Positions 1 to 45,893 of a DNA stretch of 45,893 nucleotides are shown piece after piece (position 1 is the stretch's first letter; each line of letters starts with the position of its first letter). Both the position numbers and the translations under genes were made by a program. The DNA is from Klebsormidium nitens (taxonomy: Eukaryota > Plantae > Klebsormidiophyceae), in contig DF237616.1 in NCBI GenBank assembly GCA_000708835.1, forward strand, positions 1 to 45,893. The letters run 5' to 3'. The notes below the pieces were generated by a model. It did no database searches. It had not been told where the DNA came from and was given only the letters and a program-made list of their open reading frames with translations.

Positions 1-67
1 AGGTTAGAGTGTAGACCTAGAGCTAGGCCGTGACTCGGAACACTCCATATACATTGTGTGAACTTGA

Positions 68-1300
68 TTGATTGAATATCACTTCCAACAATGCTGTGTT
101 TCAAAAGGACTTTCCAAAGAAGAAGATGTCATGGCAGAAGGGCTCAAAGGATGTGAGGAAAGTTTAGCAGAAATCATTAAGCTCTTAGAAGTATTGGAGG
201 GTCCACTGTTCCAAAGTCCAGGAGAGCAGGCACAGTTCTTAGAACAATGCGGTCTGAGGGAGGATGAAGAGAACTCAAGAAAGCAAACCGAGAAAATAGA
301 CCGAAGGGGGAGGTCGAGGGGTACGATTCCGATCATCTAGAGCTAGCGCATGAAGGAGAACAGCAAAATGCATCTTTAGAGCAACACAAAAGCTTCCAAT
401 CGGAGATAATAATAGAGTCTGAGTCAAAGTCCGAGTTTAGCACGTCAGGGGAGAGCAAGTCGAGCATCGAGCCTGACTCGCACGAGATAGAAGCATTGGA
501 ATACTTGAATAAAGGGCTTAAGGAACGGCTTGAGAGCAGTGAGAGAAAAGTTGCACCCAGGGTGGAAAAATTACCAAATCACTCCGACGATCAAAAAGCC
601 TGCAGCGCCGTGTTAGTATAGGAGAGAGCGCAGACAGAGCCGAGCTAGCCCGGCGTTGCAAGCAGAAAGAGAAAAAATCAAGGTTCTCAGTAGCTGCGGA
701 CATGATGAGCGGCAAAATGGCACGATTCAATGGCAAAGCAAAGGGCTGCAGCCATTGACAAAGGGCCTGAGGGGAGCCAGGGAAAGCGGGTGCGGGTGTT
801 TAGGTGGGAAAGGAACGCAGCTAGCGTAGCTAAGGGGATTCAAGCAGAGAAAGCTGCGGGATTCGAAGAAGAACTAGCGAAAGACTCGAGCAGGCAAGAG
901 GCTCGAAACATGGGAAAGTCCGGAGATTGACAATTGCAGAAGAAGGAGGGTCTGGACGAGGTTTCCAACACAGGATTCCAAAACTGCTAGAAGAAGGGAC
1001 CCTGGAAATAGCAGGGCTCCGAAAGGAGACAATACGGGAAAGGGGCGAAGCAGATTTCGAGAGCAATGCGAAGGAGAAGCGAAAGGGCTCGGAATCAAAG
1101 TCAGCAAAGAGATTTTGAAAGGACATGGACCAGTTCATGAGCAGACCCCGGGCACTTTTCGACTGGAGGAGCTGAAAGCTGAGAAGGTGCGATTCGAAGG
1201 GAGGGTGAAGGCACCAGGTGCCAACGACATGATCCAAGGCAAGTTCGAGAAGCCAGAGATTAGGATTCGGAGCGCTAACAATAAGATTTAGGAGCCTACC
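68..1300 (+). pseudogene. Decayed, charged (E/K/R/S-rich) coding-like remnant, probably transposon-derived
   Basis: Purine-rich plus strand with several short broken frames (68-340, 730-930, 927-1118) separated by stops and frameshifts. No splice structure and no recognisable domain, so the family cannot be assigned. Confidence 0.25.
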
Positions 1301-1633
1301 GCTAAAATAAACAAAAAGGAAAAGAAAAGGAGACCGTATGAGTAGACGGGCAGATCCTCAGTAATAAAAAATGCGGGCCGTTTCTCTTATCTCGAACTCC
1401 TCATCATATAGCATTGATGGGGTATTAACCCAATGCACTTCAGCAACCTTATTCTTGGGTCTTGAACATTGATACCATATCTATACAGATTACTGTGAGC
1501 CTCAAAAATGGTTACGACTGTTCAAGAAAAGGGCTGAATTTTAGGGGGGTTCGTACTGTTCATACTGCCATTCATACTATTCATACTAATAGCAGTACTA
1601 AAAACCAAGCAAGCCCAAGAAGGGGTTATAGAT

Positions 1634-3126
1634 ACATGTAACGTACGCGGATCTGCGTGCCTGGAACTCCGCCGGGTTGGCGCAATGTCACCGCGGTACT
1701 AGTGCAATACTAGTTCGACTATTGTCGTACGGTATCATTAAGTTTCAGGGTCGTACTACGATGACTGCGGGTTGGTACCAAGGTGCTAGTACACTCGGAG
1801 TGCAGTGGCACCGTACTCGCGGTGAAGGAAAAATTCGGGTTGCGAACAACGAGCTTGGAGTTGGCGAGCAGACATGGTTTTCAAGAGGCGAAATCGTCTT
1901 GAAAGATGGAAACAATTCAACAATGGCTGCCGTAAGCGCTGCTTGCTCGTTTACGCCGCTCTTCAAGAAAGTGCAAGCAGCATTGTTGACTATGTTGAAT
2001 GCAAGGGCCCGCAAAGAAGTCTTTCTTCGGGCTTGAGAAAATCTTTCAAGGTGCTTTTTCAGCAAGTCAATTCTGAAGGCCCCTCAAGACAATCTTGGAG
2101 GCTTCCCTAATTTCTGCTGAAGTTGCATGGAGTTGCTGTTTGATTTGTCAGCTCATCTTTTTGATGGGCCTAGCTAAGCGGAGACATACAATCACGTCCA
2201 GCTTTTCAGCAGCCCCAGCTCTCCAGCTGGATGTGCAAGGTGTACAACCCACCGTACCTACCTGCTACTACCTAGTAGTAAACCTAGGTAGGTACCTATT
2301 GCATGTTCTGGAGCATCCACACGAGCCGTACATGAGCAGACCCTTGGAAGCATCGAACGGTAGCCAGGCCGTTGGACAGGCCTCAAAGGGTCCGTTGTCC
2401 CGAATTTCAAAAAACCGTACGTACGGTAGGCACTCGACTACCTAGGTAGGTTTTGAATGTACGGCGATGTCCGCTGTACCGCCTTCAGGTTGTTGCGCTA
2501 GTGGCAATCTATACCGGTCTGTACCTATCTACCTATCCATGTACCTAACACCTAGATATATAAGTACCGTACTGGCGTGCTGGGTGTACGATACCAAGGT
2601 ATCGTGTGGTATTGGTACCGTACCTAGGCCTTACCGTAGGCTACGAGTCTACCTTCATGGTAGTGCCTGGGTAGGGTACCTAGCCTCTAGGTACCTGCTT
2701 TCGGTACCGTGGGTACGCTCCTACCTCAGCCGGTATCTGGCCGGTTGGTGGTTGTTTGACCGGGCACTTCTTGTCTGCAGGCGCAGAGTTATAAAACGCG
2801 CGGGAAGTATGAATTTTCCCTGGCCGGGGACACCTGTAGCTCCGCAGAGCCAGAACTTTCTCCAAAGAACCCCCGAAATCGCGGGTCTGTACAGAGTTTT
2901 AAGCAACTTCTGTGCAATCAACGCAGTGACCCTGGGGGTCTGTGAACTGCTTTCATTGGAAGGAGTGCAATCCCGACGGGCGGAATTTTGCGTTTTGTGT
3001 ACACGGTACACGGCGGTACCATACATAGAACGCGGTTGGCGCGTACTGCCAGTGCACTAATACCGCGATAGTACCGCGCGGTACTCCATGAAACTGCACA
3101 ATAAGGAACCCGCGTATGTGACATGT
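1634..3126. mobile_element. Degenerate ~1.5-kb element with imperfect terminal inverted repeats (solo LTR or old TIR element)
   Basis: 1634-1650 ACATGTAACGTACGCGG vs reverse complement of 3110-3126 matches 15/17. 1690-1706 vs reverse complement of 3053-3069 matches 15/17 at an almost symmetrical offset. Ends read TGTAAC (1637) ... GTGACA (3123). TATAAAA near 2790. No target-site duplication seen. Confidence 0.4.
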
Positions 3127-3388
3127 GGACTGTGCTATGCCATGCATGTCGAAATAGAGGGCATAAGGCCAAAGACTGTCCGAATTCTACAAAACGTGGT
3201 AAATTATCCACGACCAAATCTAGATTCAGACGGTCCATGTCACTGAAATGGCTCAGAAAAGGCCGAAATCAAAAGGCTACCAGCTGAGAAAAGCTGGCCG
3301 GTCAATGTGAGTGTAAAACGCTCTGGGTTTTCATTTGGACGAGCACTGAAGGGATGGTCTGATACAGTAAGGTAGCATGACACATACT

Positions 3389-3448
3389 AGCATCCGGCAG
3401 CCAGACATGAAAGGGGATCTGCGCGGACTTGGCTAACGGCCCCAAGAG
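3389..3448 (-). pseudogene. ndhF: 60-bp fragment of an NdhF/ND5/NuoL-family gene (organelle-derived insertion, most like plastid ndhF)
   Basis: Translates LLGPLAKSAQIPFHVWLPDA, the conserved (G/A)KSAQxPxHxWLPDAM motif of complex I subunit 5. The GP before AKSAQ resembles plastid/cyanobacterial NdhF. Homology stops on both sides. Confidence 0.65.
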
Positions 3449-4590
3449 TGAAAGCAGAGGGTAGGAAAGGAAAAACCAATGCAAGTGCTTGAGACGGTGG
3501 ACTCCCACCCAACCTCCCAAGTTATCGGAAGGCTTCCGCTTCCATAACAGGAGCAAGTCGACGAGGATGTCTCCTATAAATAAGGGGAGGAGTGAGTTTT
3601 ATAAAAAAAATCAAAGCCATCATCACGCCTAAGCTGTAAGTGAGATGCTAGCATAATGAAGCCAAGTCAGAGGGTGATAAAGGAACCTTTACTTTAAGTC
3701 ACACTTTAACGTTATAGAGAAGGGCTGAAGCTTATGAAAAGCTGAGGGTAAAATGCCTTCTTAGCTTGTAATTGTTGGACCAATCGTCTAAGGGGAGAAG
3801 GGTTACAGCTGTAGCGCTCCATTTCATTCATGGTTCAAGCCGTAAACGAATAATGCGATTCTTGCATGCAGGATCTTTTGGGATTTTCCACATATTAAAG
3901 TATGGCTCATGATGGCTTATGAATGGTGTCATTGACCTTAGCTCGTGCATGTGACGACGTGGAAAGGTGTCGTGATCTACTTTCGAACTATTCGGAGATG
4001 GTAACTTCCAATTTATTAACGCCCTTAGCCCTTAGGAGATCGAAGATCAAGACTTACTTTCATAATGCTAAAATACTAGTTTCGCACGTTTGATAAATCA
4101 ATGCTGTAGAGGACGTAGGAGTCAGTAATGTTTCTTTAGATCAATTAGAAAGTTGAAATGCATTCGACAGAAGCATTCCGAGTCTTGATTAGAAGTGCAT
4201 GATGACTGCTTTCCGAACTTGTAGGTGCCTCAAGAGATTAGTAAAGGCACTTCCCACGACGATTTGCTACTGTCAAAAAAATTGTTGGCAAGCTTTCTTG
4301 AAAAGGCTTTCTGCCTTAGCCAAAAATCTGATGTGTACCTTCGGCAACGTGCATAAAGAGAGGATGCTCTCTTTTGGTGGTTGCAACAGAATGCCTCTTT
4401 AGCCCAAGCCTCAATTGAAAATTACATGCACATCCAATCGCGGATTTCAACTTAATAAACATTAATCTTGAACATGCGGGTCATTCTCAAGAGTGGGCCG
4501 TGAGAATGTTTCATCAAGCGATCGCTCATCATGCTGATGCCAACACACTAGTACCAAAGCGAGCAATAACATTCTTGAAGCTTTGCTGCA

Positions 4591-7500
4591 CTAATTGAGA
4601 TAGTCTCGAGGATCAGCCACAAAGCCTGCTAAAGCTGATGCTGCAGCCGTATAAGGCGAGGCGAGATATATCTCCGCTTCCTTGTGCCCCATCCGCCCCG
4701 GGAAATTCCGGTTGGTCGTTGAGACGCACACCTGCTCATAGGAACCGCAAAATCAAATCAGTCTGGCTAGACATTTCCAACAACCTTGCCCCACCATGCA
4801 TAAGGATGCAAAACTTCCAACTTCGCTGCACGCCTGGAGGTGTGACAATTCGAGCAGCTCCACGCAGCCCCTGGACGAGGGGCCGGTCCACGAAGGCTCC
4901 AGCCGCAGCTAGGGTGTGTGCGCTTGTCAGCCTTACCTGCGGTTCGTTCATGCGTGCAAACGTGTCCCGCGGCCCCCCCAGGCAGGCTGCGCACGAGGGG
5001 GCGGCGGGCGTAGTGCAGCCGGCAGCTTCAAAGATCTGCGCCGCCGTCTTCCCGCCCGCCCCTGGCACGGGCAGGGTATACACGTCGGCCCACACCTGCA
5101 AGTGGGGGAATCCAACCCAGCGCCCGTCAGCACACGACATGCAGCCTCAGGCAGCACCGCCGAAAATGGGGCATGGCTTTGCGAACTCGCTCCTCCACAG
5201 CTTGAAACTGCAACAGCTCTGCTAGTCATGTGGCAGCGCTGCTGCAGCGGGGTGCCCTGTACGGGCAGTGGCTGACCTTTTGCGTGGCGGGCACCAAAAA
5301 CGTGGGCACCTTGACCTGCTCCCCTGCGCTGTGCAGCAGATGCGCGGCCGCAAGGAAGTCCTCCGTCTTGCCCCCCGTGCACGACCCAATGTACACGCGG
5401 TCGATCTTCTTGTCGCGGCAGTTGCGCGCCAGGTCGCGGTTGTCTGGCGAGTGCGGCTGCACACACAGACACACAGCCGCGGCGCTGTCAGCAGCCCACA
5501 CTGCCTTCCCCCAGCCAGTCAACCAAGAGCGGGCACAAGCTCAACGGGTGCAGACAGACGCAGATGGGGCGGCGGCGCGCAGGCTGGGCTGACGTACCTT
5601 GGCGACCACGGGCTCGAGCTTGGCGACGTCGAAGCGGTATTCCTCAATGAAGGGCGCATCCCCGTCGCTGTAGACGGCCTCGTACGGCGCGCGCGTCTTG
5701 CCCTCCAGGTACGCAAACGTGGTGGCGTCTGCGGCCACGACGCCGTTCTTGCCGCCGGCCTCCACCACCATGTTGCACAGCGTCATGCGGTCCTCCATCT
5801 GCACCGCACGCGGCGGCGGTCGGCCCGCAGTCAGCAGCAGACAGCGGTAGCAGCAAGCAAGCGCAGGGCGGAACAGGGGGCGCAGCAGACAGGCAGCACA
5901 GGGGCTGACAGGACGCAACCAGCAGCTAAGCACGAGAGGGAGCGCAGAGGGGGGCAGCGCGGGGTGGGGGGCTGACCGTCATGGCCTCTACAGCGGTGCC
6001 AGTGAACTCCATGGTGCGGTAGGTGGCACCTGACACGCTGATCTCTCCAATGATCTGCGCAGCCATGCACCGTGTGATCAGCACAGCGGACAGGACGCGC
6101 AGTGCGCAGATACCAGGACAGGGACCTCTGCCAAGAGGGCAAGAGACGAAGAAGAGATCCGACAAAAAATATGACACAGCGATCAGCAACTGGCGTCTTC
6201 TTATTTCCTACCGCAATATTGCCCCACAAGCTGCATCAATGTACAAAGATCACACGTACAACAGATAAGTGAAGAATAGTGAGCATATAATTCAAAATAA
6301 CGATCTGATGTAGAAGCTTGTAAGCCTGAAGTGCATTTCTACAGTAAGGACACAAAGCAGTGACAATCCAGATTGCAAAGCCAGTGAACACCAATTCAAC
6401 ACTGCACATTTCGTGCAGTCTTTAGTGTTTGCCCAGCCTGACACTACACCCCGTGACCTTGTCTTTGCACCTGTACCGCACTGCAGCCCGCCCGCGGGGC
6501 CCGCGAGAGCGTGTGGGTGGGGCTGCGGGGCGGGGGTGTGCGGCGCGCTGACCTGCAGGATGAGGTCCTTGGCGAGGAGGTAGGGCGGCATGGTGCCGTC
6601 CAGCACAAAGCGCATCGTGGGCGGCGTCTTGATCAGCAGCTTGCCCGTGCCCAGGATGAAGCCCGCGTCGGTGTTGCCGATCCCGCTGGCAAACTGCCCA
6701 AACGCGCCCGCGTTGCACGTGTGCGAGTCCGTCCCGAACAGAACTTCCCCCGGCCGGCAGTGGCCCTCCTGCGCGAGCGCCACGTGGCACACGCCCTTGT
6801 AGTCCGGGTTGGCCTGCAGACGCAGAACGACCTCAGCGCACGGCGGGGCGCATGCGAGAGCGGACAAGGCAAGGGGAACAGGCCTGGCAAGCAAACTCTC
6901 AGGTGCATAAGCGCGCCTGCCACGCTGGCAGATCAGAGGGTATACATCTGGCTGAGGGCGGCAAATGGGCTGGCCCCAATTTGGGCATGCCCCGTTGCAT
7001 CGCGGATGCGCCTATGCGGGGGCAACTCCGGGGCCGACCTTGAAGTTGGAGCGGTCGGTGATGTCATAGAAGTACTTGATGTCCTGCTCCTGCACGAAGT
7101 CGCGCAGGATGTCCACGTTGCGGTTGGCGCGTGGGTCCGCCGTGAAGATGTAGTGGTCCGGGATGATCACCACCTTCTCCTTGTCCCACACCTGCACGCA
7201 CCCCCACCGCACCCGCCTCAGCAAGCGGTAGCCACGCCCCACTGCCCAGAGCCCCTGGCGGCCACGCCGTGCAGGCGAGCGTCACCATGCTGCGGCCTCC
7301 AGTGTGGGGCAGGGGCGGGGCATGCTCACCTTGGCCTTCTCCCCAAACTCCCTTTTGAAGATGCCAATTGTCCCTGGTCCGCACACGTCGTGTGTCATCA
7401 GCACATCCGTGTTGACCCACACATTCTCCCCGGGGGCCACATACGGCCGCTCCGAGGCGCGCGCCAGGATTTTCTGGGTCAGAGTCATGGCAGACTTGAC

Positions 7501-8064
7501 CTGCATGCCAACGATGCACACAGATCAGCAGGGGCGGCGCTCGCCAGGAGGGACCACCCGCCAGAGTGGCGAGGCTTCGGGCAAAACCTGTGGCTGCTGA
7601 TCCGTACCGAGACGCACAAGACTTTGCGGAGCGCCTCACCGAGCCAGTGGTAATGGGGGCCCTGCCCGCCTCCTTGGTCGGCGGGGCAGCGATGGCCTGC
7701 ACGGGGGGACAGGCGTCCCGCCGGCTGGTCCGCCGGTGAGGGCGAGCGCACTCCTGGGGGAAAGCAGGCAGGAAGGACGAGGACGACAGCACAGGGCTGT
7801 TGGGGCGCCCGGCCTGCAGCGCGTGCAGCAAACTTGAGAACTTGAGAACGCGGAGGACAGCGGAGCAGCACAGCTGCGTCTGAGCCAGCAATTTGCAGGC
7901 ATCTCAGCTGGACAGTCCAAGCAGGCTCTCCAGCGTGCCCGACTGCCATCCATAGCGCTGCGATCAGCCTGATTGCTCCCTGTGCGCTGCAGGGCTTGTC
8001 TCACCTCCTTGAGCAGGCAAGCGGAGGCTGCCGCGCCAGTGGCCAACGTGCTGGACGCTGCCAT
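4591..8064 (-). CDS. leuC: 3-isopropylmalate dehydratase (isomerase) large subunit, plastid-targeted, ~525 aa, 10 exons
   Basis: Exons 8064-8005, 7813-7640, 7500-7330, 7191-7039, 6813-6553, 6054-5977, 5798-5598, 5456-5277, 5095-4937, 4731-4591, all GT-AG and in frame. Aconitase-family motifs: [61 protein letters not shown]-terminal S/A/R-rich transit peptide. Orthologue of Arabidopsis IIL1. Confidence 0.97.
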
Positions 8065-8323
8065 CGCCTCTGGACAATTCTCACAGCTTGGAGGATGCGG
8101 TGCTGCCTTTTTGAAAGCAACGGCGCAGGATCTGGCAGAAATCTGGCAAACACGATTGCAATGCTGTGCGACCCACGGATGCCAATGCTAATCACCAATT
8201 TACAATTAACTGCTCCCAACCGAGCTGCTCAACCCAGAAACTGAGAAAGAATGGGGAGAGAGATATTTTGGCGCTGCCAACACCGAAGAGGTAGACCCTA
8301 CGGGTGCACGACCTTCAAAATTG

Positions 8324-8643
8324 NNNNNNNNNNNNNNNNNNNNNNNNNNNNNNNNNNNNNNNNNNNNNNNNNNNNNNNNNNNNNNNNNNNNNNNNNNNNN
8401 NNNNNNNNNNNNNNNNNNNNNNNNNNNNNNNNNNNNNNNNNNNNNNNNNNNNNNNNNNNNNNNNNNNNNNNNNNNNNNNNNNNNNNNNNNNNNNNNNNNN
8501 NNNNNNNNNNNNNNNNNNNNNNNNNNNNNNNNNNNNNNNNNNNNNNNNNNNNNNNNNNNNNNNNNNNNNNNNNNNNNNNNNNNNNNNNNNNNNNNNNNNN
8601 NNNNNNNNNNNNNNNNNNNNNNNNNNNNNNNNNNNNNNNNNNN
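8324..8643. other. Assembly gap (N run) in the divergent IPMI/LDIP promoter region
   Basis: 320 N bases. Confidence 1.
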
Positions 8644-8747
8644 TGTTCACTGTCCAGTACCGGTATGATCTGAATAGCAAGCTGTGCTGCATGCATGTGG
8701 CTTCAGGCATGGTTTCGTGGACGGGGCAGCTAGTCCTGGTTTGAAAC

Positions 8748-10532
8748 ATGGTCGAAGGAGACGGCATTGCCTCCCAGGCACCTCTCCCGGCAGCCCCCAT
8801 GGCGCCGCCTGCAAACGCTCCCAGTTTCTTCGTTGCTCCTGCAAAGGAGGAGGCCCTGCTTGGGGGCAAGGCCCAGGAGGCGAGCAGTGGGCGCAAGACC
8901 GGGGGAAAAGAGGCAGTCCTGCAAGTGCTGCGCGATATGGGGGCAGAGCTGCTGCCGCTGAGCCGCAAGGAGGTGAGCGGAGAGGGGGTAGAGCACCCAG
9001 GGCGGGAGGCAGGTTGCTGTAGCTAGCTGTCATATGACGGCAATCAATCAAGGCTGGGCGAGGCCAGCCAAAGCGATTGCCACCGTTGGATGTCTGGCGC
9101 CTTTGGAACAGCTGCCGCAGCGTGAGGCTGTTTCTGTGGGCTTGCATGCATAAAGGTGCCACCTTTGGGAGTGGTGTGGGCCTGCTCGTTCCCGTCTCTT
9201 TTGTGGTGGGCTAAACTTTTTTAGGGTGTCGTTTATGGCGCTTCAAAGCTCCAGCGTGCGGGCTTGTGTTAGTTTGCGCATGATTTGCCATTGTGACGTG
9301 CAATGTTGAGAGCAGGATAGCTGCGATCTGGATTGCAAGGCGGATAGGCAGCACCTGACCAGATGCACTGCTCATGCCCCAGTCATGCACCACATTTGCC
9401 CGCTCCTCAATGCAGGGGTATGAGCCCCCTCCGGTTCTCCGTCGCTTTCGGCTCCAGCTGCAGCGGAATGGGCCACGACTGCATGCGGCTGTCACCCAGT
9501 GTGTCTGGGACTGCAGGGACTGGGTGGCAGCGGGCGGCACGCTCCGGATCCTCCTGGCACTGACAGTGAGCAGCCCCACCCCCGCCTCCTTGTTGGGCCC
9601 TCCATCGATGTTGCTGCCCCAGCCCGCAGCCCTCTCCTGCTCTCCTACATCGCACCTTCCGGGCTCCCGTTGCCATAACATTGTCAGCTGCCTACTGGCT
9701 GCCCCCCTGCCACTAGAGTCTTTGAGCGTTCTCTTTTTGTCCGTTGGGGAACCAGGCACTGGCCGATAGGACGTGCGGTAAGCCTCATAAAGCTCTGCCC
9801 TGTCTGCCGTTGTGCAGGTATTGAGCGTGGCTGGCGCGGCAGCTGCTGGCGCCACGCTATTTGGGGCCATTCTTGCTGTGGCGACAGCGAATGCCATGCT
9901 GGTGGCATTTGTCCTCTGCCTCGCGGCGGCGTGCAGCTTTCTGGCCATGTTCTTGGTAAGGCCACAACAGGCGGGCACTGCAACCCTCGCGTGTGCCCTC
10001 AATGCCTTTTCACAGATGTCTGCAAGTGCTGCAGCTGCCTGGCAGGGGCGTGTTGCTGACGCCCACACTGTGGCCCCACCTGGGGTTCGCTCCTCTATGC
10101 AGCGCCGGCCTCATCTCTTCCTGGCATGTCCATGCAGGCTGCTCTATCAGCAGTGTATGTGGGGGTCCTTGTTAGCTCGGCGACAGTCATTGGCTTCATC
10201 ACGATTGTCGCCATGTCGTCCGCATTTGGGATCTCATTGATTGTTGGTGGATTCTACCTGGCGTACCAGGCTGCGAGCATCGCCCTACAAGTGAGAATCG
10301 CATCTTGTTTGAGATCTTAGAAAACACTCGTACCAATCTGCAATGGGTCCAGTGTAAGTGTTGCCATGTTTGGCACCTCACTAGACATGTTTCGGCACCA
10401 CCATCCTTCTGGTGGTAACTTGACCTCGTTTTGCAATTTGCTTGCTGGTGTTTACAGTTGTATCCCTTGTTGCAGTTTGTTTCTACAACGAAACCAATTG
10501 TCGTTTCTAGTACCCTTGTGAAGCCTTCCTGA
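8748..10532 (+). CDS. LDIP: LDIP-like (LDAP-interacting protein; promethin/LDAF1 family) lipid-droplet membrane protein, ~246 aa, 5 exons
   Basis: Exons 8748-8972, 9416-9565, 9818-9955, 10138-10290, 10458-10532; the last acceptor could instead be 10476, same frame. RNGPRLH...W..GGTLRILLALT and AVATANAMLVAFVLCLAAACSFLAMFL..LSAVYVG align by eye with plant LDIP (ENGPKL...WTRRGSSLRALL; VAATANAIIISLLISLAVAGGFLALFF...GVYIG). About 110 aa of uninterrupted hydrophobic sequence. Confidence 0.8.
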
Positions 10533-12727
10533 AGTGGAAGGTGGTGGTGAATCCGGCAAGAGAGACATGACCATGTTCTTAGCATCTTGAAGCGCGTAGC
10601 TAGCTTAGGGCACCAGCTCACAAGCTTGCAAGGACTGTTTCACCAGCGATCATGCTGTCTCTGGTCAACATCCATGTTGTTGAACAGTTTGTAAGTTATA
10701 CTTCTAATCTATTCGGGTACATAATTCAGAAGTACAACCTTGACAATAGACAGTCACCTTCCATCATCTGTACATCTAAACAAGTCGTATTGCAGCATTA
10801 GTCACAAGTATGGACATACCCTCGACCTCTGGCCTGCCCTACAAACGCGTTTGTTTGTTAGTATTCGACTAGGGAAGAGGCTGGTTTTAACGTTTCGTGC
10901 ATTTGCTTGATCCTGATCGTATGTACCAATATGTATTGCGACTGAGCGCCATCCTTCTCAAGGTTTGTCGACTTACCAATCAAGGTTGTTTGTAGTCGCA
11001 GAACACGTTTCTAGGGACTTAGCCAAAGTAGAAGTAAGATTTGCAATTTAATCAAAAAGCAGTAGGAAAGGCTTCAGAACTAACTACAGTGTAGTTAGTG
11101 AAGATATTTCATCGATTTGGACGCCATCTCAAGCGTTGTGATGGCGTCCCGGTTGTGTACCAAGCGTCCATTTCTGCTTTCTGGCATGCAGTGAATCATT
11201 CATGATTCTCATAATATGATCACCATGCCCGATATCTGAGAGCTAATTTAAGAAGCATGGAAGACGGAACAAGTATCTGACTTGTTCTTACGGATAGAAT
11301 CGTTCGATCTTGCTATCTTGTGGACTGCAAGTGGTGGGATGCTTCCGGCTCTGCCATTCATATTGTAAAGCTCAAAGCTATCCAGATAATCTTTTGGACT
11401 AATACGTAGCACATGGAGACTTGGTAGGGTGGCTGGGATAATATTCTCAACCTCAAACATCGATCTATGAAAGCCTACATGTGGCCCATGTGTGGCCACG
11501 GCGTTTTAAAGAGAACATCATTGCAGCAGTATCCATCCTTGCATGCGGCACCGGGACTCCCATTGCGACCACGAGCTTTCTACACAGTTTAAACTGCACG
11601 GCACGTGCTAATTCACGCATGGACTTAGGCACAGCTCTGTATGCAGCTTGGCCCACCGCAGGGTCTCAGCTCGACTCTGAACGCACATGTCATCCAGCAA
11701 CTTTGACTCCCATGTGCATGGATATTGAACGACCATGAGTGACTGTCATTGCATCTCAAATCGTAAAACCGTATGGACCTGCGTAGCACATGGAGCTACA
11801 TGCAACCAACTTCCTTATTCACATGCCAATTCTATCATTTCGCAAATAAAAAGTCTCCGATAGAAATTGAAACGTACGACCATGCAACATCAAATGAGCC
11901 TTCAAAATGTGCACGTTAATCATAACTCCGAGGGACAGCCGTTCGTAACAATTGGTAAAATGTCTTTTGAATCTCCTTGTCAACGAAGGGCCTCCCGTAA
12001 CTTCCCTCGATCCTAGAAGCAAATTTCTTACTATGTTTCTATCCTGGCTGCGTGCAACTATGTTCTTCTATCTTCTTTGACAACAACTACTGGACGACAT
12101 GGTGCGGCAACGAAAAAGAGAACCTGCACAAGCACAAGTTTCCGCCAATGTCAGCCTGCATTTCTCATGTCCATACCCTTCGTCAGACACGTGCAGACTT
12201 CCACAAGCACACAAGGCTGCATGGTCGACGGCCATGACATGAACCAAAAGCGTGTAATCAACGTAACTCTTAACAAGAATGGGAAGAATCGCACTCTTAC
12301 CTGGCAGACAACGAGGCTGGCGTTGCCGCTGTCATGCCGTGGCGAACGATCTCTCTCGAGGGGCCTTGTGGATCCCCTCTTTAACTGCTCGTTCAAGCGT
12401 TATTGGCCAACTATGGTACGGTCTCCGCTTGGCAATGCTCGTAATATCCTCATATGCCCTCAACAGACTGACACGGAAAATCTAGTCCTGCAATTCGAGA
12501 ACTCCGACACGTTGACTCCACTATTTCACCATACTCTACGTCATTCGTTTATAGTACATGCTCAAATTCAACTGAACAAGTTCGTGACTCCTAGAAACGG
12601 CTTGGTGCGAGCTCCCCGGCCTTGCCTCTCCCCACGCTCGCTTCTCCTCCTCAGCCCCACAACATGACAACGTGACGCTCCCGTCCACGGCCCTCGCCCC
12701 AGCGTGTGGGCCTTGGCCCCCCCGGCG

Positions 12728-15700
12728 TCACGTGCGCCCGGGCTTGGACAGCGCTGCGTACATGGCGCGCAGCTGGTCCGAGATCTCTTTGAACGACGGC
12801 CGCGCCTTCTGGTCCTGCGCCCAGCAGCGCTCCATGAGGGCACGCCACGCCGGGTCGCACCAGGCGGGGATGGTCGGCCGCAGCGTGTTGTTCACGATGC
12901 CGCCGATGATGGCGCCGTGGTGCATGTCGCGGTACGGCTCCTCGCCCGTCAGCAGCTCCCACAGCACAATGCCGAACGAAAACACGTCCACCTGCACCCG
13001 CGCACCCGCGTCAGCCCCCGCCAGGCATGGCGAGCCAAACCAGACCCTGCTCCTCACCACTGCACTCACGCTGTGCTACTTGACAACAAGCAAAAGGAAA
13101 CAGAGTGGTGCAGGGCCAAGCACGCGTGGCATGCGCTGATGCGCTCCAGAAGCGGAAGGCCGCCGACCTTCTCGGTGACGAAGTGGCTGTTGCCGTCCAG
13201 CAGCTCGGGCGCCATCCAGGGCAGCGTCCCCCGAACACCCCCCGAACACATGGTCTTCTTCTTGATCTTGGACAGGCCCAAATCGCCGACCTGCAAGCAC
13301 AGCGCATGATACACGTCAGCGTGGGACCAAGCGGGCGGGGCTTGGGTTTGCCTTGGAGATGGAGCCCCTAAGCCAAACGGGAATGCTGTACTTCAAACCG
13401 GGCCTGCTTGTTGCATTACACGTGCAGCGGAGGGTGCAAAGGCGAGGTGGGAGGTCCTACCTTGCACACGGGGCGCTGCGGGTCGCGCATGTTGACGAGC
13501 AGGTTGTCGCACTTGAGGTCGAAGTGCACGATGTGCTTCGTGTGCAGGTACTCCATGCCAAACGAGGCGTCCATGGCGATGAGGATGCGCTTCTTGCGGT
13601 CGATCGTCCTGCATCGCCCACACCAGGCGTCAGAGGAAGTCGCACAAGCTCGTGCTTAGGGCGCAGCGAAGGGGCGGAGGCCGGGACACAACCAGCAAGT
13701 CACGGCCGGGACGTGCTGAGGGCAGAGAGCCGCGCTCCGGGGGGCGGGGGTGGTGGGGGTGCGCACCTGTCCTTCTTCTGGAGGACCTGCTTGAGCGAGC
13801 CGTTGACCATGTACTCGGTGACGGTGGCCACGGGCTTGCCCTTGTCCTTGACCACGCCGTAGAAGGCGACCACGTTGGGGTGGTGCAGCGACGACAGCAG
13901 CTCCGCCTCCTTCCAGAAGTCCGCAATCTGCACCACAGCCGGCACACGCACGGGTGAGCGGGCAGCAGGCAGCGCCGGCTGCGTTGAGGGGAAAACGAAG
14001 GAGGGGCCCACCTGGCGTGGACCGACATGGGCATCGCAAGCGCGGACGGACCTTCCGGAGGGGCGGGCCTCAGCAGACGCAGGGGGGGACCACCGCAGGG
14101 TGCAGCCAACCGCTGCAAGCATGACCGGGCGACGGGGGCAGAGGGAGACACCCACCTCTTTATTCTGTCTGCGTTTCACCTCTACCGGCAGATCCCCAGA
14201 CAGCGAAATATCACCAGAATGCATATTCCCATCCTAGAAATACACGAGGGAAAGATGTTCAGTATGAGAAAAGAAGGGGCGGCACAGAGCGATCCTAACG
14301 GGCAGCTACTTGCTTCTGAAACTTTTCTATTACGCCCCAAAGTCTGGCCTCCGCAAGTGTTGATCACGGACGGTTGTCAATCAAAACTCGGGGAATCTTT
14401 GAGAGAGACAGCTGCCAACAAGCACCTAAGTAGGATGACCCGGCAACACACCCTGAAAGAAGAGGAGCACGTGCCTCCTGATCTGATTGACGCGTCTTCT
14501 AAGGGTGCGGCAAGGCGGTGCTCACCGTCTTGTCCTCGTCCTCCCCGCCGCTGAAGACGCTGGCCTTGAGGCGCTTGATGGCAACGTCGGTGCCGCGCCA
14601 CTTGCCGTAGTGCACCGTGCCGAAGGTGCCGCTGCCCAGCTCGCGGATCTCCTCCAGGTCCCCGTCGAAGATCTCCTGCAGCCCCGCGTACTTGGCCTCC
14701 TTCTCCGCCTGCGCCGCCGACGGGCCCGCCCCCGCGCCGGCGTCCTCCGCGGGCTGGGCGCTGGGGGTCTCGGACAGCAGCTGCGACTGCGACTGGAAGC
14801 GGATCTGATCGTCCACCAGCCGCAGCTGCTCCGAGTGCAGCGACACCCCCGCAGGGGACCCCGCCCCGCCTGCCTGCTGCAACACCCCCGCCGCGCGGCC
14901 GCCCTCCTCCGCAGCAGGGCTCTGCGGCTCTGGGGCCCCGGCGTGCTGCACTGCCTGGGCGGCCTCCTTGCTGGGCTGCTCTGGAGGGGCTGCTGGCAGT
15001 TCCGAGGCGAGTGAGGGGGCGGGAGAGGGCGTGCCCAGGCTGGCCGGCAGCTTGTCCGCAGAGGAGCGGGAGGGCAGGCGCTGCTCCTGGATGACGCGCT
15101 CTTGCAACGAGGGCGAGAGCACCTGCAGCAGCGAGGAGCAGGGTCGGGCGCGCTGGAATAAGGGGCCGAGGGGCAAGAGGGCGGGCCTCAAAGATGCGAC
15201 GTGATTCAGAGCTTGGTGGGAAGCGTGCTGGGAACGTCAACAGCGACTGTACAAGTTGAGCACCGTGAAAACGAGACCTCCCCCAAGAAATGCAAACTAC
15301 TGTCTGACCAGAGGACGTTGTAGAGGACTTAGCCTTAGTGTCAAGGTTACATGGTGCACTGAGTTGCAAAAGATAGAAGCCGGATGAGCACAAAACAAGC
15401 GTGGTCCAACAATTAGGCGGGCCTTGTACGTTTCATGTCCAAGGACCATCCGCTATGTAGACGTTCCGCTGCAAAGCGACTTAACAAAGTCCCTCTCACA
15501 TGACAATCCTGAGACGATTACACAATGTCAAGCAATGTTGAGTTCCGGACGGGGTCTCACCTTTTGCTCTTCTGGATGGATCTTCACGAAGCCCGGCCCT
15601 TTGGAGACGGGCACCACCACCGCTGCCTCTGCACCCACCTGCTGCTCGCCGTCTGCCCCCGCGACTGCTCCACTTTGCGTGCGCCCCCACGAGTTGCCCC

Positions 15701-18700
15701 GCCCGCGCGCACTCTCCGTCAGAAGCTTGAGCCCTGAGTGGGGCGTGCCCCACTCCGGCTCTAGGATTCTCAGGGGAGCAATTGACACGGGCAGCCTCTC
15801 CCCCACGCCCGTCCCCATCTGCTTGCTTGCGCCCACGACCGCCGAGCCGTGCGCGGCAGTTACTTCTGGCTGGCCCAGCGGTGGTGCCTTGAGCGGGCTC
15901 TGCAGCACCGCGGCCGCCATGTCCTCTGCGAGGCGTGTAGCAGCCCAGTCCGCGGCCTCCCCGGTGCTCGTGTGCGGGGAGTCACTGACGGCCAGCGCAG
16001 CCGTCCAGGCCGCACTGATGCCCGAGCTGACGCCACTGGTGGGGCTCTGGGGAGGGGACGCGCGGAAGAGGGGCACCGGCTCCGCCAGGCTGTTTTCTGC
16101 GATGGGGGGGATGCTGGGGAGGGGGCCAGAGGCTGGCGGGGCCAGGGAAGGGGGGATCCCGTAGTGGGGGTCCATGGACAGCACGCTCTCCAGAGGCGCC
16201 ACAGGTGGCCCCACCGAGAGGTGCCCCAGAGGCGAGGGGAAACCGTCAAAGACGAGGGACGGAACAGGGACCACTGGCTCTGGCTGCTGCAGGATGCTGA
16301 CAGGGCTGGGACGGGCCATGGCTAGATCCGGCGAGGGCAACAGGGGTCCGCCCACGAGAGGCCGTCCGAGGTTGAGTTGGGGCAGGCTAGGGTCCTGTAG
16401 CTCCAGGAGCACAGGAGGGGAAGGGGCCTTGCCCGGGCTCGGCAAATACACGGGCTTGCCGCCGCGGCCAGCCATCGGCCCGAGGCTGTTGACATCACTG
16501 GTGATGCTGGGAGCTTCTTGTACGACTCCGTTCTGGGAAACGGCCTCAGGCCTGGTCAAGGCAGCGAGGGACAGGGGCAGCGGCGCGGGCCCATCAGAAT
16601 ATGGGGCGTTAACAGGCGAAGCAGAGGGGCGCGGGGCCCCACTGTTCCCCGGGGAAAGGGGATGAGGTGGAGGCCGGCTCTGGGAGCTGGAGCCGGCGCT
16701 CAGCTGAAGCAGTTCGGCCGGTGGCGGAGGGGTGTCCCCTAGCGCAGGGTACGCTTCTGACGGCTGGAAGCCACTCGCAGGGAGGGGGATTGCTGTGGGC
16801 GGAGACACCCCTCTTGGAGGCAATTGTTGCGGGAAATCGAAATCCGGAGGCTTGGTGGTGGCCATGTCGCGGGGGCTCGCCCGCAGCTCCTCCGGCCCAC
16901 CTCCATACCAGGGAGCAGCAGGGGGCAGTGCCAGGGGCCCCAGCAGCTCCCGCCGGGACCCCCTTCTCTGCAGCAGGGAGGCTGCTTCGCGCCCCTCCTC
17001 CACAAAGAATGGCGCGTCCGGCCCCGCCTGGCCGCTGTCACCTGCAGCACAGAAAAAAGGGCAGGCCACCACAGTCAACGTGGTAGCTAGGTGGCGACTT
17101 TGCGGATCCCCATTTATGCAATCTGTCTCGGGCCTACGTTTCGTCTCAAAACGATCCCAATTGGCAGATGTCCCGTCAGCTTCTCGGGGCTCGCGACCGA
17201 CCAGTGCGAGCCTGCAAAAAGCTACTGCAAGTCCAGTACCTGACGCTGTGTTAGAACACTTGATTCAGGGCAAAGCGCAAAATTTGTTTAGGAGTCTGCT
17301 TAATTACTGCAAAACCCAAATTTTACCTTCTCTAACATGGACAAATGTGAAGTGCAAAATAGGCATAAGAAGAAACTTCTCTGATCCTGTGCGTGACGGC
17401 ACCTTGTACATTGGTCATAAGGACCCATTAGAGGGCTTCGTATATGTTGTGGTTGTTCATCCAGGTTTGTTCATCCAGGCCACGGCCGAATAGGCGACCC
17501 GCCCTTGGATTACTTGCATTGCTTACCAGCATTCCTTTCCACCCTCGACCGCGTACTCTAAGCTTTGTACCAGAAGATGCAAAACCTGCTCTGACCAGGT
17601 TCAAGTCCTTATAAGTTTGAAACCCCTTAACCACCATGACACCTACCTGCGGTGCGATGCAGGTCTTGGTTGGACCCTCTTCTCGGCATGCCTCCTCTCC
17701 CCACATCCTGGCCCCAGCTGAGGGGTACCCTGCGCCCATCCTGCCATGGCTCGGAAGCCCCCTCCCCGTGGTCCTCGGGGTAGACATCCCGCCGCCCCTC
17801 GTCCCAGGACCCTGCCAGCCCTGGCAGGCCGTCCCGCGCCCCCGAGTCCTGCCGCAGCTCCCTCTCTGTCTTGGCCTGCCAGTAGGGCTCCCCTTCTTGC
17901 AGCTGGCGCTGGCTGGCGGACCGGGGCATGCGCCCGCCACTGTCGCCGTAGTGTGCATCCCGCTCCCCGCTCTGCCCGTCCAGCCAGCGGTGCACCCTCT
18001 GGTCCCCGCCGCCTGCGGGGCCACCATGAGCGGCCTCATACGGGCGCTCGCGGGTGTCCATCTCCAAGTACCCCTGCTGCGCCACCTCCACGTCTGCTGC
18101 CTGCTCCGCTCGCCACAAGCCCGCATCTCCGGCCCACCGACCACTCCCGTCCCCTACACGCCCACGATACAAGTGCCCTCCGGGGCTGCCCACCACGCCT
18201 GCCTGATCCGCCGGAAACCCACGCAGGGAGGCATCCGAGGCCCCATGCTGTGCGAAGCGGGATATCATCTGATCGTGGTGCCAAGCCTCCCCTATTGGCT
18301 CGCGGAACTCCATCTGCCTGGGAGAGCCCGGCAGCGAGCGTGGGTGCTGGCTGTGCTGCCGCCGGAAGGCTTCGACGTGGGAAGGGGGGTGCTGCACATG
18401 AGAGTCCGCCATCGGAGGAGAGGAACCGTCGACAGCAGTGTGCCGGCGGCCATACCGGGGGGTCTCATGGGGCGAGGCTGACTCCCCAAACTCCCCCAGT
18501 CCCCCAGCTCTCTTGTACTGGCCATGTGCATACCCTGGGGAGGCTGGCTCTGAATGGAGGTTCAGTTTCAGAGGGACCCCTGCCAACCCCGCATGAAGCT
18601 GGGGCATGGAGGGCGGCTGTGGGAGGCGACTTCCAAACTGCCCCTCCTGCAGGTCCAGTGCCGATTCCGACTGCATGTGCTGGCCCAGGCGCCCTTGCTG

Positions 18701-21700
18701 GCCACCAGACGGAGGCCGTGGCGGCAGCGGGTGCGGCGTGTAGGGATCCCCATGCCCCGCCGCGGCAAAGGCCGCAGCAGCCTGATCGTCGTGGCGGGGA
18801 GACGAGTTGGTGGAGCGCGGGTGGCCCTCTAGTGCAGCCATGTCCCCCAGGCGGGCCAGGTTGTCTCGGGAGCGCACGCGCAGCATGCCTGCCTCCTGGG
18901 TGCTGGCAGGGGGGGAGGTGCGGCTGGGGTGCAAGGGGGGCAGGTCTGGGCGGGCATGCTCTGGTGGGCGGCCGTCGGCGTGCTGGTGCGCGTGCCAGAG
19001 CTCGTCGAAGGCCTGCAGCTGGTGCAGCTTGTGCTGCTGCTGCTGCTGGAGGTGCTCCGCGCTGAGGCCCCCCAGGTCCAGCCGCGGCGGGCCCGCAGAG
19101 TACGCGCCTGCGCCCAACTCGGGCCCCATGGTTGGCGTGTCGGTCGGCGAGCGACGANNNNNNNNNNNNNNNNNNNNNNNNNNNNNNNNNNNNNNNNNNN
19201 NNNNNNNNNNNNNNNNNNNNNNNNNNNNNNNNNNNNNNNNNNNNNNNNNNNNNNNNNNNNNNNNNNNNNNNNNNNNNNNNNNNNNNNNNNNNNNNNNNNN
19301 NNNNNNNNNNNNNNNNNNNNNNNNNNNNNNNNNNNNNNNNNNNNNNNNNNNNNNNNNNNNNNNNNNNNNNNNNNNNNNNNNNNNNNNNNNNNNNNNNNNN
19401 NNNNNNNNNNNNNNNNNNNNNNNNAGGTGGGGATGGTGCGCCAGGGAGTCGAGCACCAGAACATCCGTGCCCGGGGGGCCATAGTGCCCCCCACCTTGAT
19501 GACCATACTGAGGGCCAGTCCCAGGACGCTGCTCCACGTCGTCGAAATGATATGTGGTACGAAGGACGGACTGTGAAAGGAAGTAACAAGGGATATGAAT
19601 GCACTCTGATTAAAAAGAAAGGCTTGGAAACAAGTTAGTGGAGTGACCAGTCTCCGTTAGATCTATGTGTTCAGGAGCAGAGGCTGCACTCCATTGGCAA
19701 AGTACCCTGTCAGCAGGGTACTAGGCAAAACTACTAGTAACTGGAACATGATCCATCCTACAGACTTGGTTCTGACCAGACCTGCACCCTCAACTATGCA
19801 TCCAATGCAGTTAGACCATGCAAATCAACTGAGAAAAGCCCTTGAAAAGCCCTAACAAGTAGATTCGTAAGAGACACGAAGCTCGACTTAGACAGAAACA
19901 GCAAGCACTCCTTTCAGAGCGATTTTTTTTCCAATCAACCTCTCTTGATGGATGAAAAGTAACTGATGTTGCTTGAACCATACCTGCGGCACAGCATCCT
20001 CCATCCCAAAGTACTTCTCAAAGTTGGGCCCTGCATCTTCATAGGGCGCTCTCAACCCTTCTTTGCCCTCTGCCGGGAAGAGAAACAGCCGCAGCCGCTG
20101 CGCTTTGCCCTCTGCTGAGTTCCGCTCAATCTCGTCATACTCTTCCATCATGCTATTCAGGTCCTCGTCGTTGGACACCGACAGGAGCGTGTCCAAGTCC
20201 ATGTCGGGCAGCTGGTACTTGAGGCTCAGTGCTTCGCTGTAGTATTCTGTCAGCTTGAACATGAGCTCCGAGTACGTGATGTCCCGGCTCACAGTGAAAA
20301 TGCGCGTCTCGCCCCCCACATACCGCAACTTTCCATCCGTGAACTTTATCTCACCCCCAGCACTGCAAAGAAACTTGACCTTGAACATCCCCACCCCGTC
20401 CTCGCTCTGGCTGGACCCACGCCTGTGCTTCGACAGAGAGTGCGACCGCGCTGGCTGCATGCCACCTGGATCGGAGGGCCCTCCTGCCAGGGCCCGGGGT
20501 GGCGTCCGCGACAATTCTGAGGAGGGCCGCCGTGTCCGCTGTTCAACACCCCACACTGGATCCTCATTCTCCAGTCCAGCTAAAGCAGATCTTCGCGAGG
20601 CTGACTCTTCACCTGGTGGCGCTGATGCTTGCACTGCCAGCTCTGACCACTGCCTCGCTCCGTCCTCAGTGGTATCTATGTCACTTCCTTCAACAAGAAA
20701 TGACTTGTCCACTCCTGAGTGCTGGCCCACTCTGACCTCCCGTGAATAAGGATATCCTGCAGAATTTATACAGGTAGACCATTTTAAAGTGCAAGTTGAT
20801 TTATTTGAAATCCTCAGCCACAAGAGATCCATAGGGGACATCTACTCAGGATAGAGCACCAGGTGCAGGCAGATGATCAAAGCACGCTTACTCAAGCCGG
20901 TACCACTGCTTGAAAGTATCTTGGCAAACCCTCAAATACCAGAAAACCTTCCACAACTCTATGTTCCACAGCTGTTATCCCCAATGCATGCACTGAGGAT
21001 GCAGGTTGACAATGGATTCGCCACTTAGAAGATTGCCAATCAGCAAGTGAGAAGTCAAACAACCTTGTGAGCACATGAAAAGCTCCTTCAAATCGCTCGT
21101 TGCCACCCAGTACAAACTAAACACTACATTCCTGGGCATTCACATACCGTATGCACAAACCCTGCCGATCCATTGCAATTGATGATAAGTTACATAGTTG
21201 CACGTTGAAAGTACGTGCATGCAACCTGGTCCTACAATCCAGAAGTTGATATTGTTAAGCAATTGCTTCAATGGAGCGATGGAAGTGCAACCATCTACCC
21301 ACCTGCGTTTGCAACCCCAGTATCTGGTCCATTCCAACTGGTCTGCTGCCCATTCCTGAGTTGCAGAGTTGCAACGCTAGTCGAGTAGGGCTCCTCCAAG
21401 TTTTCGTTCCCTTTCTCTTGGAGCTGACGCACAGAAATACGCCCAGACGAGGAACGCGATGCTGCCATTGCTGAGTTAAGATCTAGCAGGTTGAAATTCT
21501 TTGAAGCATGCTCTATTTTTGGCTGTGTCCCAAAAGCAGACGAAGAGCTTCCAAACTGGGAAAGACCCTGGTCGAACCCTGTAATGCCCCCTAAAAAGTG
21601 CGAATCTTCTCTACTGCTTTCTTCCACGTCAACCTCAGATGCCGTGGACGTGAAAGGGGTCAAATCGGAATTCTCCGAAGACAGAGATGTTTGAGGAGAA

Positions 21701-21867
21701 AATGATATCAAGAAGGACCTCTCAGGCCGGTGCTCTTTGTCATTTTTTGCAACTTGCTCAACAAGACCTCCAACTTGGATTGGCTGTGGGAGGCGACTTT
21801 GCAATGGAACCTTATGTGCTATAATTGACGTGGGGGCATATTGTCCATCTCCGAGTCCTCCATCCAT
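12728..21867 (-). CDS. B4-subgroup RAF-like MAPKKK with N-terminal PB1 domain, ~2000 aa
   Basis: Exons 21867-21303, 20756-19984, 19570-17647 (spans the N-gap), 17041-15561, 15122-14526, 13927-13767, 13608-13461, 13290-13168, 12991-12728, with intron phases consistent. PB1 domain VKFLCSAGG...[10 protein letters not shown]...[20 protein letters not shown] (~20135-20385). Kinase motifs [46 protein letters not shown]. The first exon and start codon are less certain. Confidence 0.92.
19158..19424. other. Assembly gap (N run) inside a kinase exon
   Basis: 267 N bases; the reading frame is the same on both sides. Confidence 1.
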
Positions 21868-22355
21868 TGATGCTCAGAGCACTCCGACCAACCCTCAGCC
21901 TCTTCAAACATCGACGAGGTCAGAGGATAACCTCACGCCAAAGATCGCGCACAACATTCTTTCTGGTCAATCCCACGCACACCTGCCACCCAGCGGACTC
22001 TCCCTCTAAAATCCACTGCCATTGGCATCGATGGCACACGCCTCTCTGGCAAAATGATACCCACGCGCCGCACGCCTTCAAGTTCCACAGCCTACAGCTC
22101 CGAGTCCTGAGGCCGCGGAGAAACTCTTCGCGGACCTCATCAGTGAGCACCTGCAGTCACCGTGACTGCAGGCAGCAGCAGTGATTGCGACACCATGGCC
22201 CTGGGAAGTGATTGCGACAGGGACGCGTGCGCTAGGTACCTAGGTACCGTTGCGTGGTACCTACAACCTAAGGCTGTACTGACCAGTGGGTACGGTTGTA
22301 GCCTCAGGAAGTAGGGGCCAGGGCAAGCCGCAACTTCAAGCCGCATAAGTATAGG

Positions 22356-22645
22356 TACCGTAGTCCAACGTGATGATTCCGAAAAAATAAAGAATTATTT
22401 GCGTTCGGAAAGTCAGAAATTCGGATTTAGCATTCGGAAAGTGAAATTCCGGAAAGTTAAAATAACCTTGAAATGGTCCTCGGAAGCCGGAAAACTGCCA
22501 AAAACAACCAAAAACTCCCCTTCTAAGTGGGACCATAGGGCATTCGGATTCTTGTCGGAATCAGCAGAAATAATTCCACTTTCCTGGTCGGATTGTTGTA
22601 AATAAGAAATAAAATCGTTCGGAATCATCACGTTGGACTACGGTA
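22356..22645. mobile_element. Tc1/mariner-type MITE (286 bp core, 26-bp perfect TIRs, TA target duplication)
   Basis: TA|CCGTAGTCCAACGTGATGATTCCGAA (22356-22383) is the exact reverse complement of 22618-22645. The AT-rich interior has repeated TTCGGA/TCCGAA words and no coding capacity. Confidence 0.88.
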
Positions 22646-24286
22646 TGTACCCGGGAGAGACCGGAGAAAGGGGAGGTAACGAAGGTACTGCTAATACCGG
22701 TATGGGGGACCGCACCAAATCTTAAAATGCCCGGCCCCCGGGCCCCATGGGCAGGCCGCAGCACGCCAACCGCGTGAGGCGGCGGCGTGACCTTACCGGC
22801 GCATCATAAATATGATCATATCGGGGCACCAGCCCGGCAGATTTTGCCGCCAAATCTTGCAGATATGTCTATGATGCGACATGAGTTTTCCGGCCAGATG
22901 ATAAACCTGATCTTCATATAAAGATTGCCGAAGCCCCCACGATTTATCGGGAAACTCCAAGTTTCAGCCAGGGAATATCCTGATTGTAGTAGCGAAAAAC
23001 CCGGATGAGCGAAAAGCAGGGCGGTGACTCTGAAGCCTTGGGTGCAGTCGAGTCCCCCAGCCCATTGCTGCTCAAAATCTCAAGCTAGAGCCTTCCACTA
23101 AACCCAATCTCCCAATCTCCCTCTCATCTTACTCATGCTAGGACGTACAAATGCCACGATCATGCGTTTAAGTCGCTTGTGATCTTCCATGTTTCATCGA
23201 TCATTCAATCCCTGCGGGATCCCTGCTAGATTAGCAAAAGAAGAAAGACACCTTGTACCAGTATATGTGCCATGAGAAGCCCCTGCATTTAAAAGCCTGA
23301 TTGGAAGAGACATCTTGTCATCTCGCGACCCCGCTCGGCAAGACAAATAGCTACTCACACTGGATTTTTATCCGGCTAGCTTACATTCAGCATTAACAAC
23401 TTCAGCTCACCTACAAAGGAAGCTTAGTGTTTGCATCTTGGTGTTAGGTGGGGCCCCATGATGCTTAAAGGTTTTCATGCATGCTGCCATCCCCCAAGCG
23501 GGCAATCGAGTCGATCTCGACCAAGGTGACACATGATTGACATGATTGCAACGTCAGAGCAAAAGGATCTATGATCATTCATGTGCAGCCGGCACGACCG
23601 GCCATGCGATGGAAATATGGAATCGAGCTACTAGTTGCTAGATTGCAAGCGGTGAGCTTCTGCCAACACTGTATGTGGCTTATGCCGAGATAACATAATT
23701 CGGACACACTTCTGTCAACAAAACCTGATCAATCTTTCCTGGGTTGTAGATGACTCGGTTGAGGATGCGTGCAACACAGAAGGTTGTCCTTGCCGTTTTA
23801 ATCGTTTTTTTTGTTGGAAACACATCCTTGGTTTTGCCCAGCTGAAGTGCAATCAAGCAAGCATGCAACAATATAGCTGCACTAGAGGGTCTAAATAGTT
23901 GGAAACGGTCCGGCCCTACTTTGCACAAATCAGATGCACGTGTGTACAAGAGCCTTCAACAACACAATTCCAAAATGCACATGAGCTGGCTCACACTACC
24001 GTCTTTTAGCATAATAATTCTTCAACCTAGGAGTCTCATGTCTCGATGCTAATGACAGTCAATGCTAAACCAATTTTTTGGCAAGTCACGATGCTATGTG
24101 AGTTGTTCGGAGCTTTGCGCTAGGGCCCTCCACAAGTGATTGCAACTCTCAAGGTTGCAACGCGCACAGTCGGATAGCCTACTTGCTGTTGCAAATGCCG
24201 CTTGCTAGGCTGAGCAACCCGCAGGTGCAGCCCTGGGCGGCCGGCTATCCGGATGCTGTCGGCGCTCCTACCGACAGCTTGTGGAG

Positions 24287-27200
24287 CTACCCGTTTTTTG
24301 GCAGGTCGGCTGCGGGGCGTGCGGGGTCAGCACGCCGGAAGGGCAGCTTGCTACCCAAGAATCGCGTGAAGCGCGACACTGGGTCCTGTAGGCCCTCGTA
24401 CTCATAATGTGCAAAGCGCCAATCGCGCGTTACATATGCACGCTCCGTTGGGCAGTCCAAACCACCTGAAGCGCGGACACAACATCAGTGGTGGGACACA
24501 AGAAGCGCTGACACACTGATCCTCCAAACAATCTGCGAGAGCCCGGGAGTAGAGACGGCTTTGGCAGCCTTCCTGATGGCTCCCAATTGGAACAAGCATG
24601 TTTCTTCAAGAATGTGGAAAGAGAAATGGTTTCCTGCTGCCACAAACAGTGAGAGAAAGCCTTGCACGCCTGTCCGCATAAGCATGCGTAGCAGGGCGCA
24701 AAGGTTCTGCACAGCGAGTCGCAGTCGGAAGTTCTGAGGACTCCCGTCTTCCGTCCTCAGTCGCCCAGGTGTCGAAGCACATCCACCCCAGACGCTTGCC
24801 TGCTCTCCAGGCTCCCCCGTACCTGCCTGTTCCCTAAGAGGCCGTTACAGCGTGCGCCTCACCTGCATACATGAGCCCCCAGCCGTCGACCTCGCGGCAG
24901 AACTTGCGCGTCTTGCCTTCGTCCGCCGCCTGCAGCAGCTCATTCCACGCCTGCTCGCGCATGCCCTGCGTCACCGTGCCCGTCTTGGCAATCTGCACCC
25001 ACAGCGCCGCCCGCAAGTCAGCCCAGGAAGCAGCCTGGCACGGCGGCCAGCCAACGACGAAACACCCGGGCCCCACACGCACTGGCAGTCAGCGGCCAGA
25101 AAGCGTCGCTTGTGCTTTTGCGTTAAAAGGCGGTAGGTTGGCTGACCTGGCCGTACAGGTGGTACGACGGGCGCGGGGTGCGCTTAAGGTCGTTCTCGCG
25201 GTCCACAGCCACCAGGCCGAACTTGGGGCCGTAGCCGTCGGCCCACTCCCAGTTGTCCGACAGCGTCCAGTGGAAGTAGCCGTCAATGGGCACGCCCTGC
25301 AACACACCCGGCGGGCAGTCAGGCCCAGGCGCGCAGGGGCGCAACCACAGCAGAGCCGAGCAGGACGCCAAAGGCATCGGTTGACGATACATTGGAGGAT
25401 CTGGACAAGGAGCGATGTCCAAGGGCTGGTCTACCAACAGGGTCGACACTCCTGGTGTGCTGGAGTGTTGAGCACTTGTGCGGGGTGTGAGCCGGCGGCA
25501 CAGGGTTGCTCACGTCGTGAATGGCGGCCTTGATGGCGAGCAAGTGCTCGATCATGTACGGCCGCCGGATGACGTCCGTCTCGTCGGCGATGCCGTTCTC
25601 GGCGATGATGTACCGGATCTTGAGGTGCTTGTAGCGCTCGTGGAACTGCAACAGCATGCGGTACATGCTGCACGCACACGCACACCGCCAGGCGTCAGCA
25701 TCAGCAGAGGCCGCCCCAGCATGGGAAGCGGCGGTGGAGGCAACCGCTCCCGACATACAGGCACAAACTAGCGTTCAAAGCAAGATAATGCCATATGGAC
25801 ACCGTACAACCTGGCCACCCATGTGTCGGACTGCGGCGACCTGACCTGCAACAGTGGGGACACAAGGTCCCCCGAGCGAGCAGTGTGGCGAGACTCACCC
25901 GTCGGGGTAGACGCCGCGGCCGGCCTCGCTGTACTCGATGTCGGGCACCAGCTTCAGCCCGGGGGCCGACAGCACCTCCTGCACAAACAGCAACCCACCA
26001 AGGTCAAGCCGGGCAAAGGAATGCTTCAAAGAAAGCTCATAAAAGAATGTTTCTGTACCTAAAGTCAATGAACTTGATTCTGCGAGAACCAACGCCTTCC
26101 CACCGGCCTGTGACACTTTTAGCGATTTGTGGGCGGTGGCTCAGTCCAATCCAAGTCGTCATGCTTGTTGCCAGAGCGAGCTGGTTATTGTTGCTCGTAC
26201 CTGGCCGTAGTAGTTGATCCCGATGTAGTCGAGCTTGTGGCAGACCTTGTCCACCCAGTTGAAGCGCGTCATGGCGTTGGACGCCACCACGGGGCCCACG
26301 TCCTTGAGCCCGTACGGCCGCATGAACGACACGTGGTGCGCAATGCCCACCTGCGGCGCGCCCCGCGCCGCGTGCACCGGGCCCCTGCACACAGCGCGTA
26401 AGAGTCACCACGGGGGGCCAGCTTCATAGGAAGCAACAGAAAACGGACGAGTAGGCGCGCTCATGCCCCACCTGGTGATGCTCTGACCAGTTGCTGACTT
26501 TGGTTCGACGACTGGGATTCAAAGAGAAACCACTTCCCCAACCAGTACAATTGTGGTGCCCTGTTGCGCAACCAAATCCATCCTGGAAGTACGAACATAT
26601 TACTGTCGTTGCGCCTCTGGATAAATGCAGTCCTCAGACTGAGCCTCTGTAGAAACCTCACCAATCGGCTCTTCCCTCCAAACCTTACGGCTCAACAAAA
26701 AATGGCCACAGGAATACCTCCTCTAAAACACGCAGAGGCACACCCTCTTTTCCCTGCGTGCAGGTGCGGCGGCTGCTCACCCTGGGGTTTCATCATCCTT
26801 GTGGATGATGTCGTACGCTTTGATGTGCGCCTCCGCCATGTAGCGCATCGCTTTCTGGAAGCGGCCCCACGGCGTGGACAGCATCAGCGTCTCAATCACG
26901 CCGGGCGGGGTGCCCCCCGGCCAGCTGGCGCCGCAGTAGGTCAAGCCCACAAACACGTGCGGCTCGTTGAATGTCATCCAGTAGTCCACCAGGTCGCCAA
27001 ACGCCTCCACCGCCAAACTGCACGCCGCAGAAACAGACTCAGTGCAGCCCGGCTGGGAAAGGGGAGGAGAACTCACATCTAACAATCTTGAATGCCAAAG
27101 TAGACTCAGTCAAGGGAGTGAAACTTTATGCAGATCCCAAGCAGCGGCCTCAACAATGGTGGGGTGCACCAGGACGTCTCGATGCAGTGGTGTGGGCCCG

Positions 27201-29402
27201 GGTGGCTCACTGGGTGAACTCGACAAAGTAGTCGACGGTGCGGTGATTGGTCCATCCTCCGTAGTTGGTGGCCCACTTGGGGAGGGAGTGGTGGAAGAGC
27301 GTGAGCATGACCTTCATCTTGTAGTGCCGCACGCGCCGCAGGATCCACCGGTAGTGCGCCACGGCCTTCTTGTCAAACTGCGCGCAGGCAGGGCAAAAGG
27401 CCCTCTGTCAGGCCCAGAACAGCATTGCTCATGTTACAAGGCACACAGTGAGGATGTTTAGCACGTGTCATCCTGGTCAGAGAAATCCAACGTCTGGTTT
27501 AACAAAATACGGTCCAGCGTATTCTGCAGGGCTGTGCAGGTAGCTAAGATAGCACTGGACGGACAAAATCGCATGACTGCGATAAAATTAGGCAAGCGCT
27601 AGCTGCCAGGCTTACCACTTGAGCGGTCCCCTCTGCAGGCTCGTCCGGGACAATCCGGCCCCAATCAATCCCCATGCGGAACACGGAGACATTGGCCCCT
27701 GCAGCCAGCTGCAGCTCGGTGTCTGGCTCCGACCAGAACTTGAGGCGCTGCTCCGGCTTGGGCACGTTGTGGAAGGCCGCCACCGCAAGAGCCTCGCCAT
27801 CGGCGGTCAGCCCTTTGAGGCCCTGTCCAATGGGCAGGTTATCCTCATTATCCTCTGCGCAGAAGAATGGGGGGTCAATGGGGGTCAATGCTGGGCAGAC
27901 AGGAGAGTGGCAGGACCGCCTGCTGCGGGATATCCACAGGACTACTGCGGCAGACAGGGGGCCGGGAGAGGAGGAAAGGGAGCCCACAATTTGCAAGATC
28001 CAGCAGAAAGTGATTCGCCCTGCTTTACGTCAGACTAGTTCACATGGCCTCTTGCATCCTGGTCGTCAGCGGCCAGCGGCCTCACCTGCGGCCACCCCGT
28101 TGGGCTGCTTGCTTGAATTGCCATCCTCCTTGGCCAACGTGGCGTGTGCGCCATCGCTGCTGCTCAAGCCCTTGCTGCGCGCCTCGCTCTCCCCCTCAAT
28201 GTTGCTGCCCCCCGGCCCGTGCTCCTCCATGTTGTCGCTCGTGCCGTACTGCACCATCTCCTTCTCGGGCACGCTCTCCTCCGCAAACTCGAGCCACGCA
28301 TCGTCCAGCTCATCCTCCACATGGGCAGGCGCCGTGGCGAGACCAAAGAAGAACCCCTCTCCACTGCCTGCATCAAGGCCGTTCCAGTGCCCAAGTCAGC
28401 CAAGTGAGCAGCCAGCCAAAAGTGGATGGTAAGTAGCCTCAGCTTTTGTTTAGAGCAAGTCCAGGATGCCGAAGGCATTGCTGACATTGGTCGGATCTTC
28501 TTCCGACAAGAACGGAAGAAGGTCAGGGAACACAAGCTGATAAATCTCATAGTCAGAGAGGAAAGTTCATTCGCTGCAGCCAATTATAGCACATCTGCCG
28601 TCGTTGTTCAGAGTGGCCAGCCCTGAGTGTGGCACTGGCACTTGATTACCACAGCACTTCTGACAAGCCTCTCAACCTGGCACTTTCTTAGGGTTCGTGA
28701 GAAAAGCCCTAAGAAACCTCTCGCCTCTCCTAGTAGCATCGAGAAGAGTGGTACGATACACTTCGAGGACTGTGTAGGAGTTTGTTTCCTGCAGCAATGC
28801 TAACATGGGTCCTTTGGATCTTTGGATGCCGATTGTGACAAGACCAGCAGACCCCTCAGTCTGACCTGTTCCATCCTGTTGAATGCATGACGGCTGCATA
28901 GCAGGGGGAGAAATGCTGCGCAACTGAGCCTAGATCCTCGTTCCTTACAGCCAAGTGCTCGCTGATTGAAGACACAAGGGCTGAAAGATGCTGAGCATGT
29001 CCAGTGTCTGGATGCGAAGACACCTGAATTTGTAATAGTCGACCATGTCTGCCATCTGAAGAACGCATTCACTAACTGTAGAGAAGAGGCAAGCAGTGTG
29101 CACTGCAGCGGCACTGTCCCCAGACATGCCTGCGTATGACTGCATAGACAGGCCGTTCGCAATGCTGTTGAATCAGACAAGGTCAACTCACCATCTGAGG
29201 CAATCGGCTTGTCTACTGCAAACTGCGCCAACACTGTGTCCGGGTCGCCCGGATCCTCAAAGGGGTCATCGAGCGGAGCAAAGTCCTTCCTTGCAATGAA
29301 CTGCTTGTATGCTAAGGCATTCAAGACCGTGGCAGCTCCCCAGAGGCCAACCGCTACCTTGCCCACTGTCAGGATCACGGGAAGCGGATTCGGAGGCGCC
29401 AT
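24287..29402 (-). CDS. SFR2: SENSITIVE TO FREEZING 2-like galactolipid:galactolipid galactosyltransferase (GH1 family), ~670 aa, 11 exons
   Basis: Exons 29402-29192, 28367-28086, 27854-27616, 27377-27211, 27017-26781, 26384-26201, 25978-25899, 25667-25514, 25296-25147, 24992-24863, 24465-24287, all phases consistent. SFR2-type motifs FFFGLATAPAHVEDELDDAW, RLKFWSEPD, HHVSFMRPYG, DWRFAHY..GLQDP. GH1 catalytic TFNEP and IAENG. N-terminal membrane anchor. Confidence 0.96.
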
Positions 29403-29910
29403 GCAGGCGGCTCCTGAAATGGGTTGACAGACTAATCCATGCCCATCCCTGGCGCCTCCTGAAGACCCCGACGCGCGCAAGGAAACTGGAAGAGCTGCAC
29501 TGCTGCTCGGACAGGTCTTCGCAGTTGAAGCTGTTGCTTGAGCCTGTCTTCGCATGATAGGTACCTAGAATGATTGATTCGCTTCAAACTGCCATACTGG
29601 CCACTAACATGTTTGATCATTGACCTATGGCATGTTTCCACGTGGTGAGCCATTGTTGATCAGCTGCCATCTGGCAAAGGCCTTTGGATGACACGTGTAC
29701 CTGCATAAACTAGAGCGAGAAAAGGCTCGCTGGCCTAACTGGGCGAGGCAGTAAGCTCATCGCACGGCTACCGGTATACCTACCGTACGCCGAAAGCTCA
29801 GTGCCGCAAAACGGACAAAGCAGCCGAACTTTTCTTCGGAAAAAAATTGCGGACGCTGCGCAGGTTGTCAGGGTTCGGACCTTTGAACAGCCGACGAGCA
29901 GCCGGGCATC

Positions 29911-30030
29911 GCCTGTGACATTAGGGTTATGTTGCAAGCCTGTGACGGTTTGTTAGGGTCGCGCAGGCTAACTGTGACTGCACTACGATTAGGGTTAACA
30001 CTAACGGCTAAGGCATATTCTTAGGGTTTT
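29911..30030. repeat. Degenerate ~32-36-bp tandem repeat carrying four TTAGGGT (telomere/telo-box-like) words
   Basis: TTAGGGT at 29921, 29953, 29989 and 30021 (spacing 32/36/32). CTGTGAC precedes the first three. Confidence 0.55.
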
Positions 30031-30869
30031 AGTGTTGAAACGGCTCCCCGGTAGCTGTAAAAGGTACCCGGTGATTGATTCGTACGATGTCCGCGTCCGT
30101 TTTTCATGAAGAAGAGTTCGGCTGCTTTGTGCCTCTTGCGTGCCTGCCCACATACGGTATACCGTACCCACGGACATCGTATCGCACGGAGGCCAATAAG
30201 CGGCCTCTGATTGGCGTAGCATGAAAATATCTGGAGAAAATGGATAATGGCGCCTAGTCTGCGCACTCTGCAATTGCCTTGGCCCATGATACCTAGGATA
30301 CCTATGCCAAATTGCCAATTGGCAATGCCAATGGCCGTAGCCATCATCCAACCTGAATGCATCCATCCTAAAAAGTCCTAATTTGGCCATCCTGGCGGCA
30401 GTGGCTGTTGGCTGTGAAGGACAGCAATCTTAGTTCGGTGGTGCGCATCTCTCAACGGGTGAGCCGCAGGGGGCATTCAAAGGAGCGAAGCTGCCTGAAC
30501 TATGACGTGACTGTGAGGCCGCCCCCTGCTGGAGCTTGGAGTTAGTTGGTAGCAACAATGTGGGGTGGCCTCAGTCTAAGCCCACACTGCCGTCCAACTG
30601 CTTCATAGAGAATCGTGATTGCACTGGGCATTGTCCAGAGACTGCCCTTACTGCCTCTTAACCGAGCGGAGTGAGCTGAAGACCCGTCACATGTTTTCCT
30701 ACACAGGAAACTGCACAATTTCTATTTCGTGGAATCATAGTTTGCTGCATTGTACATAGATTTCCGGGCTCTCCTTGAGTACCCCTGCTCTGGAGACGCA
30801 GCGCTGAAGCCGTGTTCCTGGTGCCATCGCTTCCCGAGGGCAGCTGCATTCTCATTCCTTGGGGCCAGC

Positions 30870-33800
30870 ATGGTGGACACATGTGCGCTGTGCCCCGGCC
30901 TTGCTACCCCCCACGGAACCCTCCCTGGCACCGGCCCAGCTACTGCCCACCGCGCACTGGGTGCCCCCACCCTGAAACCCTTGCAAAAATGGCCTGCACG
31001 GAAGCAAGCAGGCTTTCGAGCTCCCCTCCGGTGCCAGTACGACCCTCGGAGTGACCCTCACGCGTCCGCCGCAGTGCACTCTTTAGGCGGGGGCTGTCCT
31101 TTCCACAGCGGTACAAGCGGTGCTTCTGTGCCTGGGTTTGAGCCCACTACTGTATTCAAGGCGGCTAGTCTAGGGAAGTTAGAGGGAGACAGGGAATGGA
31201 GTCAGAAGGGGTTGGACGCCCCGGCGGCAGCGACGCGGGATGTGCGCGCCATGGTGGAGCAGGACCGGGGGATTCCCGGGCCGCGGCCGTGGAACTTGTT
31301 TGAGAACATCGTGGACCTCAGCTACATCGCACGCTACGGAATTGAGGAGGCTGTCTTGCACTACTCGCGCAAGTACGGCCCGCTGTGCCGGTGAGCAGCT
31401 CGCCGGGCACGGCAACTGTGGCCGCAGGATGTGCAGGACGTGGGCGTGTGGGACTGGGAGAAGATGGCAATCTGTGGTTGATTGAACGAAGCTGTTTCTT
31501 GTGCAATTCGTGCTAGATCTGCCTTCCACCAAAAGGGGCACCAGGGACTGAGGGCGCTGACCCTGGGTGCCTCCGCTCTGCTGCCGTGTCCGCGCACACT
31601 GACTGGACTTCCCCCACGCGGTGCAGCTTCTCCAACGGACTCACTGCCTGGACGTTTGTCAACGATCCAGCCATTGTACAACACATTTGTGTAGCGAATG
31701 CTAAGAATTATTCCAGGAGGTATCTACCGGTGAGTCTGCCACTGCCTCACATGCGTCCCTACTTGCTTGCGCCCTTTTTATTGTCCCGCTCGGCAGGCTC
31801 AAGTTGGCAGGGCGCTCGTCCAATAATGACTGCAGAAACAAAGAGCGCCCTCTCATCCTCACTCCCAGGCACAGGTGAAGTATGCTTTTGTGGTCAGAGT
31901 CCACTTGTGTAGTGGGCGCAGTCCTGCAAAGGTCTTCTCAATGTAAGACGAGGCAATGCTGAATTGTATTTCAGAACCATGGGTTGTAGAGTATCCAACA
32001 CTTCCTTCACATGACGTTCCAAGGCAAGGCTAGGATTAGCAGGACCCTGTTGAACTAACTCATGCAGCGCGTTTGACCTGACCCCGCTGCTCCCTTGGTG
32101 GCAGGCCATCTACGAGTACGTAACGCACGGCAAGGGCATCCTCGGCAGCCAGGGCGCCTACAATTTGCAGCACCGCAAGATGTGCGCGCCCCCCTTCAAG
32201 ACGTCGCTGCAGCTGCGCAAGTTCACCAATACCGTGGCAAACAAGGTGCGCACAAGCAGCCCCGCGGGCCAGGCCCATACGGGAACCAGGCTGCAGGCAC
32301 GCTGTGGACAGGAAGGATCGTAGCACCAGCAAGTTTGTCAAACAGACCCAACTTACCCAATGTTTAACATGCATCGCAACACGGTGTGAGTCTAGGCAAG
32401 ACAAGAGGTCCAACCGAGCTCTTTCAGTCGACCTACGCACTCGATCAACATTCAACAACCAGTCAATCCAGCATAAGGCGACTAATGGGACTCTGACCTG
32501 GAACCTGGCCGGTGCAGGCTGCGGCTGTGGTGGGGGCACTGCGTGCGCTGTCGGAGGGTGGCCCCGTGGTGGGGGACATGGCGACGCACATGCAGCGGCT
32601 CACGCTGGACATTGTGGGGGAGGTGGCCTTCAGCAAGGACTTTGGCCAGATTGCGCGCATCACGCAGGACGTGGCAGGTGGGAGCACGGCCGGCTGTCTC
32701 TCCTTGGCCAGTGCCCTTGGCGCCAGCGCTGGCGACCGCCTTAGGCAACCATGGTACATAGCCTGGGGTCTGTGTGAAGTGGCACTGTGAGACGCTAAAT
32801 CTTGGAGGTTTCCCGTGAAACCTGAATATGATGAACTGTAAACTCGAAAAGCGTACTTGCCGGATTTCATTTGGGTAAATGGGGGGGGTCTGAAGATTGC
32901 TAAACGCATGTAAAATCCAAAATGGGGCGAAGATTTGGTGAACACAGATAATGATCTGAGCAGGAGATGCCACGTAATGGGTGGGGCCTACTTGTCAGAT
33001 TGCCTTTGTCCCCCTGTGCGCAGGCACTGCGAGCGGGGACGACATGAGCCGCGACCGGCTGCTGCACGCGGTGAACGTGTCGCAGGAGTGCATGGGCAAC
33101 GTGTTCATCACGCCGCTCCCCGTCCTGCAGCTGCTGCAGTGGGCGCGCGAGCCAGGCATGGCGCGCATGGACCGCGCCTTCGACGAGATGCGCACCATCA
33201 TGACCAAGGTCGTCCAGGTCAGCGCCGCCCCAACTGCGACAGGGCTCCTTCCCAGGATCTGGACTTGGCTTGTGTAGCTGCCGCAACTGTCTTGCTTACC
33301 TCTACTTACTGAAGTATTGGCATACTCTTTACTTGATGGGCAAGAGGATTCTTGTCTCAACTTATCTATCGATTCACAAACAAGAAGTAGTCGGATGTCA
33401 GTCCGCCTACATGCGTCCTGCGTATTCCTACATGAGATTCAGTTCACTGGCTAAGATGCTGAGTCATTGGAGAGTCTGAAGCTGACAGTCCCTTGTTTCT
33501 GTCTTTCAACGCGGGCGCCCTGGTCCGCTGTTGCTGACTGGCTGGCTGCGTGCAGGAGCGGCGCGAGGCGTGGGGTGCGACGGGTGAGGCGGGGGACGAC
33601 CTGCTGGGGGTGCTGCTGCAGGCGCAGGACGAGACGGGGCGGCGCCTGAGCGACGAGGAGCTGTGGGAGGACGTGCACGACATCATGGGCGCGGGGCACG
33701 AGACGACGGCCAGCACCACCACCGCCGCGCTGTACTGCATCAGCCAGACGCCGGGAGTGGAGGACAAGGTGGGGCGGCGCGTCAAGTGGGACGAGGTCGC

Positions 33801-35023
33801 TGTTGTGGTCTGCAATGCACGTAGGCTCATCAAAGCGTCCTGGCGAATAATCGAGTCACAGCTGATGGGCAGATTCATTCCATCGGTGGGCCATCATGTC
33901 AGGAAAAACCGAGTCTAAGTCGCTCTGTCAAATGGCCATGTAAACACTCTCGGCTTGGACACAGACGCAGCCCTGCACCCGTTCTCTGACCATCTGGACA
34001 CGGAACGGCTCGGGCGTCCGTTCCCCTTGCCTTTTTTCACTGGGCGCGGCCCCGCAGGTGGTGGCGGAGCTGCGGGCGGTGCTGGGCGGGCGCCCCCCGC
34101 TGTACGACGACCTGCCGCGGCTGCAGTACACGGGGCAGGTGGTCAAGGAGGTGCTGCGGCTGTACCCCTCCATCCCGCTCTTCCCGCGCGAGGTCGAGCG
34201 CGACGACGTGCTGCCCACCGGCCACAAAATCCCCGCAGGCGACGTGAGCAGCCGCCACCTGCCCCGCAGCATGCTGCGGCTTCGATGGGAAGCACCACTC
34301 CAAGGATGTGCTGTGGAGCCCCTTGAGCCCCTCCGCATTTGGCAATCTCTCGAATTGAAGACATTCGAATGCTTGGGAGATGGTCGTGATGCGATGCTGT
34401 TGGCTTTGGGGGAGAGAGTGCCCTGGTCCTACTGCCACGGCCGTGCCTGACCCCCCTCGGCTGGCCGTGGCAGGTGGTGTTCATGTCCACGTACGCCATG
34501 GGGCGCAATGCAGCCGTCTGGGAGGATCCGGAGACCTTCAACCCGGTGAGGCACCCGACAGACAGCCAACTGCCGATCTCAAAGCGACCTTGCTGGAGGT
34601 TCGGTCATCTCGTTTGGGCAAACTGACAACTTGTTTAGCATCCTCGTTGAATCATGGTCGGACTACGGTCTATCACCACGTTGGCCAACAATCTCATGTG
34701 AGAGCAAAGTTTCTGAACCGAACCCATGGGCGAAGCCTGCGCTTCCTTCCATCTGATTGTCTGCCCGTCGTGGTTTGCAGGACCGCTTCTCCCCCGAGGC
34801 GGAGGCGGCACGGCACAAGTTTGCGTGGGTGCAGTTTGGCGCGGGCCCGCGCATGTGCCTGGGCGCCAACTTCGCGATGATGAGCGTGACGCAGGTGGTG
34901 GCCACGCTGGTGCAGGCCTTCCACTTCCGGGCAGTCCGGCCACGCGGGGAGCAGCTGCCCTTCTCGTACGACATCACCATGAACTTCCCGGGGGGGATCA
35001 TCATGGAGGCGGTGCCCCGGTAA
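30870..35023 (+). CDS. Cytochrome P450, probably plastid-targeted, ~610 aa, 9 exons; family not assigned
   Basis: Exons 30870-31390, 31627-31729, 32105-32245, 32518-32677, 33024-33217, 33556-33768, 34058-34243, 34474-34545, 34781-35023, in frame. I-helix GAGHETTA, K-helix EVLR, PDRF, heme motif FGAGPRMCLG. Confidence 0.95.
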
Positions 35024-36724
35024 CACGGCCAAACGAAGGACCGGGGGGGTGCGGTTACTTGAGACCTCCAGTCACAGGTTGCCCTTCCCGACGGAACAGT
35101 AGAGTAGACTTGTGCTATATTTATGTGTAGAGCGAGTTGTGGTGTTGTGTTTGGCGTGCTTTATCACTAAAACTTTGTGTTTGCCACGAACTAGAGTCAG
35201 TGTTTACATTTCGAAATAGGTTTGATGCTTACGGAAAGGTTTGGCATTGCACAGCGTGCATACGTGCGGCTGACCTTCTAGCTCCGAAATTCGGATTGGA
35301 TCGACTACCGGGAAGATCCGCTGGGGCTACGTTAGGAAAACTCTTCAAGTACAGAAGTTGCAAAAGGTTATGGAGCGGTTTTGTGTATACTCCTTAGTTG
35401 TGGAGACTAGAGATGAGGGAGTCTAGCGTACATTGAGCCTTGTTAAGGGGGACGCGGGCGCAAGCCAAAGTGTAGAAGTACGAAGATTCGCCATATGCGT
35501 CATTGCAGGGTTTTATGGTCTCACAGTGGACAGCAAGAAATGCTACAAGAAGATTATTGATCCTGTCGAACAAGTTGTGACGTCAAAGCACACACTTAAA
35601 TTGTACCTATCCCGACGGCAAGTGCCTTTGGGAGGACTGCATCGACAGCTTGAGATATATTCAATCTCGACTGCGGGTACTCACTCAAGTGATATGATAA
35701 GTTGTTATGCACATGTGCGCACGCATCACATGCAAATACAATTGCCAGGAAGCAATAGTGCAGACTCGGAGTACATATGATTCGGGCAGGCATATCAAAA
35801 CACAAAATTTGAGCATGCAAATTCGCAGTACGTATCTAGTCTTTCTCGACATGAAGGCACATCCTATCGGCTGCAGTCAATCATTGATGTACGTGCACAT
35901 GTACTGATGTATGTTAACCTGAGGCGCGGGAAATATGCCTAGTCGCCGGGCTTGTCGCGTGCACATGTGGGCGTGACCCGTATACTAATGGTTTACTAAG
36001 ATGCACATTGCAATACCAGTTCGACCCAATGATTGAGAACTGGCCCAATGATTGCATGCAAAAGACAAGTCCGACGGTACATCATTGCACACGGCCGGCT
36101 GGTTGTATGCTGTGTATAAGAGAGCTTCAATCTTGTGCACGGCATACACTGCGCGCATAATGTTGGGCACGCCATTCAACCTACAGAGCTTATACATTAC
36201 CATGTAAACCTAGCCGCCCACCAATGTTGAACGATTGAGTCGACCGGATGAGGCAGATTGATAGCAATCTCTCTCTGCCATGTACTACCTAGATGTAGAT
36301 TCTAAAGAATCAGAGCGCGACTGCGAGCTGCTTGCCATTTTTACCATGCAGTCGTTCGTTTTAATTCGTCCGACCATTAAAGTTTCCCAATCCTGAAATG
36401 AATGCTGTAATTCTTGAAGCCACTTACAGTAAGAACATAGGCATATGCATCCTGGACCTGCACTATAAGCTCCAAGTTTGTTTCCTGGAGTCCCTTTGAA
36501 AAGTGTCTCATTTGACGTAAGCATTCGATCCCCTAATCTGACATTGACTCATCCTTGACTTTCGTCCCGTGTAAAGGTAATGCAAAAAATCACTTAGGTG
36601 TCAAGGCTTGTAAGATAATGGAGGTTGTAAAGCGCGCTAACAAAATCTTACCAGAAGCAGCAAGCAACAATTCGGAAAGAAAGGCGGTACTGTCGGACTG
36701 GCCCAATGAGGCCTTTTGACGTAC

Positions 36725-39700
36725 TCAAGTCGCCAAGTCTGGTTTCGCTACGCTCTCCCGTTCCACGCTGGCACCCGTCTCTGCCCGCCTCCGCTCATCC
36801 AGGAACCCCGCCAGCACCTCCTTGGCTGCCCGGTACTGCACCGCCGCTCTCTTTGCGGTCTCCACGCTCTCAAATGCGCGTGCGGCTGGCGGCTGCTCGT
36901 CTCGCTCGGCGGTAACAGCGGCACTCTCGACCCCCGCGCCGGCATCTCCCAACTGCCGCACCTGCTCGAACATGCGCCGCCGCGACAGCCGCGACTCCCC
37001 CCCCGGCGGGGCATCCAGCCTGCCGTCCTCGGAGCGCACTCTCTCCAGCCCCTCGTCCCCCTCTGCCCAGCTCTCGCCGCACTCCGTCATCGGGGCGCCC
37101 GTCTCGACGCGGAACGTCCCCGAGACGCACGAGAAGGCCTGTGCCACCTGGGGCTGCCTCACCGTGAACGGCTCCGGCAGGCGTTCCGCCAGGCCGGCCA
37201 GCGCGCCGGCATTCCGGTACAGCTCCGCGTCCGCGTTGACCGTAACGGAGGTGAGGTAGACGGGCGGCAGCAGGTGCGCGAGCAGGCCGCCCTGCACGCC
37301 CACCACGGTCCAGCGCAGCACCTGCGGGAGGACGAAGAGGCGAGCATGGGAAGCAGCAGGAGGCGCCGAGACGTGTGAGGCAAACGCAGAGGGCGAGGCA
37401 CGTGCGGATACTAGGCGACAACCAAATAGGGTGGGGGTAAAAGGCGCCCAGCGCTGTTGCTAGCCTGGCAATCCTGGCGTCTGGTCGAAACTGAGGAGCC
37501 GAATACCGGATCTTCGCGGCCCTTCGACCTACCACACGAAACCTACATCAGAAGCACAGTCGGATTCCTTCAAAGTTGCCGTTTGAGCAATCAGACAATC
37601 AAGAATGCTCCTATCCAACGATCATTGGAAAAGATGCCATCCCCTCTTTTGCCGCAGCCCGTCCTCCGCCCCGTACCTTGACTTGCCGCGTCTCCCTTTC
37701 CATATCTTCCACTGCTCCGTTGTGCGCCTGCTGCGCCCGCGGCCGTGACACCCAGAGGTGCACCTTGACGCCGTCCCGCAGCCGCCACCGGCCCCCGCTC
37801 TCATCGCGGCAGACTACGGAGTCCTCCTCCGCAGCCCCGGTCTCTGTGCCAGCCACCTGCCCGTTTGCTTCCGCAGGGTTATCTAGACGAACCGCTTCTG
37901 CCTCTGCCCCAGGTTCTGGGACCGGCTCTGGCGTATCCGCCCCTGGTCCCCCGCTCTCCAGGCCCAGAGCCCAGGCATCCGGGGTAGCCTCTGCCGGCTG
38001 GTCGTCGCTCACGCCCTCCGTCATCTCGACCTTGGCTTTCTTCCCTCCCCGCACGTCGTCCAGCGGCTCCTCCTTCGCGCTGCCGCTCTCCTCCTCGTCG
38101 CTCTTGACGCTGTCCCGGGCTGCCTCGCCCACTGCCTCCATCGCACCCCCCCCGCCTTCCGCCGCCACTGCGGGGCCTGCCTCGGCAGCTGCATCTCCGC
38201 CGTTTGCAGCAGCGTCTGATTCCTCGACGGGGTCCGGGTTGACCGTCTCCAACGCCGTCCTTCCTCGTCGCCTCTCCTCGTGCAGCTCTCGCTCCAGCTG
38301 CGTGCACAAGAAGCGCCGGAACGCGCGCACGGCCAGCACCTCTGCGCGGCAGTCGCGCAGGGAGGCGTCGTCGCGGGCCAGCTGCGGGGCGGAGTGGCTG
38401 CCCGTGCCCAGGGCCACGCAGCGCAGCGCAGGCTCGCCGGCGGGGGATGGCAGCTCCAGGATGATGGCCGCCAGAACCTGCGGAGACACAGCAGTGAGAA
38501 ACTACGCTGAAGAAGAAAGGGGTGGCGTTGTGTACCCCACATGAATTGGCCGGACTGGACGTACGCACAAGGACAAGGTGATGATCTACGGGCGGACATA
38601 GCATGATCTTTCTCAGTTTAGATCCATAATCTGCTCAACCGCAGAACGTCCCGCCCTCCAGACTCGCAACTGCCCGAGTCTGTTTCCCCCTCGGAGTGGC
38701 CGGCTGCGCTCACCTTCTTCCCAGGCTGCGCGCTGCTGCTTGCCGGCAGCTGCCGGTACTTACGGCACGCCACCTTCGCCAACTTGTAAGCGAACGCATT
38801 GCTCCCCGCTCCCTCCGTCTTCCCATCATCCTGCTGGGAGTCGCGGCCTCCCAACTTCCTCTTCTTGTCTGCCCGCTCCCTCTCTAGCTTCTTGGGCCCC
38901 TCGCCCTGAACTGCGGGCGACGGCTCCGCCTGTGCTGTTTCCTTCCGCGCCTTCTTGGCCTTCCCCCGCGTGAGCTCCTCCAGTGTCCCCGGCCGCTGTG
39001 CCTCCAGGTGCTGCAGCACTGCGTCCGCCACCCCTTTCTTGGCCTCCCCCTTGCTCAGGCCCTCCGCAGTGAACGTGCGGCCGTCCACCGCAAACTCGGC
39101 CACGAACGCGGGCGTGACTGTCGGCAGCCGCCGGACCACGATCTCGAAGTGTGCCCCTCGGCGCATGGTGTACTCGTTGAGCAGGCTCACCGGGTCCTTC
39201 TCGGTGCCCGCCACCGAAGCATACACCCGCTTGCCCAATGCTGGGCCGGGGCTGGTTGCAGGTTCTACCAAGTGACTGGCTTGCGGCGCAGCTGGCGCGG
39301 TCCCAGATTCTCTGGACTGAGAACCGTCAGTCAGGGCCAACTCGACCCTGGCGGCAGAAGGGCCTTCTGGGGGCCCCTCTTTGTTCTGGGCCCCCTCTCC
39401 TGCGCTGCTGGTAACAGGAGGGGTCCTTCCTGCCTGCTGCGGTTGCGTTGCGCTGCCTGCAGTGGCGGGGCCCACCCCTGGGAGCATCTGCGCCAGCGCC
39501 GCTATTTCCTGTGCCGTCACTGCTGGCGCTGCGCTCTGGGCTGGCTTGCCCGCCACTTGGGGTCGCTGTTGGGCGGGCTGTGCGTCAGGTCCTTGCAGGC
39601 TCTCGAGGGCTGCGCGCGCCGCCAGCTTCTTGGCAACGTCCTTGCGTGGGGCGCCCGCCACAAAGAAGCGCCCTGCGATGGCCAGGCTGGCCGTGTGCGT

Positions 39701-41231
39701 GGGCCCCACCCAGCGGTCGCCCGCGTCCTCCGAGAAGCTGAAGACAGCATGCACCCCACGCTTCTGGCACAGCTCGTTGAGGGCGCTCATGGGATCTTTG
39801 GGCGCAGCGCCCGCCACTGCCGCGGCTGGCGGCCCGCCCTGAGCAACCGGGACCCAATTGCGCAGTCCCGGAACGCCGTTCAGCGCAGCCTCGGCTACCG
39901 CATTCTTGGCCGCTGGCTTGGAGGGGCCTGTTTGCGTGAACGTCTGGCCACAGACAATGAGGGTGGCGGTGTGGCGGGCAGTTACTTGGTCCGTTGAGAA
40001 GGAGTAGGCGGGGGCGGCCAGCTTGAGCTTCTGGCAGGCCTCGTTGAGCAGGCTGATGGCGTTCTTGACCAGGGGGGCAATGGCACCCCCCGCCCGGTAA
40101 GCCACCGGGCTGACCAGCACGCCTGCACAGCAGGGGAGCCATGCCTTGGATTGACAATTGTCTTTGCAGCGGAGAAGAAAGGTTGAGGATGCATCTTCTG
40201 GTGTTTGGCTTGCCATCTGGTGCGCTTTACAATTACTTTATTGAGGCGTTATCTATTCATATCGTGAGTGAGGGTGCAGCAAGCATGCGGCCAGGTGAAA
40301 TGACTGGCTTTACTCCACGACTCGCGCGAACCCAACTGTCCCATCACATACTAAACAAATTGGATGTGCCGACACCATGCCCTGTTTCATCGTTTGCACT
40401 TTCAGCTTCTCACGTCAACTTTTGCAGATTTGATCAGGTCATTGGGCCTTTTATCAGGGGCTTACATCGCAGGATCTAGTGGGGGCTACAGGCACATACC
40501 TTTCTGCTGTGCCGCTATCGTGTTGGGCACTGAGCGCGGAGCAAGTGCGGTGCTGGAGGGAGGCGACCGGTGGGGACATGCCGGGGATGGCCTCCTGGTC
40601 TGCCCATACGCAGGCGGACCACCCGGTTGTTGCAGTGGGGGGGCTGCCAGCTGGCTGGCGGGGTGGACCATTGACGGATGCTGCACAGTGTACTGGGGCG
40701 CGTGGCTGGGGACTGGCTCGTGAATGGCGCCCCCAGGAGGGTAGAAAGCGGGTGGGGCTTGCCAGGAAAGTGGTGGCTGCCCCAGGTGGTAAGGTGATGC
40801 AGAAACTGCACGCGGTTGACGAACTGTCAAGCTAGCGACTGGTGCATCCCAGATCTCAAATCAACAGATCCTGATGACCCAACTGCGCCTGTCAAGCCAT
40901 AAAGAGATTGCGTGGCTGCAACATGAGAATAATGTAAGAGCAGCCTGCCTTGCCTCTGGGACCCAGAGCTGCACCTGTGCAGTTCGACGCAGCTCATGTT
41001 AGGAGATCTTAAAAGGAGCTTTGCCCCTGGCAGCAGCAATGCAAAAGTTTGTGTCATGGTCCGCTCACCTGTGCCTGCTCCAATGCCAGCATGCGTCTGC
41101 TCCCAGCTCCCCAGGCTGCCCTGCCTGTAGTGGTACGGAAGTGCGCCGTTTGCTTCATTCTGAGACCTAGAAAGACCAGAGGCCCCTGCTCCTTGTGCCT
41201 GGTCCCACCCCACAGGCCTCCACGACGCCAT
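36725..41231 (-). CDS. ADAR-like protein: three dsRNA-binding motifs plus a degenerate adenosine-deaminase (editase) domain, ~1100 aa, 5 exons
   Basis: Exons 41231-41069, 40823(or 40838)-40500, 40122-38714, 38477-37677, 37321-36725; GT-AG with consistent phases. Editase motifs GKK|VLAAII, ALGTG, DCRAEVLAVRAFRRFL, RWRLRDGVKVHLWVS, K|VLRWTVVGVQGGLLAHLLPPVYLTSV, SRLSRRRMF, AKRAAVQYRAAK. Basic NLS-like KAKKARK and KKRK. The two 5' P/Q/G-rich exons are less certain. Confidence 0.88.
39005..39199 (-). other. dsRNA-binding motif 3 of the ADAR-like protein
   Basis: KDPVSLLNEY...PAFVAEFAVDGRTFTAEGLSKGEAKKGVADAVLQHL. Boundaries approximate. Confidence 0.85.
39597..39799 (-). other. dsRNA-binding motif 2 of the ADAR-like protein
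   Basis: KDPMSALNELCQK...GPTHTASLAIAGRFFVAGAPRKDVAKKLAARAALESL. Boundaries approximate. Confidence 0.85.
39872..40066 (-). other. dsRNA-binding motif 1 of the ADAR-like protein
   Basis: KNAISLLNEACQK...HTATLIVCGQTFTQTGPSKPAAKNAVAEAAL, an alpha-beta-beta-beta-alpha pattern. Boundaries approximate. Confidence 0.85.
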
Positions 41232-41577
41232 GCTCCTATATGGCTACACTTGCCAATCTGCTGGCCCCAATGTTGCTATCGGTGCACGTCAGGCCAGCTC
41301 AATGAGGGAATGCAAGGTTCCCGCAGGGTTCTTCACAAAGAGCTGCTGCAGTTGGATTTCAACACCTGTGCTACGAAGTTTGCCGAATGCCATACCTTTG
41401 CGTGTGTGTGTTTAACTTTCTTTGATTCCGCAATGCAGCGGTACCATGGCGGCCTTTGGCCTTCTGGGCATGACATTGATATACAGGTCCGCTAGCTAGC
41501 TGCCGCTGCGATTCAGCCTCAGCGACTCGGCCCGTCGGCGTCAGGGGGCGGCCCCTCGATCCGCCATGAGGCTGAGC

Positions 41578-41612
41578 TCCTGATTCCTGAATCCTGAATC
41601 CTGAATCCTGAT
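41578..41612. repeat. 7-bp tandem repeat (TCCTGAW)x5 upstream of the ADAR-like gene
   Basis: tcctgat tcctgaa tcctgaa tcctgaa tcctgat. Confidence 0.85.
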
Positions 41613-42323
41613 AGTAGTCTCAAGATCGACACTGGGTACAATGGACGGCTCGATCCTGACTTCAAAACTCATCGGACGGCTAGTAATGACGATGTCAGAA
41701 ATTCTGACATGCAGCCGGGCCAGCGACTGAGCAGTGCGGAAGTGCACAGTGCACGGCGGGCCGCGGTAGTAGTTGTAAGTACCAGTGTTCGTGGCGAAAC
41801 CTAATTGATTTCGCCAATTAGGTTTGCGCATTAAAGTTTGCGCACATTTGCGCATTCTGGTCAATTTCGCCAGCCTGGCGAAATTAGCCGCGGCCGCGCG
41901 CGGCCGCGCAAGAGGTACGCACGCCCGCGCGGGGCGCGCCGCTGGGCGCGCGGCGCGCCGCTTGCATTTTGGAGACTGCTCATTGGTTCAAGAACCTCGT
42001 ACCATGTGGACCAGATGGGGGAAGGTGATTCGCAATTATGAGCCATGTGTCCGCAACCGCAAAGAATCAACGTCAAGAATGCACAGACCTATCCAATCGA
42101 CGTTGCACAACCCTCAGACGTGATGACTGAGGTGGCACTGTCATTCGCGCCAAATAACACAAGTTGCCGGGTGTTGGCAGCCATGGGCCCATGATGGCAC
42201 TGCAACTCTGATGAGTCTAGGTAGCCTAACTGTGATTCATCGTCCATGATCTTGCCAAGCTTGCACTCTACAACAAATGTCTCAGTTCTTTGCAGCTGCG
42301 AGCTGAGGTCTGAGCTGCTCACC

Positions 42324-45300
42324 ATGGCGTCTCCTGGCTCTGATGGCGCGGGTGCTGCTACTGCTGGTGTATCTGGGGCCAGCCAGCAGTCTACTATGAC
42401 CAGCTTCTTAAAGAAGAGGCCGGGGCGGCCCAAAGGCGAAGTGTGGGAGCACTTTGAGAAGATCTCAGGGCCAGATGCTTCGAAGCGCCATGTGGTGAGG
42501 TGCAACCACTGTAACAAAGAGTCCACCGGCCGGGTGGAGCAGATGGTTATCCACATTGCGAACGAGTGCGGCAAAGCACCCACCGAAGAGAGGATGAAAA
42601 TGCTGGAGAAACTGGGTGCAAAGGCTGACGCAGCAGACGAGAATCCAGCTAAGAAGCAGAAGGGCAGCACTGGGGTCCAGCAAAGGATCAACTATCACGT
42701 CGACACCTCGAAGGTGACGGCAGCTCAGAAGAAGGCCTTGGACCTGAAGCTGCTGCTGCTATTTGTCATGTGCGGCATCCCGTTCATGGTGGCCAGCAGT
42801 CCTTGGTTCCTGGACTTTGTCCATGCTCTGAGGCCTAACTACAATCCAGCAGGTATGTCCTCCTCAAACAGCTGAACTTGGTCATCATTTGAGGGGTGGT
42901 AGTATAGAGGCAAGCATCCTTGGATAGACAAGTACGAATATTGATTATCCTTCAGTGTGCCTTGGATGGGCCAGGAGGTTTATCCGTATCCTCTGTTGAG
43001 ACTGTATCCAGAGAAGCAGATTGCCCTGTTGGCGTGCTTTCTTTCATCATAGTCTTTGGTGAGCACTCTTCCAGAAGTTACTGGACCTGGTCGGTTCCAT
43101 GTGTTGCGCACAAGGGTGTACTGAGACAAGATGGAGAGCTGGGTTGTAATCCATGGTCGTTTAGTCAAGTTCTTTTGTTCACTCAGTTGTAGCTGACTCA
43201 TAAACGTGTGCAACTCCATCCTTCTGCAGGCGACTATGCACTGCGAACATCCTTGCTGCTGCAAGAGGCTGCGAGAGTGGAGTTAGCAGTGCGCCAGGAT
43301 TTGAAACGAAGAAGCATGTGACCCTGACTCTCGACGGCTGGACTGATGCACAGAAAAAATCCGTCTATGGTTACACCGCCACATTCCCGGACAGGCAGGC
43401 GCGCGTGCTCAAGATAGAAGACTACTTTGAAGACAAGCACACATCTGAGTTTCTCGCTGGTAAGGGACAAGAGGGTTGCGTGGATCTATTCATTGCCTTG
43501 TTCTTCACCTCGTGCAAATGCACTAAGCACAAACTCAAACTTGTCAGCTTGGCATTCGCAACTTTGATCAAGCGCATTCCTGCTGGCTTCATCTGATTGC
43601 CTATCACAACATGCAGAAAGGGCATTGTTCCATATCGCGCAATGGGGTTTTGACAAGTTTATCGCCCTCGTCACGGACAACGCGGCCAACATGGTGAAGA
43701 TGCGCGCTCTGGTTCTACGCCACCCACAGGCCAGACATATGATCAGCTTAAGGTACAACTCTAACTGGTGGTCTCCTTTTGGTTTACGACTTTCTGCATG
43801 GGTTTCCATTCTAAGTATTCGTTGAAGCTGCGTCGTTCTTTGCATATTGATCAGCAGATTTGCTTGCTTGCTCAGCTTGATATTCTGGTCAAAGGACCCA
43901 GGCACGTGACTACAGTGCAAAAGCCTTTTGAATCGGTGAGAGGATTCTCTGCTGCGGGCTATCCAGTGTTTCGAGACCCAACTCTTCCTTGTCTGTAGGT
44001 GTTTCATGCACGCGTTTGCACTGTTCATCGGCTCCATTTTAGGCCACCAGTGGGCAGCCCCTCTCATCTCTGACGCCCAGCGCGTCGTCACCCATTTCCG
44101 CGCCAGCCACCGCTGCCTTGCTCTTCTCAACAAGCTCGCTAAAGCTTTAGGTATCTCTAGGGGATTGCAAACTTCCAATAAGACCCGTTTCACTTCCGTT
44201 CACAACTGCCTCCAGTCAGTCGTTGAAAACGAGAGGGCACTCCAGGCTGTCGTCCAGCAACACCCTGAGGTCTTCACCGCACCTCGCAACGGCACTTCAA
44301 ATCCTAAAACCATCATCCAAGACCGGCTCCTTTGGCCCAAGCTTGAGGCCCTCTGCAACCTTCTAGAACCATATAGCCAGGTCATCACTGCCATCCAGTC
44401 ACGTAACGCCACAATAGCAGACGTCGCACGCTACTTTCTCTATCTAGGACAGCAGGTTAAGAAGGTACAGGCAAACGAGCTCCTACCTCTCGATTTTAAG
44501 AACCATTGTGTTCTTACTTTCAACAAGCGTTTCAAGGAGATGGATCACCCAATTCTACACCTAGCGCTCTTCCTCCATCCCTACTACAAGGCGGCTGCTG
44601 ACCAGAGGTCTCAATTCTTGACAATTAGTACAACGGTGAGCTCATTCAGCCACTGATTTTTGCTTTTTAGTAGCTGACTCGAACAATTTGGCCACCTTAG
44701 ACGCTCTTCCAGAGCTCAGGTCAAGGAGTCTCTATTGTGGCAAGATTGAGAATCGAGCTGAATCACAAACTGTTTGATGAACAGATCCCTGCCACATATA
44801 TCTTTAACTCACCACTCTGCTCCGCTTTCGGGAAGCGCGTCTTGTATTGGAGGTTGTTTTGATAACCTCCTTGACTGTCATGGACCAATCGGAATTGCCG
44901 TGATTGCCCTTGTAAATCACAGCATTGTAGGCAGGGCTGTTTGCAGAAATCAAACTTGCCAACTGCGCACTACCTTTCCCTTTTGTGAAGTTGCTCACAA
45001 GATTCCGGATTGCGATTTCATGTTTCCATTGTCTTCTCTTTGCAGGCAGTAGAGCTCTGGAAGAACTACGGCCATAGCCCCGCCGAAGTCAAGCAGCTGA
45101 TGCACGAGATGGTGATGTACAAGGCAGGGGAGGGTCCTTTTGGGCTCGTCATTGCCCCAGAAACATTCGACCTTCGCCTATGGTGGCAGACCGTGCGCAA
45201 CAAGCAGTACAACACCCTGGCGGCCCTCGCCCTCATCATCGCCGACATCGTCCCACATGCTGGAGACATCGAGCGAGTCTTTAGCATGATGGGATGGATG

Positions 45301-45390
45301 CAAAACGACAAGCGGAACCGTCTCGGCACCGGCACCCTCGAGCTCATGGCCAAAGTCAAAGTCTTCCACCAGGTGCAGAAGCCGAGGTGA
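42324..45390 (+). pseudogene. hAT transposase (BED zinc finger, DUF659-type catalytic region, dimerisation domain) with one frameshift
   Basis: Exons 42324-42852, 43230-43459, 43617-43752, 43999-44635, 45046-45390 (the gene may continue via a donor at ~45387). Motifs VWEHF...CNHC...HIANEC, TLTLDGWT, VTDNAANM, CFMH, TSNKTRFTSV, WW, IERVFS. A 1-nt deletion at ~43300-43310 (TTGAAACG where TTG AAA ACG would be in frame) breaks exon 2. Confidence 0.85.
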
Positions 45391-45526
45391 GGACAGGCTT
45401 CGAATGGGTCTGGCAGATGACTGGCACCTGCCTTTGAAGAGAGTGCTTTAGTACCGGTTTTGTCGTCCTTCTCTTTTGCTGAACTTTATTGACCTTCTCA
45501 AGGCGTGCTGAAATTTGTTCCGGACA

Positions 45527-45563
45527 GGGACACGTGGCAGTACCTAGGGACACGTGGCAGTAC
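45527..45563 (+). repeat. 17-bp direct repeat containing the ABRE/G-box ACACGTGGC; a third ACACGTGGCAG copy lies at 45722
   Basis: GGGACACGTGGCAGTAC at 45527-45543 and 45547-45563; ACACGTGGCAG at 45722-45732. Confidence 0.7.
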
Positions 45564-45893
45564 TTGTTCTCACCGCTCTGGCGTTGCTCACTGCATGCTT
45601 TTTTTTCTTGATGCGCATAAGGGCTTCGCTCAATGTATTGATTGATCAACCGCCCTGAACTTTCAGCTCGGGTAGCAATAGGCTCAGTAATAACTGATCA
45701 GGATGACTTGATTCGTGACGTACACGTGGCAGGCTCTCAGTGTTTCTGGCCCGGCTCAATTGACGTCATGACTCTTCTGCCCCTTGAAATTCAAACGGAG
45801 AACCGCCCTTTTATTTTGATCAGTGTTCATAGACTGTGATAAAGATGTAATCATGATCAGTTCTGACAAAATTGTAATTACTCGTTCCGCTTA

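Follow-up and report, generated by a model that had tools for sequence, protein, structure and literature searches.

An expressed ADAR-like protein with three dsRBMs and a degenerate zinc site in the alga Klebsormidium nitens

An ADAR-like gene is encoded on the minus strand of a 45,893-nucleotide stretch of Klebsormidium nitens DNA (contig DF237616.1, assembly GCA_000708835.1), referred to below as the window. The gene is real and expressed; it has five exons and belongs to the nuclear genome of a green-lineage alga of streptophyte type. Its product is probably a nuclear dsRNA-binding pseudo-deaminase, likened to ADAD, ADR-1 and ADAR3, with no sign of editing, and would lie on a deep A_deamin branch separate from both ADAT1/TAD1 and crown metazoan ADAR. 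Judged from its sequence, it amounts to an ADAR-like protein that bears dsRBMs and occurs outside animals.

The literature regards the ADAR family, which combines dsRBMs with an editase domain, as an innovation of metazoans (PMC4323055; bioRxiv 10.1101/2020.01.19.911685), and the recently described protist 'ADAR-likes' are said to lack dsRBDs (PMC11946409). The presence of an expressed and conserved protein with three dsRBMs and an editase fold in a green alga therefore means that this architecture arose at least twice or predates animals. The gene also enlarges the deep non-ADAT1 branch of A_deamin by one member from the green lineage. Lacking a zinc site, it offers no support for editing of the ADAR type in the plant lineage; it is of value as an evolutionary data point and as a candidate dsRNA-binding regulator in a culturable alga.

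Gene structure, expression and neighbourhood

According to RNA contigs from four runs of four studies, the mRNA measures about 3.95 kb and consists of five minus-strand exons; in each of runs X7 and X12 a single contig of 3945-3960 nt spans it. The joints 41069|40805, 40500|40122, 38714|38477 and 37677|37321, found in contigs of four RNA runs, delimit introns 1-4 of 263, 377, 236 and 355 nt, all with GT..AG boundaries. The spliced mRNA has one open reading frame of 1091 aa on the minus strand, which starts with the ATG at 41231, ends with the stop at 36725 and is preceded by an in-frame stop upstream of the ATG; the coding sequence is 69% GC. The original prediction that three dsRBMs and an editase domain share one spliced frame is thus borne out by one transcript, one reading frame and Pfam matches, and the bounds that it gave for the dsRBM exon (40122-38714) are exact according to the RNA contigs. 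Separate transcripts for the dsRBMs and the deaminase, which would have spoken against it, are not what the contigs contain, since they join all exons. The features of the gene are listed in Table 1.

Table 1. Features of the ADAR-like gene, in positions of the window
Feature	Position	Strand	Description and evidence
Exon 1	41069..41580	-	~349 nt 5' UTR and start of CDS (ATG 41231), low-complexity N-terminus; RNA contigs, ORF; 5' end approximate, because contigs extend 77-83 nt beyond 41500
Exon 2	40500..40805	-	Pro/Gln-rich low-complexity, ~residues 55-156; joints in 4 RNA runs, translation
Exon 3	38714..40122	-	Three dsRBMs, linkers, basic NLS-like motifs, first editase helix; ends ...GKK|gtgagc
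dsRBM1	39878..40060	-	Pfam dsrm 31.1 bits, E 3.7e-07
dsRBM2	39596..39793	-	Pfam dsrm 35.7 bits, E 1.3e-08; dN/dS 0.063 vs L078
Linker motif VT(A/P)QEI(A/V)ALAQ(M/L)LPG(V/L)	39473..39520	-	Kept in all five orthologues (alignment)
dsRBM3	39005..39193	-	Pfam dsrm 25.1 bits, E 2.7e-05; dN/dS 0.109 vs L078
Basic stretches	38852..38962	-	KAKKARK (38962-38942) and DKKRKL (38869-38852), conserved in orthologues
Editase N-terminal part	38283..38803	-	Contains DCRAE; broken by intron 3 (38713-38478); Pfam A_deamin 1-51
Acidic insert in editase	37818..38282	-	~155 aa, poorly conserved, dN/dS 0.70; orthologue alignment
Editase middle	37677..37817	-	RWRLRDGVKVHLWVS-RPRAQQ...; orthologue and ADAR2 alignments
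Exon 5, coding part	36725..37321	-	C-terminal editase half, KVLRW... to stop codon 36727-36725
3' UTR	36383..36724	-	~340 nt, 43% GC; contig ends 36338-36401

Two other gene models were discarded. The ATG at 40216, a possible start of the gene, lies inside intron 2; the missing SCSDK region is not supplied by an extra exon either, given the single 37677|37321 joint and an intron with no coding-like frame. No alternative exon filling the gap in the editase domain was found in the RNA contigs, where only low-depth intron-retention contigs occur.

The transcript is present in 20 runs of seven studies (runs labelled organism A or B), with a word share of 0.17-0.82, and the locus with its introns also turns up in one DNA run from this organism. 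A PB1 gene located 16 kb from the ADAR-like gene looks streptophyte, its Atlas clusters being dominated by Streptophyta; apart from this PB1 domain, a Pfam search of 30 neighbouring ORFs returned only one zf-BED domain. The assignment to the streptophyte lineage is based on the clusters of the PB1 ORF and on the labels of the runs. Together with the existence of orthologues, these observations make contamination very unlikely, in line with the original prediction. The homologue search beyond this genome yielded four orthologous loci in other samples (L078, L002, L001 and L003), which agree with the gene of the window in exons, GT..AG intron positions and deletion, and all of which have a degenerate site. 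Protein searches with exon 5 and with the dsRBM exon confine the gene family to a few related algae: among 5.8 billion proteins, the dsRBM exon matched only three orthologous exons.

RNA-binding motifs and the degenerate editase domain

Each dsRBM was scored separately against the Pfam gathering cut-off for dsrm (23 bits), and the three dsrm matches and the split A_deamin match all exceed the Pfam cut-offs. The best PDB matches of the dsRBMs are animal ILF3, ADAR1, ADAR2 and Staufen, generic dsRBM matches in a database biased towards animals. dsRBM2 is under the strongest constraint within the gene and carries the motifs GPTH and KDVAKK, which we take to be canonical for dsRBMs; these motifs (GPTH and KxAKK) suggest that the protein may bind dsRNA. 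The two basic stretches resemble a bipartite nuclear localisation signal, and a nuclear location is suggested by KKARK and KKRK.

The A_deamin profile is split between exon 4 (profile positions 1-51, E 5.7e-11) and exon 5 (150-319, E 2.3e-20), and exon 5 aligns in the PDB with ADAR1, ADR-2 and ADAR2. In the alignment with the ADAR2 chain, ndcHAE faces rdcRAE of the algal protein, so that R670 (codon 38348-38346) takes the place of the zinc ligand H394. R873 (37739-37737) and R890 (37688-37686) occupy the positions of C451 and C516 (ADAR2 numbering). Arginine is thus found at all three zinc-ligand positions, and only the catalytic glutamate, E672 (38342-38340), is left. The two Cys-equivalent positions are 17 residues apart, a distance that amounts to 63-107 residues in active enzymes, which means that the algal protein lacks about 48 residues of the ADAR RNA-contact region; the deleted stretch presumably corresponds to the base-flipping and 5' RNA-binding loops of the ADAR2 structure. 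The protein retains K-x-x-R-W and the K/Y/K positions of the C-terminus, which we take to match the contacts of the buried IP6 (inositol hexakisphosphate) in ADAR2. From these substitutions, the algal editase is almost certainly catalytically dead. The order of N-terminal dsRBMs followed by A_deamin is that of ADARs, the His-Cys-Cys zinc site of ADARs is absent while their catalytic Glu is kept, and the combination of dsRBMs with a deaminase domain without catalytic residues is of the ADAD type.

The same pattern is seen in the orthologues. Cysteine is found at neither Cys-ligand position in any of them, and the catalytic glutamate is kept in all five proteins; the first zinc-ligand site is not rigidly fixed, because L078 has a histidine there. 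The frame is open across 2.4-2.8 kb of aligned CDS in the five taxa (the full ORF in the window being 3.3 kb). Between the window and L078, dN/dS is 0.06-0.11 in dsRBM2 and dsRBM3 and 0.6-0.7 in the linkers and the acidic insert, within which GGKKAKVE and AWALGLESG form conserved islands. The editase domain, at about 0.3-0.6 (0.30-0.37 for the editase parts), is under moderate constraint only. Given the low values of dsRBM2, dsRBM3 and the editase parts, the gene is regarded as a maintained pseudo-enzyme.

Phylogenetic position and origin

The position of the algal protein was addressed with a maximum-likelihood tree of the editase domain under a site-heterogeneous model, with node support given as value pairs. 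ADAT1 seeds were obtained via cluster names, a search with sponge ADAT1 and a metagenome scan; a search seeded with P0037 returned no ADAT1, only animal ADAR2-type proteins, which were used as tree rows. An ESM Atlas search with exon 5 gave no meaningful match. Neither the ADAT1 clan (100/99) nor the metazoan ADAR/ADAD clan (97/87) includes the algal proteins, which form a clade of their own (100/100), apart from ADAD1 and ADAD2. Three dsRBMs, a dead site and this position separate the protein from ADAT1/TAD1. A non-metazoan A_deamin domain outside the ADAT clade is a trait that it has in common with protist ADAR-likes. The central nodes of the tree, with branch lengths of 0.013-0.023, lack resolution. 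The algal stem is long (1.4 changes per site) and the amino-acid make-up atypical; fast evolution following the loss of catalysis may have produced the deep position of the clade artefactually. Its dsRBMs were probably gained independently of those of animal ADARs.

The original prediction had drawn on peptide segments that seemed closer to ADAR1 than to Tad1. All four segments are in the translation and the ADAR1 strings compared with them are found in the PDB alignment, but the likeness does not extend over the domain, where identity averages 24.3% with plant TAD1 and 23.6% with metazoan ADAR/ADAD; in the key segment, plant TAD1 fits as well as ADAR1. Three origins had been offered, of which nesting within plant TAD1 is rejected and nesting within animal ADARs is disfavoured. 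The deep, independent position found instead is compatible with old ADAR ancestry or with a separate fusion.

A lineage-specific convergent fusion, in which the alga's own duplicated TAD1/ADAT1 acquired dsRBMs, lost catalysis and evolved fast enough to be expelled from TAD1 in the tree, is unlikely. It would fit the near-equal identities to plant TAD1 and ADARs, the rank of the plant TAD1 cluster P0020 (20th among the exon-5 HMMER matches), the restriction of the family to a few related algae, the long stem and skewed composition, and a maximum-likelihood tree in which the clade adjoins the ADAT1 clan at a node of negligible support (58/0). Against it, a sister grouping with plant TAD1 is rejected by the AU test (p 0.004, delta lnL 20.9), the ADAT1 clan excludes the algal clade under the site-heterogeneous model, and no intron positions shared with plant TAD1 loci were seen in a rough comparison of HSP boundaries.

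True ancient ADAR ancestry is also quite unlikely. Here, the dsRBM-editase gene would predate animals and the animal-plant split, the algal clade would be its retained but inactivated descendant, and the chlorophyte LRR-deaminases and protist ADAR-likes would be domain-swapped relatives. The architecture is that of ADAR1 and ADAR2, most named exon-5 matches are ADAR or ADAD, non-ADAT1 'ADAR-like' domains occur in many protists (PMC11946409), and the AU test does not reject the clade as the sister group of metazoan ADAR/ADAD as a whole (p 0.405, delta lnL 0.08). However, the protist ADAR-likes described to date lack dsRBDs (PMC11946409) and the chlorophyte relatives bear LRRs instead, so many independent losses or swaps of dsRBMs would be needed; moreover, ADARs are absent from the unicellular relatives of animals (PMC4323055; bioRxiv 10.1101/2020.01.19.911685), and the poorly resolved central nodes lend this ancestry no help.

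That an algal ancestor took up an animal ADAR or ADAD gene by horizontal transfer long ago, and that the gene then gained introns, adapted in GC content and decayed at its active site, is highly improbable. A grouping with the ADAR2 clan is not formally rejected (AU p 0.112, delta lnL 7.8) and the best structural matches of the dsRBMs are animal, albeit in an animal-biased database; the metazoan ADAR/ADAD clan nevertheless excludes the algal clade, identity is only about 24%, and four introns, a GC-rich coding sequence and conservation in several algal taxa imply long residence. A contaminant, assembly artefact or functionless decaying pseudogene, which degenerate deaminase motifs and long low-complexity inserts might suggest, is largely refuted, and hence very improbable, in view of the breadth of expression, the DNA run, the streptophyte-type PB1 gene in the window, the frame open in five taxa and domain dN/dS values well below 1.

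Comparison with known systems and proposed role

The algal protein resembles metazoan ADAR1 and ADAR2 in that N-terminal dsRBMs, three in number as in vertebrate ADAR1, precede a C-terminal A_deamin domain with the catalytic glutamate, K-x-x-R-W and K/Y/K. It differs from them by the loss of the zinc ligands and of the ~48 RNA-contact residues, the absence of Z-alpha, the presence of the acidic insert, its low identity, its place outside the metazoan clan and its algal host. With the tRNA A37 deaminase ADAT1/Tad1 (plant TAD1), it shares the Pfam family and a close match after the third ligand (the pair with plant TAD1 includes RWTVVGVQGGLLAHLLPPVY), whereas ADAT1 is devoid of dsRBMs and catalytically intact. 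Protist 'ADAR-likes' (PMC11946409), among them the chlorophyte LRR + A_deamin proteins (L023-L034, L073), are likewise non-metazoan A_deamin proteins outside the ADAT clade. The chlorophyte proteins, which represented the protist ADAR-likes in the tree, also belong to the green lineage, and a sister relation with them is not rejected (AU p 0.389), although the grouping is absent from the maximum-likelihood tree. These ADAR-likes lack dsRBDs, have other N-terminal domains (LRR in chlorophytes) and keep HAE/PCG/CSDK, in contrast to the three dsRBMs and predicted dead site of the algal protein.

The best functional analogy would be with ADAD1/ADAD2 (Tenr), C. elegans ADR-1 and ADAR3, in which one or more dsRBMs accompany a catalytically incompetent deaminase domain, and points to RNA binding or regulation without editing. 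These proteins arose within the metazoan ADAR radiation, where the algal protein did not group. ADR-1 and ADAR3 act beside active ADARs.

The protein runs from a Pro/Gln-rich N-terminus through three dsRBMs and basic NLS-like motifs to an A_deamin (ADAR/ADAT-family) domain. Under the preferred reading of a nuclear pseudo-deaminase, the dsRBMs would bind double-stranded RNA, probably in the nucleus, and the dead editase fold may act as a module for structure or for contacts with protein or RNA; A-to-I conversion by the protein would be absent. An active, unusual A-to-I editase with a different metal site, to which the glutamate of all five orthologues and the histidine of L078 might point, is extremely improbable, as the Cys-ligand positions are without cysteine in every orthologue, the loop region required for base flipping is deleted, and RNA contigs of four runs are identical to the DNA across the locus (a weak argument, since contigs drop rare variants). 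The new dsRNA-handling system envisaged for the green lineage in the original prediction is, with the zinc site lost, plausible only if it binds dsRNA and does not edit it, and its role may be like that of ADAD or ADR-1.

Gene model, expression and genomic setting

RNA contigs join the exons for the double-stranded RNA-binding motifs (dsRBMs) and those for the deaminase (editase) domain on one transcript of five exons, as proposed in the original prediction; these contigs and the translation bear out its coordinates, its exon borders and the peptides it quotes. The gene stretch is contained in 20 RNA-labelled runs from seven studies and two organism labels, with word shares of 0.17-0.82. Exon joints were read from contigs of four of these runs aligned to the window, and in two of them (X7 and X12) the five exons lie on single contigs of 3945-3960 nt. 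All four introns have GT..AG ends, and the only splice variants in the contigs of the four runs are low-depth intron-retention forms. The joined mRNA holds a single 1091-aa ORF with an in-frame stop upstream of its ATG; another ATG, at 40216, is ruled out as gene start, as it sits inside intron 2. With 31.1, 35.7 and 25.1 bits, each of the three dsRBMs individually exceeds the Pfam gathering score of 23.

Features of the locus and its surroundings (Pfam domains as matched in single ORFs)
Feature	Position	Strand	Remark
PB1-domain ORF	19888-20841	minus	Pfam E 1.6e-18; 16 kb from the gene
1091-aa ORF	41231 (ATG) to 36725 (stop)	minus	joined mRNA
First exon joint	41069/40805	minus	RNA contigs
Second exon joint	40500/40122	minus	RNA contigs
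Third exon joint	38714/38477	minus	RNA contigs
Fourth exon joint	37677/37321	minus	RNA contigs
ORF with dsrm (three copies)	38618-40216	minus	Pfam
ORF with A_deamin, profile positions 1-51	37611-38489	minus	Pfam
ORF with A_deamin, profile positions 150-319	36725-37321	minus	Pfam
VTxQEIAALAQxLPG	39473-39520	minus	between dsRBM2 and dsRBM3; outside Pfam domains; conserved in 5/5 orthologues
KKAKV	38025-38048	minus	in otherwise variable acidic insert; conserved in 5/5 orthologues
AALGxESG	37950-37979	minus	in otherwise variable acidic insert; conserved in 5/5 orthologues
5′ UTR	41232-41580	minus	about 349 nt
BED zinc finger ORF	42246-42875	plus	Pfam E 1.7e-05

Several upstream ATGs open short ORFs in the 5′ UTR, among them ATGGCGGATCGAGGGGCCGCCCCCTGA. 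A further run (X29), listed as 'DNA?' under a different organism label (G), contains spliced joints of the gene in two sequence variants (window 36300-41500), so that it either contains cDNA or is mislabelled; it shows expression of the gene in a related strain or species.

The locus is the alga's own. It is found identical, introns included, in a DNA run under the same organism label. The GC content is 69% in coding sequence (GC3 77%) and 49-58% in introns, and alternating GC-rich/AT-poorer blocks of the same kind recur throughout the window. The PB1-domain ORF, which served only as a lineage marker, has mainly Streptophyta PB1 proteins among its nearest ESM Atlas clusters (scores 0.90-0.92). 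Taken together, the intron-bearing locus in the DNA run, the matching GC blocks and the Streptophyta-like PB1 ORF uphold the earlier argument against contamination, and the assignment to a green or streptophyte alga rests on them together with the original prediction. About 0.7 kb upstream of the transcription start lies the BED zinc finger ORF, which may be of transposase origin.

State of the editase site and selection on the gene

Alignment to ADAR2 chains, with residues numbered through macaque ADARB1 (P0224), whose H394, C451 and C516 occupy the ADAR2 positions, pairs the motif ndcHAE with rdcRAE of the algal gene. The three zinc ligands H394, C451 and C516 correspond to R670, R873 and R890, while the catalytic glutamate E396 is kept as E672. 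Only 17 residues separate the two Cys-equivalent positions, versus 63-107 in seven sequences that are active or ADAD, which implies that about 48 residues are missing; in ADAR2 this stretch carries the base-flipping and 5′ binding loops. An acidic insert of about 155 aa follows the first motif of the domain. Judged from these residues, the editase domain, which spans residues ~597-1072 of the spliced protein, is catalytically dead. The zinc site that defines an ADAR was looked for in the gene and is absent, so the gene does not qualify for the name ADAR. The K-V-L-R-W and C-terminal AK..Y..AAK patterns are retained, which we take to be the IP6 contacts K519/R522/W523 and K662/Y668/K672 of ADAR2, and given that these are kept the core of the fold may persist.

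Exon 5, the C-terminal half of the editase domain, matched two close clusters when compared by HMMER with 1.84 billion cluster representatives, and a third relative was found with the dsRBM exon. The orthologous loci come from three Logan runs (L001, L002 and L078) and a 49-kb JGI metagenome contig (L003). Their contigs have a common three-exon layout (dsrm, weak A_deamin, A_deamin), and they share their intron positions and GT..AG ends with the gene studied here. All orthologues have the same deletion and no Cys at either Cys-ligand position; four of the five sequences (window and three loci) read DCRAE, and L078 reads DCHAE. This last locus (3168-4142) is the nearest of the orthologues, with 78% identity over the dsRBM exon, and the Arg/His difference at the first zinc-ligand position is a single-base change.

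Reading frames are open across 2.4-2.8 kb in all five sequences. Nei-Gojobori dN/dS between the window and L078 is 0.06 for dsRBM2, 0.11 for dsRBM3, 0.36 for dsRBM1, 0.30-0.37 for the three editase segments and 0.6-0.7 for the linkers and acidic insert. Constraint is strong on the dsRBMs and moderate on the dead editase fold; the gene is maintained, not decaying.

Placement in the deaminase family

Named matches of exon 5 are in the majority animal ADAR or ADAD; a plant TAD1 cluster (P0020/P0237) ranks 20th (E 1.8e-6), and a sponge ADAT1 cluster also lies above the search threshold. The closer likeness to ADAR1 than to Tad1, earlier read by eye from several segments, does not extend to the whole trimmed domain, where identity averages 24.3% with plant TAD1 and 23.6% with metazoan ADAR/ADAD. 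As ADAR and ADAT1 share 28.9%, the algal domain is further from both than they are from each other and, on these identities, equidistant from the two.

A tree of 72 deaminase domains (397 columns, IQ-TREE, LG+C20+F+G4 PMSF) comprised three algal sequences and 36 metazoan ADAR/ADAD (assigned by name, else by tree position). ADAT1 and TAD1 were represented by 20 animal sequences, two protist ORFs, one named plant TAD1 and six plant-like TAD1 loci assembled from tblastn segments, and the chlorophytes by four LRR + A_deamin ORFs. The algal clade (support 100/100) falls outside both the ADAT1 clan of animals, plants and protists (100/99) and the split isolating the metazoan ADAR/ADAD clan (97/87), and attaches at the poorly resolved tree centre (branch lengths 0.013-0.023), adjoining the LRR clade. 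Its stem is 1.4 changes per site, and with the atypical amino-acid composition this long stem means that the deep position may in part be an effect of rapid evolution following the loss of catalysis.

Nesting within plant TAD1, considered in the original prediction as evidence against ADAR ancestry, is rejected by the AU test (delta lnL 20.9, p-AU 0.004), and a fusion that arose recently from TAD1 is disfavoured. Recent acquisition from animals is unlikely; grouping with the ADAR2 clan gives delta lnL 7.8 and p-AU 0.112. Grouping with all metazoan ADAR/ADAD (delta lnL 0.08, p-AU 0.405) and with the chlorophyte LRR clade (delta lnL 0.11, p-AU 0.389) is tolerated, and the clade may either descend from an old ADAR-type ancestor or have gained its dsRBMs independently on a deep 'ADAR-like' branch.

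Proposed function and related deaminases

The gene is expressed and conserved, and its one polypeptide combines three dsRBMs with an editase fold lacking the zinc site. The protein has its domain architecture in common with ADAR but is devoid of the ADAR catalytic site; by analogy, its mode of action is most likely that of the inactive ADAR relatives (ADAD1/2, ADR-1 and ADAR3). It would bind dsRNA, as dsRBM2 keeps the GPxH and KxAKK motifs, and the KKARK and KKRK motifs suggest a nuclear location. As in those relatives, the dead editase domain could serve as a scaffold or as an RNA or protein contact.

The ADAR family has been described as a metazoan innovation in which dsRB domains were added to an ADAT-like gene (Grice and Degnan, PMC4323055), and a 22-species editome study reported ADAR-like genes to be absent from unicellular holozoans (bioRxiv 10.1101/2020.01.19.911685). 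In 2025, 'ADAR-like' deaminase domains were reported in 24 protist species, including Ostreococcus, Symbiodinium (OLQ07757) and diatoms, in proteins without dsRBDs; in the streptophyte algae of that study (Chlorokybus, Mesostigma) either ADAT alone or no such domain was reported (PMC11946409, main text and Table S8). No comparable gene was found described in the papers searched on ADAR in Klebsormidium or ADAR-like genes in algae. From its sequence, the protein is a catalytically dead, non-animal member of the editase family that carries dsRBMs and is confined to a small algal clade. The ADAR-architecture gene announced for a plant lineage is real and interesting, but less dramatic than proposed; nothing in it argues for editing of the ADAR type in the plant lineage.

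Marine metagenome contigs (L023-L025, L027, L028, L032-L034 and L073; e.g. L073:2027-5194) carry intron-less ORFs of about 930-1070 aa in which LRR_6 repeats precede a C-terminal A_deamin domain with intact HAE, PCG and CSDK, a putative LRR-guided editase architecture. Their ESM Atlas clusters are mostly Chlorophyta, and on the tree they branch deeply as a clade that belongs to neither ADAT1 nor metazoan ADAR. These ORFs are probably the Ostreococcus 'ADAR-like' proteins of PMC11946409.

What the first reader, a model, noticed from the sequence alone, without database searches (positions are those of the whole stretch)
37686..38348. All three zinc ligands of the editase domain are replaced by arginine while the catalytic Glu is kept
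Seen, aligned by eye to human ADAR2: H394 in DCHAE reads DCRAE (CGC at 38348-38346, Glu retained at 38342-38340); C451 in STSPCG reads SRPRA (CGG at 37739-37737); C516 in SCSDK reads TRQVK (CGG at 37688-37686). No CxxK exon is hidden in the 37322-37676 intron. Residues equivalent to much of the IP6 pocket are retained (R401, K519, R522, W523, K662, Y668, K672), though the terminal W..K is lost. Animal ADADs lose the Glu instead. Inference: a folded pseudo-enzyme whose metal pocket has become cationic and may bind RNA phosphate or a ligand. It could act as a dsRNA shield or sensor, or as an antagonist of Dicer or of an active editase.
Basis: partly seen in the sequence, partly recalled or inferred. 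Interest (0 to 1): 0.8.

Follow-up and report, generated by a model that had tools for sequence, protein, structure and literature searches.

The report
Dead RNA-editing domain in an alga
This alga makes a double-stranded-RNA-binding protein whose RNA-editing domain has lost its zinc site and its substrate loops but is still kept by selection, so it is a conserved dead enzyme; the three arginines seen here are particular to this species and are not a conserved pocket.

Summary
Spliced transcript contigs from four studies carry them without one mismatch and join the exons at 37677/37321 with nothing between.

The gene has five exons on the minus strand and encodes 1091 aa: three dsRBDs followed by a split A_deamin domain.

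Five orthologous loci from related algae show what is conserved:
- **Lost in all six:** both zinc-binding Cys, and about 46 residues between them. In ADAR2 those residues form the 5' binding loop, the base-flipping loop and the dimer helix.
- **Not conserved:** the arginines. The H394 site reads R/H/R/R/R/R, the C451 site R/L/M/I/I/I and the C516 site R/R/R/L/L/L. The Glu is Ala in one orthologue.
- **Uncertain:** the C451 assignment depends on a one-residue gap. Without the gap it is Ala.

The domain core is under purifying selection (dN/dS 0.24-0.33). dsRBD2 and dsRBD3 are more constrained (0.05-0.18).

Verdict: this is a real, conserved pseudo-deaminase, a new variant of the ADAD/ADR-1 kind outside animals. 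It most likely acts as a non-catalytic dsRNA binder. The "cationic pocket" reading is not supported.

The scan had already noted this same gene on this same window (s1-270330), not on other DNA.

The parts
41069..41231 (-). Coding part of exon 1. The start codon ATG is at 41231-41229, and the transcript runs about 280 nt further upstream.
   Evidence: Transcript contigs and joints; ORF of the spliced mRNA.
40500..40805 (-). Exon 2, a Pro/Gln-rich low-complexity N-terminal region.
   Evidence: Joints 40805/41069 and 40121/40499 in four runs; translation.
38714..40122 (-). Exon 3. It holds dsRBD1 (39872-40075), dsRBD2 (39596-39799), a conserved island in the linker (39473-39526), dsRBD3 (39005-39199), NLS-like basic clusters (38852-38965) and the start of the deaminase-like domain (38714-38800).
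   Evidence: Pfam dsrm, E 8.3e-22, 3 stretches. dN/dS is 0.05-0.18 for dsRBD2 and dsRBD3, 0.36 for dsRBD1 and 0.25-0.9 for linkers. Coordinates.
38283..38477 (-). First core part of exon 4 in the deaminase-like domain. It includes the helix motif DCRAE (38340-38354): Arg at the H394 site (38346-38348) and the retained Glu (38340-38342).
   Evidence: Pfam A_deamin 5.7e-11; alignments to ADAR2 and ADAR-like chains and to the profile; dN/dS 0.27.
37818..38282 (-). Acidic Ala/Glu/Gly-rich insert of about 155 residues inside the domain. It is probably disordered and is retained in the mRNA.
   Evidence: No joints inside exon 4; dN/dS 0.70-0.84; no match to the ADAR profile.
37746..37817 (-). Second core part of exon 4, ending in the strand HLWVS, which corresponds to FHLYIS of ADAR2.
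   Evidence: HMMER alignments; these columns are invariant in six orthologues.
37677..37745 (-). Remnant of the Cys-to-Cys segment. It holds the C451-site Arg (37737-37739, or Ala 37734-37736 if ungapped), 17 residues of spacing, the C516-site Arg (37686-37688) and the K519 equivalent (37677-37679).
   Evidence: Profile positions 136-198 have no counterpart. Spacing is 17 against 47-90 (median 63) in 85 homologues.
37322..37676 (-). Intron 4 (GT..AG). It is fully removed and holds no alternative exon.
   Evidence: Joint present in all four runs. Only one low-depth unspliced contig was seen.
36725..37321 (-). Exon 5 coding part, the C-terminal half of the deaminase-like domain. It holds the R522/W523 equivalents at its start and the K662/Y668/K672 helix at 36812-36856. 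The stop codon TGA is at 36725-36727.
   Evidence: Pfam A_deamin 2.3e-20; PDB hits to ADAR1, ADR-2 and ADAR2; dN/dS of the core 0.19-0.38; residue table.

Best explanation
The gene encodes a catalytically dead ADAR-type protein, and selection keeps it as a non-catalytic double-stranded-RNA binder.

**Shown**
- The common ancestor of six algal orthologues had already lost both zinc-binding cysteines. It had also lost the roughly 46-residue segment that in ADAR2 carries the 5' binding loop, the base-flipping loop and the dimerisation helix.
- The remaining deaminase-like core, and above all dsRBD2 and dsRBD3, stay under purifying selection.
- The mRNA is made and correctly spliced.

**Inferred**
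- RNA is bound through the three dsRBDs. Conserved basic clusters between dsRBD3 and the dead domain suggest a nuclear location.
- The dead domain survives as a folded scaffold built around an inositol-phosphate-type basic core. Seven IP6-contacting residues are invariant.
- It may serve in protein contacts or in RNA-shape recognition, but not in chemistry.
- The vacated metal site is simply filled: Arg at the His position in 5 of 6, perhaps standing in for the lost Zn2+ charge next to the retained Glu, and hydrophobic or Arg side chains at the two Cys positions.
- The all-Arg state of this species arose late. By parsimony, CTG changed to CGG at the C451 site in this lineage only. It is not a conserved ligand pocket.
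For: - **Gene model and codons:** confirmed by spliced contigs in 4 runs from 4 studies with 0 mismatches; the ORF is 1091 aa.
- **Domains:** dsrm x3 at 8.3e-22; A_deamin at 5.7e-11 and 2.3e-20.
- **Orthologues:** L001, L007, L002, L003 and L004 have the same exon layout and GT/AG sites.
- **Ligand table:**
- **Missing segment:** profile positions 136-198 are absent, and the spacing is 17 against 47-90.
- **Selection:** dN/dS of the core is 0.33 and 0.24 with upper CI 0.54 or lower. The insert is 0.70-0.84. dsRBD2 and dsRBD3 are 0.05-0.18. Intron divergence is at or above dS.
- **Active-site positions evolve at or above the core average**.
- **Ancestral states:** the tree topology, with algal clade support 1.0, makes Arg at the H394 site ancestral, makes the His of L001 a CGC-to-CAC reversal, and makes the C451-site Arg unique to the window.
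- **Precedent for dead ADAR-family regulators:** ADAD1/2 and cADR-1 (PMC7360552).
Against: - No structure could be predicted for the spliced domain, so folding, IP6 binding and the Arg-Glu pairing are inferences.
- L001 (His + Glu) and L002 (Arg + Ala) each break the supposed Arg-Glu pair.
- A core dN/dS of 0.24-0.33 is only moderate constraint.
- No RNA-binding, localisation or partner data exist.
- Orthology rests on gene structure and on these being the only close relatives found. There is no synteny support: tblastx of the flanks found nothing.
- All orthologues come from a narrow clade, so the sample holds only six sequences in two subclades.
Confidence: 0.65

Rival explanations
1. One reading: the former metal pocket has become a functional cationic site, built from three Arg plus Glu, that binds an RNA phosphate or a small anionic ligand.
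For: Arg at the H394 site is present in 5 of 6 orthologues and Glu in 5 of 6. Animal ADAD-like proteins put Lys at the C451 site, so a cationic replacement of a zinc ligand recurs.
Against: Relatives have Leu, Met or Ile at the C451 site and Leu at the C516 site in one subclade. The closest relative has His at site 1, and one orthologue lacks the Glu. These columns change as fast as or faster than the core average. The RNA-contacting loops around the pocket are deleted.
Confidence: 0.1
2. The dead domain is a regulatory partner subunit. It would pair with an active deaminase of the alga, such as ADAT1 or another ADAR-like protein, and deliver dsRNA or tRNA substrates to it, as ADR-1 does for ADR-2 or ADAT3 for ADAT2.
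For: There is precedent in PMC7360552 (cADR-1 and ADAR3 regulate active ADARs). The core is conserved without catalytic residues. A conserved short island in linker 2 could be a docking motif.
Against: The ADAR2-type dimer helix lies in the deleted segment (the mapping of the helix is from my knowledge of the ADAR2 dimer structure). No active partner was identified here. Whether this alga edits A to I is unknown.
Confidence: 0.15
3. The deaminase-like part is a decaying relic. Only the dsRBD part is functional, and the C-terminal half drifts neutrally.
For: The acidic insert is nearly neutral at 0.70-0.84. The active-site residues vary. The C-terminal tail differs in length between subclades.
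Against: dN/dS of the core is 0.24-0.33, and no bootstrap replicate reached 1. There is no stop or frameshift in six sequences, the splice sites are kept, and 39% of core columns are invariant, including seven IP6-type residues.
Confidence: 0.06
4. The protein is still an enzyme that uses other ligands or another chemistry.
For: Glu is retained in 5 of 6 orthologues. L001 has His in DCHAE.
Against: There is no conserved replacement Cys or His. The His five residues after the C451 site and the Cys of VVCR are both lost in L007. The flipping-loop segment is absent. By parsimony the His of L001 is a reversal.
Confidence: 0.03

Closest known systems
Animal ADAD1/ADAD2 (TENR family) and C. elegans ADR-1
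   Same: These carry one or more dsRBDs plus an A_deamin domain with a mutated zinc site, and they are kept as non-catalytic RNA-binding or regulatory proteins (PMC7360552). ADAD-like hits in my search also lack both Cys.
   Different: ADAD-like proteins keep His and lose Glu, with patterns such as H-A/V-K-A, and they keep a Cys-to-Cys segment of about 48 residues. The algal protein loses His, keeps Glu, has only 17 residues there, carries three dsRBDs and a 155-residue acidic insert, and comes from a streptophyte alga. In the tree it forms its own clade on a long stem.
Human ADAR2 deaminase domain (PDB 1ZY7 and others) and ADAR1
   Same: These are the best solved-structure matches by sequence. 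They share the helix D-C-x-A-E, the strand H-L-[YW]-x-S, the motif K-x-x-R-W-x-V-x-G-x-Q-G and the K662/Y668/K672 helix. The architecture of dsRBDs followed by a deaminase domain is also the same.
   Different: The zinc ligands H394, C451 and C516 are absent. The segment from about 452 to 515 is largely deleted. The C-terminal W687/K690 are absent.
Protist ADAR-like proteins (Symbiodinium, diatoms, paradinids; PMC11946409)
   Same: They are non-metazoan A_deamin proteins of the ADAR type. A diatom member (Pseudo-nitzschia pungens, P0083) and metagenomic Z-alpha + A_deamin proteins are among the nearest tree neighbours.
   Different: The paper reports that they lack dsRBDs. The ones I scanned have Z-alpha domains and an intact H/E/C/C site. 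The algal protein has three dsRBDs and a dead site.
ADAT1/Tad1 (tRNA A37 deaminase)
   Same: It belongs to the same Pfam family. It is the only A_deamin protein expected in plants, according to the literature (PMC4323055).
   Different: ADAT1 has no dsRBD and an intact zinc site.
Carbonic-anhydrase-related proteins (from my own knowledge, not tested here)
   Same: They are pseudo-enzymes in which a zinc-binding His is replaced by Arg while the fold is kept.
   Different: The fold and function are unrelated. This is only an analogy for filling a metal site with Arg.

Membership tests
A_deamin domain family (Pfam PF02137; ADAR/ADAD/ADAT1) | Significant match to the family profile above its gathering score | tested here: met
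   42.9 bits for exon 4 and 73.8 bits for exon 5, against a cut-off of 27. 149 bits against a profile of 85 ADAR-type domains.
Catalytically active ADAR | N-terminal dsRBD(s) followed by the deaminase domain | tested here: met
   Three dsrm stretches, E 8.3e-22, on one spliced mRNA together with the A_deamin exons.
Catalytically active ADAR | Zinc ligands His394, Cys451 and Cys516 | tested here: not met
   The window reads Arg, Arg (or Ala) and Arg. Both Cys are absent in all six orthologues.
Catalytically active ADAR | Proton-shuttle Glu396 | tested here: met
   GAG at 38342-38340. Glu is present in 5 of 6 orthologues and is Ala in L002.
Catalytically active ADAR | Segment between Cys451 and Cys516 that carries the 5' binding loop and the base-flipping loop | tested here: not met
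   Profile positions 136-198 have no counterpart. The segment is 17 residues against 47-90 in 85 homologues. Which loops lie in this segment is from my knowledge of ADAR2 structures.
Catalytically active ADAR | IP6-coordinating basic and aromatic residues | tested here: inconclusive
   The R401, K519, R522, W523, K662, Y668 and K672 equivalents are invariant. K376 is His, K629 is Arg or Thr, and W687/K690 are absent. No structure or ligand test was possible.
Catalytically active ADAR | Adenosine deamination in dsRNA | not testable with these tools
   This needs an enzyme assay.
ADAD (TENR) family | dsRBD plus a catalytically dead A_deamin domain | tested here: met
ADAD (TENR) family | ADAD pattern of site loss (His kept; Glu and both Cys replaced) and descent from the metazoan ADAD clade | tested here: not met
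   ADAD-like hits read H-[AVTL]-[KS]-[ADG]. The algal proteins read R-E-x-x. The algal clade is separate, on a stem of 1.05 substitutions per site. The tree has no outgroup, so descent is not excluded.
ADAT1/Tad1 | Single deaminase domain without a dsRBD, and an intact zinc site | tested here: not met
   Three dsRBDs; the zinc site is lost. Phylogenetic relation to ADAT1 was not tested because no reference was available.
Protist ADAR-like group (PMC11946409) | ADAR-type deaminase domain outside animals, without a dsRBD | tested here: inconclusive
   The nearest tree neighbours include a diatom and metagenomic Z-alpha + A_deamin proteins (SH-like support 0.91). However, the branch is long, there is no outgroup, and dsRBDs are present here.

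The most novel reading that the evidence does not exclude
The dsRBD-plus-editase architecture, held to be an animal invention, also exists in a lineage of streptophyte algae. It got there either by an independent fusion or as a pre-metazoan relic shared with protist ADAR-likes. There it has been turned into a non-catalytic dsRNA reader. Its zinc site is replaced by an Arg-Glu pair, and its substrate loops are excised. That route to a dead editase is the reverse of the animal ADAD route.
Probability: 0.35. Interest if true: 0.7.

Novelty: new variant of a known kind. Interest (0 to 1): 0.5.

Why it matters
- **Reach of the family.** Dead members of the ADAR family (ADAD1/2, ADR-1, ADAR3) are known regulators in animals. 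The literature I could search treats ADARs as a metazoan innovation (PMC4323055) and reports that protist ADAR-likes lack dsRBDs (PMC11946409). I found no paper on such a protein in streptophyte algae.
- **A natural experiment.** A conserved, expressed protein with three dsRBDs and a dead editase domain in the plant lineage shows what the editase fold can do without chemistry.
- **A second route to inactivation.** Here His, both Cys and the loops are lost while Glu is kept. That contrasts with ADAD and may show which parts of the fold are structural.
- **A caution.** A striking residue pattern in one genome, three Arg in this case, dissolved once five orthologues were lined up.

Tried and rejected
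- **Word searches.** The search with the dsRBD exon ORF found four orthologous ORFs. Searches with the exon 4 N-terminus and with exon 5 found only L001 and L007. No stop-free reference of 623 aa or more exists, so the full-length 1091-aa protein could not be looked for by length-matched search.
- **Exhaustive profile search with exon 5.** Only two algal clusters scored better than 1e-30. No full-length algal protein is in the library.
- **Metagenome scan with the exon 5 profile.** 122 pattern matches, none a relative. I did not use the second scan, because the first also covered exon-internal patterns that transcripts would carry.
- **ESM Atlas by features:** no usable hit.
- **Exact look-up of the window's dsRBD ORF:** not on record, so I could not confirm the organism's name myself.
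- **Synteny.** tblastx of the L002 and L003 flanks against the window found nothing.
- **Rejected alignment.** A plain MAFFT alignment placed PCGDA on a GDAA string inside the acidic insert. I rejected this as a low-complexity artefact, because the strand HLWVS that must precede the motif lies about 130 residues later. Profile alignment and HMMER against ADAR2 agree on that.
- **Alternative zinc ligands.** The conserved-looking His after the C451 site and the Cys of VVCR were considered and rejected, because L007 lacks both.
- **Structure prediction of the spliced domain: not run.** Folding single exons would not show the pocket, so I left that out.
- **ADAR-versus-ADAT1 origin: not resolved.** No ADAT1 reference sequence was available.
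- **Other.** Tandem repeats in the window: none.
Full report
**1. What is in the sequence**

The minus strand of 36.4-41.6 kb carries one gene. Contigs of four public runs from four studies lie on it without a single differing letter. They skip four stretches with GT..AG ends: 40806-41068, 40123-40499, 38478-38713 and 37322-37676. The runs are not on record as RNA, but contigs that lack exactly these introns can only come from spliced RNA.

The spliced message has one long ORF of 1091 aa, from ATG 41231 to TGA 36727-36725. Pfam finds three dsRBDs in exon 3 (E 8.3e-22). It finds the A_deamin domain split over exon 4 (5.7e-11, profile positions 1-51) and exon 5 (2.3e-20, positions 150-319). By sequence, the closest solved structures are the ADAR1, ADR-2, ADAR2 and an ADAR-like deaminase domain.

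**2. The observation**

- DCRAE, with CGC at 38348-38346 and GAG at 38342-38340.
- SRPRA, with CGG at 37739-37737.
- TRQVK, with CGG at 37688-37686.

In HMMER alignments, DCRAE lies on DCHAE of ADAR2. The run K-V-L-R-W-T-V-V-G-V-Q-G lies on K519-I-A-R-W-N-V-V-G-I-Q-G. This fixes Arg at the H394 site, Glu at E396 and Arg at C516.

The C451 site is less sure. The strand HLWVS matches FHLYIS, and the profile match ends there. With Pro laid on Pro and a one-residue gap, Cys451 corresponds to Arg. Without the gap it corresponds to the following Ala. No Cys or His stands at either place.

No exon is hidden in intron 4. All four runs join 37677 directly to 37321, and only one low-depth unspliced contig was seen.

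My ADAR2 numbering was anchored on the chain alignments. Which residues touch IP6 is from my knowledge of the 1ZY7 structure.

**3. Relatives**

A word search with the dsRBD exon found four ORFs. Their contigs carry the same three ORFs in the same order. A sixth orthologue, L007, came from the exhaustive search. All six keep the same splice donors and acceptors.

A tree made on profile-matched columns gives ((L002,(L003,L004)),(L007,(window,L001))). Support for the algal clade is 1.0 and its stem is 1.05.

| Site (ADAR2 numbering) | window | L001 | L007 | L002 | L003 | L004 |
|---|---|---|---|---|---|---|
| H394 | R | H | R | R | R | R |
| E396 | E | E | E | A | E | E |
| C451 (gapped) | R | L | M | I | I | I |
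| C516 | R | R | R | L | L | L |

By parsimony on this tree:
- Arg at the His site is ancestral, and the His of L001 is a CGC-to-CAC reversal.
- The Arg at the C451 site arose only in the window's lineage, by CTG to CGG.
- The third site differs between the two subclades by one base.

The four positions changed 1, 1, 3 and 1 times. The mean for 228 core columns is 0.95, and 39% of those columns never change. So what is conserved is the loss of the zinc site, not a set of arginines.

Two candidate substitute ligands are both absent in L007: a His five residues after the C451 site, and the Cys of VVCR.

**4.

Against a profile built from 85 ADAR/ADAD-type domains, the algal proteins match positions 38-135 and about 200-363. 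They have nothing for positions 136-198. The distance between the two former Cys positions is 17 residues in all six. In the homologues it is 47-90, with a median of 63.

From my knowledge of ADAR2 structures, that segment carries the 5' binding loop, the base-flipping loop with E488, and the helix of the asymmetric dimer. Its loss argues independently against catalysis, and against ADAR-like engagement of the flipped base.

In the other direction, a 155-residue acidic insert sits between the active-site helix and the next strand. It stays in the mRNA and evolves almost neutrally.

**5. Selection**

Nei-Gojobori estimates with bootstrap:

| Region | window-L001 | L002-L003 |
|---|---|---|
| Deaminase core, 232 codons | 0.33 (CI 0.20-0.54) | 0.24 (CI 0.12-0.45) |
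| Acidic insert | 0.70 | 0.83 |
| dsRBD2 | 0.05 | 0.12 |
| dsRBD3 | 0.06 | 0.18 |
| dsRBD1 | 0.36 | 0.36 |
| Linkers | 0.25-0.60 | 0.51-0.90 |

Intron 4 has diverged by 0.68 and 0.19 in the same two pairs. That is at or above dS, so dS is not inflated.

The gene is therefore not a decaying pseudogene. The dsRBDs are its most constrained parts, and the dead domain is moderately constrained. The basic clusters after dsRBD3 (KAKKARK ... KKRK, and KRARK ... RKRK in the other subclade) and a short island in linker 2 are also conserved.

**6. How it most likely works**

Shown:
- It is an expressed, conserved protein with three dsRBDs.
- Its editase-type domain has no zinc ligands and no substrate loops.

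Inferred:
- It binds dsRNA through the dsRBDs, probably in the nucleus, without editing.
- The dead domain persists as a folded module around an inositol-phosphate-type basic core.
- The vacated metal site is filled by whatever fits: Arg at the His position, perhaps compensating the lost charge beside the retained Glu, and hydrophobic or Arg residues elsewhere.

L001 (His + Glu) and L002 (Arg + Ala) show that even the Arg-Glu pair is not strictly needed.

Whether the protein shields dsRNA, competes with RNase III enzymes or escorts another enzyme cannot be told from sequence. The partner-subunit model (ADR-1/ADR-2, ADAT3/ADAT2) is the main rival.

**7. Comparison with what is known**

Animal ADAD1/2 and C. 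elegans ADR-1 are the closest in kind. [quoted passage not shown] The ADAD-like proteins among my hits keep His, lose Glu and both Cys, often put Lys at the C451 site, and keep about 48 residues between the Cys positions. The algal pattern is different.

In the exhaustive search, the only strong hits are the algal ORFs themselves. The next hits (60-73 bits) are animal ADAR/ADAD proteins and unnamed metagenomic ones.

In an unrooted FastTree, the nearest neighbours are two metagenomic H-V-C-C proteins, a Nematostella protein, a diatom (Pseudo-nitzschia pungens) protein and metagenomic proteins. Several of these, including the diatom one, carry Z-alpha plus A_deamin. The branch is long and no ADAT1 outgroup was available, so the origin is open: ancient ADAR-like, independent fusion, or transfer.

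On the literature:
- PMC4323055 concludes that the ADAR family is a metazoan innovation.
- PMC11946409 reports protist ADAR-likes without dsRBDs.
- I found no paper on such a protein in streptophyte algae. Absence from that library is not proof.

Another agent's note (s1-261752) names the genome as the streptophyte alga Klebsormidium nitens. I could not test that.

**8. Verdict**

The loss of the zinc site is real and confirmed in cDNA-derived contigs. The pseudo-enzyme reading is supported by conservation and selection. The three-arginine cationic pocket is a feature of this one species, and one of its three assignments depends on the alignment.

The finding is a new variant of a known kind, a dead ADAR-family dsRNA-binding protein, in an unexpected lineage. 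Interest is moderate.

Noticed in passing
window 39473-39526 (-): A short island, P-A-V-T-A-Q-E-I-A-A-L-A-Q-M-L-P-G-V, is nearly invariant across both algal subclades, inside an otherwise fast-evolving linker between dsRBD2 and dsRBD3. It could be a docking motif.
   Followed up: partly
window 37818-38282 (-): A 155-residue acidic Ala/Glu/Gly-rich insert lies inside the deaminase-like domain. Its dN/dS is 0.70-0.84, yet its length, its charge, a K-[KR]-A-K motif and an A-L-G motif are kept in all orthologues.
   Followed up: partly
L001:3168-3980: The closest relative reads DCHAE. By parsimony this His is a CGC-to-CAC reversal at a CpG, not a retained ligand. Both Cys are still absent.
   Followed up: yes
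L002:8016-8831: One orthologue reads DCRAA (Glu to Ala, GAG to GCG), while a sister contig from the same metagenome keeps Glu. This rests on a single contig and was not verified by reads.
   Followed up: no
window 37294-37672, 38461-38722 and 40162-40395: Low-depth contigs (depth 2-6, against 28-50 for the spliced form) run unspliced through introns 4, 3 and 2. They are probably pre-mRNA or a low level of intron retention.
   Followed up: no
window 34757-35023 (+): An ORF carries a cytochrome-P450-like haem-binding motif (F-G-A-G-P-R-M-C-L-G). It is probably the last exon of a neighbouring P450 gene.
   Followed up: no
window 1-2000: This stretch has a strong purine excess on the + strand (GC skew 0.20, AT skew 0.24) at 48% GC. 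No tandem repeat scoring 80 or more was found anywhere in the window.
   Followed up: partly
P0083, P0141, P0018 (proteins): A diatom protein (Pseudo-nitzschia pungens) and metagenomic proteins combine Z-alpha with an intact A_deamin domain and have no dsRBD. They are protist ADAR-likes of the kind described in PMC11946409.
   Followed up: partly
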